From contig CANQIX010000003.1 in assembly GCA_947624105.1 (NCBI GenBank), forward strand, positions 1 to 57,274: a stretch of DNA of 57,274 bases. Direction: 5' to 3'. The stretch is from an uncultured Clostridia bacterium. GTDB taxonomy: Bacteria > Bacillota > Clostridia > Christensenellales > UBA1242. Shown here piece by piece: positions 1 through 57,274 of the stretch. The first letter of the stretch is position 1, and each line of letters begins with the position of its first letter. A program made the position numbers and the translations under genes. The notes under the pieces were generated by a model. The model ran no database searches. It was not told where the DNA came from and saw only the letters and a list, made by a program, of their open reading frames with translations.

Positions 1-179
1 GTGCGATTTACATCATTGCATATATGACGACAATCGAAAATTACAGTGCACCATATCTAGCCCCCTTTGCGCCATTTATTTTGAAAGACAACAAAGATGG
101 AATATACAAAGCAAACATACTAAAAATGAAAGATCGGCCGTATTCCTTTAATCAAGAGAACAAAAGGAGGCAAAAATGA
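1..179 (+). CDS. Spore germination receptor subunit A (GerA family), 3' end only
   Basis: Frame 3 reads ...YMTTIENYSAPYLAPFAPFILKDNKDGIYK...RPYSFNQENKRRQK*, matching the GerA C-terminal PYLxPFAP motif; the TGA overlaps the ATG of the next gene. Confidence 0.8.
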   Translation, partial: AIYIIAYMTTIENYSAPYLAPFAPFILKDNKDGIYKANILKMKDRPYSFNQENKRRQK

Positions 180-1252
180 ACGAAAAATCGGTAAATATTT
201 GGCAAATTGGGATAATTTTGTTCATTGTTTTGCTTGCCAATAAAATTCTTCTGCTGCCATCACTCGTCTTTAAAGATGCAAATTTTGAAGGCCTAATCAC
301 AATAACAATTTTGTTTTTAATCGAAATAGGAATAATAACTTTGTTTATCTTTTTAAAAAGAAAATATAAAACACTGAGTTTTGCACAAATTTTGCGTGAA
401 AAATTTGGAAATTGGCTAAAAATAATCATATTTTTGCTGCTTGCGATATTTTTTGTCTGCAAAATATTGCTGTTGTATAACGTTACATATGCTTTTTTCA
501 ACGAACTTATCTACAAAGAGAGCAGTCCGCTTTTGTATCTTGTTTGCTTTGTTCCAATAATGACATATTTTGTGTTTTGTCCTCTTAGAACGATGGGAAG
601 AACACTGCAAATATTTTTTCCGGTTATCTTGGTGCTGACAATCTTTTGCACCTTTCTCCCATTTGTGGGACTTAATTCAACGCCGCTACTCTTTCAATCG
701 AGCGCAAGTGGAGTGTTTTTTTCAATCTTAAAGCACTCTGCTGCGTTTGGCGACAGCATAATTTTGCTTTTGTTTATCGATAAAATAGAGTATAAAGAAG
801 GAGATGGCAAAAAGATATATTTTATGGCGCTATTAGCAATCCTCTTTGTCTTTCTAATATTTTTATCATTTTATTTTTCTTACACATATACTGCATCGTT
901 TCATAGTTATGCGATTTTTGAAATACTTGGCAACATAAAAAGTTTTGGCGGAATCGGGAGAGTAGATGTTATTTCGCTTATTTTAGTGATGTTTTTGACA
1001 TATTTTCAGTTTGGAATTTTTTTCAAGGCATACACAAATTGTTTTTGTGAGGTTTTTACAAGAATAAATGCCAAATTTGCAGTGATTTTGTTTGACGTAT
1101 TGTTTGTTGTGCTAATAAATTTCGTCGTTCTAAACCTCGAAAAAGCGGTGATGTTTGCCGAAAACTTCTTTCCATACATTTCGATGCCAACGATAATTAT
1201 TGTTTTGCTTTTTGTCGCCATTTCACTGCTTAGGAGGCGAAAAAATGAATAA
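176..1252 (+). CDS. Spore germination receptor subunit B (GerAB/APC-fold membrane protein)
   Basis: 358 aa, about 10 hydrophobic segments, GRVD motif (cf. ERxD), between A and C subunits, AGGAGG RBS. Confidence 0.8.
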   Translation: MNEKSVNIWQIGIILFIVLLANKILLLPSLVFKDANFEGLITITILFLIEIGIITLFIFLKRKYKTLSFAQILREKFGNWLKIIIFLLLAIFFVCKILLLYNVTYAFFNELIYKESSPLLYLVCFVPIMTYFVFCPLRTMGRTLQIFFPVILVLTIFCTFLPFVGLNSTPLLFQSSASGVFFSILKHSAAFGDSIILLLFIDKIEYKEGDGKKIYFMALLAILFVFLIFLSFYFSYTYTASFHSYAIFEILGNIKSFGGIGRVDVISLILVMFLTYFQFGIFFKAYTNCFCEVFTRINAKFAVILFDVLFVVLINFVVLNLEKAVMFAENFFPYISMPTIIIVLLFVAISLLRRRKNE

Positions 1253-2477
1253 AGAACAGATAAAAAGGAGCATAAAAAAATTTTTTAAAGTTCCTATGCT
1301 TTGGGTGTTGCTTGTTATTGCGATTTGCTTTGGGAGTGTTTCGTTTGCAAAAAGTGCAGAGATAAACACCTATGCAATTGTTACCGCGCTTGGAATAGAC
1401 CAGGCTGACGATATGATAGAACTTTCGCTTTTAACCTTTGTGCCGATTGTGGAGCAGAACTTTAAGGACTCTTATAAGATAATCACTGCAAAAGGCAAGA
1501 CGATCAACGAGGCGCTAAATTATGCAAGCGTGCACGTGGGCAGAAGAATTGGGCTGTCGCATATAAAAACTTTGGTTGTAAATGTCGACATCTTTAAAAG
1601 CGGTGCTGCAAAAACGCTTGACTTTTTGGCGCGCAGCAAGGAACTTTCCCTTTCGACCTCTCTTATCTGCACCGATAAAAAGGCGCTTGATTTTTTAGAG
1701 GTGGTGCAACAACTTGACAATTCTGGCGCGCTAAAGATTGAAAATGTGGTCAATTTTAACAAAAAATACGTGGCAGCAGACGAAAGCACGATAGAAAGTT
1801 TTTTCAAAGGAGTAAACTCCAAAAGTAAGGCGTCAATCGTTTCGTTTATGACGCTAGACGAAAACGAGGGGCTTGACATCAGCGGACAAAGTGGCGGCGG
1901 AGACTCGTCGTCATCGCAGTCTTCTTCCAATTCGCCTGGCAAGATGATTAAAAATTCGGGCGACTGCATTTTGTGTAAGGACGGGAAGTTAGTTAAATAT
2001 GTAGCAAGCGAGGATGTCGAAAAAATAAACTACCTCAGGGGCGGATTTGAACAAGGGCAACTTGTGCTTGAAAATTGCGTAAGCGATATGTTTAAAGACA
2101 CAACTTTAACTTTTAAAATCTACAACAATTCGATTATGAAGGAGGCGAGATTTGTAAATGGCATACCACTAATTTATCTTGACGTAAAACTCAATGTTAA
2201 ACTTGTGGAGGTAAATTCCAACAAAGCAAATTACGACATCGAATTTGACGATTTGCCGGTGGAGATTATCAAGGATATTCGCTGTAAAGTCAAGGAGATG
2301 ATAACCGACGGACTTGCCATTCTGCGTGAAACGAAGTGCGATATAATTGGAGTATACGAATTTTTAAATAACAACAATTACGGCGAGTTTAAGCGCTTTT
2401 TAAATAAACTAGACGACAAAGACGACTATCTTTCAAAGGTTTTGTTTAAGGTGTCGCCAAATATTTACGCAAAATAA
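1245..2477 (+). CDS. Spore germination receptor subunit C (Ger(x)C family)
   Basis: EINTYAIVTALGID, AKGKTINEAL, LSHIK and CDIIG motifs typical of GerxC; start moved to ATG 1245 behind AGGAGG. Confidence 0.8.
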   Translation: MNKEQIKRSIKKFFKVPMLWVLLVIAICFGSVSFAKSAEINTYAIVTALGIDQADDMIELSLLTFVPIVEQNFKDSYKIITAKGKTINEALNYASVHVGRRIGLSHIKTLVVNVDIFKSGAAKTLDFLARSKELSLSTSLICTDKKALDFLEVVQQLDNSGALKIENVVNFNKKYVAADESTIESFFKGVNSKSKASIVSFMTLDENEGLDISGQSGGGDSSSSQSSSNSPGKMIKNSGDCILCKDGKLVKYVASEDVEKINYLRGGFEQGQLVLENCVSDMFKDTTLTFKIYNNSIMKEARFVNGIPLIYLDVKLNVKLVEVNSNKANYDIEFDDLPVEIIKDIRCKVKEMITDGLAILRETKCDIIGVYEFLNNNNYGEFKRFLNKLDDKDDYLSKVLFKVSPNIYAK

Positions 2478-2480
2478 AAC

Positions 2481-2516
2481 AAACTGCATAAATTTATATG
2501 CAGTTTTATCTTTTTT
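2481..2516 (+). terminator. Intrinsic terminator after ger operon
   Basis: aaactgcata/tatgcagttt inverted repeat followed by a T-rich run. Confidence 0.6.
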
Positions 2517-2547
2517 ATGGTATGATTATATACGAAGGAGAGCGAAT

Positions 2548-3309
2548 ATGGAACACATTGCTATTTTAAGGCAACCATTTTACGATATGATTCTTAGCGG
2601 AGAAAAGACGATTGAAAGCCGATTTTCGATGAACAAGTGTGCACCATACAAAAGAGTGAGCGTAGGCGATGTTGTGTGGTTTAAAGAAACTGGTAAGCCA
2701 GTAACAGTTAGAGCGATTGTTAAGGACGTAAAATACTTTGAAACAACGCCAGAGATTATCGAAGAGATAAGAAAAACATATGGCAAAGAGATAGGAACTG
2801 ACCGATTTGAAGATTGGCAGGAAACTTGCAAGAAAAATTTTTGCACACTAGTGTGGATTAAAGACGTGAAAAGAGTGCTTCCAATAAACGTTCCAAGAAG
2901 CAATGGCGCAGGGTGGATTATCCTAAATGGCAGTTTAGGAAGTATAGAAGAAACAGGCGCAGAGATTGAAAGATGGAAGTTTGGAACGGACAATGCAAAA
3001 CTTATCGACCTTGTGCTGCGTGGTAAGAAGACGGCAACAACATATCTAACTGCTGACGAAAACGATGTGGTAGGCAAGCAGTCAATCATTGTTGATGACA
3101 ATGGCAAAGATGCGTGCCTTGTTGAAACGACTGCAATACACAAGATGAAGTTTTGCGATATGACGTGGGAACTAGCAAAGTTAGAGGGCGAAAACAAAAC
3201 ACTAAAAGAGTGGAAAGAAATTCACGAAAAATATTTCAAAAAAATAAATAAAAATTTTAATGAAAATACAAAAATTATTTTTGAAATATTTAAATTAGTA
3301 AAAAAATAA
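2548..3309 (+). CDS. Protein with two tandem ASCH domains
   Basis: Two GxKx(4) ASCH signatures: ILSGEKTIESR near the N-terminus, and VLRGKKTATT with LAKLEGE...WKEIHEKYF in the C-terminal half. Confidence 0.8.
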   Translation: MEHIAILRQPFYDMILSGEKTIESRFSMNKCAPYKRVSVGDVVWFKETGKPVTVRAIVKDVKYFETTPEIIEEIRKTYGKEIGTDRFEDWQETCKKNFCTLVWIKDVKRVLPINVPRSNGAGWIILNGSLGSIEETGAEIERWKFGTDNAKLIDLVLRGKKTATTYLTADENDVVGKQSIIVDDNGKDACLVETTAIHKMKFCDMTWELAKLEGENKTLKEWKEIHEKYFKKINKNFNENTKIIFEIFKLVKK

Positions 3310-3433
3310 TAAAAAATAGGAAAATACCATAATATAAGGCGAATAAATTGTTGAATAAATAATTATTTTTGAATTTTATTGTAATTTTTATCGAAAAAAT
3401 AAATTATTAAAAATAAAAAAATAGGAGGATAAA

Positions 3434-3925
3434 ATGAAAGAAAAACTTGACATATATGACGAAAACAAAAATAGAACAGGAAAGGTTGTTTTTAGAGGAA
3501 CGGCACTGCCAGAAGGGGAGAAGATACTTTTGACGGTTGTTTGGCTTAAGAATGGCGATAAATACCTTGTTCAAAAGACCAGCGAGGCGAAGGGCGGAGA
3601 ATATGCCATCACAGGTGGGCATGTTCCAAGCGGAAAGACAAGCAAGGAGCAGGCGCTTGTTGAAGTGAAAGAGGAACTAGGATTAGACCTTCAAGAGAGT
3701 AAACTTCAATACCTTGGCGATGTTTCAAAGCCTAATGCGATTTTTGACGTCTATCAATATGAACTTACCGGCAAACTGCCAAAGATAGTTTTGCAGGAGA
3801 GTGAAGTGGAAGATGCATTATGGCTTACAAAAGGCGAGATTGAGGGCTTGATTGCAAAGGGCGTTTTTCGAAAGTCATCTGCTATGCACTATGAAAAATT
3901 TATAAAGGATCAAAAGGAACTTTAA
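3434..3925 (+). CDS. NUDIX hydrolase
   Basis: Nudix box GGHVPSGKTSKEQALVEVKEELGL; N-terminal EKLDIYDENKNRTG of the IDI-like Nudix group. Confidence 0.88.
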   Translation: MKEKLDIYDENKNRTGKVVFRGTALPEGEKILLTVVWLKNGDKYLVQKTSEAKGGEYAITGGHVPSGKTSKEQALVEVKEELGLDLQESKLQYLGDVSKPNAIFDVYQYELTGKLPKIVLQESEVEDALWLTKGEIEGLIAKGVFRKSSAMHYEKFIKDQKEL

Positions 3926-3961
3926 ACAAGGCATTTTGCATTGCGCCATATTGTCAAAAAT

Positions 3962-3990
3962 TTGACAAAATGATTATTATTTAGTATGAT
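3962..3990 (+). promoter_or_regulatory. Sigma-A promoter
   Basis: TTGACA-17 bp-TATGAT upstream of the ABC transporter. Confidence 0.7.
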
Positions 3991-4046
3991 ATATGATGCA
4001 AGAAAAGGGAGCAAATTTGCTTCCTTTAAAAATAGGAGTTGCAGTT

Positions 4047-6761
4047 ATGATTCAGTTGGATAAGATTACGAAGATATACAAAGTTGCAGAGTCAGAAGTA
4101 GATGCGCTGCAGCAAGTTTCTATATCCTTTAGAGAGGCGGAGTTTGTTTCTATTTTAGGGCCATCTGGCTGCGGAAAGACAACTCTTCTTAATATCATTG
4201 GCGGACTTGACCACTATACAGAGGGCGATATGTTTATCGACGGCGTTTCCACGAAAGAATATAAGGATCGCGACTGGGATACATACCGAAATCACAGAGT
4301 TGGATTTGTTTTTCAAAGTTACAATCTTATTCCTCACCAAACGATACTTGAAAACGTCGAACTTGCACTAAACATCGCCGGAGTTAAAAAGGACGAACGA
4401 GTTGCAAGAGCGAAAAAGGCGTTAGATAAGGTTGGACTTGGAGGATTATATAACAAAAAGCCAAATCAACTTTCCGGTGGACAATGTCAAAGAGTGGCAA
4501 TCGCGAGAGCACTCGTAAATGAACCAGAAATTTTGCTTGCCGATGAACCTACCGGAGCGCTTGACACAGAAACATCTGTGCAGATTATGGATATTATCAA
4601 GGAAATTTCAAAAGACACCCTTGTTATTATGGTTACGCACAATCCAGACCTTGCAGAAAAATATTCGACAAGAATTATAAGACTTCTTGACGGCAAAGTT
4701 ATCTCCGATTCAAAGGAGTTTAATCCAAAGATAGAAAAGGTTGAAAAGGTGGAACACACCACAAAATCTAGAAAATCTAAACTTGGCTTTTGGTCCGCGT
4801 TTAGGTTGTCTGCGCGCAACCTGTGGTCGAAGATTAAAAGAACCCTTATGGTTTGCGTTGCAGGTTCGATAGGCGTCATCGGTGTTGCATCAGTTTTGGC
4901 TGTTTCAACCGGTATTCAATCGTATATCAACAATATGCAAAACGATATGTTGTCCGGAAACCCAATAACAATTTCGGAAACGGTGCTTAATATGTCGGGC
5001 ATTCTAAGCAGTATGGACAGAAATTCGCAGAACGAGGCGATTAAACAATCGGTTGAAGACGGCTATGTCAATGTTGACAAGGTTATGGATTACATCATCG
5101 ATATGGCGGGCAGAGTTGACAACCTTATGGTTCAAAACGAGATTGACGAAAATTATGTAAATTACGTTCTTCAAATGCCAAAAGAATATTACGCGGCTTT
5201 CAATTTGGATTATGGCATAAACGTTTTAAATAACATCTACACGCAAAGCCCATTCACAGGGCAAGAGGAGATGCAAATTTCGTTGCAGACAATTAGGCAG
5301 GTGTATACGCAGATACTTGCAGAAACAAATTTAAGCGAATATGCAAGTTTGATAACTACACTTGACAATCCATTTAAAAAATTGCCATCAAGCAAAGAAT
5401 TTGTGCTTTCGCAGTATGACATCATTGCTCCAAACGGCAACCTTGAATATCCAAAGAACAAAAATGAGATTGCGCTTGTTGTAAATGACGATACTGCACT
5501 TTCCGACCTTACACTCGCTCAACTTGGATATTACTCTCAGGATCAGTTTATCAATTTAATTTACAAGGCGCTGGAAGATGAGAGATATAACGAAGAGATT
5601 GACAATGTAACTCGCTTTAGTTATGAAGATTTGCTTGGCAGAACATTTGTTTGGTATCCAAATGACACTGTGTATAACGCAGGAAGCGGTTTAATTCCAT
5701 TCACTTACAATCCAACAGTTACGGAAGGCTTTGAAAATGGTGTAGAGTTTACAATCAGTTGTATTTTAAGACCAAAAGCAGGGCTTTCTTACGGAAGTTT
5801 AAGCACAGGGCTTTATTACACAGAAGAATTGACCAATTATATATTAGACACCGAATATAATTCTAGAATTGTTAAACTTTTAAGAGAAAACGAAAAAGAT
5901 TATTTCACAAACATTCCATCATCAATGGGGGCTGACCAAAATAGTAGTTATGCACCTCTTGAGTTTTCATTTAACTTTATATTTGATAGCGGAGATGGAG
6001 AAGGCCCAACCGAAAGAACTATGACGGGACATATTGGAAGCCAATCTGCTTTGTCAGGGATACTTAGCAGTATGCCAGGCTTTGGTGGAGGTAGTAGTGG
6101 CGGCGGAAGTTCGATGTATAATGGGATATACCAACTTTCACTTCGCGAACTTGGCGGAGAAAAATTGCCACAATCAATCAGCATTTATCCAGTTGACTTT
6201 GAGATAAAAGACCAACTTACAAGTTATCTTCAAAAGTGGAACGAAGATGGCGACATTGTGATTTTGGATAGCAACGGACAGCAAAAGACTTTAAAGAAAG
6301 AAGATAGACAAGAGATTCAATATTCCGACAATTTGGGGCTTGTTATCAGTATGATCAACGACTTGTTGTCGATCATAACAACCGCACTTGTTGCATTTAC
6401 TTCCCTTTCACTTGTTGTGTCGACGGTTATGATTGCAATTATCACCTACGTTTCAGTTATCGAAAGAATCAAAGAGATTGGCGTTATTAGATCTTTGGGT
6501 GGCAGAAAGAAAGACGTTTCAAGATTGTTCATAGCAGAAAGCATCATTATCGGCGGAACGAGTGGAATTATCGGGCTTGTTATCACATTTATAATAACAC
6601 TTATAATCAACGGACTTGCGGATCTCACAATCGCAACGCTGACATTCCCAATTTCGGCAATAATGTTCTTAATCAGCGTGCTACTTACTTTGATTTCTGG
6701 ATTGATTCCAGCACGTGCAGCAAGCAAAAAAGATCCAGTTGTTGCACTAAGAACAGAATAA
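4047..6761 (+). CDS. ABC transporter, fused ATPase and FtsX/MacB-type permease
   Basis: Walker A GPSGCGKTT, LSGGQ signature, ILLADEPTG, C-terminal ERIKEIGVIRSLG...KKDPVVALR; start at ATG 4047 behind AGGAG. Confidence 0.92.
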   Translation: MIQLDKITKIYKVAESEVDALQQVSISFREAEFVSILGPSGCGKTTLLNIIGGLDHYTEGDMFIDGVSTKEYKDRDWDTYRNHRVGFVFQSYNLIPHQTILENVELALNIAGVKKDERVARAKKALDKVGLGGLYNKKPNQLSGGQCQRVAIARALVNEPEILLADEPTGALDTETSVQIMDIIKEISKDTLVIMVTHNPDLAEKYSTRIIRLLDGKVISDSKEFNPKIEKVEKVEHTTKSRKSKLGFWSAFRLSARNLWSKIKRTLMVCVAGSIGVIGVASVLAVSTGIQSYINNMQNDMLSGNPITISETVLNMSGILSSMDRNSQNEAIKQSVEDGYVNVDKVMDYIIDMAGRVDNLMVQNEIDENYVNYVLQMPKEYYAAFNLDYGINVLNNIYTQSPFTGQEEMQISLQTIRQVYTQILAETNLSEYASLITTLDNPFKKLPSSKEFVLSQYDIIAPNGNLEYPKNKNEIALVVNDDTALSDLTLAQLGYYSQDQFINLIYKALEDERYNEEIDNVTRFSYEDLLGRTFVWYPNDTVYNAGSGLIPFTYNPTVTEGFENGVEFTISCILRPKAGLSYGSLSTGLYYTEELTNYILDTEYNSRIVKLLRENEKDYFTNIPSSMGADQNSSYAPLEFSFNFIFDSGDGEGPTERTMTGHIGSQSALSGILSSMPGFGGGSSGGGSSMYNGIYQLSLRELGGEKLPQSISIYPVDFEIKDQLTSYLQKWNEDGDIVILDSNGQQKTLKKEDRQEIQYSDNLGLVISMINDLLSIITTALVAFTSLSLVVSTVMIAIITYVSVIERIKEIGVIRSLGGRKKDVSRLFIAESIIIGGTSGIIGLVITFIITLIINGLADLTIATLTFPISAIMFLISVLLTLISGLIPARAASKKDPVVALRTE

Positions 6762-6767
6762 AACATC

Positions 6768-6795
6768 AAAAAAGACCGATTATTCGGCCTTTTTT
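6768..6795 (+). terminator. Intrinsic terminator
   Basis: aaaaaagaccga-ttat-tcggccttttt imperfect hairpin plus T tract. Confidence 0.6.
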
Positions 6796-6892
6796 CGTAG
6801 TAGCAGTTGGCGACTTACAGAATTTAGGAAACAGAGAAAAATGTTTTGAAAATGTTTCTGTTTTATGATACAATAAAAAAGAGGAGAAAAAT

Positions 6893-8344
6893 ATGAAAAA
6901 GAAAATTATTTCGGCAATTTTTATGTTGTGCGCAATAGTTTGCCTGGGATTTGGACTGACAGCGTGCAACGGTAGTGAAGAATCAGACCCAATCAAATAT
7001 GCACAATCCGTTTTGTCTAATTATGGCGAAAACTATGACTACGTTTACACGTATGATGAGCAAAATTTGCAAGAAGCACAAGGATATACCGGCGGGTGGC
7101 ACACTTATTATTGCTATGTTTCAACAACTGCAAACAAAATAACTATTACAAAATTAACAGATGTTGAGTCGGACGATTCAAAGAATGCAAGAACCATTAT
7201 TGGCTATTTTGAACTTGTTTCAGATGGCGAAAATGTAAATGTTTCATACTATGATGTTCACAATTTAACTTACACAACCGACGTTTTGACACAGAGTGAG
7301 TATGAAGAGGAATATCCATTTCTTATCGAAAATATAGTCAATGCCTTTGTAAACTTTGACGTTGACAACCCTATTCCTGGCTCGCAAGAACAATATTATA
7401 AGAATGAAGAGTTAAGAACTTATCAAAAGAAAGTCGACGACAGTTTTATTACCCTCGAAAACACTTGCTCTTATTATGTTGGCGGGATTCCATCGGGAGA
7501 TGAGCGCGGCAAAGAAACCGACGATGGGATACAAACAGATCTTTGTGGCGTTGAAATAAGAATCGAAAGAAAGACTGGGCATATTGTAAGTGTTATAAAT
7601 CAAAACATAAACGGGCGAGAGGTTGAATACTCTTACAATAAAGGCAAAAAGAGTGTTGACACAAAATATTTTGGAGCAACCAAGTTGGAAGCACTTGGCA
7701 AGATTTTAAGCGATATGACACAAGAGCAACCTAATGGAAATTACAAGATGGACGGCTCAATCGTGCTTGGAAGTGGAGCACCACAAAATGTTACCATCGT
7801 TTATGATGCAGAAAAGGATATGACAAAGACCATAAGCGAAAGCGGTGTTGTATATCAAAAATTTGAATTTAACGAAGATGCAACTGAAACCGAAACATTT
7901 TTAACTTTGAAAAACTACACAGAAAACAATCACAGTGTAGATGTAAGAACATATACAAGAGAAGAATATCTCACAACCACTGACAGCAATTTAGCGTTAA
8001 GCGAGGCATTTAAGGGCATTAAAGTTGTTCTGCAAGACTACGACGAGGCTGGAGTTGAAATAGTGCACGACGAAGATGAGCACACAACACTTATAACTCT
8101 TACAAGTGGCGACAACACAATTACAATCAACTTCAAAAACGCAAACGACTACACCATAAAGAGCGAAACAGAAAACTTGTCTTACACATTCGACTACAAA
8201 AACCACAAATTTTCTTCGGCAGAGTTAATCATCGATGCAACATCGATGGGCGGTGTAAGGGAAATAGTTACCTTAACATACACCTACGAAAATGTTAGCG
8301 GATTTGATTTTGACGAAAGTTTGTATACAGGAAACGCAGGTTAA
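6893..8344 (+). CDS. Hypothetical lipoprotein
   Basis: 483 aa, signal peptide with lipobox LTAC, GAGGAG RBS; Y/T/E/N-rich extracellular-type sequence. Confidence 0.75.
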   Translation: MKKKIISAIFMLCAIVCLGFGLTACNGSEESDPIKYAQSVLSNYGENYDYVYTYDEQNLQEAQGYTGGWHTYYCYVSTTANKITITKLTDVESDDSKNARTIIGYFELVSDGENVNVSYYDVHNLTYTTDVLTQSEYEEEYPFLIENIVNAFVNFDVDNPIPGSQEQYYKNEELRTYQKKVDDSFITLENTCSYYVGGIPSGDERGKETDDGIQTDLCGVEIRIERKTGHIVSVINQNINGREVEYSYNKGKKSVDTKYFGATKLEALGKILSDMTQEQPNGNYKMDGSIVLGSGAPQNVTIVYDAEKDMTKTISESGVVYQKFEFNEDATETETFLTLKNYTENNHSVDVRTYTREEYLTTTDSNLALSEAFKGIKVVLQDYDEAGVEIVHDEDEHTTLITLTSGDNTITINFKNANDYTIKSETENLSYTFDYKNHKFSSAELIIDATSMGGVREIVTLTYTYENVSGFDFDESLYTGNAG

Positions 8345-8351
8345 TAAAAAC

Positions 8352-8383
8352 AAAAAAGGATTGATTAAAGTCAGTCCTTTTTT
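8352..8383 (+). terminator. Intrinsic terminator
   Basis: aaaaaaggattga/tcagtcctttttt hairpin. Confidence 0.65.
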
Positions 8384-8461
8384 ATTTTCAAAACATTGTC
8401 CGTTTTAAGATTGTTTGACAAAATTTTTTGTTCCGTGCTACACTTAAAATGAAGAGGGAAA

Positions 8462-9436
8462 ATGAAAAGAAAGTTTTTGATACAACCAATAATGTTTATT
8501 TTGGCAATTTTTATGGTTGTTCCACTTGTTTTTGCAGGTTGCGGAACTACCAAGGACTATATTTTTAGCCTTAAATATGTCGAAAACTTCAAAATTATGC
8601 AGTTGGCAGATGTTCAGGCGTCTTCTGTTGAAAAATGCGAAGAGGCGTTTGTTGATATCAAAAAAATGGTAGAAAAAGAAAAGCCAAACTTAATAGTTTT
8701 GTCTGGCGATAATATCGATGTTCCGGAGAATGAAGATGTTTTTAACTGCCTTGTTGAAAGTATGGAGAGTTTAAACACTCCGTGGGCGCCGGTTTTTGGC
8801 AATCACGATGCCGAAGGCGTGCTTACAAAAGAGTTTATGGCAGAACGCTTTAAACAGGCAAAAAATTGCTACTTTGCAAGTGGCGAGGAAGGTGTTGACG
8901 GAGTTGGGAATTATGTAATCAACATAATGGACAAAAAAGAAGTTGTTTGCAGCGTCTTTCTTATTGACAGCAATATGTATTACGACGAAGAAAAAACAGA
9001 ATATGACTCGATACACCCAAATCAAATTGAATGGTATGAAGAGACGGTTAATTTTATAAAAGAAAGCAACCACAACAAAACTCCAAAATCGTTGGCGTTT
9101 TTCCACATTCCACTCCACGAATATCGCGATGCAAAGGAATCCTTTGAAAGAGGGGAGAGCGAAGGGCGTGCAGAATTTAATGAGGGAATATACAGCGGTT
9201 ATGAAAACACCGGATTTTTTGAAAAAGTTAAGGAACTGCAAAGCACCAAGGCGATTTTCTGTGGGCACGACCACGCAAACACTTGCGACATAAACTATCA
9301 AGGCGTGCATCTTGTGTATGGCTTAAAGTCATCAAGAGATTCCTATTACAACGAATCTTTGCTTGGAACGACAATAGTAACGCTTTCAAAAACCGAGATA
9401 AAGATTGAAAATAAGTTTTTTAGAGATTTGGATTAA
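8462..9436 (+). CDS. Metallophosphoesterase lipoprotein (Dcr2/PAP-like calcineurin fold)
   Basis: Lipobox FAGC; motifs ADVQ, SGD, FGNHD, FFHIP, CGHDH. Confidence 0.88.
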   Translation: MKRKFLIQPIMFILAIFMVVPLVFAGCGTTKDYIFSLKYVENFKIMQLADVQASSVEKCEEAFVDIKKMVEKEKPNLIVLSGDNIDVPENEDVFNCLVESMESLNTPWAPVFGNHDAEGVLTKEFMAERFKQAKNCYFASGEEGVDGVGNYVINIMDKKEVVCSVFLIDSNMYYDEEKTEYDSIHPNQIEWYEETVNFIKESNHNKTPKSLAFFHIPLHEYRDAKESFERGESEGRAEFNEGIYSGYENTGFFEKVKELQSTKAIFCGHDHANTCDINYQGVHLVYGLKSSRDSYYNESLLGTTIVTLSKTEIKIENKFFRDLD

Positions 9437-9595
9437 AAAATTATGAAATTCATACCAAAGGTGTAAATTAAACGACCTAGTTAAAAATTAAAAGCCACAT
9501 ACTATTGTGGTTTTATTTTTATTGGACAGCCCTTGAAACATAAAAAATTCCAATAAGTTGTGAGGGGGAAACGGACTTATCTGGAAACTAATAGA

Positions 9596-9851
9596 GCAGT
9601 TGCTTGATAGAATCAAGCCGAGCCCACGGCAATAAAAAAAGACCTAAAAAGGTCTAGTTTGGTGGACTGCCGGGGGAACGTTATGAAACTTGCTTAGGAG
9701 CAAGTTGAATGGCCGACCACGAAAACTTACTTGACCGGTCCGACCCGGACTTGTCCGGGGTTAACTGCAGGGCAGTTGCTTGATAAAATCAAGCCGAGCC
9801 CACGGCAATAAAAAAAGACCTAAAAGGTCTAGTTTGGTGGACTGCCGGGGG
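9596..9851. repeat. Direct repeat (9596-9676 and 9772-9851) of the tRNA-Lys 3' end, terminator and downstream palindromes
   Basis: About 80-bp near-identical copies (one substitution, one 1-bp indel), period 176 bp; each includes 17 nt of the tRNA 3' end. Confidence 0.93.
9810..9830 (-). terminator. Terminator of tRNA-Lys
   Basis: On the minus strand AGACC-TTTTA-GGTCT followed by a T tract, directly after CCA. Confidence 0.6.
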
Positions 9852-9910
9852 CTCGAACCCCGGACCCTTCGATTAAGAGTCGAATGCTCTACCAACTGAG
9901 CTAGCAGTCC
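9835..9910 (-). tRNA. tRNA-Lys(CTT)
   Basis: Reverse complement GGACTGCTAGCTCAGTTGGTAGAGCATTCGACTCTTAATCGAAGGGTCCGGGGTTCGAGCCCCCGGCAGTCCACCA; 76-nt cloverleaf, anticodon CTT, encoded CCA. Confidence 0.97.
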
Positions 9911-9946
9911 AAATTTGGTATACCACCGCAACAAAAAACTATGTGT

Positions 9947-9975
9947 ATTATACAACACATTTTTTTAATTGTCAA
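9947..9975 (-). promoter_or_regulatory. Sigma-A promoter of tRNA-Lys
   Basis: Perfect TTGACA-17 bp-TATAAT on the minus strand. Confidence 0.85.
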
Positions 9976-9989
9976 TCATTTTACAACAA

Positions 9990-10175
9990 TTACGCGTCAA
10001 AATTTGCGTCTGGGTCAATTACTCCGTGTAGACTTTCAAAATCTTGAAGATAGCGCTTAATTGCCATTTCAATTTCTTTATTTTTGGAACGACCATTGTA
10101 TTTTGCTGTGTAATCTATTTTTTTGTGCAATTTTTGTGAAATTCTAAGCGTATATCGTGGAAAATTGTATTCCAT
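9990..10175 (-). CDS. Arc-family ribbon-helix-helix DNA-binding protein
   Basis: 61 aa, MEYNFPRYTLRISQKLHKKIDYTAKYNGRSKNKEI; Arc-like YTLRI...GRSxNxEI; GGAGG RBS before ATG 10175. Confidence 0.82.
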   Translation of the reverse strand: MEYNFPRYTLRISQKLHKKIDYTAKYNGRSKNKEIEMAIKRYLQDFESLHGVIDPDANFDA

Positions 10176-10255
10176 AGATTTTCTTCCTCCATTGAGAAAT
10201 TTTACTAAATATTTAAAATAATTACACAACTTTGACGGCAGCGTGATGTCATATT

Positions 10256-10282
10256 TTCGACATATTTCGACACAATTCGACA
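10256..10282 (-). promoter_or_regulatory. Three tandem Spo0A boxes (TGTCGAA)
   Basis: ttcgaca at 10256, 10266 and 10276, exactly 10 bp apart; reverse complement is the consensus 0A box. Confidence 0.7.
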
Positions 10283-10318
10283 TATAACAATTTGGAAAAA
10301 AGATTGATATATATTATT

Positions 10319-11311
10319 ATGGGAAACACAAATTTAAAGGTTATATCAAAATCCGCTTTGCTAAATAATTTAAGCCGATTTGCATCTAAAAAAATATGCC
10401 TAATGGTCAAGGCAAACGCCTATGGGCACGGAGTGGCGGAAATTGTTAGGGCGAGCGATGATGTTGTCTATGCTTATGGCGTTGCAACAGAAAGAGAGGC
10501 GGTGGAACTTAGAAAGTTGACCCGAAGAAAGGTTATCGTCTTTGGGAAGGTGCAAGATTTTCATAATTGCGTTAAAAACAACATTGAATTTATGGTGGAC
10601 GAACTAGAAGACTTGTGGCTTGCAATAAAAAGCGGCGCAAAACACCTTATGCATCTTGCCATAAATGTTGGAATGAACAGATATGGATTTAAGAATAATT
10701 TTGATAAAATATTGCAAATTGTGGACAAAAATGAGGTAAAATTTTGTTCAATTTACACGCATTTCCCAAATACGAGCGATAAAAAACAGACGGAATATGA
10801 GTATAAAAAGTTTGTGGAAATTTCAAATAACTTTTTAAGCACTCCAAAGTGTTTGGGCGGCAGCGAGGTTTATGCCTATAACTTTGACTACGACATCTTG
10901 CGACTTGGAATATGCGCTTATGGATATGGCGATGGTGTGAAACCGATTATGAGAATAGAGTCTAAGATAGTGAAAGTTTTAAAGTTAAAACGCGGCGAAT
11001 TTATCGGCTACGGAAGGGAATATATGGCAAAGGAAGATGGACTTTTTGGAGTTGTGCCGATTGGATATTTTGACGGACTGAGAAGGGGACTATCTTCCAA
11101 TTTTGAAGTTACTATCGGCGGAAAGAAATATCACTCGGTTGGCAACATCTGTATGGATTGCTTTTTTGTTAAGATTGACAAGAATGTAAAGTTGTTTGAC
11201 AAAGTTGTCGTTATGGACGATGCCGATTATTTTGCGAAAAAGTTAGGCACGATTTCGTATGAAGTTTTAACAGGATTCAATTCGCTGCGCGCAAACACTA
11301 TAATAGAGTAG
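10319..11311 (+). CDS. alr: Alanine racemase
   Basis: VKANAYGHG (PLP lysine), GMNRYG, YTHF, IGYG, GYFDG, ICMD, TISYEVL. Confidence 0.93.
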   Translation: MGNTNLKVISKSALLNNLSRFASKKICLMVKANAYGHGVAEIVRASDDVVYAYGVATEREAVELRKLTRRKVIVFGKVQDFHNCVKNNIEFMVDELEDLWLAIKSGAKHLMHLAINVGMNRYGFKNNFDKILQIVDKNEVKFCSIYTHFPNTSDKKQTEYEYKKFVEISNNFLSTPKCLGGSEVYAYNFDYDILRLGICAYGYGDGVKPIMRIESKIVKVLKLKRGEFIGYGREYMAKEDGLFGVVPIGYFDGLRRGLSSNFEVTIGGKKYHSVGNICMDCFFVKIDKNVKLFDKVVVMDDADYFAKKLGTISYEVLTGFNSLRANTIIE

Positions 11312-11316
11312 TTTAG

Positions 11317-11345
11317 TTGATATTTTTTTAGCATTTTGATATAAT
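11317..11345 (+). promoter_or_regulatory. Sigma-A promoter, likely leaderless rsmD mRNA
   Basis: TTGATA-17 bp-(TGa)TATAAT-6 bp-ATG with no SD. Confidence 0.7.
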
Positions 11346-11351
11346 TTTGCT

Positions 11352-11876
11352 ATGAAAGTTAGTTCTGGAACGCTAAAAGGGAAAAATTTAATAGAAAATA
11401 AGTTTGATCACATAAGGCCAACAACCGACAAAGTTAAGCAGGCGTTATTTACAAAACTGCAATTTTTTTTGCCGGGAAAGGCAGTTTTGGATTTGTTTTG
11501 CGGAACGGGCGCGCTTGGAATCGAAGCGCTAAGCCGTGGGGCAGGAAGCGTAATTTTTGTCGATAAAGATGCAAGAAGTTGCAATATGACAAGTCAAAAT
11601 CTTAAAAACCTAAAATTAGACGCCAAAGTTGTGAAAATCGACTCGGTCGAATTTGTTAAGATTTGCAAAGAAAGTTACGACCTTATTATTTTAGATCCGC
11701 CATACAAAAGCGGGCTATATGAGAAGGTTGTGCCAAATCTCCCAAAAATTTTGAACGATGACGGGATTGTTGTGTGCGAGCACGCAAAAAATGACACCTT
11801 TTGTTATGAACCTTTCGAGATTTTTGACGAAAAAACGTATGGAAATATTATGCTGACATATTTGATGAAAAAATAA
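11352..11876 (+). CDS. rsmD: 16S rRNA (guanine966-N2)-methyltransferase
   Basis: IRPTTDKVKQALF, LDLFCGTGALGIEALSRGA, ILDPPY, VCEH. Confidence 0.93.
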   Translation: MKVSSGTLKGKNLIENKFDHIRPTTDKVKQALFTKLQFFLPGKAVLDLFCGTGALGIEALSRGAGSVIFVDKDARSCNMTSQNLKNLKLDAKVVKIDSVEFVKICKESYDLIILDPPYKSGLYEKVVPNLPKILNDDGIVVCEHAKNDTFCYEPFEIFDEKTYGNIMLTYLMKK

Positions 11877-11917
11877 ACAATTTTTTGCAGCAAACATATA
11901 TATTCTTAGAGGTATAT

Positions 11918-13633
11918 ATGTGCGGAATTTGTGCTTGTATTGGAAATTTTTTATGTAAAGATTTTATTATTGATGGTTTAAAGAAATTGGAATACCGCGG
12001 ATACGATTCTGCTGGTATTTCTTTTATTGACAATAATGCGCTGAAAGTGATAAAAACTGTGGGAGATATTGATGCGCTAAGCAAACTTGCAGAAGGCGTA
12101 AAGGCCGATGCGATTATTGGGCACACTCGTTGGGCAACTCACGGTGGCGTTACAGTGGAAAATGCTCACCCACACCTATCGAAAAGTGGCAAACTTGCAA
12201 TCGTTCACAATGGTGTGATTGAAAATTATAAAGACTTAAAAGCACAGATGGATGTAGAGTGGAAATCGTCGACTGATAGCGAAGTTTTTGTAAATTTAAT
12301 CGAGCGGCAAAAAGAGGATTGCTTGATAAGAAAAGTTATCTCGGCTTCTAAAAAAGTTGAGGGGAGTTTTGCAATTGCACTGCTCTCTGCCGATGGAGAA
12401 ATTGTTGCTGGCAGAAGAGAAAATCCGCTATACATAGCAGAGGTTGATGGTGGCTTTGTTGCGACAAGCGACCTATACGTTTTAAGTGAAAAAACAGAAA
12501 ATTATTTTGCTCTTGAAAACGATGAGTTTGCAGTTTTGAAAAAGTCAGGTGTGGAATTTTATGATAAAAATGGCGAAAAAATAGCAAAAAAACAGCAAAA
12601 AATTGAAAAATTTAATAAAATTTCTGCAAAATTTAAAAATACGCATATGGAAAGCGAAATTTTTGAAGCAAAAGATGTGCTAGAAAAAACATTGGATTTT
12701 TATCTAAAATATGGATTTTCAACTATCAAAATTCCAAAGAACTTGCAGGAGATAAATTTCATTGCGTGCGGAACGGCATACCACAGCGGGCTTGTCGCAG
12801 CAGAATATTTTAAGAAGATTGGCTTGCCATCTCACACCTACATTGCAAGCGAATTTAGATATGGAAATGAGGTGCTAAACTTAAACGCACTCTATGTGTT
12901 TATTAGTCAAAGTGGAGAAACCGCCGACACCATTGCATCTGCAAAACTCATTAAAGAGAGTGGGTGCAAAATGCTGGCAGTTACAAACACACAAAATTGC
13001 TTTTTAAATCAGATTTGTCAAAATGTGCTGCCTACCTTTGCCGGCAAAGAGATTGCAGTTGCTTCAACAAAAGCGTATCTTGCGCAAGTGTTTTCGCTCT
13101 ATCTTTTTGCTTGTTTTTTGGGTGGAAGAGATGTCAAAGAGGCGAGTGATGCTGTTTCAAAGTTTGAGATTGTTGACTTTCCAGATTCGCTAACGCAATA
13201 TGCCTTAAAATTTAAAAAAATAATATTTGTCGGCAGGGGACTAGACTATATAACCGCCCTTGAAGCGAGTTTGAAGTTGAAGGAAATTTCTTACATTAAT
13301 TCAATCGCCATTGCAAGTGGGGAACTTAAACACGGAACTCTTGCCCTTGTTGACAATGAAACGCTTGTTGTTGGAATCCTTACTCAGCAGAAGACGAGAG
13401 AAAAATTTTTGACAAATTTAGAAGAAGTAAAGGCGCGTGGCGGAGAGATTTTGCTTGTTTCAAATTGCATCGAAGAGGGATACAACTGTTTGACTCTGCC
13501 TAATTGCGCCGAAGACCTTATGCCAATCTATTCTGTCGTTCCTTTGCAGATATTTGCCTTAAAAATGTGCAAAAAATTGGGATTTAACCCCGATAAACCG
13601 CGAAATCTTGCAAAATCGGTTACAGTGGAGTAG
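11918..13633 (+). CDS. glmS: Glutamine--fructose-6-phosphate aminotransferase
   Basis: N-terminal MCGI, LEYRGYDSAG, GHTRWATHG, SQSGETADT, PRNLAKSVTVE. Confidence 0.97.
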   Translation: MCGICACIGNFLCKDFIIDGLKKLEYRGYDSAGISFIDNNALKVIKTVGDIDALSKLAEGVKADAIIGHTRWATHGGVTVENAHPHLSKSGKLAIVHNGVIENYKDLKAQMDVEWKSSTDSEVFVNLIERQKEDCLIRKVISASKKVEGSFAIALLSADGEIVAGRRENPLYIAEVDGGFVATSDLYVLSEKTENYFALENDEFAVLKKSGVEFYDKNGEKIAKKQQKIEKFNKISAKFKNTHMESEIFEAKDVLEKTLDFYLKYGFSTIKIPKNLQEINFIACGTAYHSGLVAAEYFKKIGLPSHTYIASEFRYGNEVLNLNALYVFISQSGETADTIASAKLIKESGCKMLAVTNTQNCFLNQICQNVLPTFAGKEIAVASTKAYLAQVFSLYLFACFLGGRDVKEASDAVSKFEIVDFPDSLTQYALKFKKIIFVGRGLDYITALEASLKLKEISYINSIAIASGELKHGTLALVDNETLVVGILTQQKTREKFLTNLEEVKARGGEILLVSNCIEEGYNCLTLPNCAEDLMPIYSVVPLQIFALKMCKKLGFNPDKPRNLAKSVTVE

Positions 13634-13702
13634 TTTTTGTTATTTTTTTCGCCCTCACCTCATATCGTTTACTAAGTATACATTTTTAGGAGGGAGGTAA
13701 TA

Positions 13703-14107
13703 ATGAAAGGTAAAGCAGGGGCTTCTGCCGCCGAAAAGAAACCAATATTTAAAGTGCTGTTAAAGGGAGTTGTTGTAAGTTTGTGTGTGGCATTTGTGCT
13801 TGTGCTTCTGTTTGCCTTCATACTGAGGTTCACAACAATCTCCGACAGCATCATTGCACCGGTAAACGAAGTGATAAAGGGTGTGTCGATATTTTTAGGC
13901 GTTTTTATCGGTATGCGAAAAGTTAAAAGCAACGGCATAATTTCTGGGATTCTCATAGGATTTTTCTTTACCATACTTGCTTTTTTGATTTTTTCGCTGC
14001 TAGATGGACATATTGTGTTTGACAAGACTCTTATCTTTGATTTGATTTTTGGAACTATCATTGGCGGTATATGTGGAATTATCTCCGTCAACCTAAAAAA
14101 AATTTAA
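13703..14107 (+). CDS. TIGR04086/YrzE-like small membrane protein
   Basis: 134 aa with four TM segments ending GGICGIISVN; upstream of secD as is usual in Firmicutes. Confidence 0.7.
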   Translation: MKGKAGASAAEKKPIFKVLLKGVVVSLCVAFVLVLLFAFILRFTTISDSIIAPVNEVIKGVSIFLGVFIGMRKVKSNGIISGILIGFFFTILAFLIFSLLDGHIVFDKTLIFDLIFGTIIGGICGIISVNLKKI

Positions 14108-14115
14108 CTATTTGA

Positions 14116-14144
14116 TTGACAATAGCCCCGTTTTGTATTATACT
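14116..14144 (+). promoter_or_regulatory. Sigma-A promoter of secDF
   Basis: TTGACA-17 bp-TATACT. Confidence 0.75.
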
Positions 14145-14179
14145 TATCAAAGTATTTTAACGACATTTTAAGGGGCACT

Positions 14180-15544
14180 ATGGCACGTAAACTAAATCGA
14201 TCACAAAAAAATTCAATCCGTAACTTTGTTGCTATGGCACTTCTCACAGTTATAGGATTGTTTTTTACATTTTGCAGTATTCCAGTTCCATTTTCATCAA
14301 CAGGGGAAATCTTTAATGGTTTTGCCGGTTCTGTTTCTGTTGGTATGGACCTTTCTGGCGGAGTTTCTGCCGTATATGACTGCGCATTACCAGAGGGGAG
14401 TGAAAAATCACTTGACAGCGCAATAAGATCAACTGTAAATCGCGTTTCGGATCTTCTTAACAGAGAATACAGCGAGGCTGTTGTAACAAGCCTTGGAAGT
14501 TCTCAAATTCTTGTTGAAGTATCCGGAGCAGAAGACAACGACTCTGTCTTTTCAAATATAGGACAAGGTAAAACACTATACCTAACCTATGAAGAGCACG
14601 GAAAAGTGTATGTTGATGGAAGCAAAGATATCAAAAATATGAAAGCACTCTTTCAATCATATTGGGGAGTTTTAATTGAATTTACCGAAGAAGGACAAGC
14701 ACACTTTGCTGAATTAACAAGACTTGCCGGTGAATCTAGCGACCAAAAAATTCACTTCTATCTTGGAGATGTTGAAGGCGAAGAATTAACATATATGCAA
14801 TGCACTTCCGAAATCAACGAGGCAAGCACATTCATAGGAAACAGCGATTGGTCGGAAGATAACGCAATAACATACATCTACCAAATCGTTGGCGGAACTT
14901 TTGAATCAACACTTACACTAAAAGAAATTACAACTGTTTCTGCAACACTTGGCGACAACACGCTCACTCTTGTTATGATTGCTCTTGCAGTTGCACTTTT
15001 GCTTGTTATGATTTTGATGTGGGTTAGATATGGCGCACTTGGACTTCTTGCCGACTTTGCTATGCTTATCTACACAGTTCTGTTTGTCTTCTTGATGCAG
15101 GCTGTTACACTTATTCAACTTACAATGTCAGGCATCGGGGCAATATTATTAAGTTATCTATTCTTAATCGATGGAATGATCATCACATTTGAAAAGATTA
15201 GAAATGAATATCGACTTGGAAAGAAGATTCCTCTTTCTGTTAAAAACGGAATCAATGGTTCTTTCTGGACGATATTTGACACATCGATTGCTGGACTTTT
15301 GCTTAGCGTTGTTCTCTGCATTGCGGGAACACCAAAAGTTTTAAGTTTTGGACTTATCCTTGTTGTTGGAATCGCTTTGTCGTTCTTTGTAAACCAAGTT
15401 TTACTTCGTGGATTTGCAAAGTGGTATGTTGCATTAAACGGCACAAAACCAAAATCTTTGCATTTTCCAAAACAAGTTAAGCACGAAAAGGCAACAGATG
15501 AGATTGTTGTTGAATACGAAGGAGGTGATGTGAATGAAAAATAA
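14180..15544 (+). CDS. secD: Protein translocase subunit SecD
   Basis: GMDLSGG motif, VSATLG, IDGMIITFEKIRNE, TIFDTSI; TM1, extracytoplasmic domain, five TMs. Confidence 0.88.
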   Translation: MARKLNRSQKNSIRNFVAMALLTVIGLFFTFCSIPVPFSSTGEIFNGFAGSVSVGMDLSGGVSAVYDCALPEGSEKSLDSAIRSTVNRVSDLLNREYSEAVVTSLGSSQILVEVSGAEDNDSVFSNIGQGKTLYLTYEEHGKVYVDGSKDIKNMKALFQSYWGVLIEFTEEGQAHFAELTRLAGESSDQKIHFYLGDVEGEELTYMQCTSEINEASTFIGNSDWSEDNAITYIYQIVGGTFESTLTLKEITTVSATLGDNTLTLVMIALAVALLLVMILMWVRYGALGLLADFAMLIYTVLFVFLMQAVTLIQLTMSGIGAILLSYLFLIDGMIITFEKIRNEYRLGKKIPLSVKNGINGSFWTIFDTSIAGLLLSVVLCIAGTPKVLSFGLILVVGIALSFFVNQVLLRGFAKWYVALNGTKPKSLHFPKQVKHEKATDEIVVEYEGGDVNEK

Positions 15545-16622
15545 TCGCCTATCGTTTGATGAAAAACTTGAAAGCACAAAGGTTAATTTTAATAGACGCA
15601 CACTTCTTTACCTCATCGCACCAGTAATAATAATTCTTGTTGGCATCGTGCTGGTATGCTCGATAAATTTCAATCTTGGAATCGACTTTACTGGGGGATC
15701 GACCCTTACTGTATATACAAACTCTGCAAAAGATGAAGGCTTTTCTGAAAAAGGCTATGACTTAAGCATCAACAAAGAGTATAACGAAGTAAAGAAAATT
15801 CTTAAAAACACACTTAAAAAGTTTGACGTTTCGGTTGCATCGTATCAAAAGATTGGAATTACCATAAATGACTATGCCGTAGTTCCAGCAAGTGGCGAAA
15901 AAAATGCCGTAATCGTCAAATATCAAAACTCTAAAGAAGATGTTGACGCCGAAAACAGAGAGATTCGACTTGCTGTTTTGGAAGCACTTGGATATGACGT
16001 CGAATTTGATGAAGTATTTGTTATAAGTGGAGCGGTTAATCCATCTGTAAACGCGGAATACTTTATGCGTATGGCAATTGCACTTGCAGTTTGCATCGTT
16101 TTGACCTTTGTTTATGTTTGGATTAGATTCAACATTCAGGGCGCTTTTGCCGCGCTTTTGACCGCAATGATTGACGTGTTTGTTGCAGCAGGACTTGTTG
16201 CTATATTTAGAATTAAAGTTGGCACTGCTTTTGTAACGGCACTGTTTGGAGTGTTAATCTTCTCAGTTATCTCAACTTTTGTTGTGGTAAGCAAAATGAA
16301 ACAACACCTAAAGGTTGGGTTGTCGCTCGCTAAGGTTGAAAACGAGGAGATAGTTAACAGAGCGGTTGTTTCAAACCTTGTTAGAACGATTTTGATGTCT
16401 ATCACATTTGTAGTTGCCGGTGTTGTTGTTATGGCATTTGGCGGCTTGACAGTTACCGAATTTTTGTTGACAATCGTGTTTGGAGCACTTTCTTCCTTCT
16501 ATACATCAACATTTATAACTCCAGCGCTTTGGGCTGCAGTTTACAAACCATCAAAACGTAAACTTGAAAAATACAAAGAAAAAGCAGAAAAGAGGGACAA
16601 AAAAGAGGAATATCAAGTTTAA
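15534..16622 (+). CDS. secF: Protein translocase subunit SecF (divergent)
   Basis: NLGIDFTGG, YVWIRF, LVRTILMS, SSFYTSTFITP; overlaps the secD stop. Confidence 0.85.
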   Translation: MKNNRLSFDEKLESTKVNFNRRTLLYLIAPVIIILVGIVLVCSINFNLGIDFTGGSTLTVYTNSAKDEGFSEKGYDLSINKEYNEVKKILKNTLKKFDVSVASYQKIGITINDYAVVPASGEKNAVIVKYQNSKEDVDAENREIRLAVLEALGYDVEFDEVFVISGAVNPSVNAEYFMRMAIALAVCIVLTFVYVWIRFNIQGAFAALLTAMIDVFVAAGLVAIFRIKVGTAFVTALFGVLIFSVISTFVVVSKMKQHLKVGLSLAKVENEEIVNRAVVSNLVRTILMSITFVVAGVVVMAFGGLTVTEFLLTIVFGALSSFYTSTFITPALWAAVYKPSKRKLEKYKEKAEKRDKKEEYQV

Positions 16623-16626
16623 TATT

Positions 16627-16652
16627 AAGACTGCTGTTTGGCAGTCTTTTTT
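16627..16652 (+). terminator. Intrinsic terminator
   Basis: aagactgc-tgtttg-gcagtcttttt. Confidence 0.75.
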
Positions 16653-16759
16653 ATTGCATAAATTTTTAAGATAGTTGCCTTGCATAACCTACCTTTCGTT
16701 TGACTTTTTAGCCTAAAATTAGGTATTATTTTATATATATCAATGATAACGGAGAGGCT

Positions 16760-17989
16760 ATGAGTATACTATATAAAAATGCTCTTCTTGTCGACTTTGA
16801 AACAGGGGATAGTTCTAAGGTTGACATACTTGTTGAGGAAAATAAAATTGTCGAAATTGCAAGCAAAATCAAGGCAGATGCCGAGGTTGTTGACCTCGAT
16901 GGAAACATCGTTATGCCTGCCTTTTGCAACTGCTATTTTAAGTCTGGCGAGGCGTTTTATAACTCTTATCTAAACGCACAAAATTCTTATTGTAACGGAC
17001 TTCAAAGTGCCGATGGCGAGTTTACGCAAAACATCTACTTCGGCGGAAGAACTTTGACTGCGGAAGAGAAAAACTGCGTCCGTGATTTCTTGACCTACAA
17101 AAATCTGCTTGCCGGTGCAGTGTATTTCTTTGATTTTTCTAATGTCGAGAATCTGTCTAATGTCGACATAATTTCTTTATGGAAAAACAAGTTAAATGCG
17201 GTTACGAACAGGCAGTTAAGTATGTTTGCAAGCGCCGGCGCTTTAGAAACAGACGATGAGGAGAAAGAGAATTTTTCTTACATCGAAGATATCGCACAAC
17301 TAGAAGAAAAACAACTAGACAATTTCTGCGTTGACTTAAAAGAAAATGTCATAGTAAAAGTTGGGCAGAATCTTGAAGAGATGGGCAAGATAAACTCCAA
17401 AACCAAGAGTATGCCAAGTGAATATATCGAAAGTTTTGGCATCTTAGATAATCACGCAATTATCGTTGGGAGCAACTGCTTTGAAAAAGATGAAATTTCG
17501 CTGTTTTCTGGCTATGACACCGATTTTGTGCTGTTACCAAATGATGATGCAAGAAGTGGCAGACGCTTTGCAAACTTAAACCTTTTAAAAGAACTCAATC
17601 TTGGCATCGGGAGTGGAAGTTTTGCGGAAATTGACTTTTTTGCGTTTATGAGACAAATTCTCTCTTACAACTCGTTTGTTATGGAGTCTTCAAACCTTAT
17701 GGACGAAAGAAAAGTGCTTAGAATGGCAACGATTGACGGCGCAAAGATTATGGGCGTTGACTCGAAAGTAAAGGTTGGAAATCCTGCCAACTTTTTGGTG
17801 CTAAATTATAAAAACATCTTTAGCAACGACATCTTCAAAGGTATTATCTATGAACTTTCAAAAGAGGACATAGTTTACAGCGTTGTGAACGGAAAAATTA
17901 TTTGCAAAAATGGTGTTTTTGTTATGGAAAACCAAGCGAAATATGATAAAATAAAAGAGTGCATAAGAAGCATATTAAGGAGTAATTAA
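16760..17989 (+). CDS. Amidohydrolase-superfamily (MtaD/SsnA-like) protein, metal ligands absent
   Basis: N-terminal beta-sandwich (DILVEENKIVEI...DLDGNIVMPAF) and C-terminal MATIDGAKIMG...VGNPANFLV are typical; HxH and Asp ligands are missing. Confidence 0.75.
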   Translation: MSILYKNALLVDFETGDSSKVDILVEENKIVEIASKIKADAEVVDLDGNIVMPAFCNCYFKSGEAFYNSYLNAQNSYCNGLQSADGEFTQNIYFGGRTLTAEEKNCVRDFLTYKNLLAGAVYFFDFSNVENLSNVDIISLWKNKLNAVTNRQLSMFASAGALETDDEEKENFSYIEDIAQLEEKQLDNFCVDLKENVIVKVGQNLEEMGKINSKTKSMPSEYIESFGILDNHAIIVGSNCFEKDEISLFSGYDTDFVLLPNDDARSGRRFANLNLLKELNLGIGSGSFAEIDFFAFMRQILSYNSFVMESSNLMDERKVLRMATIDGAKIMGVDSKVKVGNPANFLVLNYKNIFSNDIFKGIIYELSKEDIVYSVVNGKIICKNGVFVMENQAKYDKIKECIRSILRSN

Positions 17990-20146
17990 ATGGATATACA
18001 ACAACAATTATCAAGCGAATTTGGTCTTAGAATGGACTACACACAAAACATTATCAATCTTATCGATGAGGGAAACACAATCCCTTTCATTGCGAGATAT
18101 AGAAAGGAAATGCACGGTTCGTGCGATGACCAAGTGTTAAGAAATTTTGCAGACCGCTTGAAATATATAAGAAACTTGAACGAAGAAAAAGAGAAAGTTC
18201 AAAAGGTAATCACTGAGCAAGGCAAATGGACAGACGAACTTGCTGCCGCTCTTGACCAGGCGATGACACTTACCGAAGTTGAAGATATTTACAGACCATA
18301 TAAGCCTAAGCGTAAAACAAGAGCATCGGTTGCTATTGCAAAGGGACTTGAAGGACTTGCCGATGTTTTGCAGGCGCAGAGTAAGTCGTTCGTTTTAAAT
18401 GATGAGGCACAGAAGTATATCACCGAGGAAGTTCCAACGATAGAAGAGGCAATCCAAGGGGCGAAAGACATCGTTGCAGAGCGCATATCTGACAGCGCAG
18501 AACTTAGAAAGGAACTTAGAGAAATTATCTCCGAAAAGGGATTTATCGTTTGCTCGTTGCTTGAAAATGAAAACAATTTGACATACGAAACATATTCAAA
18601 CTTTAAGCAAGAGCTTAAAAATCTTCCAAGCCACAGAATTTTGGCAATAAATCGCGGAGAAAAAGAAAAATGCTTAAAGGTTGACATAACAATAGAAGAA
18701 AAACTTGTTTTTGACGTTATCAACAGATACTTCAAAAAGAACAATCCAGACACCGATGCTGTTATGGAAGAGGTTATAAGAGATAGTTATGATCGTTTGC
18801 TCTTCCCATCTCTTGAAAGAGAATGCAGAAACAGCCTTACAGATGTTGCAAACGAGCAAGCAATCAAAATGTTTGAAGTTAACCTCAAACCTCTTCTTAT
18901 GGAAGCACCACTTAAAAACAACATCATTTTAGGCTTCGACCCAGCATATAGAACGGGTTGCAAGATTGCTGTTATCGACAAGAACGGGGCTGTGCTAGAC
19001 ACAACAGTTGTTTATCCAACTCCACCACAATCCAAAACGGAAGAAAGTATCGAAAAACTTACTGCACTTATCGAAAAGGATAAAGTTGACATAATCTCTA
19101 TTGGAAACGGAACGGCATCAAAGGAATCTGAAATATTTGTTTCGGAACTTATAAAGCACTGCTCTAGACCGGTAAGTTATGCAGTTGTAAGCGAAGCAGG
19201 GGCATCAGTTTATTCGGCATCAAAACTTGGTGCGGAGGAATTTCCAGACTTTGATGTTTCGCTGCGTTCGGCAGTTTCGATTGCAAGACGTCTTCAAGAC
19301 CCTCTTGCTGAACTTATTAAGATTGATGTTAAGTCGATTGGCGTAGGGCAATATCAACACGATATGCCACAGAACAGACTTAGCGAAGTTTTAAACGGCG
19401 TTGTTGAAGATTGTGTAAACAGCGTTGGAGTTGACCTCAACACAGCATCTCCAAGTCTGCTTTCTTACGTGTCTGGGCTTAATATGAGCATCGCTAAAAA
19501 TATCGTTGCATATCGAACAAAAATTAAAGGATTTAAGAACAGAGAGGAACTCTTGTCAGTTCCAAAACTTGGACCAAAAGCATACGAGCAGTGTGCAGGC
19601 TTCTTGCGTGTTGTTGGCGGAGAAAATATCTTAGATAACACCGCTGTTCACCCAGAAAGTTACGATGCCACACGCAAACTTTTGAAACTTTTTGATATGT
19701 CTGAAGAAGATGTTAAGAACAACAACCTTACACTCCTTCCAAAACTTATCGAAAAGGCAGGAGAGGCAAAGGTTGCAGAAAAATGTGGGGTTGGAGTTCC
19801 AACTCTTGCGGATATCACTGCCGAACTTCAAAGACCAGGACGCGACGTGCGTGAAAGTATGCCAAAGCCAGTTTTAAGAAGTGATGTTATTCATCTTGAA
19901 GATTTGAAAGAGGGAATGACATTCTCTGGCGTTGTTCGTAACGTTGTTGACTTTGGTGCGTTTGTGGATATTGGTGTGCATCAAGATGGACTTGTGCATA
20001 TATCACAACTATCTGACCAATACGTAAAGCACCCAAGTGAAGTTGTTAAGGTGGGCGACCGCGTAGATGTAAAAGTTTTGTCAGTTGACGTAAACAAAAA
20101 GCGTATTTCTCTTACTATGAAAGGTTTGGAAAAGGCGGAAGAATAA
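17990..20146 (+). CDS. tex: Tex-family RNA-binding transcriptional accessory protein
   Basis: GNTIPFIARYRKE, DPAYRTGCK, SEAGASVYSAS, GVGQYQHD, C-terminal S1 domain. Confidence 0.95.
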   Translation: MDIQQQLSSEFGLRMDYTQNIINLIDEGNTIPFIARYRKEMHGSCDDQVLRNFADRLKYIRNLNEEKEKVQKVITEQGKWTDELAAALDQAMTLTEVEDIYRPYKPKRKTRASVAIAKGLEGLADVLQAQSKSFVLNDEAQKYITEEVPTIEEAIQGAKDIVAERISDSAELRKELREIISEKGFIVCSLLENENNLTYETYSNFKQELKNLPSHRILAINRGEKEKCLKVDITIEEKLVFDVINRYFKKNNPDTDAVMEEVIRDSYDRLLFPSLERECRNSLTDVANEQAIKMFEVNLKPLLMEAPLKNNIILGFDPAYRTGCKIAVIDKNGAVLDTTVVYPTPPQSKTEESIEKLTALIEKDKVDIISIGNGTASKESEIFVSELIKHCSRPVSYAVVSEAGASVYSASKLGAEEFPDFDVSLRSAVSIARRLQDPLAELIKIDVKSIGVGQYQHDMPQNRLSEVLNGVVEDCVNSVGVDLNTASPSLLSYVSGLNMSIAKNIVAYRTKIKGFKNREELLSVPKLGPKAYEQCAGFLRVVGGENILDNTAVHPESYDATRKLLKLFDMSEEDVKNNNLTLLPKLIEKAGEAKVAEKCGVGVPTLADITAELQRPGRDVRESMPKPVLRSDVIHLEDLKEGMTFSGVVRNVVDFGAFVDIGVHQDGLVHISQLSDQYVKHPSEVVKVGDRVDVKVLSVDVNKKRISLTMKGLEKAEE

Positions 20147-20292
20147 TGACAAGATGTCCAAAATGTAACACAAGCGTTGACGAGATTTTGGAAAGCGGAT
20201 TTGTAGGCTGCGAAAAGTGCTATGAGATTCCAGAGATTCGCGATGCTGTTAAAAAAATGTATAAAGGGAAGAAGCATAAAGAAACACTATGA
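20146..20292 (+). CDS. mcsA: Minimal McsA-like zinc-binding protein (48 aa, not in ORF track)
   Basis: MTRCPKCNTSVDEILESGFVGCEKCYEIPEIRDAVKKMYKGKKHKETL*; CxxC...GxxGCxxCY of the McsA second Zn site; ATG overlaps the tex stop and TGA overlaps the mcsB start. Confidence 0.8.
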   Translation: MTRCPKCNTSVDEILESGFVGCEKCYEIPEIRDAVKKMYKGKKHKETL

Positions 20293-21290
20293 ACGAATTT
20301 GAAAAAGTAGCAATTTCTTCAAGAATTCGATTAGCACGTAATCTTAGCGGCTTTAATTTCTTTACGAAGTTAAATGAGCAAGATGCTGAGTATATTGTTT
20401 CCACGATCTCCGATATCCTTAAAAATTTTGGGCAAATTGACATAATTAAGTTAAAAAATTTATCTCTAAACGAGTGCAATTCTCTTTTAGAGCGACACAT
20501 AATCAGCAAAGAACTCATCGAAAACAAAGACATCTCTGCCTTTGCAATAAGCGAAGACGAGCATCTTATTGTTATGATGAATGAAGAGGACCATATAAGG
20601 CTACAATGTATATATGATGGCCTAAATTTATATCGCCCTTATCGAAGAATCAAAGAGGTTGACGAGAGAATACTCAGCGAGGTTGACATAGCGTATAACG
20701 ATGAGTTCGGCTTTATCACGTCAAGCCCTTCAAATTTAGGCACTGGTATGAGGGCGTCTGTTATGTTGTTCTTGCCGGCGATTGAAAGGCGAGGGGAGTT
20801 TGACTTTGTTAAAAAGGAACTACTTTCAAAGGGGTTTACTCTGCGAGGACTCTATGGAGAGGGAAGCGGAGAATATGGCGGATTCTATCAAATCTCCAAT
20901 CAAAATTCTTTGGGCGAAAACGAAAAAGAGATATTAGATAAGGTGCTTGACGAAGTTTACGGCATCTGCGAGATGGAAATATCCGCGCGTGAAGATTTGC
21001 TTGCAACCGACCATCTAAAACTTAAGGACGAGATCTTTAGGGCGTATGGCGTGCTTAAGGAGTGTGCAAGTATCTCTGATGCGGAGATGATTAAACTACT
21101 TTCGCTCATCAAATTTGGCGGTGCGCTCGGCTTTTTTGAAATAAAAGAGCGTGAATTTGAACGACTTTTTACAGAAGGTTCTTCTGCAAACCTAAAAGAA
21201 TTAAATAATTTTGATACGCGAGAGGAAAACATAATAAGAGCGGAGTATATAAATAGGAAGATTAGAGATTGCGTTTCTAAGGGGGTGTAG
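20289..21290 (+). CDS. mcsB: Protein arginine kinase McsB (ATP:guanido phosphotransferase)
   Basis: SSRIRLARN, NEEDHIR, NLGTGMRAS, RGLYGEGS, YQISNQ; directly upstream of clpC. Confidence 0.92.
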   Translation: MNEFEKVAISSRIRLARNLSGFNFFTKLNEQDAEYIVSTISDILKNFGQIDIIKLKNLSLNECNSLLERHIISKELIENKDISAFAISEDEHLIVMMNEEDHIRLQCIYDGLNLYRPYRRIKEVDERILSEVDIAYNDEFGFITSSPSNLGTGMRASVMLFLPAIERRGEFDFVKKELLSKGFTLRGLYGEGSGEYGGFYQISNQNSLGENEKEILDKVLDEVYGICEMEISAREDLLATDHLKLKDEIFRAYGVLKECASISDAEMIKLLSLIKFGGALGFFEIKEREFERLFTEGSSANLKELNNFDTREENIIRAEYINRKIRDCVSKGV

Positions 21291-21292
21291 AA

Positions 21293-23710
21293 ATGGATTA
21301 TAACAACAATATTCAATTTTCTGACAACATAGAAAAAGTTATCAAAAATGCCAGCAAAATAGCGTTGCGTTTTGGCAGTCAACTTGTTGGAACGGAACAT
21401 ATACTTTATGGCATTGTAAGTGTTACAGACTGCCTTTCGGCACAACTTTTAAGGGAGTATGGCGTAACGGAGAGTGAACTGTTTGATTTGTTTGAGCAGT
21501 CATTTTCGGGAATCTCTCTGTTTGGAAATGTCGAACTAACTCCTCGCACAAAGGAACTTTTTAAGCAGGCACAACAGACTGCCATTCAATTTAACCATTC
21601 GTTTATTGGAACGGAACATCTTTTGCTTACGATTCTTTCGAACAAATCGTGCTATGCAACAAAGATTCTTTCGGGGTTTTTCAATGTCGATGTCGACGAA
21701 CTGAGAAACAAACTTATGTCTAATATGCAAACTCCGGCAGCATCTGCTCAGGCCGACAAAAACAAGCAGGCGGGCAGCACCTTGCCAGAAAAGTTGCTTG
21801 AAATGGGAAGTGATATCACTCTTAAAGCAAGACAACATAAACTTGACCCAGTTATTGGCAGAGAGGAAGAAATCCAAAGAATCGTTGAAATTTTGTGTAG
21901 AAAAACTAAAAATAATCCAGTGCTAATTGGTGAAGCGGGCGTTGGTAAGACGGCTGTTGTTGAAGGACTTGCACAGGCGATTGTTGCAGGCGATGTTCCA
22001 GAGGAACTTAAAGACAAAATTGTCTACTCGCTTGAGATTGGCGGACTTATGGCAGGCACAAAATATCGTGGGCAGATGGAAGAAAAATTAAAAGATGTTA
22101 TTGAAACGATTATTCAAAGCAAAAACATCATTGTTTTCATCGATGAAATTCACACACTTGCACAAGCAGGCAGTGAGAAGGGAGAAACAAGCCCATCGGA
22201 TATGCTTAAACCATATCTTGCTCGTGGCGAACTGCAAACAATCGGCGCAACAACAACTGACGAATATCGCAAGTTTATCGAAAAAGATAGGGCACTAGAA
22301 CGTAGATTCCAGCCGGTTATGGTAAATCCACCATCTGTCGAGCAAACTATTGAGATATTAAAGGGCTTAAAGGATACTTACGAGGCATACCACAAGATTA
22401 TCATAACAGACGAGGCAATTGAGGCGGCTGCCAACCTTTCGGACAGATACATTATGGATAGAAGTCTGCCAGATAAGGCGATTGACCTTATCGATGAGGC
22501 TTGTTCGCGTGCAAAGGTAAATTTTACTCTTAAGCCACAAAAAGTGAGAGAATTAGAGGAAAAAATTAGAGTTTTGTCTGCAAACAGAGATGAGGCATCT
22601 ATTCAACGTTACTATGAAAAAGCGGCAAAAATGCAGTCGGAAATTGTTAAACTTGAAGAAGAATTGAACAAATTTCAAGTTACAAAGAAGGCGTCAACCG
22701 GGCAAATTGGCGCAAACGAAATTGCCGAAGTTGTTGCAAAGTGGACGGGCATTCCAGTAACAAAAATCACAGAGGGAGAGAAAGAAAAACTTATTCACCT
22801 CGAAGAGATATTGCATAAGCGTGTTATTGGACAATCGCAAGCAGTTGATGCCGTTTCTAAGGCTATTAGAAGGGCAAGAGTTGGACTTCAAGACAGCAAG
22901 CGCCCAATCGGGTCGTTCTTGTTTATGGGACCTACCGGCGTAGGGAAGACCGAACTTTCTAAGGCTATTGCGGAGGCGATGTTTGACAACGAAAACAACA
23001 TCATAAGAATCGATATGAGTGAATATATGGAAGGGCACACCGTGTCAAAACTTATCGGTTCTCCTCCAGGATATGTTGGATTTGACGATGGTGGTCAACT
23101 TACCGAGCAGGTAAGACGCAAACCTTACAGTGTTGTTCTTTTCGATGAGATTGAAAAGGCGCATCCAGACGTTTTAAATGCACTCTTGCAGATTCTTGAT
23201 GATGGAAGGCTTACCGACAGCAGAGGTAGAACGGTTAGTTTTAAAAACACTATCATAATTATGACCAGCAACATCGGGGCAAATGAAATCAAACAGCACA
23301 AAAAACTCGGTTTTGGCGATGCTGAAGAGGAAAGACGCAGCGAAAAAGAAATATATATGGATTCTCTTAAACGCCGCTTTAAGCCAGAACTTATCAACCG
23401 TATTGATGTTATCTGCATATTTGAACCTCTGTCAAAACAGAACCTTGTCGATATCACAAATGTTATGTTAAATAATGTTTGCAAGCGTCTTTCTGCAAAG
23501 GGAATAAACCTTGAAATTGGCGACGACGTGATTGAATATATCGTGGGCAAAGGCTCTAACTTAGAATATGGCGCAAGACCTCTTAGAAGATTTATCGAGC
23601 AAGAAATTGAAGATAAGATTGCAGAGAAGTTGCTGCTTGGAGAATTAGATGACCACGGAACAATTTCCATTACCTTGAAAAATAACGAACTATATTTTGA
23701 AATGGTATAA
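21293..23710 (+). CDS. clpC: ATP-dependent Clp protease ATP-binding subunit ClpC
   Basis: Double Clp-N repeat (GTEH), two AAA modules (GEAGVGKT, GPTGVGKT), M-domain, LGF ClpP-docking loop. Confidence 0.96.
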   Translation: MDYNNNIQFSDNIEKVIKNASKIALRFGSQLVGTEHILYGIVSVTDCLSAQLLREYGVTESELFDLFEQSFSGISLFGNVELTPRTKELFKQAQQTAIQFNHSFIGTEHLLLTILSNKSCYATKILSGFFNVDVDELRNKLMSNMQTPAASAQADKNKQAGSTLPEKLLEMGSDITLKARQHKLDPVIGREEEIQRIVEILCRKTKNNPVLIGEAGVGKTAVVEGLAQAIVAGDVPEELKDKIVYSLEIGGLMAGTKYRGQMEEKLKDVIETIIQSKNIIVFIDEIHTLAQAGSEKGETSPSDMLKPYLARGELQTIGATTTDEYRKFIEKDRALERRFQPVMVNPPSVEQTIEILKGLKDTYEAYHKIIITDEAIEAAANLSDRYIMDRSLPDKAIDLIDEACSRAKVNFTLKPQKVRELEEKIRVLSANRDEASIQRYYEKAAKMQSEIVKLEEELNKFQVTKKASTGQIGANEIAEVVAKWTGIPVTKITEGEKEKLIHLEEILHKRVIGQSQAVDAVSKAIRRARVGLQDSKRPIGSFLFMGPTGVGKTELSKAIAEAMFDNENNIIRIDMSEYMEGHTVSKLIGSPPGYVGFDDGGQLTEQVRRKPYSVVLFDEIEKAHPDVLNALLQILDDGRLTDSRGRTVSFKNTIIIMTSNIGANEIKQHKKLGFGDAEEERRSEKEIYMDSLKRRFKPELINRIDVICIFEPLSKQNLVDITNVMLNNVCKRLSAKGINLEIGDDVIEYIVGKGSNLEYGARPLRRFIEQEIEDKIAEKLLLGELDDHGTISITLKNNELYFEMV

Positions 23711-23767
23711 ATTTGTTTGGAAGTTTTTAACGATTTTGATATAATAAATCTTGATAAGGAGATGTAT

Positions 23768-24295
23768 ATGAAAATTAAATTCACAGAGAAAAAATATAAA
23801 ATTAGCGATAAATTAAAGCAAATTATCACATCAAAACTCTCAAAATTAGAGAAATATTTTGATGAAGATGTTTCTGCAACAGTAGTTTGCAGCGAACAAA
23901 ACAAAATTCAAAAACTTGAAATCACCGTTCTTGGTAAAGGAGCAATGTATCGTTCCGAAGTAAGCAGCGGAAATATGTATGACAACATCGACCTTGCACT
24001 TCCAAAACTTGAACGCCAAGTTGTTAGAGTGGGGCAGAAACGTGTTGACAGAAGAAAGCGCGCTCCAGTTAATCTTGGATTTGAATTTATCGAAGAATTG
24101 CCAGAAAAGAAACTTCCAGGAATCTACAGAAGAAAATCTGTTGACCTTGAACCAATCACAGTTGAAGAGGCAAAAGATGCCATTGAAAGACTTGACCATT
24201 CGTTCTTCATTTTCTACAACAAAGACACCGACAAGATAAACGTGCTTTACCGCAGAAATGAAGCAGGTTATGGACTTATCGAAGTAAACTACTAA
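23768..24295 (+). CDS. hpf: Ribosome hibernation promoting factor (long HPF)
   Basis: KLSKLEKYF, MYDNIDLALPKLERQ, C-terminal FFIFYN...INVLYRR...YGLIE; AAGGAG RBS. Confidence 0.9.
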   Translation: MKIKFTEKKYKISDKLKQIITSKLSKLEKYFDEDVSATVVCSEQNKIQKLEITVLGKGAMYRSEVSSGNMYDNIDLALPKLERQVVRVGQKRVDRRKRAPVNLGFEFIEELPEKKLPGIYRRKSVDLEPITVEEAKDAIERLDHSFFIFYNKDTDKINVLYRRNEAGYGLIEVNY

Positions 24296-24304
24296 TAAAA
24301 ATAC

Positions 24305-24331
24305 AAAAACCTATCGAAAGATAGGTTTTTT
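24305..24331 (+). terminator. Intrinsic terminator
   Basis: aaaaacctatc-gaaa-gataggtttttt. Confidence 0.8.
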
Positions 24332-24368
24332 CATACATAAAACACAAAATTTTTCACAAAATAGTGCT

Positions 24369-24863
24369 ATGAAAAAGTTAATTCCACTTTTGTTAGTTTT
24401 TGCCGTTTTGCTTGCTAGTTGCAATGGGCCGGTTATGGCGGCACATCTAAGTGAGGGCACGCAGGCACTAAGCAGTCAATACGTTGTTCGAGTTGTAACA
24501 GACAAAGACGATCGATTTAAAGATAAAGGCGTTGATGTGCAAGTTATGTCGTCTAAGCCGGTGAACTTAAACATCGCCGAAGAGGGAGAAGATGCAGTTG
24601 AAATTTGCATAGAAGAGGCAGATGTTTGGTATAACTTGACTGTTTTGCTAGCAGATGCCAACCAAAAGAGCGGACAAGAAACATACGTCAAGTTTGAAGA
24701 ATATGGCAGTAGAAACTTTATATTTACAACCGAAGAGGAGTGCTGTTTAAAGTTTAGGGCAGTTGCCGGAAATATAACAGAAAATCAAGATAAAACAGGA
24801 CAAATTTTAACATCTAGTGAAGAAATTTCAAACGAACTTGAAATAAAAACAAAATCTAAATAA
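24369..24863 (+). CDS. Hypothetical lipoprotein
   Basis: 164 aa, signal peptide with lipobox LASC. Confidence 0.7.
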   Translation: MKKLIPLLLVFAVLLASCNGPVMAAHLSEGTQALSSQYVVRVVTDKDDRFKDKGVDVQVMSSKPVNLNIAEEGEDAVEICIEEADVWYNLTVLLADANQKSGQETYVKFEEYGSRNFIFTTEEECCLKFRAVAGNITENQDKTGQILTSSEEISNELEIKTKSK

Positions 24864-24971
24864 AAATCTACGTAAAAGCATCGCCGCAAAAGTTTTTGAT
24901 TTTTGCTTAAAATGCTTTTATTTTTTTCGAATTTATAGTAAGATATTATTATATTTAGTTGGGAGATTGAT

Positions 24972-25616
24972 ATGTTATCTATTCAAAATTTGTCGCTGAA
25001 ATATACAAAAGAATATTACGCCTTAAACAAGATATCTTTCAAAGTTGACGCCGGCGAAAGTGTTGCAATTATGGGCGAGGAAAACAGCGGAAAAACCACC
25101 CTGCTTCGAGTTATTTGCAAACTTGAAGACTATGACAGTGGCGAAGTTTATATCAATAAGATTCCTCTTAAACGTGTAGATTTTAAAACGGACGTAAGTG
25201 TTGGCTATGTGCCATATTGCCCAGTATTTTTGGAAAATAAAACAGTTTACGAAAATTTTAAGTATATTCTTAAAAAGAAAGGCGAAAAACCAGCCGAGGC
25301 AGAAAAACTTATAAACAACGCAATCATTGAGTATTCGCTTGAAAAGATAAGAGATGAAAAAGTAAAGAATATTCGCAAAGAGGATAAATACATCTTGTCG
25401 CTAATTCGCCTTACCTTTAGGCCACTTGATTTGCTCCTTATCGACAACATCTTTGATGACATCTCTGATGTGTATGTTGAGGCGATAATCGACCTTATCA
25501 AGCACCTAAAAACACCTGAAACAACTCTTATTGTGGCTTGCACCAATCCAACTTATGCCGACAAAATCTGCAAGCGCAAGATATTCTTAGAAAACGGCGA
25601 GGTTGTTGAAGACTAA
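24972..25616 (+). CDS. Degenerate ABC-type ATP-binding protein (FtsE-like)
   Basis: Walker A GEENSGKTT, SGEVYI, KTVYEN; signature, catalytic Glu and H-loop are not conserved. Confidence 0.75.
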   Translation: MLSIQNLSLKYTKEYYALNKISFKVDAGESVAIMGEENSGKTTLLRVICKLEDYDSGEVYINKIPLKRVDFKTDVSVGYVPYCPVFLENKTVYENFKYILKKKGEKPAEAEKLINNAIIEYSLEKIRDEKVKNIRKEDKYILSLIRLTFRPLDLLLIDNIFDDISDVYVEAIIDLIKHLKTPETTLIVACTNPTYADKICKRKIFLENGEVVED

Positions 25617-25852
25617 TATTCGTCGATATGTTTTTGAAAAGTAGGAGGTTTTGCCTCCTCTTTTTTTTGTAAGTTTTGCATAACAGAAGCAAGAATCTCC
25701 GGAGAACTCTTCCCGCTGAGCAGCGAAAAAATGTTTTGTATGTCCTTGTTCTTTGCAAGTAGGGGCATAACAAGATTAAAAAGAGGATTTTGTGGCTTTG
25801 GCGATTCTCTACTGTTGGTGTTGATATCTTCTGGATAATACGGATTTTGCAT
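25613..25852 (-). CDS. Hypothetical protein
   Basis: 79 aa P/Q/N-rich ORF with GAGG upstream; fills the gap between genes. Confidence 0.55.
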   Translation of the reverse strand: MQNPYYPEDINTNSRESPKPQNPLFNLVMPLLAKNKDIQNIFSLLSGKSSPEILASVMQNLQKKEEAKPPTFQKHIDEY

Positions 25853-25929
25853 ATTTTTATATATACCTCAGAACAAAATATTGTGAAGTTTTTTAAATAA
25901 CTTCATATATTTTATATATGAGAGGGTGT

Positions 25930-26193
25930 ATGAAATTTAGTGAATTTGTAGACGAAAACAAGCAGCAAAACACTTCAAAAGAGGACTTTTCAAAAAGGTA
26001 TGAAGAACTTAAAGATTTAAGCGAAAATCAACTTATGGAAAGGCTACAGAGGGAGATTGCTCGGCAAAAGGAAAGTGGAGAGTTTAACTATGGAGCGCTG
26101 ATGGACAGTTTGGAAGTTGTTAAAAATTTTGTAAGTTACGAGCAGTATGAAAATATGAAAAAGATATTAAGTGGGCTAAATGAACAAAAATAA
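25930..26193 (+). CDS. Hypothetical protein
   Basis: 87 aa helical acidic ORF, AGAGGG RBS, overlaps the start of the protease. Confidence 0.65.
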   Translation: MKFSEFVDENKQQNTSKEDFSKRYEELKDLSENQLMERLQREIARQKESGEFNYGALMDSLEVVKNFVSYEQYENMKKILSGLNEQK

Positions 26194-27331
26194 AATTGAT
26201 GAAAGATTGCTAAAACAGGTTGCGTGTTTAAGCACAGATGCAATAGCGGAATGTCTTGTTTACTATGATGATAGAAAAAAATTAGAGAAACTTTTAAGTT
26301 TAAGTGGTGCTGAAAAAATGTATGATTATTCATTTATAAACGTCTTGCACTGCAAACTTAAGAGAGAAAATTTATACAAAATCGCAGAAGATAGTTCGGT
26401 GAAATACATATCATCAATAAGTTTTGCTTGCTGCCAGATGGACATTTCAAAGAGAATATTGAAAAGCAAAAATGTAAAACTAAGCGGGCAAGATGTTGGA
26501 GTTGCTTTTATCGACACAGGAGTGGGTGCACACTGTGATTTTTTGATAGGCGAAAATCGAATAAAAACCTTTAAAGATTTCATACAAAACAAAAAGAACT
26601 TTTATGACGACAATGGACACGGCACATTTGTTGCTGGCGTGTGTGCGGGAAATGGCGTTCTGTCAAAATTCAAATATAGTGGAATAGCGCCAAAAGCAAA
26701 TTTGCATATTCTTAAAGCGCTGAACAAAGATGGGGAGGCGACTGCCAACAAAATTTTGGACGCGATGGAGTGGGTGTATGACAATCACATAAAGGAGGGG
26801 ATAAAGGTTGTTTGTATGAGTTTTGGAAGTGAGCCGGTGGGAATAAATGACCCGATTATGCAAGGTGCAAATGCACTTTGGAGAGATGGTGTTGTTGTGA
26901 TTGCTGCGGCAGGAAACAGTGGCCCAAATTTTGGCACAATAAAATCTCCGGGCATAAGCGCGGAGATAATCACAGTGGGTGGATTTGACGACAATCGTTT
27001 CGACAGAAATTCTTACAACAAAAACTTTTTTGAAATGGCAAACTTTTCCTCTCGTGGACCAGTATTTTCCTATACCAAGCCCGACTTAATTGCGCCAAGT
27101 GTCGAAATCAAGTCGTGCGGAACAGACACCTTTTACACAAGACTCAGCGGAACGAGTGTGGCAACACCTATGATCGCCGGAGTGGTGTGTTTGATGCTAG
27201 AAAAGAATCAAAATCTTCTTCCAAAGCAGATTAAACAAAAACTGCTTATGGGCTGTATGAGTTTGGGTTTTGATTTAAACAGCGAAGGATATGGCTTCCC
27301 AGACGTCGAAAAAATATTATCAAGTATTTAG
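26180..27331 (+). CDS. S8 family subtilase (AprX-like, no signal peptide)
   Basis: Catalytic triad motifs IDTG, NGHGTFVAG, SGTSVATP; AAAGNSG. Confidence 0.92.
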   Translation: MNKNKIDERLLKQVACLSTDAIAECLVYYDDRKKLEKLLSLSGAEKMYDYSFINVLHCKLKRENLYKIAEDSSVKYISSISFACCQMDISKRILKSKNVKLSGQDVGVAFIDTGVGAHCDFLIGENRIKTFKDFIQNKKNFYDDNGHGTFVAGVCAGNGVLSKFKYSGIAPKANLHILKALNKDGEATANKILDAMEWVYDNHIKEGIKVVCMSFGSEPVGINDPIMQGANALWRDGVVVIAAAGNSGPNFGTIKSPGISAEIITVGGFDDNRFDRNSYNKNFFEMANFSSRGPVFSYTKPDLIAPSVEIKSCGTDTFYTRLSGTSVATPMIAGVVCLMLEKNQNLLPKQIKQKLLMGCMSLGFDLNSEGYGFPDVEKILSSI

Positions 27332-28354
27332 TTCATACTTTTTAATTATTTCAAAAATCTGCTTATTTGCAGTGTTTTTTGCTATTTTTTTCATCTTTTT
27401 TAGGTATTTTTCTTTATTTTTTAATAAATATTTAATTTTTGCTAGTATTTTGCTGAAGGTAACTTCTTCTTCCTCTACGCATTCAGCAATGCCAAGTTCT
27501 TTAAAGTAATGCGCGTTTTCGATTTGATCTCCACGCGATGCTTTTTTGGAAAGTGGAATAAGCAGCATAAGTTTGTTAAGTGCAAGAAGTTCGTTGATAA
27601 CTCCGCTGCCGGCTCGTGAGATAACAACATCGGCGCGCGCATAAAAGTCTTCAATATTGTCGGCATATTCAACTGCAAGATAATTTTTGTATTTAGGTGT
27701 TGGATTGTTTTTTCCGCAGATATGTAGCACATTGAAATTTTCGGTTAGTTCGTCCAAGTTGTCATAGACAAGTTTGTTTAAAAACTTTGCGCCGGTGCTT
27801 CCGCCAAGAACTAAAAGATATGGTTTAGGACTCTCTAGTCGCAATCTTGCTTTGTTTCCGGCAAATATTTTTTCTCTTATCGGCTGACCGGTGTAAACAC
27901 ATTTTTTGCTTGTTTTTGCTGTCTTTAAAAAGGCAGTGCACATCACTTTGCAGTAGTGTAAAATTATTTTGTTTGCAAGGCCGAGCGATAAATCACTCTC
28001 GTGGCTTATTAGGGGAGTGTGAGTTTTTCTTGTTGCTATTGCCACCGGAACGGCGACAAATCCGCCCTTTGAAAAGACGACGTTTGGCTGAATTTCTTTT
28101 AAGATTTCTTTGCAAATTTTAATCGACTTTGAAAGTTTGAATGGTATAAGCAGATTTTTTAGCGTCAAACGCCTTTCAAGTTTTACCGTTGGAATTTCGT
28201 GATAAATGATTTTTGGATATTGTTTTAATATATCTTTCTCCATTCCGCTTCCGCCGATGTAGTGAATTTCATAGTCTTTAAAGTTGTCTATTAACGCAAG
28301 TGCTGGATAGACGTGGCCTGCCGTTCCGCCTCCAGTAAATACAATCTTTTTCAT
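27320..28354 (-). CDS. murG: Undecaprenyl-PP-MurNAc-pentapeptide GlcNAc transferase
   Basis: TGGGTAGHVYP, SKGGFVAVP, HESD, LGGSTGA, SRAG, DQIENA. Confidence 0.95.
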   Translation of the reverse strand: MKKIVFTGGGTAGHVYPALALIDNFKDYEIHYIGGSGMEKDILKQYPKIIYHEIPTVKLERRLTLKNLLIPFKLSKSIKICKEILKEIQPNVVFSKGGFVAVPVAIATRKTHTPLISHESDLSLGLANKIILHYCKVMCTAFLKTAKTSKKCVYTGQPIREKIFAGNKARLRLESPKPYLLVLGGSTGAKFLNKLVYDNLDELTENFNVLHICGKNNPTPKYKNYLAVEYADNIEDFYARADVVISRAGSGVINELLALNKLMLLIPLSKKASRGDQIENAHYFKELGIAECVEEEEVTFSKILAKIKYLLKNKEKYLKKMKKIAKNTANKQIFEIIKKYELNT

Positions 28355-28549
28355 ATATACCTTTATTATGTTTTTTGTCTGTCTTTTGCTATTTTGATAG
28401 TTTGTTAAATATGTATATTATTTCTATTTTCTGCATAAATATGCACGCATTAACCTCGCTTTAAACTTTAAGCAAATCGGCAAAATCATTTTTTTATTTT
28501 TTTTGTTTATGATATAATCTTAAAGTAAATTAATATATTTGAGGGCTCT

Positions 28550-30502
28550 ATGAAAGAAAAGACTTATGGATCAAAAGATATCGTTGTGCTTGAAGGACTT
28601 GAGGCAGTTCGTCTGCGTCCTGGTATGTATATTGGAACGACAAGTTCGCGCGGATATCACCACATACTTTGGGAGATTGTCGACAACTCCATCGATGAGA
28701 TATCAAATGGCTACGGCGATACCATTAAAATAACCCTAAACAAAGACGGAAGTGCCACCGTTGAAGATAACGGAAGAGGTATTCCTGTTGATATGCACCC
28801 AACACTTAAAAAGAGTGGTGTTGAAGTTGTTTATACCACCCTTCACGCAGGCGGAAAATTTGACACAAACAACTATAAGTTTTCCGGCGGACTTCACGGC
28901 GTTGGAGCGTCTGTTACAAACGCTTTGTCAAAGTGGTGTAATGTTACTGTGTGTAGAGGAAAGAAAAAGTATTACATCGAATTTCATTCCTATCAAGACG
29001 AAAGCGGAAAATGGCATAGCGGTGTGCCTGTTGCACCATTAAAAGAGATTGGCCCAGCAACCACAACCGGAACAAGTGTAACATTCTTGCCAGACCCAGC
29101 GGTGTTTGGTGAGCAGAGTTTTAGTTATGATGTTGTTACAAGGCGTGCAAGAGAACTTGCCTTTTTAAATAAAGGACTTAGAATCATTGTGCGCGATGAA
29201 CTCACAGACGAAACAACCGAATATCACTATGAGGGTGGAATCAGCGACTTTGCAAAATATCTTGTAGAAGGGAAGAATCCTCTCTACAAAGAACCAGTAT
29301 ACTTTAAGGCAGAAAGCAAGATTTTGTCGGTTGAGGTAAGTTTTATTCACACAGACTCCTACACCGAAAGCACTTTCTCCTTTGTAAACAACATTCCAAC
29401 CACTGAGGGCGGAATGCACGAAACCGGATTTAAGTCTGCTTTTACAAAAGTGTTTAACGACTATGCGCGTCAAAACAATATGCTTAAAGACAAAGAAGTC
29501 AACCTTATGGGCGAGGACTTTAGAGAAGGCATCATTGCGATAATCAACTTAAAAATGAACAATGTGCAGTTTGAAGGGCAGACAAAGACAAAACTTGGCA
29601 ATATAGAAGCAAAAACCGAAGTTGAAAACCTATCCACCATTGAACTAAGCAAGATACTAGCAGACAAGAAGAATACAACAATTGCAGAGATTGTTATTAA
29701 CAAGGCTAAGCAGGCGGCAAAAGTAAGACTTGCAGCGAAGAAGGCAAAAGAACTTACTAGAGCAAAATCAAATGCTGAAAACTTTAACCTTGTTGGAAAA
29801 CTTGCAGCATCAACTTCGAGAAACAGCGAAAAGAACGAACTCTTTATCGTAGAGGGCGATAGTGCGGGCGGAAGCGCTAAGCAAGGACGTAATCGTATGT
29901 TCCAAGCAGTGCTTCCATTAAGAGGTAAACCATTAAACGCAGAGAAAAAGCGTGTCGATCAGGTGCTTGCAAACGAGGAAATAAGAACGATTATTTCGGC
30001 TCTTGACACCGGCTTTGGCGAGGACTTTGACTTATCCTCATTGAAATATAACAAGGTGATTATCTTGTCCGATGCCGACCAAGATGGTGCGCACATAAGG
30101 GCGATCCTGCTTACATTCTTCTTTAGATATATGAGAGAACTGATAACAGACGGACACGTCTATATTGGACTTCCACCACTTTATAAGGTGTATAAGAAGG
30201 ACTATGAAAAATACGTATACAGCGACTATGAACTTGCTGATGCAGTTAAAGCAGCAGGGAAAGGCTATATGATTCAAAGATACAAAGGGCTTGGAGAGAT
30301 GAATCCAGAGCAACTTTGGGAAACTACTATGGACCCAGATAAGCGAACGCTGATTCAAGTTACCCTTGAAGACGCAGCGGAGGCGGAAAAGTTAATAACG
30401 ATTCTTATGGGCGATGCAATAGAAGACAGAAAGGCGTATATCAACGAACACGCCAACTTCGACAGAGAAGATACCTTTATGAAGGAGTATAAGAACATCT
30501 AA
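28550..30502 (+). CDS. parE: Type II topoisomerase B subunit (probably topoisomerase IV ParE)
   Basis: [45 protein letters not shown]; the partner A subunit lacks a GyrA-box. Confidence 0.8.
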
Positions 30503-30516
30503 AAGGCGAGAGGTTT

Positions 30517-33333
30517 ATGGACGATAGAGAAGACGAGGAACTTAATAAACCACTGCCAGGGCAAATGCGATATGATGAACTTCTTTTTCAAGAAACAAAT
30601 GAGGAAGAAGAGGAAGATAAGCATACCGTTGCACCCGGGCAACTTGATCTATGGTCGATAGAAAAACCTAAGGAAAATAAACCTCCCCAAAAGGAAGAAA
30701 AAACAAAGCCACCTAAAGAAATAGAAGAAAAGGTTAGAAAAGAGAATACAAAAGAATTAGAGCCGCCTAAGACAAAAATTTTAAACCGAGTTACACCTAA
30801 AAAGGCGGAAGAGAAAGAAAGCGTTAAAGAGGCAGAAGAGCCGACTTTAAGCGCAGAAGAAAATATTTTAGACGAAGAAGAAACGACAACTTACGAAACA
30901 GACAAAGTTGAAAACGAAAACAACAGAAAAGAAGAGAGATTTATGGGAAACAATACAGGATTTTATGGAGATGGCGGAAGCGGAATACTTACAAAAACAT
31001 TGGGCGAAGTTTTACACGACTCAATGATTCCATACACCGAAATGGTCGTTATGGACAGAGCGTTGCCAAGAGTGGAAGATGGACTTAAACCGGTTCAACG
31101 CCGTATCTTATATTCGATGCTTGAACTTGGACTTTCTCCAGACAAGCCATACAGAAAATCGGCAAGAATTGTCGGCGATTGTATGGGTAAATATCACCCA
31201 CACGGCGACTCTTCAGTTTATGATGCAATGGTTAGACTTTCGCAAGATTTCGTTTTAAGAGCGCCACTTGTTGACGGACACGGAAACTTTGGTTCGGTCG
31301 ATGGCGACAGTGCTGCTGCTATGCGTTACACCGAGGCAAGACTTACCCCTCTTGCAATGGAAATGCTAAGGGATCTTGAAAAAGATACGGTAAGATGGGG
31401 ATTAAACTTTGATGACACCTTAAAAGAACCAGAACTTCTTCCAGGGCGCTTTCCAAACCTCTTAGTCAACGGAACGTCTGGTATTGCAGTTGGCGTTGCA
31501 ACAAACATTCCTCCTCACAACTTAGGGGAGACGATAGACGGCGTTGTGGCATACATCAACAACGAAAAAATCACTCTTGATGAGATGATGAAAATTATAA
31601 AAGGACCAGACTTTCCAACAGGAGGAGAGCTTATTTTGTCTGGACTTCGCAGTGCGTATGAAACCGGGAAGGGCAAGATTATCATAAGAGCGAAAGCGAA
31701 GATTGAAGATGTGGGAGATAGACAAAATTTGGTTATTACCGAACTTCCATATCAAGTAAATAAATCACAACTTTTGCAAAAAATTGCCGAATTAAAGGAA
31801 AAAGAAAAGGATAAATACTCTGATATCAGTGAAATTCGTGATGAAAGCGACAGAAGTGGTATGCGTGCTGTTATCAAACTTAAAAAGGGTGCAAAGGCAA
31901 AGAAAATCTTTGATATGCTGTGCAAAAACACCAATTTAGAGGTTTCATTCAGCATAAATATGGTTGCTATTGCCGGCGGAAAGCCAAGACTTATGGGATT
32001 GCTTGATATCATATCTTATTACGCAAACTTCCAAAGAGAAGTGATTGTAAGAAGAACTAAGTTTGATTTAGATGTTGCAAAAGATAGAGCGCACATCATT
32101 GAAGGGCTTTTGATTGCGATAAAAAATATCGATGCTGTTATTAAGATAATCAAAACATCACAAAGCGTAGGCGAGGCAAAGACAAGATTAAGAGAGAAAT
32201 TTAACCTCTCCGAAAAACAGGCTCAGGCGATTTTGGATATGAGGCTTGCGCGCCTTGTAAATCTTGAAGTAAACAAACTTGAAGAAGAATTAAAAGAACT
32301 TAAAGCAAAAATTAAAGAACTTGAGGCGATACTTGGCTCTAAAAAACTTCAATACGAAGTTGTAAAGAAAGAAATGCTTGAAATTAAAAAATGCTATGCA
32401 ACTCCTAGACGCAGTTTTGAAACGAGCGAAGAAATCGTTTTAAAGAAGGCAGACGAAGTTGAAGAGGCAAAGGAATATTACGTTTTGATTTCTGCCGGAA
32501 AGACAATCAAAAGAGTAAATATGACCAACTACTCTAAGTCGACAAGAACGATTGGTGATGGCTCGACTCTGCTTGATGTTATCACAACAAAGTTCAAACT
32601 AAAATCGACCGACAACATACTTATTATCACCGAAAAAGGTATGTGCATAAAGACGACTGTCGACAAGATTCCAGAGTGCAAGTGGAGAGAAAAGGGCGCA
32701 GCACTTAAACAAATTGACAAAAATGTCGATATTATGGACGCTCCAGTTGCCATTGTTGCTCTGCCAGCACAAGAAATCTTTATATACACCGAACAGGGAA
32801 ATGTAAAGCGTTCTACCGGCGAAAATATGGTTGTTGCAAAGTCATATTATCAAGTGATAAAACTTGCCGAAAACGACAAAGTTATCGGTGCAGAGGCCGA
32901 CATCAAAGGAACGAGAATTTTGATGTTTAGCAAGAGCGGAAGTTGCGTCAACTTTGAAAAGAGCGAAGTTTCCGTTCAAGGCAGAATCGCCGCCGGAGTA
33001 AAGGGCATCAACATTGACGCAAAAGATGTTGTTGTGTTTGCCGGACAAAGCGACTTTGAAAATGCAACTGTTGTTACTGACAATGGCTACATCAAGAAGT
33101 TTGCAGTCAGCGAGATTGCACCTACCGGAAGAAACAAGAAGGGGTTAAAATATATCAACTTTGAAGGCGGAAAGGCGGTCAAATTTGTTGGAAAAGAAGA
33201 TAAAGTTGCAATCGACTTAGGACTTAAATTTAAACTTGTCGAAACGAAAAAACTTGCCGTTTCAAAGAGATTGGCAACAGGCGAACAGGAAGTTAAAGGA
33301 AAGATTTTAGGCGTTTATCCATTTGAAGACTGA
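30517..33333 (+). CDS. parC: Type II topoisomerase A subunit (probably ParC) with long acidic N-terminal extension
   Basis: [28 protein letters not shown] (catalytic Tyr); no QRRGGKG GyrA-box at the start of the CTD. Confidence 0.8.
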
Positions 33334-33343
33334 GATAAAAATT

Positions 33344-33375
33344 AAGGAGGTGCTTTTAAAGGCATCTCTTTTTTT
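33344..33375 (+). terminator. Intrinsic terminator
   Basis: gaggtgctt/aggcatctc hairpin plus T tract. Confidence 0.6.
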
Positions 33376-33505
33376 GTTCTAATTTTTTAGTTGCAAAAAT
33401 AGGTTATATTGTGATTCGACAAAAGAGTATATACTTCGTAACTTTTAAAAACGATTTTCTTTTGCCGAAATTTTAATATTTAGTAATATTTTTAGTGAGG
33501 TTTGT

Positions 33506-34267
33506 ATGCATTTTTGCGTTCTCAAATCTAAAACAATCAAATTTGTTTTGTGCATCGCTTTGGTCGTTTTGCTTTTAAGTCTGTCGATAGACGGTTCAAC
33601 TTCTGCGCAGGTTTATCTTGGTTATGCTCCACGTCGAGTGCCAATATACGGAGTTGATACGGCGGAAAAGCAAGTTGCAATTTCATTTGATGCCGCTTGG
33701 GGTGCTGATAAAACGGAGAAAATTTTGGATATCTTAGATGAATTTGATGTGGGTGCAACTTTCTTTTTGGTTGGCATTTGGATAGACGAATATCCTGACC
33801 TTGTAAAGGAGATTGATGCGCGCGGATATGAGATTGGAACACACTCAAATTCGCACCCGGATATGTCTAAGATAGATAAAGACACAATGAAAAAGGAACT
33901 TCAAACATCGATTTCCAAACTCGAAAACATCACAGGTAAAAAAGTTAAACTCTTTAGGCCTCCATTTGGCGCATATAACAATGCACTTATTGATGTTGCG
34001 GACAATTTGGGACTTAAAACGATACAGTGGTCGATTGACACGCTGGATTGGAAAGGAATAAGCGCCAAAGAGATATGTTCAAGAGTGGAAAGCAAATTGC
34101 ACAGCGGAGCAATCATCTTGATGCACAACAACAGCGACAACATCTTAGACGGCTTAAGGCTTGTGCTTACAACGATACAAAACAAGGGTTATAGGGTTAC
34201 AAGCATAGGAGACCTTGTCTACGAAACGAATTACACGATAGATCAAAATGGCATACAGCACCAATAA
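33506..34267 (+). CDS. pdaB: Polysaccharide deacetylase (sporulation PdaB-like)
   Basis: N-terminal TM, ISFDAAWG, HSNSH, FRPPFG, DTLDW, ILMHN; TTCGACA 0A box at 33415-33421 upstream. Confidence 0.75.
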   Translation: MHFCVLKSKTIKFVLCIALVVLLLSLSIDGSTSAQVYLGYAPRRVPIYGVDTAEKQVAISFDAAWGADKTEKILDILDEFDVGATFFLVGIWIDEYPDLVKEIDARGYEIGTHSNSHPDMSKIDKDTMKKELQTSISKLENITGKKVKLFRPPFGAYNNALIDVADNLGLKTIQWSIDTLDWKGISAKEICSRVESKLHSGAIILMHNNSDNILDGLRLVLTTIQNKGYRVTSIGDLVYETNYTIDQNGIQHQ

Positions 34268-34284
34268 AATATAAGGAGAAATTT

Positions 34285-34926
34285 ATGGAATACAACAATA
34301 ACGAGCAAAACAACACTGCAACAATAGCAGGAACGGTCGCATCGCTTCCAAAACTATCGCACCAGACAGAGGGAGAAAACTTTTTGGAATTTCAAGTTGG
34401 CGTTGAAAGGTTGTCAAAGACGCAAGATTTGATACCGGTTATGGTGAGCGAACGTTCGATAATCGATGGAGGAATCAATATAGGCGACAAACTGCTTTTA
34501 AAGGGACAATATCGAAGTCATAACAAAAGCACAGAGTTTAAAAGCAAACTTCTTCTGCACTTTTTTGCAAAAGATATTTATAGGGCAACAGATGAGCAGA
34601 TAAACGAAGTTAAACTCACCGGATTTATATGCAAAACGCCGATCTACCGAAAGACTCCTTTTGACAGAGAGATTTGTGATGTGCTACTTGCCGTTAACAG
34701 AGCAAAATATCATCGCTCAGACTATATTCCGTGCATACTTTGGGGAAGAAACGCCCGATTTGTTTCCACTTTGCCGGTTGGAAGCAAGTTGACTTTGGAG
34801 GGAAGAATACAGTCGAGAATATACACAAAAACGCTCGACTCTGGAGAAACTGAAGAGCGAACTGCGTATGAGGTGTCGTGCCACAAAGTCGTTCAACAAG
34901 AAGATCAGCAAGACGCTGCACTGTAA
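34285..34926 (+). CDS. ssb: Single-stranded DNA-binding protein with two OB folds
   Basis: Two OB units (NTATIAG...GQYRS and NEVKLTGFIC...YRKTP...DYIPCILWGRNA...EGRIQSR). Confidence 0.85.
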   Translation: MEYNNNEQNNTATIAGTVASLPKLSHQTEGENFLEFQVGVERLSKTQDLIPVMVSERSIIDGGINIGDKLLLKGQYRSHNKSTEFKSKLLLHFFAKDIYRATDEQINEVKLTGFICKTPIYRKTPFDREICDVLLAVNRAKYHRSDYIPCILWGRNARFVSTLPVGSKLTLEGRIQSRIYTKTLDSGETEERTAYEVSCHKVVQQEDQQDAAL

Positions 34927-35041
34927 TTATTTTTATTAAGATAAATTAGCATAAAAATTGTATCATTTTTTGTGATGCAATTTTTTATTTAAGGATAACT
35001 AACGAAATTTGTCGAAAATATGCGAAATTTTCCATTATTGT

Positions 35042-35070
35042 TTGTCTTTTTTCTATATATTTGATAAAAT
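35042..35070 (+). promoter_or_regulatory. Sigma-A promoter, likely leaderless mRNA
   Basis: TTGTCT-17 bp-(TGa)TAAAAT-6 bp-ATG with no SD; TGTCGAA 0A box at 35010-35016. Confidence 0.65.
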
Positions 35071-35076
35071 ACAACT

Positions 35077-35658
35077 ATGGGATTTGAAATTAAAATTATA
35101 GAATTTTTGCAAGGTGGAAGAACTCCATTCTTCGATATGTCGTTCCAAGTGATATCACTTTTGGGGTCTTATATGGGCGTGATACTTGCGCTTGGAATTT
35201 TTCTTTTGTTTAAGCCAAAACTTGCACTATGGTATTCCGGCACTTACGCAGTTACCTTCTTGCTGTATAACATAATAAAGGAGTTGGTTGAAAGGGTAAG
35301 ACCTTACAATGCAACCGACACAATAATAAGCATAGGCGACAAAGTTACGTCGTTTAGTATGCCAAGTGGCCACGCGGTTACGGCGTGTATGACTGCAATA
35401 TTTATGGGAGTGTTCTTGTTTTCAATGTATAAAGGAAAGTTTGCAAGAACAATCGTTACACTTTCGATGATTATGTATGTCTTTTTAGTAGGTTTGTCGC
35501 GTATGTATCTTGGCAAACATTACTTAACTGATGTTCTAGCAGGAATCCTTCTTGCTAGTGCGATTTCTGTTATATTTATTTTGATTATGAAAGCATACAA
35601 CAAAAGGAGAGCCAAATATGAAGATCAAAACAGAGACACACAGCCTAGAGGAGACTGA
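35077..35658 (+). CDS. PAP2-family membrane phosphatase
   Basis: KELVERVRP, SMPSGH, SRMYLGKHYLTDV. Confidence 0.92.
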   Translation: MGFEIKIIEFLQGGRTPFFDMSFQVISLLGSYMGVILALGIFLLFKPKLALWYSGTYAVTFLLYNIIKELVERVRPYNATDTIISIGDKVTSFSMPSGHAVTACMTAIFMGVFLFSMYKGKFARTIVTLSMIMYVFLVGLSRMYLGKHYLTDVLAGILLASAISVIFILIMKAYNKRRAKYEDQNRDTQPRGD

Positions 35659-36052
35659 TTCCCTTGCAAAAGCGTTTAGCAAGGTTGTTTCTGCGCCAAT
35701 GGTAATTCTTTTGAATGGCGACTTAGGAAGTGGGAAAACGACCTTTGTTAAAAGTCTAGCAAAATATCTTGGAAGTGGCGACCTTGTAACAAGCCCAACT
35801 TTCACCCTTTTAAACATCTATAACGCCAGCGTGCCAATTTATCATTTTGATATGTATCGTTTGTCGTCTATGGAAGAGGCGTATGCTGTTGGTTTTGAAG
35901 AGTATTTTGATAAGTCAAAGTTAGATGGTGTGTGCCTTGTTGAATGGGCAGAAAATGTTGACGGACTTATAAAAGATGTAGATTATGTAATAAATATCAC
36001 AAAAAAAGATGATTTTACACGTATATTTGAAATTTTAGAGGAGAAAAAATAA
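35618..36052 (+). CDS. tsaE: tRNA threonylcarbamoyladenosine biosynthesis ATPase
   Basis: GDLGSGKTT, VTSPTF, YHFDMYRL, VEWAE. Confidence 0.95.
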   Translation: MKIKTETHSLEETDSLAKAFSKVVSAPMVILLNGDLGSGKTTFVKSLAKYLGSGDLVTSPTFTLLNIYNASVPIYHFDMYRLSSMEEAYAVGFEEYFDKSKLDGVCLVEWAENVDGLIKDVDYVINITKKDDFTRIFEILEEKK

Positions 36053-36681
36053 TGTTGCTTGCAATAAACACTGCCTTTCTTTCTGCCAATGTTGGAATGT
36101 GTGTTGACGGAAAGGACTATGCCAAAACAGTTGATGCAAAAAGTAAGCACGCCGAAATTGTTTTAAAAACGATTGATGAATTGTGCGAAGAAAGTAAGAC
36201 TCCTATCAGTCAATTAAAGAAACTTTACGTTGTTGTTGGGCCGGGTTCTTTCACAGGAATAAGAATAGGCGTTTCGATTGCCAAAGGGCTTGGGGCGGTA
36301 AATAAAAATTTAATGGTGTATCCAGTATCTTCTCTTGACCTTATTGCATATATTTATCAAAGCAAGAAGAAAGAAGATATAACCGTTGTTTTAGATGCGC
36401 ATTCAAATTTGTTTTTCGTTGCAGACTATGACAAAAACGGCAAAAAAATCACCGAAGAAAAACTTGTTGAAAGAGAATATTTGGATTCTATCAAAAATAA
36501 AATTGTTTGCTTAAATGGCGATTTTTCACTAAAAAATGCAGAAAATATCGATATTTCGACCGAAAATTTGCTAAATTTTGCAAAAAACAGCAAAATCGAA
36601 GGAATTGCAGCAGAGAAAGTTGTTCCGGTTTACATTCGTCCATCGCAAGCAGATCCAATTTTAAAGGCAAATAAAAACTAA
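36052..36681 (+). CDS. tsaB: t6A biosynthesis protein TsaB
   Basis: LAINTA, GPGSFTGIRIG, PVYIRPSQA; coupled to tsaE. Confidence 0.92.
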   Translation: MLLAINTAFLSANVGMCVDGKDYAKTVDAKSKHAEIVLKTIDELCEESKTPISQLKKLYVVVGPGSFTGIRIGVSIAKGLGAVNKNLMVYPVSSLDLIAYIYQSKKKEDITVVLDAHSNLFFVADYDKNGKKITEEKLVEREYLDSIKNKIVCLNGDFSLKNAENIDISTENLLNFAKNSKIEGIAAEKVVPVYIRPSQADPILKANKN

Positions 36682-36733
36682 TTTTCCGCTTTAAAATATT
36701 TGATGAATAATTCAATTTTTTTAAGAAAAATAG

Positions 36734-36762
36734 TTGACAACGATTTTTAGAATATGTAGAAT
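36734..36762 (+). promoter_or_regulatory. Sigma-A promoter
   Basis: TTGACA-17 bp-TAGAAT. Confidence 0.75.
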
Positions 36763-36788
36763 ATTAGCAGTTTTTAAACGGAGGATAT

Positions 36789-37295
36789 ATGAAAAAACCT
36801 GTTTATATAAGATGCCCAAGATGTGAACTTAATTACATCGAAAAGAAAGAAAAACTTTGCAGTGTTTGTAAAGCAGAACTTTCTGCAAAGAAAGAAGAGT
36901 ATACAAGCGACTTAGATCTTGAACTTTGCCCTATCTGCAAAACAAATTATATAACTGCTGACGAAATTATGTGCGCAACTTGTTTAAAAGAACATCAAAC
37001 GGAAGATGGCGAACTTAATGCCGACTGGGAAGATTATGTTAACCGCGATGAAGAGGAGATTGTTGATGACGATGAAGAAACTGGCGATATGGTAAGTATC
37101 ACAGATATCGACCACGCTGATTCTCTTGACGATGACATTGATTCGGAGATTGGCTTTGACGCCTCGCTTGATGACGATCTTGACGAAGAACTCGACGGAC
37201 TTGATTTTGAAGACGATCTTGATGAGGACGACTTAGACGAAGATGAAGAAGATGATGAAGAATCTGATGATGAGGACGATGACGACGATTTCTAA
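36789..37295 (+). CDS. Hypothetical protein: double zinc ribbon plus very acidic tail
   Basis: CPRC..CSVC and CPIC..CATC, then a D/E-dominated C-terminal half; GGAGG RBS, own promoter and terminator. Confidence 0.8.
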   Translation: MKKPVYIRCPRCELNYIEKKEKLCSVCKAELSAKKEEYTSDLDLELCPICKTNYITADEIMCATCLKEHQTEDGELNADWEDYVNRDEEEIVDDDEETGDMVSITDIDHADSLDDDIDSEIGFDASLDDDLDEELDGLDFEDDLDEDDLDEDEEDDEESDDEDDDDDF

Positions 37296-37318
37296 TTTTT
37301 GCTAATTCACTTTAACAT

Positions 37319-37346
37319 AAATAGGGAGCGAGGCTTCCTATTTTTT
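37319..37346 (+). terminator. Intrinsic terminator
   Basis: aaatagggagc-gag-gcttcctattttt. Confidence 0.75.
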
Positions 37347-37418
37347 GTTGATATAAGATATATAATCACTTGCGTTTTTTAAATGAGTTTGTTAAAATAT
37401 TACGTATTAGGAGATAAA

Positions 37419-39227
37419 ATGACAACAGAGAAACAACTTAAGGAATTATGGTTTAAATTTTTCAAAGAGCACGGCTTTAAGCAAATCGATTCTTCTTCTA
37501 TCATACCAGAGAACGATGCAACTGTGCTGTTTACAACTGCAGGTATGCACCCACTTGTGCCATACCTTATTGGAGAAAAACACCCAGCAGGCAACAGAAT
37601 TTGCGATTATCAAAGATGCATAAGAACAACCGATATCGACAACGTTGGCGACAACAGCCACCTTACCTTTTTTGAAATGCTTGGAAACTGGTATTTAGGT
37701 GCTTGCCCAAAGGACGAAATGATTAGACTTTCTTGTGAATTTTTGACAAGCGAAAAATATCTTGGTATACCAAAGAACAGACTTGCCGTAACAGTGTTTG
37801 AGGGCGATGAGGTTGCTCCTCGTGATGAACTTAGTTACAAAACCTGGAAAGAGTGCGGAATCGAAGAGGTGTTTTACAAGGGCAAGGAAGACAACTGGTG
37901 GGCTCTTGGTGGTGGCGTAGGACCTTGCGGGCCAGACACCGAAATGTTCTATGACACCGGAAAGCCAAAATGTAGCAAAGATTGTTCTCCATCGTGCGAT
38001 TGTGGAAAATACATCGAAATTTGGAACGACGTTTTTATGCAATATGTCGTTGAAAAAGAGGGAGAAAAGGTAAGACTTCTTTCAAAGCCTAACATCGACA
38101 CTGGTATGGGACTTGAAAGAACGGTTATGATTTTGAATGGCGAAAAGAGTATTTACGACTTTGGAATTTTGCATAAAGTTATCGAGTTTATCGATTCAAA
38201 GGCAAAAGTTAAGTATGCAGAGAATATGCGCCCATACAGAATTATTGCCGACCACTTGCGCTCTTCGATGTTTATTTTAGGCGACGAAAAGGGAGTTGTT
38301 CCTTCAAACGTAGGACAAGGCTATGTTCTTAGAAGATTCATTCGTCGTGCAGTCAACTGCGCAAGAACTATATCGCTTGATGTGAAGTATTTTATGGATA
38401 TAATCGACATTTACACCGCTCACCACGGCGAAGATTATCCAGATATTAAGAAAAACAACCAATTTGTTAAAGACGAACTTTCTAAAGAAGTTGAAAAGTT
38501 TTCAAAGGCAATCGAAGAGGGACACAAGGAATTTGAAAAAGTTATAAGTGGCATCGAAAGACACAAAGAGTTTGCAAAAGCAAGCGGACAAGAGGTTGCA
38601 AGCGAACTTTCTGGCAAGGCTTGTTTTAGACTTTACGACACCTTCGGTTTTCCTTTTGAACTTACTAAGGAACTTGCCGCAGAACGCGGATACACTGTCG
38701 ACGAAGAGGGCTTTAATAAGGCATTTGCAGAGCATCAAGAAAAGAGTAGAACAGCATCTGCAGGAACATTTAAGGGCGGACTTGCTGACACATCAAATGA
38801 AAGCGCAAGATTGCACACAGCAACGCATCTACTTATGGCAGGACTTAGAAAGATGTTTGGACCACAAGTTATGCAAAAAGGTTCAAACATAACTCCAGAA
38901 AGATTGCGTCTTGACTTCAACGTAGACCACAAACTCACCGAAGAGGAAATTAAAAAACTTGAAGAGTTTGTAAATGATGCAATTTCGCAGGCTGTTCCAG
39001 TTACCTTTGAAGAACTTCCAATCGAGGAAGCGAAAAAGAGTGGGGCAGTGGGCGTGTTTGAAAGTAAATACGGCGAAAAGGTAAAAGTATACACAATTGG
39101 AAGCATTTCAAAAGAGATATGTGGCGGACCACACGCAAAAAACACCGCAGATTTGCATCACTTTAAAATATTAAAAGAAGAAAGTTCTTCTGCAGGTATA
39201 AGAAGAATTAAAGCGATACTTGACTAA
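37419..39227 (+). CDS. alaS: Alanine--tRNA ligase, short form without C-Ala domain
   Basis: LFTTAGM, HLTFFEMLGN, IDTGMGLER, LYDTFGFP, editing motifs HTATH and CGGPH; 602 aa. Confidence 0.95.
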   Translation: MTTEKQLKELWFKFFKEHGFKQIDSSSIIPENDATVLFTTAGMHPLVPYLIGEKHPAGNRICDYQRCIRTTDIDNVGDNSHLTFFEMLGNWYLGACPKDEMIRLSCEFLTSEKYLGIPKNRLAVTVFEGDEVAPRDELSYKTWKECGIEEVFYKGKEDNWWALGGGVGPCGPDTEMFYDTGKPKCSKDCSPSCDCGKYIEIWNDVFMQYVVEKEGEKVRLLSKPNIDTGMGLERTVMILNGEKSIYDFGILHKVIEFIDSKAKVKYAENMRPYRIIADHLRSSMFILGDEKGVVPSNVGQGYVLRRFIRRAVNCARTISLDVKYFMDIIDIYTAHHGEDYPDIKKNNQFVKDELSKEVEKFSKAIEEGHKEFEKVISGIERHKEFAKASGQEVASELSGKACFRLYDTFGFPFELTKELAAERGYTVDEEGFNKAFAEHQEKSRTASAGTFKGGLADTSNESARLHTATHLLMAGLRKMFGPQVMQKGSNITPERLRLDFNVDHKLTEEEIKKLEEFVNDAISQAVPVTFEELPIEEAKKSGAVGVFESKYGEKVKVYTIGSISKEICGGPHAKNTADLHHFKILKEESSSAGIRRIKAILD

Positions 39228-39243
39228 TTTTGCCGGTTAGTTA

Positions 39244-39272
39244 TTGACATAATGGCAGAAAAATGATATAAT
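39244..39272 (+). promoter_or_regulatory. Strong sigma-A promoter
   Basis: Perfect TTGACA-17 bp-(TGa)TATAAT. Confidence 0.8.
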
Positions 39273-39293
39273 ATAGTCAATAAGGAGGGAGAT

Positions 39294-40835
39294 ATGGCAC
39301 AAACAGGAATAAGAAAAGGGTTTTTCTTTTACTTCGGTTTGCTTGTTCTAGTTGTAATTGCAGTTGTGCTAGTTTGTATGACAGTTATGATTTTTTTACC
39401 TGGCACACCAGTTCTTTGGATGCAATACTTCACTAACAACAAAACTTACACAACAGTAAAACAGGACAGTGATAATGGTGAAAAAATTGACCTTGATTGG
39501 AGTAAGGTAAATAAAATTGTTGTAAATGCAGAAAATTATGCACACGTTGTCGTTAAAAACGACACAACTCCAAACTTGCCTAAAGTTGCAATCGTAAATA
39601 AGGCAAAGGGATTTGCACTTGCAAAAGATAAAGTAGATTCTACTTACAGCATCGTTCTTAAAGATGGGGTTCTTACAATCAGCGTAGATGTTCCATCAGG
39701 ATTTTTGAACATATCAAAAGACTACGACATCGTTATCAATGGAGTAAGTGAAAATACACAGGTATTTGATGGTAAAGAATTTATAATCACTACAGGTTCA
39801 GGAACTGTAGACTTTGGTGGAAGAGAGGAAACAATTTTCTATAAAAAACTTTCCGCTAAAAGCATCGATGTAACCACAACATCTGGTGAAATTCTATTCT
39901 CAGGACGCAACTTCAGCGACACTGCATTAGAGTCTTTGACAATTAAAACAGAATCTGGCAAAGTTGATATGAAAGTTCCAGGAAGTGCAGAGGTTAAAAT
40001 TAATGTTGACGGAAATGCAGAGCCAGAAACAGTAAAATTCTTTGGAGTAAAAAATAGTGTAAACCTTACAACTACTAAAGGTGGAATCAAATTTGAAACT
40101 TTAAAGACTGGCAATTTAACTATCACAAATGGCACAGGAACAATCAGCATTGGTTCAGTTGTAGCAGATGGCATCAAAATGGACGACTGCGAATCTGGAA
40201 TTTACGAATTCAACAAAATTATATTGAACAACAATGGTGAAATGAATTGGGCAGGTTCTGAAGACCACTTAGGATATGCAATTTTCAACGTTAAAGAAAG
40301 CCTTGAAGGAAATGTAAACATCTCTTCAAGTAAAAATTCTGATATGAAAGTTACAATTGCAAAACTTGCTGGAAACCTTAACATCGTTGGGGTAAACAGT
40401 GAAAACAACGGAACATCAGTTGACTTAACTGTTAATTCTGTTGTAAAAGGACAACTTAATGTTGAAGTTAATTCGGCAAACATCACCTATGCAAAAAATT
40501 CTGAAGCAGCAACCGACAGCATCACAGCAAAAGATGATTCTGTTATAACATTCAAAGGTGCAACAACAAGAAAAGTTACACTTCGTTGCAGCAAAGAAGT
40601 GCTTGTAAATGTTGTTTCTTCACTTAACTTCACATCAACTGCTTACACATCATACAAGGCTGATGAACCTGAAACAAATCAACTTAAAGGCGACGATAAG
40701 ATTAACGTATCAATTGATAACGCTCCACAAAACAAGAACCCATTAGTAATTGGAGAAAATGGAGCAGAGTTGATTATCGTAACAGGCGACACATTAACTT
40801 ATAGAACTATTGCTGAAGAACAAGAAGCAGCCTAA
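39294..40835 (+). CDS. Membrane-anchored beta-strand-repeat protein (DUF4097/adhesin-like)
   Basis: N-terminal TM followed by repeated xTTxSGxV/I units (ITTGSGTV, VTTTSGEI, IKTESGKV, LTTTKGGI, ITNGTGTI). Confidence 0.6.
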   Translation: MAQTGIRKGFFFYFGLLVLVVIAVVLVCMTVMIFLPGTPVLWMQYFTNNKTYTTVKQDSDNGEKIDLDWSKVNKIVVNAENYAHVVVKNDTTPNLPKVAIVNKAKGFALAKDKVDSTYSIVLKDGVLTISVDVPSGFLNISKDYDIVINGVSENTQVFDGKEFIITTGSGTVDFGGREETIFYKKLSAKSIDVTTTSGEILFSGRNFSDTALESLTIKTESGKVDMKVPGSAEVKINVDGNAEPETVKFFGVKNSVNLTTTKGGIKFETLKTGNLTITNGTGTISIGSVVADGIKMDDCESGIYEFNKIILNNNGEMNWAGSEDHLGYAIFNVKESLEGNVNISSSKNSDMKVTIAKLAGNLNIVGVNSENNGTSVDLTVNSVVKGQLNVEVNSANITYAKNSEAATDSITAKDDSVITFKGATTRKVTLRCSKEVLVNVVSSLNFTSTAYTSYKADEPETNQLKGDDKINVSIDNAPQNKNPLVIGENGAELIIVTGDTLTYRTIAEEQEAA

Positions 40836-40846
40836 GATAAAAATAG

Positions 40847-40877
40847 AAAGGTGGATTGATTGTCAATCCACTTTTTT
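40847..40877 (+). terminator. Intrinsic terminator
   Basis: gtggattga-ttg-tcaatccac plus T tract. Confidence 0.75.
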
Positions 40878-40968
40878 ATTTCTAAAAGTTGTTTGTTGGC
40901 GATGTAAACGCATAGTTTTGTTTTGATTTTTTTCTTCGATTTGTTATAATTTTGAGGTGGAGGTCGAG

Positions 40969-42501
40969 ATGAAGAAGATAAATTTAATTGCAAAAAAACT
41001 TAACTTGAAAAAAGAAAATCTCGAAACCTATGGAGATTATAAGGCGAAGATAAAAAATTATAGTCAAAATCCAAAAGGCAAACTGATTCTTGTAACGGCG
41101 ATCACACCAACCAAAAGCGGAGAGGGAAAGACAACTGTGTCTATTGGGCTTGCTGATGGACTTAATTTATTAAACAAAAACGTCTGTCTTGCCTTGCGAG
41201 AACCATCACTTGGGCCAGTTTTTGGAATGAAAGGTGGTGCGGTTGGTGGAGGTAAGTCGTTAGTTGTGCCAAGCGATGACATAAACTTGCACTTTACAGG
41301 CGATATGCATGCAATAACGGCAGCAAACAACCTTCTGTGTGCGCTTATCGACAATCACATTTTCCAAGGAAATGACCTAGATTTCCAAACAGTTGTATTT
41401 AATCGCTGTATGGATATGAACGACAGAAGCCTTAGGATTATTACGATAAATCAAGAGAAACTTAAAAACAACAAAGAGCGCAAGGAAAGTTTTGTTATTA
41501 CACCAGCGAGTGAAATTATGGCAATTCTCTGCTTGCACACCAGCGAAGAGGATTTAAGAGATAGGCTAGATAACATAATTGTTGGCTATAACTCTAAAAA
41601 GCAACCAATTTACGCAAAACAACTTTGCTCCACAGATGCACTTTTGATTTTGCTTAAAGAGGCGATAAAACCAAACCTAGTTCAAACGACAATAGGAACG
41701 CCAGCGATAATTCACGGTGGACCTTTTGCAAATATTGCACACGGTTGCAACAGCATTGTGGCAACAAAAACCGCGCTTTCACTTGCCGACTATGTTGTTA
41801 CTGAGGCGGGTTTTGGTTCTGACCTTGGTGCAGAAAAGTTTTTCGACTTAAAGTGCAGAGTGGGAAAACTTGACCCATCTGTTGTTGTGGTTGTTGCAAC
41901 TGTTAGGGCGATAAAGCAAAATGGCGTTCAAAATGGACTTGAAAACTTAAAAAGGCATATACAAAATATAACAAAACTGTTCAACAAAAAGTGCGTTGTG
42001 GCAATCAATCATTTTGAAGGCGACAGTGAGGAAGATATCGAGATGATAAAGCGCAGTTGCAAATGTCCTTGTGTAGTTTGCTATCCATTTACTGAGGGTG
42101 GCAAGGGTTGTGTTGCTTTGGCGCAAGCAGTTTTAGATAATATCGACAATACAAACAAACTTAAATTTGCATACAACCTAAAGGACGGCATAAAGCAGAA
42201 GATATTTGACATTGCAAGCAAAGTTTATGGCGCAGTTGATGTTGAATATGAAAGTGGCGTAGAAGAGAAAATTGCACAGTATGAAGATATTGCAAAGGGC
42301 TATCCGGTTGTGATAGCAAAAACACAATATTCCTTCTCCGATGATGACAATCTTGTTGGTGCTCCAAAATTTACACTTAAGATTAGAGATGTCGAGGTTA
42401 AGAATGGGGCGAGATTTGTTGTTGCGATTGCAGGGAAAATCAACTTGATGCCAGGACTTCCAAAAGTTCCTAACAGCGTCAATATGAAATATAAAAATTG
42501 A
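40969..42501 (+). CDS. fhs: Formate--tetrahydrofolate ligase
   Basis: TPTKSGEGKTT, REPSLGPVFGMKGG, HGGPFANIAHG, TEAGFGSDLG, MPGLP. Confidence 0.96.
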   Translation: MKKINLIAKKLNLKKENLETYGDYKAKIKNYSQNPKGKLILVTAITPTKSGEGKTTVSIGLADGLNLLNKNVCLALREPSLGPVFGMKGGAVGGGKSLVVPSDDINLHFTGDMHAITAANNLLCALIDNHIFQGNDLDFQTVVFNRCMDMNDRSLRIITINQEKLKNNKERKESFVITPASEIMAILCLHTSEEDLRDRLDNIIVGYNSKKQPIYAKQLCSTDALLILLKEAIKPNLVQTTIGTPAIIHGGPFANIAHGCNSIVATKTALSLADYVVTEAGFGSDLGAEKFFDLKCRVGKLDPSVVVVVATVRAIKQNGVQNGLENLKRHIQNITKLFNKKCVVAINHFEGDSEEDIEMIKRSCKCPCVVCYPFTEGGKGCVALAQAVLDNIDNTNKLKFAYNLKDGIKQKIFDIASKVYGAVDVEYESGVEEKIAQYEDIAKGYPVVIAKTQYSFSDDDNLVGAPKFTLKIRDVEVKNGARFVVAIAGKINLMPGLPKVPNSVNMKYKN

Positions 42502-42507
42502 GAAAAT

Positions 42508-43596
42508 ATGGCAAAAAGAAGAGAAAAAGTTAAAATTAGGATAAGAAATTATTGGATATTTGCGCTAGTATTGGTGATAGTGCTAGTTGGCGTTTTTATT
42601 TGCTATGATCCGTTCAACTGGTTTACGCCAAAAGCAACTGCCGATATTTCAATTCATTTTTTGGAACTCGGCAACAAAAACGCTGGCGATTGCATCTACA
42701 TCAAATGTAGAGAAAATGACATACTTGTTGACGCCGGTTCGAAGCGCACTTCCGCTTCAACAATAGCAAACTATTTAAAAAATTATGTAACAGACAACAA
42801 ACTTGAATATGTGATTGCAACTCACGCCGATCAAGATCATATCTCTGCCTTTGCCGGAAGTAGTAGCGTTCAGGGGATTTTTGACAGGTATGACACAGAT
42901 ATAATTATTGATTTTCCTAAGACCAACAAAAACACACAAATTTTGCAAGATTACTATGCAAAGCGCGATGCCGAAGTGCAGAAAGGTGCAAAGCATTATT
43001 CTGCGCTAGAGTGCTATAACAATGAAAATGGTGCTCAGCGGGTTTGGTCGATAAGCGATGGCATTCAACTTGAAATCCTTTACAACTACTATTATGAAAA
43101 CTATTCGGCGGACGAAAACAACTATTCAGTTTGCTTCATTATAAACAATGGCGACCAACACTACCTTTTCACAGGCGACTTAGAGGAATCTGGAGAGACA
43201 AAATTGGTGGAGAATAACAATCTTCCAAGATGCGAATTGTTCAAGGCCGGACATCACGGCTCTAAAACCTCTTCAAATACTGTGCTGCTTGATGTGATAA
43301 GGCCAAAATATTCTGTTGTGTGTTGCTGCGCCGGAAGTGATGAATATACTTCCACCCCAAGCAATCAATTTCCAACTCAGGCATATATCGACCGAATTTC
43401 AAAATACACAAGCAACGTTTATGTTACAACCGTTGTCGATGGAAATTCTTACACTTCGATGAACGGCAACGTTGTGTTTAAGGTGGACAAGGGAAATATC
43501 ACTGTAACTGGGTCAAATAACACAACTCCACTTAAAGACACTCAGTGGTTTAAAGAAAACAGAACTTGTCCGCAAGAATGGAAGAGTGCTGCATAA
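42508..43596 (+). CDS. Membrane-anchored ComEC/Rec2-type MBL-fold hydrolase
   Basis: GDCI, LVDAG, THADQDH, FTGD, GHHGS; single N-terminal TM. Confidence 0.85.
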   Translation: MAKRREKVKIRIRNYWIFALVLVIVLVGVFICYDPFNWFTPKATADISIHFLELGNKNAGDCIYIKCRENDILVDAGSKRTSASTIANYLKNYVTDNKLEYVIATHADQDHISAFAGSSSVQGIFDRYDTDIIIDFPKTNKNTQILQDYYAKRDAEVQKGAKHYSALECYNNENGAQRVWSISDGIQLEILYNYYYENYSADENNYSVCFIINNGDQHYLFTGDLEESGETKLVENNNLPRCELFKAGHHGSKTSSNTVLLDVIRPKYSVVCCCAGSDEYTSTPSNQFPTQAYIDRISKYTSNVYVTTVVDGNSYTSMNGNVVFKVDKGNITVTGSNNTTPLKDTQWFKENRTCPQEWKSAA

Positions 43597-43629
43597 AAAA
43601 AGCATATCAATCGATATGCTTATTTTTTT
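43595..43629. terminator. Bidirectional terminator between convergent genes
   Basis: aagcatatc-aatc-gatatgctt flanked by A and T tracts. Confidence 0.7.
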
Positions 43630-44330
43630 AAATATATCAAAAATTCGGTATTTCCAGAGCCACCTTTGATGGGCGATTCGATAAGTCCACACACCGAAAA
43701 ACCTTCGTTTTTGAAGCAAAATTCGATGTTTTTTATGATTTTTTCGTGCATTTTTGTATCTTTTACAATTCCTTTGTGTTTTCTGGCATATTCAGGCCCG
43801 CACTCAAATTGTGGTTTTATTAGGGCGACTATCTCAATGTTTTTAAAGTCGCTTCCAAGTTTTTTGGCGAGTTTTGTTAGGCTTATAAACGATACGTCGA
43901 TAACGACAAAATTTACATCACTCTCTACCTTATAGTCTAGATAGTTGTGTTTTGAAAGGTCGACAACTTTTTTATCAGTTTTGATTTTTTCGTGGAGTTG
44001 ATTTTCTCCAGTGTCAATGGCATACACCTTTTTTGCTCCGTTTTGCAAGGCGACATCACTAAATCCGCCAGTCGAAGCGCCAATGTCTAAAACTGTTTTG
44101 CCGTTAAGGTCGATGCCAAACTCTTCGATTGCCTTTTGGAGTTTGAATCCACCACGGGAAACAAATTCAAATGGGAGAGTATCAAAAGTTGCGCTTTCAT
44201 CACATAAGGTTGCTGGTTTTGTAATAGTTACTCCGTTTACCTTCACTCTTGAAGAGGCGATTGCTTGCCGTGCTTTTTCGCGCGTTGGGTATAAGGCCTT
44301 TTCCTTTAAGATTATGTCTAGTCGTTGCAT
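43620..44330 (-). CDS. tlyA: TlyA-family rRNA 2'-O-methyltransferase
   Basis: S4 domain, FVSRGGFKL, DIGASTGGF, DVSFISL, LIKPQFE, GNTEFL. Confidence 0.93.
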   Translation of the reverse strand: MQRLDIILKEKALYPTREKARQAIASSRVKVNGVTITKPATLCDESATFDTLPFEFVSRGGFKLQKAIEEFGIDLNGKTVLDIGASTGGFSDVALQNGAKKVYAIDTGENQLHEKIKTDKKVVDLSKHNYLDYKVESDVNFVVIDVSFISLTKLAKKLGSDFKNIEIVALIKPQFECGPEYARKHKGIVKDTKMHEKIIKNIEFCFKNEGFSVCGLIESPIKGGSGNTEFLIYLKK

Positions 44331-45731
44331 TTACTTTATCTTCTCAACCCTTAAAAGATTGCTGCCGCTTTTGCCAGCCTTCATTCCGCCAGTCTGCACA
44401 ATCTTATCGCCTTTTTTAACAAGCCCTGTTTCTTTTGTTCTCTCTATTCCGCTCTTTAAGACTTCCTCAGTAGTGGCGTATTTCTTCTCCAAAACTGGAA
44501 TAACGCCATAGAGCATACTCATCTGGTGAAAGGCTTTTACGTTAGGGGTGCAGGCGACAATTGGAATGTTTGGTCTAAATCTACTTACATATTTTGCTGT
44601 GTCGCCGGTTTGTGTAACAACATTGATTGCTTTTACGTTTTCTGTCTGTGCAAGGCTACATACTGCATAGCCGATACTCGAAGTTGTGTTGTGCGTTTTG
44701 AAGTCGACCAGTTTGTTGCTGACATATTTTTCAACTTCTTCGGCGATGTTTTTCATTGCTTGGGTTGCTTCAACAGGATATTTTCCTGACGCAGTTTCGC
44801 CAGAGAGCATTATTGCAGTTGCGTGGTCGTATATTGCGTTTGCAACGTCGGAAATCTCAGCACGGGTTGGACGCTTGTTGGAAATCATACTTTCAAGCAT
44901 CTGGGTGGCTATTATGGAAATTTTGCCGTTTTCATTCAATTTTTTGATAAATTGTTTCTGCAAAATTGGAAGTTTTACATAATCTACTTCCACACCAAGG
45001 TCGCCACGGGCAACCATAACGCCATCGGAAACAGTCATAATTTCATCAAAATTTTGCACTCCTTGTGCACTTTCAATCTTTGAAATTATCTTTATGTTTT
45101 CAAAATGAATCTCTTTTAAATATCTCTTTATATCCATTACATCTTTCTTTGAATTTACAAAAGAAAGGGCAAGATAGTCGACATTCATTTCCTTTGCAAA
45201 GGCGATATCGCTTTTATCTTGTGCGCTTAGATATTCAATGCCGGTTTCGATGCCCGGAACGTTAATACTCTTGTGGTTCGATAGTTCTCCGGCAGAGGTT
45301 ACAACGCAGTGAACATCGGTTTTTGTAAGTGATTCCACTTCAAGTTCAACGATGCCATCGTTAAGCAAAATTTTATTTCCTTTTTCAAGTTTTTGTGGAA
45401 GTTGTTTGTATGTTACAGAAACGATACTTTGGTCGCCAAGCACATCTCTTGTTGTAAGGGTGAATTTGTCGCCAAGGTTAAGATAGATGTTTCTGTTTTT
45501 GAAGTCTTTTATTCTAATTTCTGGACCTCTGGTGTCAACCATAAGGGCGATTGCTTTGTTTAATCTTTTTCTAACAGCCTTGATTGCGTCAATAAGTTTT
45601 TTGTGCGATTCGTGTGTGCCGTGGCTCATATTGAATCGCGAAACGCTCATTCCGGCAAGCGCCAATTTTTCAATCATCTCTTCGGTTTCGCAAGATGGAC
45701 CGATGGAACAAATTATTTTTGTTTTATTCAT
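44331..45731 (-). CDS. pyk: Pyruvate kinase
   Basis: KTKIICSIGP, RFNMSHG, ISKIE, MVARGDLGVE, ATQMLESM, MLSGETA. Confidence 0.97.
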   Translation of the reverse strand: MNKTKIICSIGPSCETEEMIEKLALAGMSVSRFNMSHGTHESHKKLIDAIKAVRKRLNKAIALMVDTRGPEIRIKDFKNRNIYLNLGDKFTLTTRDVLGDQSIVSVTYKQLPQKLEKGNKILLNDGIVELEVESLTKTDVHCVVTSAGELSNHKSINVPGIETGIEYLSAQDKSDIAFAKEMNVDYLALSFVNSKKDVMDIKRYLKEIHFENIKIISKIESAQGVQNFDEIMTVSDGVMVARGDLGVEVDYVKLPILQKQFIKKLNENGKISIIATQMLESMISNKRPTRAEISDVANAIYDHATAIMLSGETASGKYPVEATQAMKNIAEEVEKYVSNKLVDFKTHNTTSSIGYAVCSLAQTENVKAINVVTQTGDTAKYVSRFRPNIPIVACTPNVKAFHQMSMLYGVIPVLEKKYATTEEVLKSGIERTKETGLVKKGDKIVQTGGMKAGKSGSNLLRVEKIK

Positions 45732-45929
45732 ATATCACTCCTTATAAAAATTTTATCAAACAATCTAAAAAATTGCAAACAAATTAAGTTATTAGCAAGT
45801 TATTTTGACTGTTTTTGGCGATTAAGCCGTTTTGCCCTTTGATTTTATCTCGAATTTGCAACTTTTTGCACAAAAATAGTTGTTTTATGATTTCTATTGT
45901 GTTAAAATAACACATATAGGAGAAAATCT

Positions 45930-46163
45930 ATGGAAAAATTATGGCTTAAAATTTGCGAGTGGGTTATGTCTTGGCCACAAACAGTATTTGTGCTTGTAAC
46001 AATCGCAGCAATCGCTTTAGGGCTTCTTTGCATTATGGGCTTTGTAAAAGATTCATACACAGCAAAGAAAGATAAAAAACTTAAATGGGGAAAACTTGTG
46101 CTGTTTATCCTTTTTGCAATTATTGTTGTGCTAGTTTGCTGTGCTAGATTTGCTCAAATCTAA
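45930..46163 (+). CDS. Small membrane protein
   Basis: 77 aa with two TM segments, AGGAG RBS. Confidence 0.65.
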   Translation: MEKLWLKICEWVMSWPQTVFVLVTIAAIALGLLCIMGFVKDSYTAKKDKKLKWGKLVLFILFAIIVVLVCCARFAQI

Positions 46164-46190
46164 TTTACAACTAAATTTAAAGGAGAGATC

Positions 46191-46535
46191 ATGAATCATT
46201 TACTTGCATTAGGGACAAAAACAGTTAAGGCTTTTGCTGAAAACGAAGTTGCTATTCCAACTTGGGTTTCGGCATCTTTTCCTATCATTAGGATTGTTTT
46301 GTTTTGTATAATTGCTGTTGCTGCTATCATTATGATAGTTGCAGTGCTTTTCCAATCGGAAGATGCGGGAAACACAACAGCAATTACTGGCGGACAAGAT
46401 ACTTACTATTCTCAAAACCGCAACACATCGAAAGATGGAAGACTTAAAATAATCACTATTGTAATGGGAATCACAATTTTTGTTTGTGCCATCTTGTATT
46501 TCATCACTATTTTACCATTTGGCGGATTGGAATAA
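46191..46535 (+). CDS. secG: Preprotein translocase subunit SecG
   Basis: VLFQ...AITGG loop between two TMs; secG-rnr-smpB-ssrA synteny. Confidence 0.85.
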   Translation: MNHLLALGTKTVKAFAENEVAIPTWVSASFPIIRIVLFCIIAVAAIIMIVAVLFQSEDAGNTTAITGGQDTYYSQNRNTSKDGRLKIITIVMGITIFVCAILYFITILPFGGLE

Positions 46536-48616
46536 TGAACAAAAGAGAGCGAATATTAGAGTTAGTCGCTAAAAATAGTTTGGTCTATAATAATGTAGAC
46601 AAACTTTTTTTATTTCTGTCAACTGCTCTTGACACCTCTGTCGAGGAAGTTAAGCAGATCTTTTATCAACTCGTTGGAAACGGCGATATATATGAACTTA
46701 GAAAGAACAAGTTTATCGTCATTCCATCGTGCGGACACGTTAAGGGAGAGTATTGCGGCTCTGCAAAGGGCTTCGGCTTTGTTAAGGTAAGAGGATACGA
46801 AGACGACATCTTCATTCCTGCAAACAAAACTATGAACGCGATTGACGGAGAAAAAGTTATCGTCAATGTGCTTTCTCACACCAGCGAGGGCTCTTCTGGT
46901 GAGGTTGTTTCTATCTATCAACCACTTCAAAACATTGTTGGGCTTGTTAAGATAGTTGCAAATAACTTCTTCCTTGACCCAGACAATAAACATATAAACG
47001 AGGATTTTCCAATTGTAAAAACCGGCTTGAAACTGAAAAAAGATATGAAGGTTCTTGCAAAGGTTATAAGAACGGAAAAGGGCAAAGTTAAATGCGTTGT
47101 TGACGAAATTTTGGGAATGAATGACGACATAAAGACATTGGAACTTTCTATCATTCGTGAATATAACGTGTTTGAAAACTTCCCAGATGTCGTTTTGCAG
47201 GCGGAAAAAAGTGTTCCAAAGACAGTTAGTGCAAAGCAGAAAAAGGGCAGACTTGATCTAACAAATGAAGTTATATTTACTATTGACGGAGCAGATGCAA
47301 AGGACTTAGATGATGCTATTTCCATCAAAAAACAAGGCGAATTTTATGAGGTTGGCGTTCATATTGCCGATGTTGGAGAGTATGTAAAGCGCGATTCTGT
47401 CATCGACGAAGAGGCTTACAGAAGAGGCACAAGTGTATATTTTCCTACCTCTGTTATTCCAATGCTTCCAGTTGCGCTTTCTAACGGGATATGTTCGCTT
47501 AACGAGGGCGTTGAACGTCTTACACTTTCGTGCATTATGAAACTCGACAAAGATGCAAATGTTGTCGACTATAAGATTTGCGAAAGCGTAATCAAAAGCA
47601 AAGCAAGGCTTACTTATAAAGAAGTTTATGCCGCATTAAACGGCGAATTAAATGAAAAAACTAAAGATTTGGTATCACATTTCAAACTTATGAGAGAAGT
47701 TTGTGATGTTCTAGAGCAGAAACAAGCGGAAAGAGGGGCGCTCGACCTTGAAATTCCAGAAGTTCAATTTGTGTTTGACGAAAACGGAATGGCTGTTGAC
47801 CTTACACGAAGAGAACGCAATGAAGCGCACAGACTTATCGAGGATTTTATGGTGCTTGCAAACAGAGTTGTTGCAAAACACTTTAACGACCTTAAGATTC
47901 CTTTTGTTTATCGTGTTCACGAAGCGCCAACCAAAGAAAAAGTATACGCTTTGTGCGACTTCTTGAAGGGGCTTGGCGTAAGATATCCACAAGTTCCAGA
48001 TAAGATTGAACCATCTTATTTTCAAAAGATTCTTGCAGATGTCGAAGATTTAAACAGCAAAGACATCATAAACAAAGTTATCTTAAGAACGATGCAAAAG
48101 GCAAAGTATGCCAACGAAGATTTGGGGCACTTTGGACTTGCGCTTGTTGACTACTGCCACTTCACTTCACCTATTAGGCGTTATCCAGACTTAACGATTC
48201 ACAGAATCATAAAGATGTATTTGCACAATCAAATTGACGATGCAGCAAAGGAAGATTTGGATATATTCACTTTCGATTCTTCGGAGCAATCGAGCGAAAG
48301 AGAAAGAAATGCCGATGTTGCAGAGCGTGAAGTTGACGACTTGTGGAAGGCATACCTTATGAAAGATAGGATTGGTGAAACTTTTGACGCAACCGTTTCT
48401 TCGGTAACAAACTTTGGTATTTTTGTTGCCCTTGAGAACACCTGTGAGGGCTTAGTTCGCATCGAATCGCTTCCACTTGACACCTACATATTCTTTGAAA
48501 AACAACTTCAACTTAAAGGTGCAAGCCACATATACGCGATAGGCGATAAGGTTAAAGTTGAACTTATGAATGTAAATCTTTACAGCAGAGAGATAGATTT
48601 TAAGGTTGTTGAATAA
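46535..48616 (+). CDS. rnr: Ribonuclease R
   Basis: KGFGF cold-shock domain, TIDGADAKDLDDA, HFTSPIRRYPDL, C-terminal S1. Confidence 0.96.
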   Translation: MNKRERILELVAKNSLVYNNVDKLFLFLSTALDTSVEEVKQIFYQLVGNGDIYELRKNKFIVIPSCGHVKGEYCGSAKGFGFVKVRGYEDDIFIPANKTMNAIDGEKVIVNVLSHTSEGSSGEVVSIYQPLQNIVGLVKIVANNFFLDPDNKHINEDFPIVKTGLKLKKDMKVLAKVIRTEKGKVKCVVDEILGMNDDIKTLELSIIREYNVFENFPDVVLQAEKSVPKTVSAKQKKGRLDLTNEVIFTIDGADAKDLDDAISIKKQGEFYEVGVHIADVGEYVKRDSVIDEEAYRRGTSVYFPTSVIPMLPVALSNGICSLNEGVERLTLSCIMKLDKDANVVDYKICESVIKSKARLTYKEVYAALNGELNEKTKDLVSHFKLMREVCDVLEQKQAERGALDLEIPEVQFVFDENGMAVDLTRRERNEAHRLIEDFMVLANRVVAKHFNDLKIPFVYRVHEAPTKEKVYALCDFLKGLGVRYPQVPDKIEPSYFQKILADVEDLNSKDIINKVILRTMQKAKYANEDLGHFGLALVDYCHFTSPIRRYPDLTIHRIIKMYLHNQIDDAAKEDLDIFTFDSSEQSSERERNADVAEREVDDLWKAYLMKDRIGETFDATVSSVTNFGIFVALENTCEGLVRIESLPLDTYIFFEKQLQLKGASHIYAIGDKVKVELMNVNLYSREIDFKVVE

Positions 48617-48619
48617 TGT

Positions 48620-48648
48620 AAACTGGCAGAGCAATCTGTCAGTTTTTT
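48620..48648 (+). terminator. Intrinsic terminator after rnr
   Basis: aaactggcaga-gcaa-tctgtcagtttttt. Confidence 0.75.
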
Positions 48649-48700
48649 ATTAAAATGACGGGTAAAAGCGCGGAAATAGTGTAAAAATAGATACACTTTC

Positions 48701-48729
48701 TTGATTTTTGCCAGGGTCTGTGATATACT
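48701..48729 (+). promoter_or_regulatory. Sigma-A promoter of smpB-ssrA
   Basis: TTGATT-17 bp-(TGa)TATACT. Confidence 0.75.
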
Positions 48730-48749
48730 AAATATGAGGAGATGGAAGA

Positions 48750-49205
48750 GTGGAAATCAAGGCAAACAACAAAAAAGCGTATTTTAATTATTTCATTTCC
48801 GATTGTGTAGAGGCTGGTATCGAACTTAAAGGCAGCGAAGTGAAGTCGGTAAGAGCGGGCGGCGTAAGCATTTTGGATAGTTTTGTCGACATAAAAAACG
48901 GCGAGATGTATCTTAAAAATGCCTATATAAAACCTTACGAAAAGACAACAGCGTTTAAGGTTGAAGAGCGCCGAAACAGAAAACTTTTACTTCACAAAGA
49001 GCAAATTTTGAAGTTTGAACGTGCCACAAAGGAAAAGGGGCTTACCATTGTTCCAACAAAAGTCTATATAAACAAGGCAGGAAAAGTTAAGGTTGAAGTT
49101 GGACTTGCAAGAGGTAAAAAGTTGTATGATAAGCGCCAAACCCTTAAGGATAGACAAGTGAAACGAGATATCGAGCGCTATCCAATCCGTCATGGGGGTG
49201 ATTAA
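48750..49205 (+). CDS. smpB: SsrA-binding protein; stop codon inside tmRNA
   Basis: NKKAYFNY, EAGIELKGSEVKS, RKLLLHK, GKKLYDKR; GTG start behind GAGGAG. Confidence 0.96.
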   Translation: MEIKANNKKAYFNYFISDCVEAGIELKGSEVKSVRAGGVSILDSFVDIKNGEMYLKNAYIKPYEKTTAFKVEERRNRKLLLHKEQILKFERATKEKGLTIVPTKVYINKAGKVKVEVGLARGKKLYDKRQTLKDRQVKRDIERYPIRHGGD

Positions 49206-49588
49206 GTTTCGACACAGTTAATTTCGCAAAACACAAAGCATGTGGCGTCTTTCGCCTAAAACAAGAAAACAAATAAACGCAGAAGAAAATTCTAATGCAA
49301 CAACTCTTGCTTATGCTTATGCTTATGCTGCCTAAGTTAGGAGTTACTTGCGCCTGATTAGAGCATATCTAATCCATCGTCATTTTGGTATGCCTACAAA
49401 ATGTTAGGTGTCAGACTAGGCAAAAATTTTATGCAAAGTTGTCCTTGTATGCGTAAAAAATTTTAAGGAATTGTTTTAGAAGTTTGTTTGCGGACCACTC
49501 TAAAATGAAACAAAAACACAAACTAAACATGTAGAAAAGTTTTGTTAAGTAACTATGGACTCGGGAGCGTAACCCGACACCTCCACCA
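49194..49588 (+). ncRNA. ssrA: tmRNA
   Basis: 5' GGGGGTG...TTCGAC; 3' CACCTCCACCA giving an acceptor stem with G3:U; tag frame 49279-49335 AEENSNATTLAYAYAYAA*. Confidence 0.93.
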
Positions 49589-49621
49589 AAAAAGAACCAC
49601 AAAATTGTGGCTCTTTTTTTT
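49589..49621. terminator. tmRNA terminator (bidirectional form)
   Basis: aaaaagaaccaca-aaat-tgtggctctttttt. Confidence 0.75.
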
Positions 49622-49659
49622 ATAGAATATATAGTTTGAATCTTGCATATTATATATAG

Positions 49660-49720
49660 AAAAAAGAATACCACGGGTTATTATTACTGCCCCGTGGCAA
49701 AAGAAATATTTTTCTTTAAT
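49660..49720 (-). ncRNA. Candidate ~60-nt small RNA
   Basis: Lies between a near-consensus minus-strand promoter and a CCACGGG/CCCGTGG hairpin plus U tract; no ORF. Confidence 0.4.
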
Positions 49721-49726
49721 ACAATT

Positions 49727-49755
49727 ATTATATATTAAAGAGATCAAAAAGTCAA
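49727..49755 (-). promoter_or_regulatory. Orphan sigma-A promoter
   Basis: TTGACT-17 bp-TATAAT on the minus strand. Confidence 0.7.
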
Positions 49756-49960
49756 TCTGTTTCGGCAAAAAACATTTGCATCGGCGAGCGTAAAGAGGAG
49801 GCAAAGTTTGTTAAAAACACCTCAAAATTTTAACTTCTTTAAGAAGTTTTGGTGAGAGGGCAATTTAGCAAATTTGGGCAAAAATCGCAAAAAATCACTA
49901 AAAAATCGCAAAAAAACTCAAAAAAAGTTAAAAAAATTGCAATTTTTTAAAAATTTGCTA

Positions 49961-49989
49961 TTGACTTATAGGGAGTAGTGTGTTAAAAT
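49961..49989 (+). promoter_or_regulatory. Sigma-A promoter with upstream phased A-tracts
   Basis: TTGACT-17 bp-(TGt)TAAAAT; A5-7 tracts about every 10-11 bp at 49880-49936. Confidence 0.75.
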
Positions 49990-50045
49990 ACAAGCGATGT
50001 AAATCTTGATACAAGATTAAAAAATTATTAAAGGAAGGTGGGTAT

Positions 50046-51152
50046 ATGAAAGGAATGCTTTTAGACGCTATTGGATTTGACTCTGTTATTTTGCAAATCT
50101 GCATCATTCTTGGAGTTGTAATTGCAGCAAGTTTGATCATCTATTTTATCTGGGAAGGTATCGCTGTTGCACTTGCAAAGAAGAAGGCAGCGCAAAAACA
50201 AGATGTTGCTCCAGTTGCTGCTAAGGAAGAAGACTCTGAAGAACTTCAACACTATTCATTAAACAATGAGGAGGCTGCAGTTGCTGCTGCTCCAGTTGTA
50301 GAAGAAACTACAGTTGTTGAAGAAGAGGAAGACGAAGAAACTAGAGAAGAAAGAGAAACTAGGGAACAACGTGAAGGACTTGAAAGAAGAAGACGTGAAC
50401 TTCTCTCTAGACTCCGTGAAGATGACGTAGAAGATTTGGAAGAAGTTGAAGAACCTGAAGACGTCGAAGAAGAAGTTGAAGAAGAACCACAAGAGATTGA
50501 AGAAGTAGAAGAAGAGGAAGACGAAGATGACGAAGTTATCCCTTCTGCATACGAAGAAGAATACAATCAACTTCAAGAGGAGAGAGAAAATCTCCAAAGA
50601 GAAAAAGAAAAGTATGAACAAATGGCTCAAGAACTTGAACTTGCTAAGGCTAAGTTGCTTGAAAAAGTTCAACCAGCAGAACCAGCCGTTCCAGTTCTTA
50701 CTCTTGATGACCTTAAAGAAAGACTTGCTGATGCACAAGAAAGATTAAAGTTAAACGAAAAAGACTTGAAACTTTGCAAGAAAGATTACATTCCTCTTAA
50801 CAAAGTTTGGAGAACTCACGAAAACGATGAAAAGAAACTTCGTAGAAAAGAGGCTCTTGTTGCTAAGCAAAAAGTTGTTCTTTATGGTGTAAACAACTAT
50901 GCAGACATCGATGAAGAAAAAGCAAAGAAATTAGCAGAAGACTTAGACTTACTTGATGGACTTAAACTTTCTGTTCAACATTGCGAAGAAGTTATGGCTA
51001 AGAACGAAGAAAGATATCCACTTTTGAAACGTATGTATGAATTGCTCACAAGTCAACACGACAGACTTAAAGAAGAAGTGGCAACACTTGAAGCCCAAAT
51101 TGCAAGAATTGAAAACAAAGATTCAAGCGAAGAAGAAGACGAGCAAGAATAA
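50046..51152 (+). CDS. Membrane-anchored acidic coiled-coil protein, unknown function
   Basis: One N-terminal TM, Glu-rich linker, long heptad-like C-terminal region. Confidence 0.8.
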   Translation: MKGMLLDAIGFDSVILQICIILGVVIAASLIIYFIWEGIAVALAKKKAAQKQDVAPVAAKEEDSEELQHYSLNNEEAAVAAAPVVEETTVVEEEEDEETREERETREQREGLERRRRELLSRLREDDVEDLEEVEEPEDVEEEVEEEPQEIEEVEEEEDEDDEVIPSAYEEEYNQLQEERENLQREKEKYEQMAQELELAKAKLLEKVQPAEPAVPVLTLDDLKERLADAQERLKLNEKDLKLCKKDYIPLNKVWRTHENDEKKLRRKEALVAKQKVVLYGVNNYADIDEEKAKKLAEDLDLLDGLKLSVQHCEEVMAKNEERYPLLKRMYELLTSQHDRLKEEVATLEAQIARIENKDSSEEEDEQE

Positions 51153-51153
51153 C

Positions 51154-51183
51154 AAAAGGACCTGCAACTGCAGGTCTTTTTTT
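51154..51183 (+). terminator. Intrinsic terminator
   Basis: gacctgca-ac-tgcaggtc plus T tract. Confidence 0.8.
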
Positions 51184-51323
51184 ATGCAATAAATGAAAGG
51201 TATTTAATAAATAAAGTGATATTATTATATAAAAGAGCGAAAATGTTTTGCAAAAAAAGTTATTTTTGATATACTAATATTTGTGAGAATTGCTCACAAA
51301 TTTATCTTTTCTGTGCGGAGTGA

Positions 51324-52628
51324 ATGATGAAAGAAAAAAAAGAGCACAAGATTTTTAATTTAAGTTCAATATCAATCATTGTATGCGATTGCTTGCAGTC
51401 GATAGTGTCTATCTTTTTCGATTTGTTTGTGGTTGCAAACATTTTGCAATACGACAACAAGCCTGCTTACAACATTATGAACATTGGGTTATTCTATCTT
51501 CTAGAATATGTAACTCTTGCACTTATGTATTTTGGCACGGGCTACTTCCTTAAAAAGCACAACAAAAGCATATTTGTTTCAATCGGCTCTGTGATGCTGA
51601 CGGTTACCGTGCTTGTTGTATATCTACTTGGAAATCATCTATACACATTCTTGCCACTTGTTGGTATGATATATGGAGTCAGTTGGGGATTCTTCTCTTC
51701 TGGATTCTACAACCTCACAACCGAAACAATCTCAAGCAAGCACCAAGTAAGGTTTTTTGCGGCTAAGCGTATCGCTTTCCAACTTACAAGCGTAATCTTC
51801 CCTATCATACTTGGCTATATTGTTGAATACATAAACTTCTCAATTTTGGCACTTATTATGCTTGTTTTGTGCCTTGCACTTATAACATTTTCCTTCCTCA
51901 TTAGACCAAAACAACACTACGAACTCACATTTAACGTCAAAGCCTTTGTTAAATATCTAAAAGAGCACAAAGAGGAAGTTAAACCGCTGAAAAAGATGTA
52001 TGTTGCAATGTTATTCCGTGGGGCAATCTATGACTGCATAGGAACGTTCATTACCATACTTGTTTACACCTCATTGCGCTCAAATGCGATGCTTGGAACA
52101 CTTCAATCGGTGTTTACTGTGCTTTCGCTTGTAACGATGTTCCTATACCTTAAATTCTACCGCAAAAAGAGAGCGAAAGGATTTATTATTCCAATCATCA
52201 CCTTAGTGCCTCTGGCTATTGTTGGAATTGTTGCAACGGCAGGCACAAATGTTGTGTTTATAATACTGTTCTATGCGTTCTATGTTACATTAAACGTCGT
52301 TTTGACATCAATCACAGACAGCAGAAGAAGCAGTGTTATTCGCACACTGTCGCTGCATAAAAACATACTTGAAAGCACCGTTATTATGGAACAATATCTC
52401 GGTGTTGGGCGTTGTGCCGTAACGGGACTTCTTATTTTGTCGGGCTTCCTTGACTCGTTAATGGGAGATAATTCTACACTTTTCCTCCTTATAGCACTTG
52501 CAATCGTGGGAGTTATATACGTTTTGTATGGAATTTCGGTAATACAAATGGAAAAGAGTTTGATAGAGCAAGACAAGGCATTTACTGAGGCTCACGTTGG
52601 CAAGGCCTTTGAAAAGAACGAAGATTAG
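51324..52628 (+). CDS. MFS-like transporter
   Basis: 434 aa, about 12 TM segments in a 6+6 arrangement with a central charged loop. Confidence 0.75.
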   Translation: MMKEKKEHKIFNLSSISIIVCDCLQSIVSIFFDLFVVANILQYDNKPAYNIMNIGLFYLLEYVTLALMYFGTGYFLKKHNKSIFVSIGSVMLTVTVLVVYLLGNHLYTFLPLVGMIYGVSWGFFSSGFYNLTTETISSKHQVRFFAAKRIAFQLTSVIFPIILGYIVEYINFSILALIMLVLCLALITFSFLIRPKQHYELTFNVKAFVKYLKEHKEEVKPLKKMYVAMLFRGAIYDCIGTFITILVYTSLRSNAMLGTLQSVFTVLSLVTMFLYLKFYRKKRAKGFIIPIITLVPLAIVGIVATAGTNVVFIILFYAFYVTLNVVLTSITDSRRSSVIRTLSLHKNILESTVIMEQYLGVGRCAVTGLLILSGFLDSLMGDNSTLFLLIALAIVGVIYVLYGISVIQMEKSLIEQDKAFTEAHVGKAFEKNED

Positions 52629-52667
52629 CGTATCTTCTTGTTTTTAGGCTTAAAAAAGGAGAAAAAG

Positions 52668-53784
52668 ATGGTAGTATTAGATTTACAAAAAGAAAAACTT
52701 AAAGAACTTACAAACGAATTCTATTTCGTTAAGGAGTGTCTTTGACCAAGAAAAATTAGAAAAAGACTTAGAAAATCTTAAAAAAATTCAACTTTCTGAC
52801 GGCTTTTATAACGACCCAAGCGCCGTTTCTAAGGTTGGAAGAGAGATTAAAATATGCGAAAGCAAACTAAACAAAATTAAAGGCTTGAAGGCAGATATAG
52901 ACAATTTGTCGGCAATAATTGAACTTTTGGACGAGGCGGAAGATAAGGCACTTGAAGAGGAACTTGATGCCTCGTTGAAGGAGTTAGAAAACAAACTTGC
53001 AGTTGCAAAACTTGAAACACTGCTCTCTGGAAAGTATGATGGATACAACGCTATCCTCACTCTGCACGCAGGGGCCGGTGGGACGGAGGCGCAAGATTGG
53101 GCGTCTATGCTCTATCGTATGTATTGTATGTATGCTGATAGGCAGGGATTTAAAACAAAGGTGCTTGACATACTCGATGGCGACGAGGCGGGAATCAAAT
53201 CGATTTCGTTCTTGGTTTCTGGCGAAAATGCTTACGGCTATTTAAAGGCAGAAAAAGGGGTGCATAGGCTTGTTAGAATATCGCCATTTGACGCCAATGC
53301 ACGCAGACACACAAGTTTTGCTTCGCTTGAAGTTATGCCAGAAATCGATGAAGCGCCAGATATTGTGATAAGACCGGAAGACTTAAAAATCGACACCTAC
53401 AGAAGTTCGGGCGCAGGCGGACAGCACGTAAACAAAACGGAGAGCGCCGTTAGAATCACCCACATTCCATCTGGAATAATTGTGGCGTGTCAAACAGAGA
53501 GATCGCAACTTCAAAACAAAGAAACTGCAATGAAGATGCTTTATAGTAAACTTGTTGAAAAGCAAGAAACAGAGGAGTTAGAAAAACTTGCCTCAATTCG
53601 CGGAACAATCAAAAAAATAGAATGGGGAAGTCAAATCCGCTCTTATGTGTTCTGCCCTTACACTTTGGTAAAAGACCACAGAACAAACTATGAGAAAACC
53701 GATATTCAAGCGGTTATGGACGGAGATATTCAAGAATTTATCAACGAATATCTAAAACAGATAAATACAACAGTAGGAGAGTAA
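52668..53784 (+). CDS. prfB: Peptide chain release factor 2 with programmed +1 frameshift
   Basis: MVVLDLQ...KECL then AAGGAG-TGT-CTT-TGA-C (52731-52746); the +1 frame continues to the SPF and GGQ motifs; about 371 aa. Confidence 0.96.
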
Positions 53785-53785
53785 G

Positions 53786-54853
53786 ATGTCATATATCGAT
53801 GATGCAAAACGTAAATTTGATGCACTGAAAGACAAGAAAGATGTCATTATTTTATCTATCGAATCGTCTTGCGATGAAACCGCTTGTGCCGTTGTTAAGA
53901 ATGGAAGAGAGGTGCTGTCGAACGTTGTTGCATCACAGATTGAAATCCACAAACTCTACGGCGGAGTTGTGCCAGAAGTTGCATCGCGAAATCATATTTT
54001 GGCAATATCGGAGTGCTACGAAAAGGCATTAAAAGAGGCAAATATCACACAAGATTCTCTTGATGCCATCGCAGTTACCTATGGTGCTGGGCTTATGGGA
54101 GCGCTGCTTGTTGGCATAAATTTTGCAAAAAGTGTTGCGTATGCGCTGAATGTGCCACTTATTGCTGTCAGCCACGTGCACGGACATATAAGTGCAAACT
54201 ACATCTCTCATCAAGACCTCACGCCGCCATTTGTCTGTCTTATGGTAAGTGGTGGACATACTGCACTTTTAAACGTCGAAGATTATTGCAAAATCAAGAT
54301 GATTGGCTCGACTGTTGACGACTCAGTCGGAGAGTGTTTTGACAAGGTTGCAAGGGTGCTTGGATTATCGTATCCGGGAGGTCCAAACATTGACAGACTT
54401 GCAAAATTGGGCAAAAATAACATAAAATTTAACTATCATTTGCCACTTAAAGACACTTTTAACTTCTCATTCAGCGGATTAAAGACGGCGGTTATTAACT
54501 ATGTTCATAACATTCAACAAAAGGGAGAAGAGGTTTGCACTGAAGATGTTGCTTGCTCCTTTCAAGAACTTGTTACAGACGAACTAACTGAAAAGGCAGT
54601 GAAACTTTTGGAGGAAAATAACGCCAAAAAACTCGTCGTTGCAGGAGGAGTTGGAGCAAATTCAAGACTGCGCGAAAAACTTGAGTTGGCATGCAAAAAA
54701 ATTGGCGTAGATGTCTATCTTCCAGTGCTAAAATATTGCACAGACAACGCGGCAATGATAGGCTCTATGGCGTATTATTATATGAAAAATGGAATAGGAC
54801 TTGCAGATTTAACTTTGACTGCAAAGCCTAATGTCGATATCACAATCGGTTAA
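53786..54853 (+). CDS. tsaD: tRNA N6-adenosine threonylcarbamoyltransferase
   Basis: IESSCDET, GGVVPEVASRNH, HVHGH, VSGGHT, CTDNAAMIG. Confidence 0.96.
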   Translation: MSYIDDAKRKFDALKDKKDVIILSIESSCDETACAVVKNGREVLSNVVASQIEIHKLYGGVVPEVASRNHILAISECYEKALKEANITQDSLDAIAVTYGAGLMGALLVGINFAKSVAYALNVPLIAVSHVHGHISANYISHQDLTPPFVCLMVSGGHTALLNVEDYCKIKMIGSTVDDSVGECFDKVARVLGLSYPGGPNIDRLAKLGKNNIKFNYHLPLKDTFNFSFSGLKTAVINYVHNIQQKGEEVCTEDVACSFQELVTDELTEKAVKLLEENNAKKLVVAGGVGANSRLREKLELACKKIGVDVYLPVLKYCTDNAAMIGSMAYYYMKNGIGLADLTLTAKPNVDITIG

Positions 54854-54862
54854 GAGGGGAAT

Positions 54863-56065
54863 ATGGAACTTTTATCACCAGCAGGCAATTTTGAAAAATT
54901 TTTAACTGCACTCCACTTTGGTGCTGATGCGGTTTATCTTGCAGGAAGAAGTTTTGGACTTCGTGCTTTTGCAGGAAATTTTTCTGACGAAGAAATCGTC
55001 GAAGCGGTCAAAATTGCACACAAATTAGGTAAAAAAGTGTATATTACGATAAATATTATTGCAAAAGATGAAGATTTTGTTGGTCTAGACAAATATCTTC
55101 TTTTCTTACACGATGTTGCAAAAGTTGATGCGGTTATCGTTGCTGACGTGGGCGTTTTGCAATATGTAAGGCAGATTGTGCCAGATCTTGAAGTGCACGT
55201 AAGCACACAAGCGAACATAATCAACTCATATTCGGCAAAGTTATTTGTAAGTTTGGGCGCAAAAAGATTGATTTTGGCACGCGAACTTTCGCTTGAACAG
55301 ATAAAAAACATACGAAAAAACATTCCAGATGACGTCGAACTTGAAGTTTTTGTGCACGGCGCAATGTGTATGGCATACTCTGGGAGATGCTTGCTTTCAA
55401 ACTATCTAACCGGCAGAGATTCCAATCACGGCGAATGTGTGCAGGCTTGCAGATGGAAATATATGGTGAGAGAAGTTTCGAGAGATGATGAACTTGAAGT
55501 GCAAGAAGATGAGCACGGTTGCTATATTTTCAACTCCAAAGACCTCAATATGCTTGAACATTTGCAAGAACTTAAAGATGCCGGTGTAAACAGCATAAAA
55601 ATCGAAGGGAGAATGAAGTCTGCTTATTACGTTGCAACTGTTACAAATGCCTATCGTATGGCACTTGATATGCTTCCAAATAAGCCTACTGAAGAACTTA
55701 AAAACGAACTTACAAAAACAAGCCACAGAAGATATACAACAGGGTTCTATTTTGGCGAAAAAGATAAGCAATTTAGAGAGGATTCTATGCCAATTCAAGA
55801 CAGCGATTTTGTTGCTGTTGTGAGTGAAGATAGCAACGGAAAGACTTGCGAAGTTGAAATGCGCAACAAATTTTCTGTGGGCGACACACTTGAAATTTTA
55901 TCTCCAAATAAGGACCTTTTGAATAAGAAATTGACGATCACAGAGATTGTATCTTCAAATGGAGAAAATGTTGAAAGTGCCAAAAATGTGCAGGAAAAAG
56001 TGCGAACTAACTGCAATTTTGACCTAAAAATTGGCGATATTTTAAGAACTATACCAAAAAAATAG
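54863..56065 (+). CDS. Peptidase U32 family protein (TrhP/YegQ-like tRNA hydroxylase)
   Basis: ELLSPAG, HVSTQAN, HGAMCMAYSGRC...GECVQACR, KIEGRMKS. Confidence 0.88.
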   Translation: MELLSPAGNFEKFLTALHFGADAVYLAGRSFGLRAFAGNFSDEEIVEAVKIAHKLGKKVYITINIIAKDEDFVGLDKYLLFLHDVAKVDAVIVADVGVLQYVRQIVPDLEVHVSTQANIINSYSAKLFVSLGAKRLILARELSLEQIKNIRKNIPDDVELEVFVHGAMCMAYSGRCLLSNYLTGRDSNHGECVQACRWKYMVREVSRDDELEVQEDEHGCYIFNSKDLNMLEHLQELKDAGVNSIKIEGRMKSAYYVATVTNAYRMALDMLPNKPTEELKNELTKTSHRRYTTGFYFGEKDKQFREDSMPIQDSDFVAVVSEDSNGKTCEVEMRNKFSVGDTLEILSPNKDLLNKKLTITEIVSSNGENVESAKNVQEKVRTNCNFDLKIGDILRTIPKK

Positions 56066-56081
56066 AAAAATAAGGGCGGAT

Positions 56082-56741
56082 ATGATAAGAATAACAAAGG
56101 ACTGGGCAAACCGTTTAAGAGGGGAATTTGACAAGGAATATTTCAAAAATTTGCAAAAGTTTTTGGAAGATGAATACTCGCGCTATGATATTTATCCTAA
56201 AATGGAAAACATCTTCAATGCGTTAAATTCTTGCAAGTTTGATGATGTAAAAGTGGTGATAATTGGGCAAGACCCTTATCACGAACCTCATCAGGCGCAC
56301 GGACTTTCGTTTTCGGTGGAAGAAGGAGTTGATTTTCCTCCATCGCTTGTAAACATCTTTAAGGAGATTGAAGACGACTTAAAGATAAAAGTTCAACCAT
56401 CTGGAAATTTATCGCGTTGGGCAAGACAAGGAGTTATGCTTTTAAACACCACACTTACCGTTAGACGCGGACAGGCAAATTCGCACCGCGGGCACGGGTG
56501 GGAAACTTTTACAAACGAAGTTATCAGGCAACTGTCTGTGAGAAAAGATCCGCTCGTCTTTTTGCTTTGGGGAAGCAATGCGCAAAGTTTTGAACCTATT
56601 ATCGAAAAACAGCACTTAGTTTTAAAAGCCCCTCATCCAAGCCCACTTTCTGCATACAGAGGGTTCTTTGGTTGCAAACATTTTTCAAAGGCTAATGAGT
56701 TTTTAATCAAAAACGGAAAGACACCAATCGATTGGAGTTAA
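56082..56741 (+). CDS. ung: Uracil-DNA glycosylase
   Basis: GQDPYH, GLSFSV, PPSLVNI, LLNTTLTV, HPSPLS. Confidence 0.97.
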   Translation: MIRITKDWANRLRGEFDKEYFKNLQKFLEDEYSRYDIYPKMENIFNALNSCKFDDVKVVIIGQDPYHEPHQAHGLSFSVEEGVDFPPSLVNIFKEIEDDLKIKVQPSGNLSRWARQGVMLLNTTLTVRRGQANSHRGHGWETFTNEVIRQLSVRKDPLVFLLWGSNAQSFEPIIEKQHLVLKAPHPSPLSAYRGFFGCKHFSKANEFLIKNGKTPIDWS

Positions 56742-56773
56742 TTACGCAATTTTGAAAAATTTTCATAAATTGC

Positions 56774-56802
56774 TTGATTTTTAGTCTGGTATTTGGTATA
56801 TT
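56774..56802 (+). promoter_or_regulatory. Promoter of tRNA operon
   Basis: TTGATT-17 bp-(TGg)TATATT. Confidence 0.6.
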
Positions 56803-56858
56803 AATAGAGCAAGTTGTCAAAAAGTTCTTTATTTGAATATAACTTATTGACATTGTGT

Positions 56859-56933
56859 GCGGGAGTGGCTCAGTGGTAGAGCGTTGCCTTGCCAAGGCAA
56901 ATGTCGCGAGTTCGAATCTCGTCTTCCGCTCCA
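56859..56933 (+). tRNA. tRNA-Gly(GCC)
   Basis: GCGGGAG...TTGCC-TT-GCC-AA-GGCAA...GTTCGAATC...CTTCCGCTCCA. Confidence 0.96.
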
Positions 56934-56987
56934 ATCTATGAAGTGGCGGGTTTGTATAATTTCTCAAATTCGCCATTTTTGTTAGAT

Positions 56988-57062
56988 GGTACCATGGCCA
57001 AGTGGTAAGGCAAAGGTCTGCAAAACCTTTATTCCCCAGTTCGAATCTGGGTGGTACCTCCA
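56988..57062 (+). tRNA. tRNA-Cys(GCA)
   Basis: GGTACCA...AAGGT-CT-GCA-AA-ACCTT...TTCGAAT...TGGTACCTCCA. Confidence 0.96.
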
Positions 57063-57100
57063 AAAAAATGCCCCAAAGTTTCTTTGGGGCATTTAATTAG

Positions 57101-57186
57101 GCCGGTGTGGCGGAATGGCAGACGCATGGGACTTAAAATCCCAAGTTCGAAAGGACGTGTGGGTTCGACCCCCACCACCGGCACCA
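57101..57186 (+). tRNA. tRNA-Leu(TAA)
   Basis: GCCGGTG...TGGGA-CT-TAA-AA-TCCCA, long variable arm, GGTTCGACC, CACCGGCACCA. Confidence 0.96.
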
Positions 57187-57209
57187 ACAAAAAAATTGCA
57201 AACGATTTT

Positions 57210-57274
57210 TGGTGGGGGTTAAAAAGCTTCGCTTTTTTAGCAAAACTTTGTTTTGCACGAACCCACACTGTGTG
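57210..57274. repeat. Inverted, hairpin-interrupted copy of the tRNA-Leu T-arm (cut by window end)
   Basis: tggtgggggt (57210-19) and cgaacccacac (57258-68) are the reverse complement of the tRNA's GTGTGGGTTCG|ACCCCCACCA, separated by two hairpins. Confidence 0.8.

Follow-up and report, generated by a model that had tools for sequence, protein, structure and literature searches.

Transfer RNA genes are classic landing sites for mobile DNA, and the sequences on their 3' side are usually read as terminators and scars. In the tyrT-type tandem repeats of Escherichia coli, 178-bp units follow a tRNA gene, and each unit begins with the tRNA 3' end. The locus reported here resembles that system: in both, an array lies directly behind the tRNA gene, and its unit of about 175–180 nt starts with the last 17–19 nt of the tRNA, including CCA. 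Behind tRNA-Lys, the tandem units have a spacing of 175–176 nt and each starts with the tRNA 3' end. To our knowledge, no inverted arm, hairpin rosette, or body family common to different tRNAs has been described for the tyrT-type repeats. The 3' external transcribed spacer of the E. coli glyW-cysT-leuZ transcript is an sRNA sponge, and it shares with the present elements the form of a structured, terminator-bearing trailer. The tRNA order Gly-Cys-Leu(TAA) is also present in our window, with a cassette behind the Leu gene. We know of no inverted copy of its tRNA's arm in that spacer RNA. The att duplications of integrases likewise repeat a 3' segment of a tRNA directly, beginning within a loop, and are comparable with the exact 17-nt repeat found here; they differ in that our repeats enclose no cargo or integrase, are accompanied by an inverted arm, and pass beyond the tRNA end.

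The window, that is, the whole stretch of 57,274 nt that was analyzed, is contig C3 of a 958,864-base, 50-contig assembly (designated G000). An earlier note made from these letters had described a palindromic element behind tRNA-Lys and supposed that it was templated on that tRNA. From the follow-up analysis we conclude, with high confidence, that positions 9660–9851 belong to a short tandem array as one of its units, and that the unit is a quasi-palindromic cassette, non-coding and tied to the tRNA-Lys(CTT) 3' end. With the same confidence, we place it in a family of cassettes that lie behind many tRNAs across a genus of ~1-Mb animal-gut Bacillota; their bodies can be conserved in sequence and are framed by inverted and direct copies of a local arm, mostly the T-arm, with the anticodon arm or the D-arm in some cases. 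The feature is real, conserved, and not due to chance. The family is apparently undescribed: searches of open-access text gave no account of tRNA genes that are followed by a split, inverted tRNA arm.

Genome and Surroundings

G000 has a G+C content of 38%, 34 tRNA genes as predicted by ARAGORN, and a completeness given as 98%. Genome sizes in its genus range from 0.7 to 1.5 Mb, and those in the other families of the order from 1.3 to 4.5 Mb. The sequencing runs in which the region occurs are metagenomes of animal guts, that of the rabbit in several cases. A gene adjoining the element encodes an alanine racemase, for which Bacillota is the commonest phylum in the Atlas.

Anatomy of the Cassette at tRNA-Lys

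The features of the locus are collected in Table 1. Read downstream on the tRNA strand, the terminator is followed by the inverted copy of tRNA positions 56–68, two abutting perfect hairpins, the inverted copy of positions 46–55, and a 2-nt turn; after the turn come a direct copy of the 5' strand of the T-stem, two further hairpins, and the final 17 nt of the tRNA, copied exactly and including CCA. In other words, the T-arm copies stand in the order direct-inverted-direct. In both the inverted and the direct copy, hairpins interrupt the T-arm within the T-loop. The arms, hairpins, fold-back, and 17-nt 3' end all lie where the earlier note had placed them.

Table 1. Features of the tRNA-Lys(CTT) locus and of the same design behind tRNA-Leu(TAA); positions are those of the window
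Feature	Position	Strand	Remarks
Promoter-like site for tRNA-Lys	9947–9975	-	12/12 consensus letters
tRNA-Lys(CTT)	9835–9910	-	Rfam tRNA, 69 bits; last 17 nt (9835–9851) begin the proximal repeat
Intrinsic terminator 1	9809–9830	-	Stem 9816–9830 plus T tract
Inverted copy of tRNA 56–69 (T-arm 3' half)	9795–9808	-	One mismatch; 9795–9807 is 12/13 against tRNA 56–68
Hairpin 1, within inverted T-loop	9778–9794	.	7 bp, 3-nt loop
Hairpin 2, within inverted T-loop, abutting hairpin 1	9763–9777	.	6 bp, 3-nt loop
Inverted copy of tRNA 46–55 (T-arm 5' half)	9753–9762	-	10/10
2-nt turn and direct copy of T-stem 5' strand	9744–9752	-	Pairs with 9753–9759 as the fold-back hairpin (9744–9759)
Direct-copy body	9677–9743	-	Imperfect hairpin (~9711–9743), hairpin 9687–9706 with C-rich loop, linker
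Direct copy of last 17 nt of tRNA, including CCA	9660–9676	-	Exact match to 9835–9851; closes the rosette with 9795–9808
Distal part of 175-nt tandem repeat	9588–9659	-	Second terminator (9640–9655), inverted 3' half (9619–9631), hairpin 1 (9602–9618)
Degenerate continuation of second unit	9560–9587	-	13-nt match to the fold-back region, 85%
Same design behind tRNA-Leu(TAA) (57101–57186)	57210–57268	+	Cut by contig end
Leu(TAA): inverted tRNA 68–77	57210–57219	+	
Leu(TAA): hairpins	57221–57237 and 57240–57256	+	
Leu(TAA): inverted tRNA 57–67	57258–57268	+	

What the earlier note had overlooked is a tandem repeat, and this alters what the unit is. Positions 9588–9676 are a direct repeat of 9763–9851 (gapless stretches of 57 nt at 96% and 42 nt at 88%; spacing 175–176), which makes the element a 175-nt unit within a tandem array. 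The duplicated parts are the tRNA 3' end, the terminator, the inverted 3' half, and hairpin 1. The array comprises about 2.3 units (~9560–9834), with a degenerate third start after the second copy. The repeat extends 71 nt beyond the tRNA end, and the unique non-coding stretch between the repeats is 87 nt.

A single strand of the 175-nt unit folds as the terminator hairpin plus a closed rosette, in which the inverted 3' half is paired with the direct 3' end around five hairpins. The fold energy is -65.7 kcal/mol against -44.0 +/- 4.1 kcal/mol for shuffles (z -5.26). The earlier note had raised the possibility of an assembly artifact. Unitigs of 205 and 206 nt, from runs X1 and X2, span 9611–9816 and bridge both junctions of the unique part; the two runs come from one study, possibly the window's own source, and may thus include the source sample. 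An artifact is countered more strongly by the conservation of the design in other genomes.

Other tRNA Genes of the Same Genome

The match between a tRNA and the inverted arm behind it was scored in two segments with an ungapped scheme of our own; blastn-short missed inverted arms of 10–13 nt. For tRNA-Lys, the cognate tRNA scored 20, non-cognate tRNAs reached at most 7, and 100 shuffles at most 13; for tRNA-Leu(TAA), the cognate score was 21 and these two maxima were 13 and 8, respectively. Among the 31 tRNAs of G000 with at least 80 nt of downstream sequence, only these two stand out. The comparison with non-cognate and shuffled controls that the earlier note had suggested therefore favors the cognate tRNA at both loci, and the layout behind tRNA-Leu(TAA) agrees with its claim that the same grammar recurs there.

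Other arrangements also occur behind tRNAs of this genome. The tRNA-Trp gene (contig C41) has an unsplit 14-nt inverted T-arm behind it and is followed by a unit of a second kind, type B (see below). Behind tRNA-Met (C11) there is a 103-nt tandem unit that begins at tRNA position 53, behind tRNA-Arg(ACG) (C22) there are three units with a spacing of 184 nt, and contig C46 has an array of tRNA 5' halves at its start. In G000, module motifs that match exactly or nearly so are found only beside tRNAs (behind Lys, Trp, and Arg-ACG) and are not dispersed. Looser matches of the short motifs elsewhere in the genome look like chance. In Rfam 15, no family except tRNA matched positions 9000–10400 or any of 12 cassette-bearing loci (E up to 0.1).

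The Split Inverted T-Arm in Related Genomes

Twenty tRNA-Lys(CTT) loci were chosen by similarity to a query containing the element, and the sample is thus biased towards it. The split inverted T-arm design, here called type A, is present in seven of them (G000, G005, G026, G015, G028, G003, and, truncated, G001), the type-B body in two (G022 and G027), and neither type adjoins the tRNA in the remaining 11. An unbiased search with a strict pattern found type A in 12 of the 154 genomes of the genus (14 matches, and none for the reversed pattern); the strict pattern misses known cases in G001, G022, G031, and G014.

Of 18 distinct type-A copies, drawn from 15 genomes, 14 keep the two abutting perfect hairpins, compared with two of 3600 shuffles. 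The stem sequences of these hairpins vary between species, and the first hairpin has seven or more different stems. It had been proposed that the architecture is conserved and the sequence is not, and these hairpins, which differ and are nevertheless perfect, bear this out. The inverted 5' half matches its own tRNA at all ten positions in 11 of 16 copies and at nine of ten in the other five. A variant of the T-stem is mirrored in the inverted arm in 12 of 12 genomes, three with the rarer pair and nine with the common pair; the T-loop variant of G129 is mirrored in its copy, and the acceptor variant of G022 in both of its stacked cassettes. The units of G022 are stacked, type B and then type A, with the more degenerate one distal. 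One site in the inverted 3' half shows a recurrent mismatch across copies, and the hairpin at 9687–9706 and its counterparts carry a C-rich loop motif.

An alignment of nine type-A first halves with MAFFT and RNAalifold misaligned the hairpins and was replaced by per-sequence folds and hairpin finding. In the per-sequence folds, the rosette topology is common to six of the seven full-length elements, taken one per species. Tandem units were also found in G028, G003, G015, G007, G006, G005, G129, and G161. The presence of cassettes varies between congeners: the cognate test was passed by six of the 34 tRNAs with enough downstream sequence in G031 and by one of 27 in G008. In G031, D-arm versions stand behind two Leu tRNAs, with positions 10–25 inverted and positions 17–86 direct.

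Bodies Common to Different tRNAs

The type-B body has a 22-nt core that is almost invariant and was found in 28 of the 154 genomes (41 matches, and none for the reversed pattern). Upstream of the body in 23 of 29 type-B loci, a complete tRNA stands no more than 260 nt away, and eight tRNA species are involved: Trp (12 loci), Arg-ACG (three), Leu-AAG and Leu-TAA (two each), and Leu-CAA, Lys-CTT, Asn, and Gln-TTG (one each). The cognate tRNA tops every non-cognate tRNA in 19 of these 23 loci for the inverted arm before the body, and in 20 of the 23 for the direct 3' end after it. The typical order is tRNA, spacer with or without a terminator, inverted T-arm (~50–68), turn, direct GGTTCGA, and a small hairpin with the loop TGTC, followed by the body with its own terminator-like hairpin and then by direct tRNA 61–76. 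In the T-arm versions, the body begins directly after the T-loop motif GGTTCGA, and behind Leu(CAA) the anticodon arm replaces the T-arm in the same design. The unit is often doubled. Bodies behind different tRNAs are 82–93% identical over 80 nt, and their arms differ. The earlier supposition that the element is built from whichever tRNA it sits behind thus finds support in the Lys and Leu loci of G000, in the covariation of the arms in 12 of 12 genomes, and in the eight tRNA species that precede type B.

The terminator-like hairpin of the type-B body has a T run and stems that differ between copies, and the direct pseudo 3' end lies beyond it. In several loci (G100, G097, G026, G150, and G005), there is no terminator between the tRNA and the type-B cassette. 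The direct repeats that bound the units measure 16–88 nt, and in some loci the bounding repeat is exactly tRNA 61–76 with no extra flank. Folding under RNA parameters favors the opposite strand in 30 of 31 type-B bodies and five of seven type-A elements, which composition may explain. Inspection by eye also suggested a possible short reading frame on that strand of type B, which was rejected because it passes through the variable arms.

A third body, type C, is common to tRNA-Glu of G031 and tRNA-Leu(TAA) of G017. A pattern search found relatives of the type-B body in three other families of the order. Five loci from outside the genus were read: L148–L150 look like true relatives, with no tRNA seen upstream within the available stretches, and L146 and L147, situated in sequence of coding appearance, seem to be chance matches.

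Enzymes and Integrase Islands

The earlier note had put forward a REP/RAYT-like HUH nuclease as a possible builder of the element, and this proposal found no support. The domain Y1_Tnp (PF01797; HUH/RAYT) is absent from G000, a genome that is 98% complete, and across the 154 genomes it does not track the cassettes: it was found in 17 of them, including only two of the 28 genomes with type B and two of the 12 with type A (both of the latter being fragments). Genes for TnpB, IS110-type transposase, and reverse transcriptase were also searched for in G000, and there were none. Six IS200-like loci in relatives contain none of three body-B motifs at up to one mismatch. Only two tyrosine recombinases were matched in G000, a Xer-like gene with a spoIVB-like neighbor and the fragment of a cut integrase, and neither is beside an array; the spoIVB-like label comes from reading the translation.

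In relatives, tRNA-Lys(CTT) is a site of integrase islands. Repeats of tRNA 31/32–76 are seen in G033 and G014, and a weaker island-type repeat (tRNA 30–76, 85% identity) in G011. The cassette of G033 lies outside its island, behind a displaced tRNA 3' half, and no inverted arm was found beside the left junction of the intact island. The ~100 nt that follow the pseudo 3' end of this cassette are the sequence found directly after the real tRNA in G025; no integrase was found for the flank common to the two genomes. For the idea that the element is a decoy for integrases, the evidence is thin and consists of one observation, this replacement of the real 3' end by a pseudo 3' end in G033 as compared with G025.

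Origin of the Cassettes

Two physical facts are solid: the complementarity between the inverted arm and the tRNA-type strand survives tRNA substitutions, and the bounding direct repeats start in a tRNA loop. We tentatively suggest that template switching at tRNA-arm hairpins creates the cassettes and keeps them in register, and that unequal recombination expands them, an explanation that may well be right and could equally turn out wrong. Template switching had been named in the earlier note, and it remains the mechanism that best fits the anatomy, from which it is judged. Replication would switch template at the tRNA-arm and terminator hairpins and thereby leave a direct-inverted-direct copy of the arm at the DNA level. 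Quasi-palindrome correction, together with selection protecting the real tRNA, would keep the copied arms matched to the tRNA, and unequal recombination between the repeated 3' end and terminator would yield tandem arrays. Bodies might be carried from one tRNA locus to another by recombination or by template switching and then have their arms re-templated locally; no dedicated transposase would be required.

We infer these steps from the known behavior of inverted repeats: perfect stems and apparent compensatory changes are reported as possible products of template switching (PMC8794818), which is also reported to be able to homogenize and expand the arms of inverted repeats (PMC8604942, PMC13100816). 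Quasi-palindrome template switches and fold-back inverted triplications (PMC8794818, PMC8604942, PMC11790251) share with our cassettes the direct-inverted-direct order, arms copied from the neighborhood, the lack of an enzyme of their own, and perfect stems with apparent compensatory change. They differ in that the known cases are single events or gene-scale amplifications, and no conserved family of small tRNA-arm cassettes with moving bodies is known among them.

Several observations, among them the terminator that type B has of its own, speak against template switching as the whole story. The near-invariant core of type B and its relatives in other families would not be expected of a neutral by-product, and a near-invariant 22-nt core points to a function or a recognition site. 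To bring one body behind eight tRNAs, template switching would have to occur several times or be joined by a distinct step of transfer; plain homogenization would erase the mismatch that recurs in the inverted 3' half; and simple fold-back does not account for the pairs of hairpins inside the T-loops. It is also conceivable, although we hold it to be doubtful, that the cassettes are a new class that is coupled to tRNAs and re-templates its arms locally, either as a mobile non-coding element that copies its ends from the target and has no known kind of transposase, or as trailer RNAs that each contain an antisense to the T-arm and 3' strand of their own tRNA and would tie one regulatory RNA to one tRNA.

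The terminator-like hairpin that type B itself carries, together with the missing terminator in front of it at several loci, suggests a transcribed unit, and the cassette probably rides on read-through tRNA transcripts. A possible but somewhat improbable alternative is that the cassette, transcribed with its tRNA by read-through or where no terminator intervenes, acts as a functional 3' external-spacer RNA, with the tRNA-derived arms as its closing helix or as an antisense, in cis or in trans, to the T-arm and 3' strand, and with the C-rich loops or single strands as a putative seed. Such a role would accord with the T run and differing stems of the type-B hairpin, the nearly invariant single-stranded C-rich stretch in that body, the missing terminators in the five genomes listed above, the C-rich loop of type A, the paired changes that preserve hairpins, and the glyW-cysT-leuZ precedent, whose tRNA order the window repeats. 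It fits less well with the strong terminator ahead of the type-A cassette in G000, inside which no promoter-like site was seen on that strand, with the better folding of the opposite strand, which gives no sign of selection on a sense RNA (composition may explain it), with a direct pseudo 3' end placed past the type-B terminator, or with the lack of an Rfam match. If the units were instead miniature integrative cassettes, a tyrosine recombinase would insert them at the tRNA 3' end through a folded single-strand site, the pairing of inverted and direct arms mimicking the duplex tRNA gene, as in integron attC or CTX phage attP. Those systems likewise show arrays of units beside a fixed site, single-strand imperfect inverted repeats that mimic a duplex site, a variable branched middle, and a kept mismatch, to which the recurrent mismatch in our arm helix would correspond. 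Integron arrays are marked by an IntI-type integrase and attI beside them and by GTTRRRY core sites. The direct tRNA-3'-end repeats that bound the units, in some loci exactly tRNA 61–76, the stacking in G022 with increasing distal degeneration, a flank in G033 and G025 that looks like a filled and an empty site, and the status of tRNA-Lys(CTT) as an integration hot spot in the genus (G033, G014, and more weakly G011) would agree with this. We nevertheless consider it unlikely: after a move by a recombinase, a cassette would still have the arms of its former site, but what the arms match is the new tRNA and not a fixed core. The cassettes carry no gene, no recombinase tracks them, any role of IntI or Xer is putative at most, G000 has only the Xer-like gene and the cut integrase, and the G000 repeat runs 71 nt past the tRNA end, unlike a core site. 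The intact G033 island has no inverted arm beside its left junction, and no integrase was found for the flank common to G033 and G025.

Still less probable, indeed very unlikely, is a decayed integrase island of which attL and attR were left after deletion of the interior. Direct tRNA-3'-end repeats and real islands at the same tRNA in relatives would suit it, but a mere 87 unique nt separate the repeats, the repeat takes in the terminator and part of the cassette, the G033 cassette sits outside its island after a displaced tRNA 3' half, and the design recurs behind many tRNAs with conserved bodies. Palindromes of the REP/BIME kind spread by a RAYT, or a hairpin-ended IS200/IS605 derivative targeting the T-loop, have been largely refuted as an origin and are scarcely credible. 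REP/BIME elements are intergenic palindromes near gene 3' ends, our cassettes too are rich in hairpins, and the type-B body of the T-arm versions starts right after GGTTCGA; however, the modules of G000 occur only beside tRNAs and are not dispersed, they have tRNA-specific arms and form much larger composite units, anticodon-arm and D-arm versions exist, and units bounded by direct repeats of 16–88 nt are unlike IS200/IS605 hairpin elements, which use a fixed short target and make no target duplication. To this are added the want of a RAYT and of a Y1_Tnp or TnpB partner in G000, the scarcity of Y1_Tnp in the genus (17 of 154 genomes, two of the 28 with type B), and the six IS200-like loci without body-B motifs.

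Implications for tRNA Flanks in Small Gut Genomes

Structured cassettes are kept behind several tRNAs across a whole genus of gut bacteria with very small genomes (six of the 34 tested in G031, for example); the ends of these cassettes are copied from the adjoining tRNA, and their bodies are common to different tRNAs. If template switching makes and maintains them, they would provide a clean natural system in which replication errors build and conserve complex hairpins without selection. Expression, if it occurs, would make them trailer RNAs coupled one-to-one to particular tRNAs. Either way, the partial tRNA matches and “att sites” in such genomes need to be read again.

Repeat units behind other tRNAs

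In the same genome as the window, tRNA-Arg(ACG) is followed by three units of 184 nt, in each of which a long nested palindrome resembling a terminator is combined with a second conserved hairpin module. These modules recur behind tRNA-Trp, after a type-B cassette (the form with the sequence-conserved body B), and are also present in two other genomes, G003 and G031. Downstream of tRNA-Met, we observed a tandem unit of 103 nt that begins at tRNA position 53 (25 nt exact) and contains a terminator and one hairpin; a clear inverted arm was not found in this unit.

At the start of another contig, at least three copies of one tRNA 5' half are arranged in tandem. Behind each copy, which comprises the acceptor, the D-arm, and a shifted anticodon-like hairpin, the opposite strand carries a hairpin that resembles a terminator. 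The full tRNA that matches these halves is missing from the assembly; their source is perhaps tRNA-Thr(CGT), which is missing from the tRNA list of this genome.

Outside the genus, a 2.6-Mb genome from another family of the order (G265) carries four copies of a body-B-like module, and no tRNA was seen upstream of the module at the one locus of the four that was read.

Within the window, the tRNA genes for Gly(GCC), Cys(GCA), and Leu(TAA) follow one another in the order of the glyW-cysT-leuZ operon of E. coli, the 3' spacer of which is a known regulatory RNA.

Locations of the features described
Feature	Sequence or genome	Position	Locus
Putative 97-aa reading frame	window	9990-10283 (-)	
Gly-Cys-Leu tRNA cluster	window	56859-57186	
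tRNA-Met unit	C11	23302-23480	L061
tRNA-Arg(ACG) units	C22	6510-7000	L063
Same modules behind tRNA-Trp	C41	880-1100	L060
tRNA 5'-half array	C46	1-300	L062
Upstream pseudo tRNA-Lys copies	G028, G033, G030, G027, G022, G017		L006, L007, L014, L015, L009, L017 (respectively)
Integrase islands	G033, G014, G011		L022, L023, L024 (respectively)
Body-B-like module	G265		L150 and three further places

Insertions and partial copies at tRNA-Lys(CTT)

In three congeners, tyrosine-integrase islands of 8-12 kb occupy the anticodon loop of tRNA-Lys(CTT). They are bounded by tRNA repeats, which span positions 31/32-76 in G033 and G014; in G011 the repeat is weaker (tRNA 30-76, 85% identity). A 2.4-kb remnant without an integrase, bounded by a tRNA repeat of the same kind, is found in G005.

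Immediately 5' of the tRNA-Lys promoter lies a putative reading frame of 97 aa on the minus strand, with recognisable counterparts upstream of tRNA-Lys in several congeners (L003, L011, L012, L013, L016, and L019).

In many congeners, the real tRNA is separated from its promoter by a pseudo copy that reproduces positions 1 to ~47 of tRNA-Lys. The D-loop of these copies is often altered, their anticodon loop often holds an insert of ~45 nt with a shared GCGTATGGAGCG-like motif, and some of them are followed by an inverted T-arm. Among the metagenome contigs over window 9863-9921, one contig in each of the four runs jumps from 9921 back to 9863, with 13 identical joining letters in all four, which suggests that co-occurring strains or relatives have a second, partial copy of the 5' part of tRNA-Lys in tandem. 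The pseudo copies are the counterpart, on the upstream side, of the downstream cassettes.

Follow-up and report, generated by a model that had tools for sequence, protein, structure and literature searches.

RNase P makes the 5′ end of tmRNA, and mRNAs without a stop codon are substrates for tmRNA and SmpB. Protein genes and tRNA genes may also share transcripts: in mixed mRNA-tRNA operons, such as those of E. coli in which tRNA genes lie with tufB or secG, the parts are separated by RNase P. The closest described relative of the arrangement reported here is that of Carsonella, where smpB and ssrA share a strand and the smpB coding sequence continues into ssrA (Hudson, Lau & Williams 2014, PMC4131195). 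The account given there credits Mao et al. 2009 for the overlap and points out that tmRNA maturation would cleave the smpB mRNA, turning it into a non-stop message on which its own product would act. In the parts of that article available to us, the overlap is reported in Carsonella only, among 2031 genome projects, and is treated as an oddity of an extreme symbiont. The same source lists overlaps of coding sequences with tRNA genes as candidates for frequent non-stop mRNA. Among them is a Helicobacter coding sequence of the FtsW/RodA/SpoVE family, the 3′ end of which overlaps a tRNA-Ile-CAT gene on the same strand (Table 4, PMC4131195). Regulation by non-stop messages is described, in the available parts of two further articles, for arfA of E. 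coli and brfA of B. subtilis, which are expressed from non-stop mRNA cut by RNase III and are repressed by trans-translation (PMC10107115; PMC11633108). The smpB-ssrA overlap is not taken up in the available portion of the 2025 update of the tmRNA database (PMC11915505), and our literature search found no paper on it other than PMC4131195.

Here we describe an smpB-ssrA junction in a stretch of 57,274 nucleotides from an uncultured Clostridia bacterium (GCA_947624105.1, CANQIX010000003.1:1-57274; hereafter “the window”). The sequencing runs that contain the window sequence are animal gut metagenomes. As in Candidatus Carsonella ruddii, smpB extends into the mature tmRNA on the same strand, here by 12 nt. 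The idea of self-feedback is not new, having been published already for Carsonella in the article cited above. What appears to be new is that overlaps recur, in a better-preserved form with full-length SmpB and intact tmRNA, across a genus of gut Clostridia.

Anatomy of the smpB-tmRNA junction

The features of the unit and of its upstream neighbor are collected in Table 1. The product of the smpB ORF matches the Pfam SmpB family (PF01668) with an E-value of 1.3e-55 over residues 5-143, which comprise the whole domain including the C-terminal tail. The tmRNA gene matches the Rfam model at 121.3 bits (threshold 47; E-value 2.9e-48) over its full length, positions 1-374, and is the sole tmRNA of the assembly (0.96 Mb, 98% complete, 50 contigs). 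Its 5′ end can be fixed to the nucleotide because all seven pairs of the acceptor stem are present, including G3:U, and are followed by ACCA. When the tmRNA is folded alone, the acceptor stem has a probability of about 1. The tag frame is open on translation and has a hydrophobic end ahead of its stop.

Table 1. Features of the smpB-ssrA unit and its surroundings (positions counted from the first letter of the window)
Feature	Position	Strand	Details
rnr (RNase R)	46484..48616	+	upstream gene; Pfam RNB 5.9e-113, plus CSD2, OB_RNB and S1
Terminator-like hairpin 3′ of rnr	48620..48645	+	11-pair stem, then T-run; separates rnr from smpB
Promoter-like site of smpB-ssrA	48701..48729	+	TTGATT-17-TATACT, TG upstream of the -10
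smpB CDS	48750..49205	+	151 aa; GTG start; C-terminus ...ERYPIRHGGD; TAA stop at 49203-49205
tmRNA (ssrA)	49194..49588	+	one-piece form, CCA encoded; Rfam RF00023
Overlap of smpB and tmRNA	49194..49205	+	12 nt; GGG GGT GAT and stop are tmRNA nucleotides 1-12
Acceptor stem, 5′ strand (GGGGGTG)	49194..49200	+	7/7 pairs with 49578-49584, G3:U included
Acceptor stem, 3′ strand (CACCTCC), and ACCA	49578..49588	+	from Rfam alignment and stem pairing
tmRNA tag frame	49279..49335	+	AEENSNATTLAYAYAYAA, then stop; resume codon from Rfam alignment
Terminator-like hairpin and T-run closing the unit	49597..49620	+	stem 49597-49610, then CTCTTTTTTT

An earlier reading of the window, made from the sequence alone (the sequence-only reading), had placed the smpB stop codon inside the tmRNA and G49194 at a codon boundary, 9 nt ahead of the stop. 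Both points hold. The overlap is obtained from the ORF, the Pfam and Rfam matches and the acceptor stem together, and the ORF frame agrees with the stem pairing in making G49194 both tmRNA position +1 and the first base of the smpB codon GGG.

ARAGORN gives no tmRNA in the window, nor in the related genomes G138, G140 and G046, and the tmRNA identification is therefore based on Rfam and the stem. The Rfam scores of these four ARAGORN-missed tmRNAs (L161, L162 and L157 among the loci) are 119-125 bits. In the subclade to which the window belongs the tag is long, and tmRNA scores are lower than anywhere else in the genus. Tag length is polymorphic within the species: GCTTAT units (AYAYAY) at 49303-49320 number three in the window and two in contigs of the sequencing runs X1, X8 and X12.

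Contigs from four public runs were compared with the window over 48600-49700; those of run X5 stop short of the junction. The DNA contig of run X1 covers the whole interval and differs only at 48713, 48717 and 49140 and by a 6-nt deletion at 49308. Run X12, which belongs to another study, gave a contig that covers 49171-49416 with zero base differences and shares the 6-nt deletion. Both contigs are identical to the window at each base of 49171-49205. The sequence-only reading had proposed looking in other sequence for a stop codon before 49194; there is none in either contig that reaches the junction (X1, X12), and none in G138 or G140, in which the junction (CAT/GGG GGC GAT TAA, the slash marking the tmRNA 5′ end) is as in the window.

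Downstream of the unit, at 50046-51152 on the + strand, is a 368-aa ORF that is extremely rich in Glu and Asp and has an N-terminal hydrophobic stretch.

Overlaps in the genus and the class

We searched 151 genomes of the same genus (about 1 Mb each), of which 142 contained a tmRNA. The junction was readable in 139, the upstream sequence being too short in G019, G130 and G154. The spacer was counted in nt from the smpB stop to tmRNA +1, a negative value being an overlap. Three species have a spacer of -12, namely that of the window, G138 and G140 (CAT/GGG GGY GAT TAA). Another 18 have -11, with the junction xGG GGG CGW TAA in a frame that differs from that of the -12 group; one of these, G146, was corrected by eye, its Rfam match being shortened. 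In a single species, G091, the stop straddles the boundary (TA/G, -1). The spacer is 0 in 7 species, 1-20 nt in 102 and 59-192 nt in 8. The survey of relatives, which the sequence-only reading had named as a check, thus turned up the stop in or straddling the tmRNA in 22 of the 139 species, with the overlap kept throughout an 18-species clade, and a spacer of 0-20 nt in 109. In those 22 species, cleavage by RNase P at the tmRNA 5′ end would take away or divide the stop. The acceptor stem with 7/7 pairs, G3:U and ACCA is present in 135 of the 139 genus loci. The ends given by ARAGORN are those given by Rfam in all six loci that it detects; it misses all four loci of the window's subclade.

The 6-20-nt spacers often contain CCC (45 of 71, genus loci L013-L164, vs about 0.5% of equal-length windows upstream). 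It usually stands directly after the stop, as TAA-CCC, TGA-CCC or TAA-CACCC, and is tied to the stop, not to tmRNA +1. An upstream CCC as a substitute was not found in the species with shorter spacers or overlaps. The spacer CCC may in part reflect shared ancestry of one large clade.

For the history of the overlap we used a quick maximum likelihood tree of smpB without its last 36 nt and tmRNA without its first 20 nt (146 rows). G086, the smpB tail of which looks frameshifted, was excluded from the tree and from the tail counts given below. The -11 species form one clade (18/18, support 99) among the basal lines of the genus. The -12 species sit in a clade of 16 species (support 100), the other members of which have spacers of 0-5 nt, and the AU test does not reject a single origin for the -12 species (p 0.89). 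The -1 junction of G091 arose separately. On this tree the overlap has at least three origins in the genus.

The internal tree length of the -11 clade is 3.34 substitutions per site. Retention of the overlap in 18 of 18 species of so deep a clade could reflect selection instead of neutrality. However, a rough estimate puts the number of stop-creating changes that neutrality would bring to the last codons, summed over the clade, at only about 0.7-2.2, so that perfect retention is no proof of selection and the test is without power.

Short spacers extend beyond the genus. A sample of the class comprised 151 genomes, one of them unscored, with a tmRNA in 130 of 150. From other genera we took 90 genomes (30 search loci and 60 fetched); 34 class rows were left out, made up of same-genus duplicates and 12 large genomes picked arbitrarily. 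In this set smpB lies upstream of the tmRNA on the same strand in 59 genomes and does not in 31. Two of the 59 have an overlap (G240, -10; G209, -1), with tmRNA ends that ARAGORN reproduces in both. Spacers of at most 11 nt occur in 30 of the 59 (among loci L172-L261), including the 2 overlaps, 3 at 0 nt and 25 at 2-11 nt, the last count including two late Rfam ends that were corrected. Tight packing of smpB and ssrA therefore appears to be common in the class, with overlap as its occasional extreme. The frequency of 0-11-nt distances points to co-transcription and separation by RNase P as the usual route, and this may be the norm in the class. One genome from another genus of the same family has a 214-nt spacer. 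Among 62 SmpB loci from other classes and phyla, a crude regular expression for the tmRNA 5′ motif, rough enough to miss the true genus tmRNAs L262, L269 and L276, detected a tmRNA less than about 600 nt away in only 8, the spacers there measuring 58-295 nt.

Transcription, proposed processing and the predicted cut message

The sequence-only reading had also claimed that there is no intergenic space and that the only clear promoter is upstream of smpB. The ORF, the Rfam match and our promoter scan agree with this: the site at 48701-48729 is the sole well-placed promoter-like site near the unit on the + strand, and no terminator-like site was found between smpB and the tmRNA end, the first being that at 49597. 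The scan was run at two thresholds and covers simple -35/-10 sites of sigma-70-type consensus, and unusual promoters may escape it. Within that scope, a promoter-like site ends 0-45 nt 5′ of the smpB start in 133 of 137 genus genomes, with a clear positional peak. In the last 160 nt 5′ of the tmRNA, such sites occur in 20 of 137 genomes, three of which are long-spacer genomes, and are scattered and weak. No conserved internal promoter and no positional peak was found ahead of the tmRNA in the 137 genomes at either threshold. In the window, this interval has no promoter-like site at a score of 9 or more and a weak one at -145 at a score of 8. The scan thus supports a single promoter for both genes.

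A cluster of sites 120-140 nt 5′ of the tmRNA was considered as a promoter and rejected. It is weak (no 10-nt bin exceeds 14 of 137 genomes), its sequences are mixed, and like clusters occur deeper in the smpB coding sequence.

With a promoter-like site 5′ of smpB in nearly all genomes scanned and none conserved before the tmRNA, the likeliest reading of the unit is that the genes are co-transcribed and that RNase P then cuts the transcript, yielding a non-stop smpB mRNA. Since the stop codon lies inside the tmRNA, every complete smpB message must include the tmRNA 5′ end; given a co-transcript, RNase P processing must leave a stopless smpB mRNA. The claim of the sequence-only reading that tmRNA maturation leaves such an mRNA is therefore upheld as regards the anatomy and the presence of RNase P RNA (see below), while the co-transcription on which it depends is something we infer from the positions of promoter-like and terminator-like sites.

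In G138 (L162) and G140 (L161) we noted GTGATA-18-TATACT, with the TATACT at 12 to 7 nt 5′ of tmRNA +1, ending 6 nt before it. This could give a leaderless tmRNA start exactly at +1 in those two species. In the window the place of this TATACT is taken by TATCCA, which lies further upstream.

A 375-nt contig from an RNA library (depth 30) covers 49203-49583, that is, tmRNA only and no smpB. It comes from one RNA run available as contigs, from which ends, strand and level are not readable and in which missing smpB cover is not evidence, and it hints, weakly, at tmRNA accumulating separately from smpB.

We next consider what the cut message would encode. Residues 2-145 of the SmpB align to full-length solved SmpB proteins, and with the 144-aa Thermus chain the alignment spans residues 6-142 of both. 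As the alignment ends by residue 145, codons 1-148 encode a complete SmpB including the tail. The truncated protein is complete by this measure and may be functional. In 116 non-overlapping relatives the tail past the conserved Arg has 2-6 residues, with a mode of 5. The 21 overlap species counted have 7-8, of which 4-5 precede the cut, and the pre-cut tail is inside the range of the complete tails. The extra GGD, GGR or RGR residues are best read as simply what the tmRNA 5′ end spells.

Folding the tmRNA together with smpB sequence (49100-49620 or 48736-49620) lowers the acceptor pairing probability to 0.09-0.34 because of competing pairings, in which the tmRNA 5′ strand (49194-49200) pairs with a C-rich, CCC-containing stretch of smpB at 49134-49143. 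We dropped this pairing as a mechanism, as CCC occurs within 70 nt upstream in only 2 of the 22 overlap species.

The machinery was searched for in G000, the genome that contains the window (98% complete, 0.96 Mb). It contains an RNase P RNA of type A (267.8 bits, G000:C13:11474-11812) and, for degrading tagged protein, ClpP, ClpX and FtsH; Lon was not found. Nor did the search of G000 find ArfA, ArfB or RqcH. Matches to the RF-1 domain, relevant to ArfB, were two 367-aa ORFs only, and RqcH (NFACT_N) passes the cut-off in 1 of the 151 genus genomes. The window itself contains one of the two release-factor genes (about 53359-53682). Ribosome rescue here may depend on trans-translation alone, and among the factors searched in G000 (ArfA, ArfB, RqcH) we found no route that would release untagged product when trans-translation is limiting. 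Ribosomes stalled on the cut smpB mRNA would have no other known exit.

These elements suggest the following course. One compact transcript, from about 48736 to about 49620, would carry smpB and ssrA. A cut by RNase P at 49193/49194 would free the tmRNA and end the smpB message 9 nt short of its stop. Normal SmpB (...YPIRHGGD) would be made by ribosomes that finish ahead of the cut; a time window before the cut must exist, since the acceptor 3′ strand is transcribed about 385 nt downstream, and a ribosome at the end of smpB would also cover the acceptor 5′ strand. Ribosomes that follow the cut would reach a stopless 3′ end and depend on tmRNA-SmpB for rescue. The late SmpB (...YPIRH) would gain A-AEENSNATTLAYAYAYAA and pass to ClpXP or FtsH. 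RNase R, encoded by the adjacent gene, would help to clear the cut message, and its role in removing such messages is established for E. coli. Regulation of SmpB by the overlap is a proposal.

Meaning of the overlap and comparison with known systems

We lean towards the view that spacer loss in small genomes led to the overlap as a nearly neutral final state. In relatives with spacers of 0-20 nt, the RNase P cut would already leave a bare 3′ end at or near the stop, so that loss of the stop would add little cost. It is on account of these relatives, and of the several origins by different routes, that we judge the overlap near-neutral. The continuum of spacers in the genus, from +20 to -12 nt, also appears to fit spacer loss better than a purpose-built switch. 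If the overlap is neutral, it provides a clean example of how tightly genes can pack without harm.

Unlikely, though with several points in its favor, is that the overlap is maintained by selection as a feedback or stoichiometry gate that ties stable SmpB output to tmRNA maturation. To give stable SmpB, a ribosome would have to finish ahead of the folding of the tRNA-like domain and of cleavage by RNase P, the later product being self-tagged; SmpB would be held near one per tmRNA and damped at high rescue capacity. Such a gate would account for the retention in all 18 species of the deep -11 clade despite its internal tree length, and for the two class origins that add to the three or more in the genus. 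It has what it would need in one promoter serving both genes, a cut message that encodes a complete SmpB by alignment, and ClpXP and FtsH, and it has a precedent in arfA and brfA, for which control by nuclease-made non-stop messages is described in the available parts of PMC10107115 and PMC11633108. Against it, the retention has no statistical weight given the few stop-creating changes that neutrality predicts, and sister lineages thrive with spacers of 0-20 nt. The missing back-up release also counts against it: with ArfA, ArfB and RqcH not found in G000, and RqcH in only 1 of 151 genus genomes, low rescue capacity would trap ribosomes on the cut message, not free SmpB.

Rather more doubtful is the strictly kinetic form of this gate, in which selection would confine the making of stable SmpB to a period of seconds that opens when the stop codon is transcribed and closes when the tRNA-like domain folds and is cut by RNase P. 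If true, all later SmpB chains would be tagged by the RNA just released, SmpB would be made at about one per tmRNA, and rescue capacity would feed back on SmpB supply. The near-zero spacer found across the class would then serve the same coupling, possibly with SmpB loaded in cis onto the nascent tmRNA.

Lower again we place the possibility that little or no non-stop smpB mRNA arises, either because the tmRNA comes mainly from an unrecognized start inside or at the end of smpB, or because smpB-ssrA read-through is rare or is shielded from RNase P by ribosomes or RNA pairings until it decays. The -10-like TATACT of G138 and G140 would place a start at tmRNA +1, the scan covers consensus sites only, the RNA contig does not reach into smpB, and the acceptor stem competes with the 49134-49143 pairing in folds of the co-transcript. 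However, over the 160 nt that precede the tmRNA the window has nothing scoring 9 or above, only the weak site at -145 when the threshold is 8, and the 137 genomes show no positional peak there while that of the smpB promoter is clear. A complete smpB message must in any case contain the tmRNA 5′ end, with no terminator-like site before 49597, and conservation of the competing pairing is lacking, with CCC present in just 2 of the 22 overlap species.

That an assembly or sequencing error erased a real stop, or that smpB is decaying in this genome, is scarcely credible and already largely refuted: the assembly is in 50 contigs and the window tmRNA score is the lowest in the genus sample, but the X1 and X12 contigs agree at all bases of 49171-49205, G138 and G140 have the same junction, the full-length SmpB matches Pfam strongly and keeps its tail, and in the tmRNA the acceptor stem is perfect and the tag frame open.

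Close relatives with and without the overlap are natural replicates, and they make the self-targeting hypothesis testable by comparison and with simple heterologous constructs.

Among known systems, arfA and brfA are described, in the available parts of the articles cited above, as having an endonuclease cut ahead of the stop and a product that is tagged while tmRNA-SmpB is active; for smpB here, both would follow from the anatomy if the genes are co-transcribed. Their nuclease is RNase III, whereas here it would be RNase P, acting for tmRNA maturation. Unlike in arfA and brfA, the regulated product would be a part of the tagging system itself, and no factor was found here that would release untagged product when tagging fails. 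Of the arfA-like control that the sequence-only reading had suggested, the repressing half can thus be retained and the release half cannot, since ArfA, ArfB and RqcH were not found; the analogy is weakened accordingly, and we regard it as a weak one.

In the Helicobacter case, as far as the available part of its source describes it, an upstream coding sequence likewise overlaps a tRNA gene; there the genes are unrelated, whereas here the protein specified by the cut message is the partner of the released RNA. Like the tufB and secG operons, the unit would have a protein gene and a tRNA-like RNA on one transcript, to be separated by RNase P. In those operons a spacer keeps the coding sequence intact; smpB-ssrA here has no spacer.

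The closest parallel is Carsonella, with differences that can be drawn from the available parts of its description. Carsonella lives as an endosymbiont in insects and its genome is extremely reduced, whereas the bacteria described here are gut Clostridia with genomes of about 1 Mb. Its SmpB is without the central loop and the C-terminal tail, whereas here SmpB is full length and has its tail. The Carsonella overlap occurs in half of the strains, including one or more with a pseudogenized ssrA, whereas the tmRNA here is intact; and where that overlap is not present in all strains, here it is fixed in a clade of 18 species.

Follow-up and report, generated by a model that had tools for sequence, protein, structure and literature searches.

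Inverted T-arm copies behind tRNA-Leu(TAA) of an uncultured Clostridia bacterium probably open a tRNA-fitted module that is RtT-like in design

We analysed a stretch of 57,274 nucleotides (hereafter, the window) that makes up an entire contig (C3) of an uncultured Clostridia bacterium, the assembly of which comprises 958,864 bases in 50 contigs. As the window is the whole contig, there are no bases past position 57274. At its 3' end, ARAGORN detected genes for tRNA-Gly(GCC), tRNA-Cys(GCA), and tRNA-Leu(TAA). The last of these, located at 57101-57186 on the plus strand (Rfam tRNA model, 60.9 bits), is the source of the copied T-arm described below. The 5' half of this T-arm, GTGTGGGTTCG, lies at 57157-57167 (+) and the 3' half, ACCCCCACCA, at 57168-57177 (+); both were located in the sequence by an exact-match script. 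A second, different tRNA-Leu(TAA) gene, running off a contig end, was found on contig C46 of this genome (G000; 4086-4169, minus strand). It is followed by an ordinary terminator, carries no module, and could be either a true second gene or a contribution of another strain in the bin.

The 88-base trailer behind tRNA-Leu(TAA) holds an inverted copy of the T-arm of that tRNA. The module begins 5 nt past the CCA, as it also does at tRNA-Lys(CTT), with a weak A/T-rich hairpin, AAAAATTG-CAAA-CGATTTTT (57191-57210, +; sequence and minimum-energy fold). This hairpin occupies the spot held by the tRNA's terminator in other modules; it received no score in a terminator scan, and the scan found no canonical terminator between tRNA-Leu and its module. 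It is followed by the inverted T-arm 3' half, TGGTGGGGGT (57210-57219, +), which is the reverse complement of 57168-57177. Two hairpins then lie within the inverted T-loop, AAAAAGC-TTC-GCTTTTT (57221-57237, +) and GCAAAAC-TTT-GTTTTGC (57240-57256, +), both read from the sequence and its fold and both present in a homologue from a second genome, G155. The inverted 5' half, CGAACCCACAC (57258-57268, +), is the reverse complement of 57157-57167. The last bases of the contig are T and GTGTG (57269-57274, +). The GTGTG (57270-57274, +) equals the first five bases of the direct T-arm 5' strand, folding back on the inverted copy, and is cut by the contig end, as comparison with the G155 homologue indicates.

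All of these parts (the hairpin, the split inverted T-arm, its two hairpins, and the start of a fold-back) had been listed in a preliminary description of the window, and all were read directly in the sequence; the observation at tRNA-Leu(TAA) is confirmed. The 11 + 10 nt identity to the T-arm of this tRNA claimed there proved exact by script, the two inverted blocks together covering the whole T-arm, split inside the T-loop. When the 88-base trailer was shuffled 20,000 times, inverted matches of at least 10 nt to the last 34 tRNA bases arose in four shuffles, and an 11-nt match together with a 10-nt match in none. Downstream inverted copies (at least 9 nt of the tRNA's last 34 bases, within 450 nt) were present at three of the 34 tRNA genes of the assembly, namely Lys-CTT, Leu-TAA, and Trp, and upstream inverted copies of at least 9 nt of these bases at none of the 34. 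We consider that 57191-57274 probably makes up the first half of a module that is non-coding, measures about 165 nt in full, is fitted to the preceding tRNA gene, and is cut by the contig end.

The continuation past 57274, or the predicted 3' end, was found on no other contig of the assembly. We searched the 88-base trailer against all 154 genus genomes and obtained one real homologue, on contig C58 of G155, which matched at two places and was 90% identical to the window over trailer bases 20-88 (69 bases); the remaining matches in these genomes were short A/T-rich pieces only. The first G155 copy (minus strand) sits behind a displaced 3' part of tRNA-Leu(TAA). It opens with the trailer, GGTGGGAGT, two hairpins, and CGAACCCACA and, after this inverted 5' half, runs on through AC and GTGTGG into a stretch of about 55 nt holding two hairpins, behind which come CTCCCACCACCAGCACCA and a terminator. 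The distance from CCA to CCA is 164 nt, and the direct copy of the tRNA end is 18 nt long, beginning in the T-loop. The prediction in the preliminary description of GTGTGGG, more hairpins, and a regenerated ...CACCA end 150-200 bp on was thus borne out in this homologue, with GTGTGG and 164 nt between the CCAs. The full module of the window would be expected to continue likewise with GTGTGGG and two hairpins and to end in ...CCCCACCACCGGCACCA about 165 nt after base 57186. The predicted fold of the G155 copy combines a closing stem (GGTGGGAG/CTCCCACC) with four hairpins and the fold-back, at -62.3 kcal/mol; the window's own copy contains only the 5' strand of the closing stem. The final base of the T-loop differs, being C in the window but T in G155, and the inverted copy differs with it (G and A, respectively); judged by this pair of sequences, the inverted copy tracks its own tRNA.

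Between the two G155 copies lies a gene for a short-chain dehydrogenase of 238 residues (bases 1644-2360 of locus L126 on G155:C58, minus strand; Pfam adh_short, E 5.4e-41). The second copy is truncated, starting with part of the acceptor strand and lacking the final tRNA end. To judge from this cargo gene, the duplicated tRNA end seems to act as a second landing site. The same contig also carries an island upstream, in the anticodon loop of the same tRNA-Leu(TAA).

Contigs of four public gut-metagenome runs were placed on 56600-57274. A 324-nt contig of run X2 covers 57210-57274 with five differences and one gap and then, according to the placement, 'goes back 105', resuming at 57170 with a copy at least 31 nt long. 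This copy consists of the T-stem 3' strand, the acceptor strand, the CCA, and the trailer. The other contigs of the four runs mainly covered tRNA genes, so their gaps are uninformative.

A complete sister module was found in the window behind tRNA-Lys(CTT) (9835-9910, minus strand; ARAGORN). It occupies 9660-9834 (-), was delimited by sequence and script, and scored 79.3 bits against the covariance model of its family. Reading along the minus strand, it comprises a terminator (9816-9830), the inverted T-arm 3' half with one mismatch (9795-9806), two inverted-T-loop hairpins (9778-9794 and 9763-9777), the inverted T-arm 5' half (9753-9762), AA, the direct T-arm 5' strand (9743-9750), a 66-nt core of two hairpins (9677-9742), and, as a direct copy, the 17 bases that end the tRNA, beginning at the last T-loop base (9660-9676). 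A second, decayed unit follows at 9565-9659 (-); it repeats a terminator copy (9640-9655), the inverted 3' half, and hairpin 1, the remainder having degenerated. At 9947-9975 (-), immediately ahead of tRNA-Lys(CTT), there is a 12/12 match to the sigma-70 consensus (TTGACA, 17 nt, TATAAT). The shared layout upholds the earlier claim that the element at tRNA-Leu(TAA) is a second instance with the part order of that at tRNA-Lys, and the interpretation as a recurring element is supported.

The same part order, with very different hairpin sequences, was seen at tRNA-Lys loci throughout the genus. We built a covariance model of this Lys family from six similar units with a hand-checked structure and detected 32 copies in the collected tRNA loci. 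By this model, 58 of the 150 genus genomes contain the family, as do 43 of the 101 high-quality ones. Its hosts are tRNA-Lys(CTT), tRNA-Lys(TTT), and tRNA-Met(CAT), the T-arm 5' halves of which are similar. Some tRNA-Lys(CTT) sites are empty (G122 and G099); others carry tandem arrays, for example of three units in G076. In G007, the right-hand arms of the second unit (b) fit the tRNA-Lys of another species, which suggests import. At the Lys-family loci, the inverted and the second direct T-arm copy break at one shared point of the T-loop. By our reading of predicted folds, the closing stem forms in 17 of 18 units (16 genomes) and, as in G155, leaves the acceptor strand and CCA free. In 17 of the 18 Lys units, the inverted-T-loop insert folds as exactly two hairpins, the stems of which differ in sequence. 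Candidates for a full-length, gene-carrying Lys module in G057 and G130 were rejected, the right half being missing and ordinary genes coming next. At five loci, four at tRNA-Lys(CTT) (L035, L036, L043, and L054) and one at tRNA-Lys(TTT) (L049), the module stands behind a displaced tRNA 3' part that begins in the anticodon loop, which implies that a larger island inserted into that tRNA, upstream of the module.

Conservation of the predicted structure was assessed on the 32 model-aligned copies. Pairing was retained in 93.8% of cells, compared to 76.3% in shuffles (none of 500 reached 93.8%) and 26-44% in slid controls, although the alignment was fitted to the model and the result therefore leans towards structure. 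Changes on both sides were present in 30 of 43 pairs, and about 88-90% of cells in the closing-stem helices were paired. Because a plain MAFFT alignment misplaced the variable hairpins, RNAalifold applied to it recovered no more than the closing stem and one inner helix, and the covariance model was used instead. Summed over 18 Lys units, the fold energy was -1130 kcal/mol for the antisense strand versus -1051 kcal/mol for the sense strand; mismatches that are G-U only on the antisense strand numbered 68, compared to 46 for the sense strand. No conserved promoter was found in front of the module.

Several local families share the part order and have unrelated cores. They were found behind tRNA-Trp, tRNA-Leu(CAA), tRNA-Leu(TAA) in G017, tRNA-Gln(TTG) in G106, and, in three relatives, the tRNA-Gly(GCC) of the same cluster. 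The preliminary description had remarked that the internal tRNA genes of the cluster lack the element. This is correct for the window and does not hold as a rule, both in view of these three relatives and since the RtT units of Escherichia coli occur between tRNA genes. In the module behind tRNA-Trp (G000 contig C41, about 1120-1282, minus strand), the inverted T-arm copy is 14 nt long and unbroken; it is followed by a fold-back, a conserved core, and a decayed copy of the tRNA end. Its core is common to the tRNA-Leu(CAA) modules of G005 (two tandem units) and G008.

Other repeats and islands were observed near tRNA genes. Behind tRNA-Met(CAT) on G000 contig C11 (23302-23500), a stretch of about 90 nt is directly repeated; it begins in the T-loop and takes in the terminator and a hairpin, its copies are 14 nt apart, and there is no inverted T-arm copy. 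A hairpin-rich tandem repeat with a period of about 186 nt directly follows tRNA-Arg(ACG) on contig C22 (6511-6900) and also occurs on C41 (767-1117). It contains no copy of a tRNA end, and pieces related to it stand behind tRNA genes of G008 and G061. At L029 (G012:C22) and L024 (G023:C1), the anticodon loop of tRNA-Leu(CAA) is occupied by ordinary islands. One of the two is 5 kb long, with a PEP-utilising-type enzyme, a radical-SAM-like gene (by eye), and no integrase; the other is 1.6 kb long and has a truncated serine-recombinase N-terminus reading into the tRNA. Two wider scans yielded matches that we rejected. Among metagenome contigs, the split inverted T-arm was matched once, by a GC-rich contig that is unrelated and whose matching stretch overlaps a tRNA-Leu gene of the other strand. 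The 11 fold-back palindromes detected in genome contigs had no tRNA nearby and were therefore attributed to chance.

The layout of the module is already known in kind, a point missed by the preliminary description: it is that of the E. coli RtT repeats (Rfam RF00391). These repeats have been known since the 1980s, and we know of no explanation for them. In E. coli K-12, the RtT unit behind tyrT/tyrV consists of GGGGAAGGAT (inverted T-arm 3'), 7 nt, TTCGACC (inverted 5'), AA, GGTTCGA (direct 5'), a GC-rich hairpin core, and ATCCTTCCCCCACCACCA (direct 3' end). At tyrT-tyrV, one unit lies between the genes and three follow tyrV. The Rfam consensus structure is closed by a stem of the inverted and direct copies, with CCACCACCA left single-stranded. 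The RtT model produced 18 matches in K-12, 13 of them above the cut-off, behind Tyr, Lys, Pro, Ser, and Arg tRNA genes and a Lys-Val cluster. Those behind the Lys, Ser, Arg, and Pro genes lie at 780.5-781.8, 1097.0-1097.5, 2521.3, 2817.6-2818.5, and 3708.4 kb of NC_000913. The tyrT/tyrV, lysQ/lysV, and proK units all contain an inverted T-arm piece, a fold-back, a GC-rich core, and a direct copy of the last 18-19 tRNA bases. In the lysQ/lysV and proK units, the arms match the local tRNA and the repeat takes in the terminator, as at the window's tRNA-Lys. We found no paper stating that RtT units are tailored to each tRNA, nor any that describes this layout outside RtT or spells out the RtT design.

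Both RtT and the present modules thus stand directly behind tRNA genes and are fitted to several different tRNAs. In both, a split inverted T-arm and a fold-back are combined with a hairpin core, and the final 17-19 bases of the tRNA, CCA included, recur as a direct copy. This copy measures 18 nt in the G155 homologue and 17 nt at tRNA-Lys; at the window's tRNA-Leu, the contig ends first. In both, the inverted and direct copies form the closing stem, and tandem arrays end in a partial unit. The differences lie in the inverted T-loop insert (7 nt in the tyrT units versus two hairpins here), in composition (GC-rich RtT versus A/T-rich modules, with no detectable similarity of sequence or model), and in the host (a gamma-proteobacterium versus a Clostridia bacterium of about 1 Mb). 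Furthermore, an RNA product has been reported in papers on RtT, whereas the present modules are described from DNA sequence.

Membership of the RtT family was assessed at the gathering score of 45 bits, with four matches of 133-137.5 bits at tyrT/tyrV as a positive control. The model gave no match at E values up to 1 in 56700-57274, five tRNA-Lys loci, L021, L022, or the whole genome, and among 14 control genomes it matched one, E. coli. At permissive thresholds, Rfam returned for the Leu, Lys, and relatives' loci the tRNA itself and scattered sub-threshold matches to unrelated families only. The Lys-family covariance model matched neither E. coli RtT nor the other local module types. As the Rfam RtT model has no match here, we class the modules as a new variant that resembles RtT in design and not in sequence. 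This likeness could reflect convergence.

Published work describes RtT as a stable RNA released from the tRNA transcript (PMC4986893, PMC2965389). The first of these papers states that RtT RNAs are freed from tRNA operon transcripts, and that RtT-family RNAs beside tRNA genes give Northern signals in Actinobacillus pleuropneumoniae, a species of the Pasteurellaceae (PMC4986893). A preprint reports raised coverage of the tyrT-rttR region in exonuclease-treated DNA under stress and calls the rttR 'mode of action still unknown' (bioRxiv 10.1101/2024.07.17.603846).

By analogy with these reports, we regard as the most likely reading, with moderate confidence, that the sequences constitute an RtT-like module that may be transcribed with its tRNA and cut out by 3'-end processing. 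A full module would begin with a spacer or terminator and an inverted T-arm copy with two small hairpins set into a single T-loop position. The strand would then turn within 1-2 nt into the direct T-arm 5' strand and two more hairpins, and the module would close with the direct T-stem 3' strand, the acceptor 3' strand, CCA, and a terminator. In a single strand, the inverted and direct copies would pair, closing a junction of many hairpins and leaving a tRNA-type ...CCA tail free. If the RtT papers are a guide, the module would be transcribed with its tRNA or just after it and would be released by the enzymes that trim tRNA 3' ends, because both module borders are tRNA-type 3' ends; the closing stem could then stabilise the released module. 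The second tRNA 3' end would let units multiply or vanish by unequal crossing-over, which could explain the arrays, and might offer an extra landing site for tRNA-targeting islands. Between tRNA-Lys and its module there is a terminator-like hairpin with a T-run, which would therefore limit read-through and argues against the RNA reading.

The modules might instead be miniature integrative DNA elements, gene-less attachment sites moved in trans by a tRNA-targeting recombinase, which we consider possible if rather unlikely. Integration into tRNA genes classically leaves a regenerated tRNA 3' end, and the distribution is patchy: the window's element was absent from all 11 tRNA-Leu(TAA) loci of relatives (found by ARAGORN) that were followed downstream, a 12th such locus (G017) holds another module type, and among the 153 other genus genomes only G155 has the element. 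The empty and tandem tRNA-Lys(CTT) loci, the G007 unit with arms of another species, the dehydrogenase gene flanked by the two G155 copies, and the ordinary islands in the anticodon loops of the same tRNAs also favour this account. So do the drift of the stems with pairing kept, as expected of a folded single strand, and the breakage of the inverted and second direct copies at one T-loop position. In a bolder form, the folded single strand would rebuild a duplex mimic of the T-arm with the hairpins bulged out, and this would be the recombination substrate. However, no gene or open reading frame lies inside the modules and none is consistently adjacent. The genome has two tyrosine-recombinase matches (a 352-aa frame on C10 and a partial one at the contig start of C16), neither beside these tRNAs, and no serine recombinases or Y1 transposases (PF01797) were detected in it. 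The double-stranded junction lacks the inverted core sites of a usual attP. A scan of viral contigs for the Lys-family core motif gave 18 matches, five of which fit the family profile (E up to 10, motif region only), and the best four of these five were unrelated GC-rich DNA with no tRNA gene. For E. coli RtT, the papers report an RNA product and describe no mobility. Nevertheless, the presence and absence among species, the chimeric G007 unit, and the bracketed G155 gene fit a mobile DNA element as well or better.

Two further readings concern the origin of the sequence itself. Fold-back priming or template switching followed by tandem duplication could have rearranged the DNA locally at a hairpin-forming gene with high transcription, leaving a by-product without function. 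The 5' strands of the inverted and direct copies do meet in a near-perfect palindrome with a centre of 1-2 nt, and arrays stop at arbitrary points, with partial last units. Yet neutral scars would be expected neither to have cores conserved across species and tRNAs (Lys-CTT/Lys-TTT/Met; Trp/Leu-CAA) nor to keep hairpin pairing through many compensatory changes, which makes this origin improbable. Two features would suit an assembly artefact or the 3' portion of an independent tRNA gene or pseudogene on the minus strand: the contig end falls exactly on the centre of a small palindrome, and the T-arm halves read properly on the minus strand. A minus-strand tRNA, which the preliminary description had itself named as an alternative, was called neither by ARAGORN nor by Rfam, here or at the G155 locus. 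Moreover, no acceptor strand follows the minus-strand CCCAC, and the G155 homologue continues into hairpins and a direct 3' end with no tRNA body. The layout is the same in an independent assembly (G155) and in a contig of another run, which argues against an artefact. We regard this pair of explanations as very improbable and largely refuted. None of the readings accounts for the origin of tailored new copies.

Comparison with other known systems places the RtT-like modules close to several classes of mobile DNA. In tRNA-targeting integrative elements, with or without an integrase, as in the modules, the insert lies between direct repeats of the tRNA 3' end and the tRNA stays intact, the repeat starts from the T-loop, and relatives have empty sites or tandem copies. 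Here, however, the insert is about 165 nt long and gene-less, with an extra inverted copy of the target, conserved hairpins, and no linked recombinase. The forked hairpin of CTX phage attP(+) and integron attC sites are recombination sites made of folded single strands. In these, paired inverted half-copies form a duplex mimic with bulges, to which the fold predicted here is alike; structure is conserved while sequence drifts, and two copies can bracket cargo, as in G155. The target of the present modules is the T-arm of a tRNA and not dif or attI, and no cassette array, cognate recombinase, or free single-stranded form is known for them. Protein-less derivatives of IS200/IS605-type transposons resemble the modules in being small, hairpin-bearing, and inserted beside a fixed short sequence. 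Such transposons are not known to duplicate their target or to carry a copy of it, whereas the modules here are flanked by a duplicated tRNA end, and PF01797 had no match in the genome. With no Y1 (HUH) transposase and with a duplicated tRNA end, the IS200/IS605-type derivative was rejected as a candidate.

A broader proposal, which we put forward as an unlikely speculation, is that RtT-type modules form a branch of protein-less, single-strand-folding elements that occur across phyla, insert by means of a duplex mimic of the T-arm, and carry or trap cargo, the RNA being a side product. If this were true, the E. coli RtT repeats would be the gamma-proteobacterial members of a cross-phyla class of elements.

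The RtT design has here been shown in a distant lineage, a Clostridia bacterium of about 1 Mb, where it is built from unrelated sequence and occurs in several local families, each fitted to its tRNA. This would fit a general, uncatalogued class of tRNA-linked modules. New in the present variant are the two hairpins that split the inverted T-loop, the A/T-rich composition, and the Clostridia host. For annotation, the modules explain duplicated tRNA 3' ends, contig breaks beside tRNA genes, and apparent pseudo-tRNA fragments. The link to RtT also gives the class a tractable model organism, E. coli K-12.
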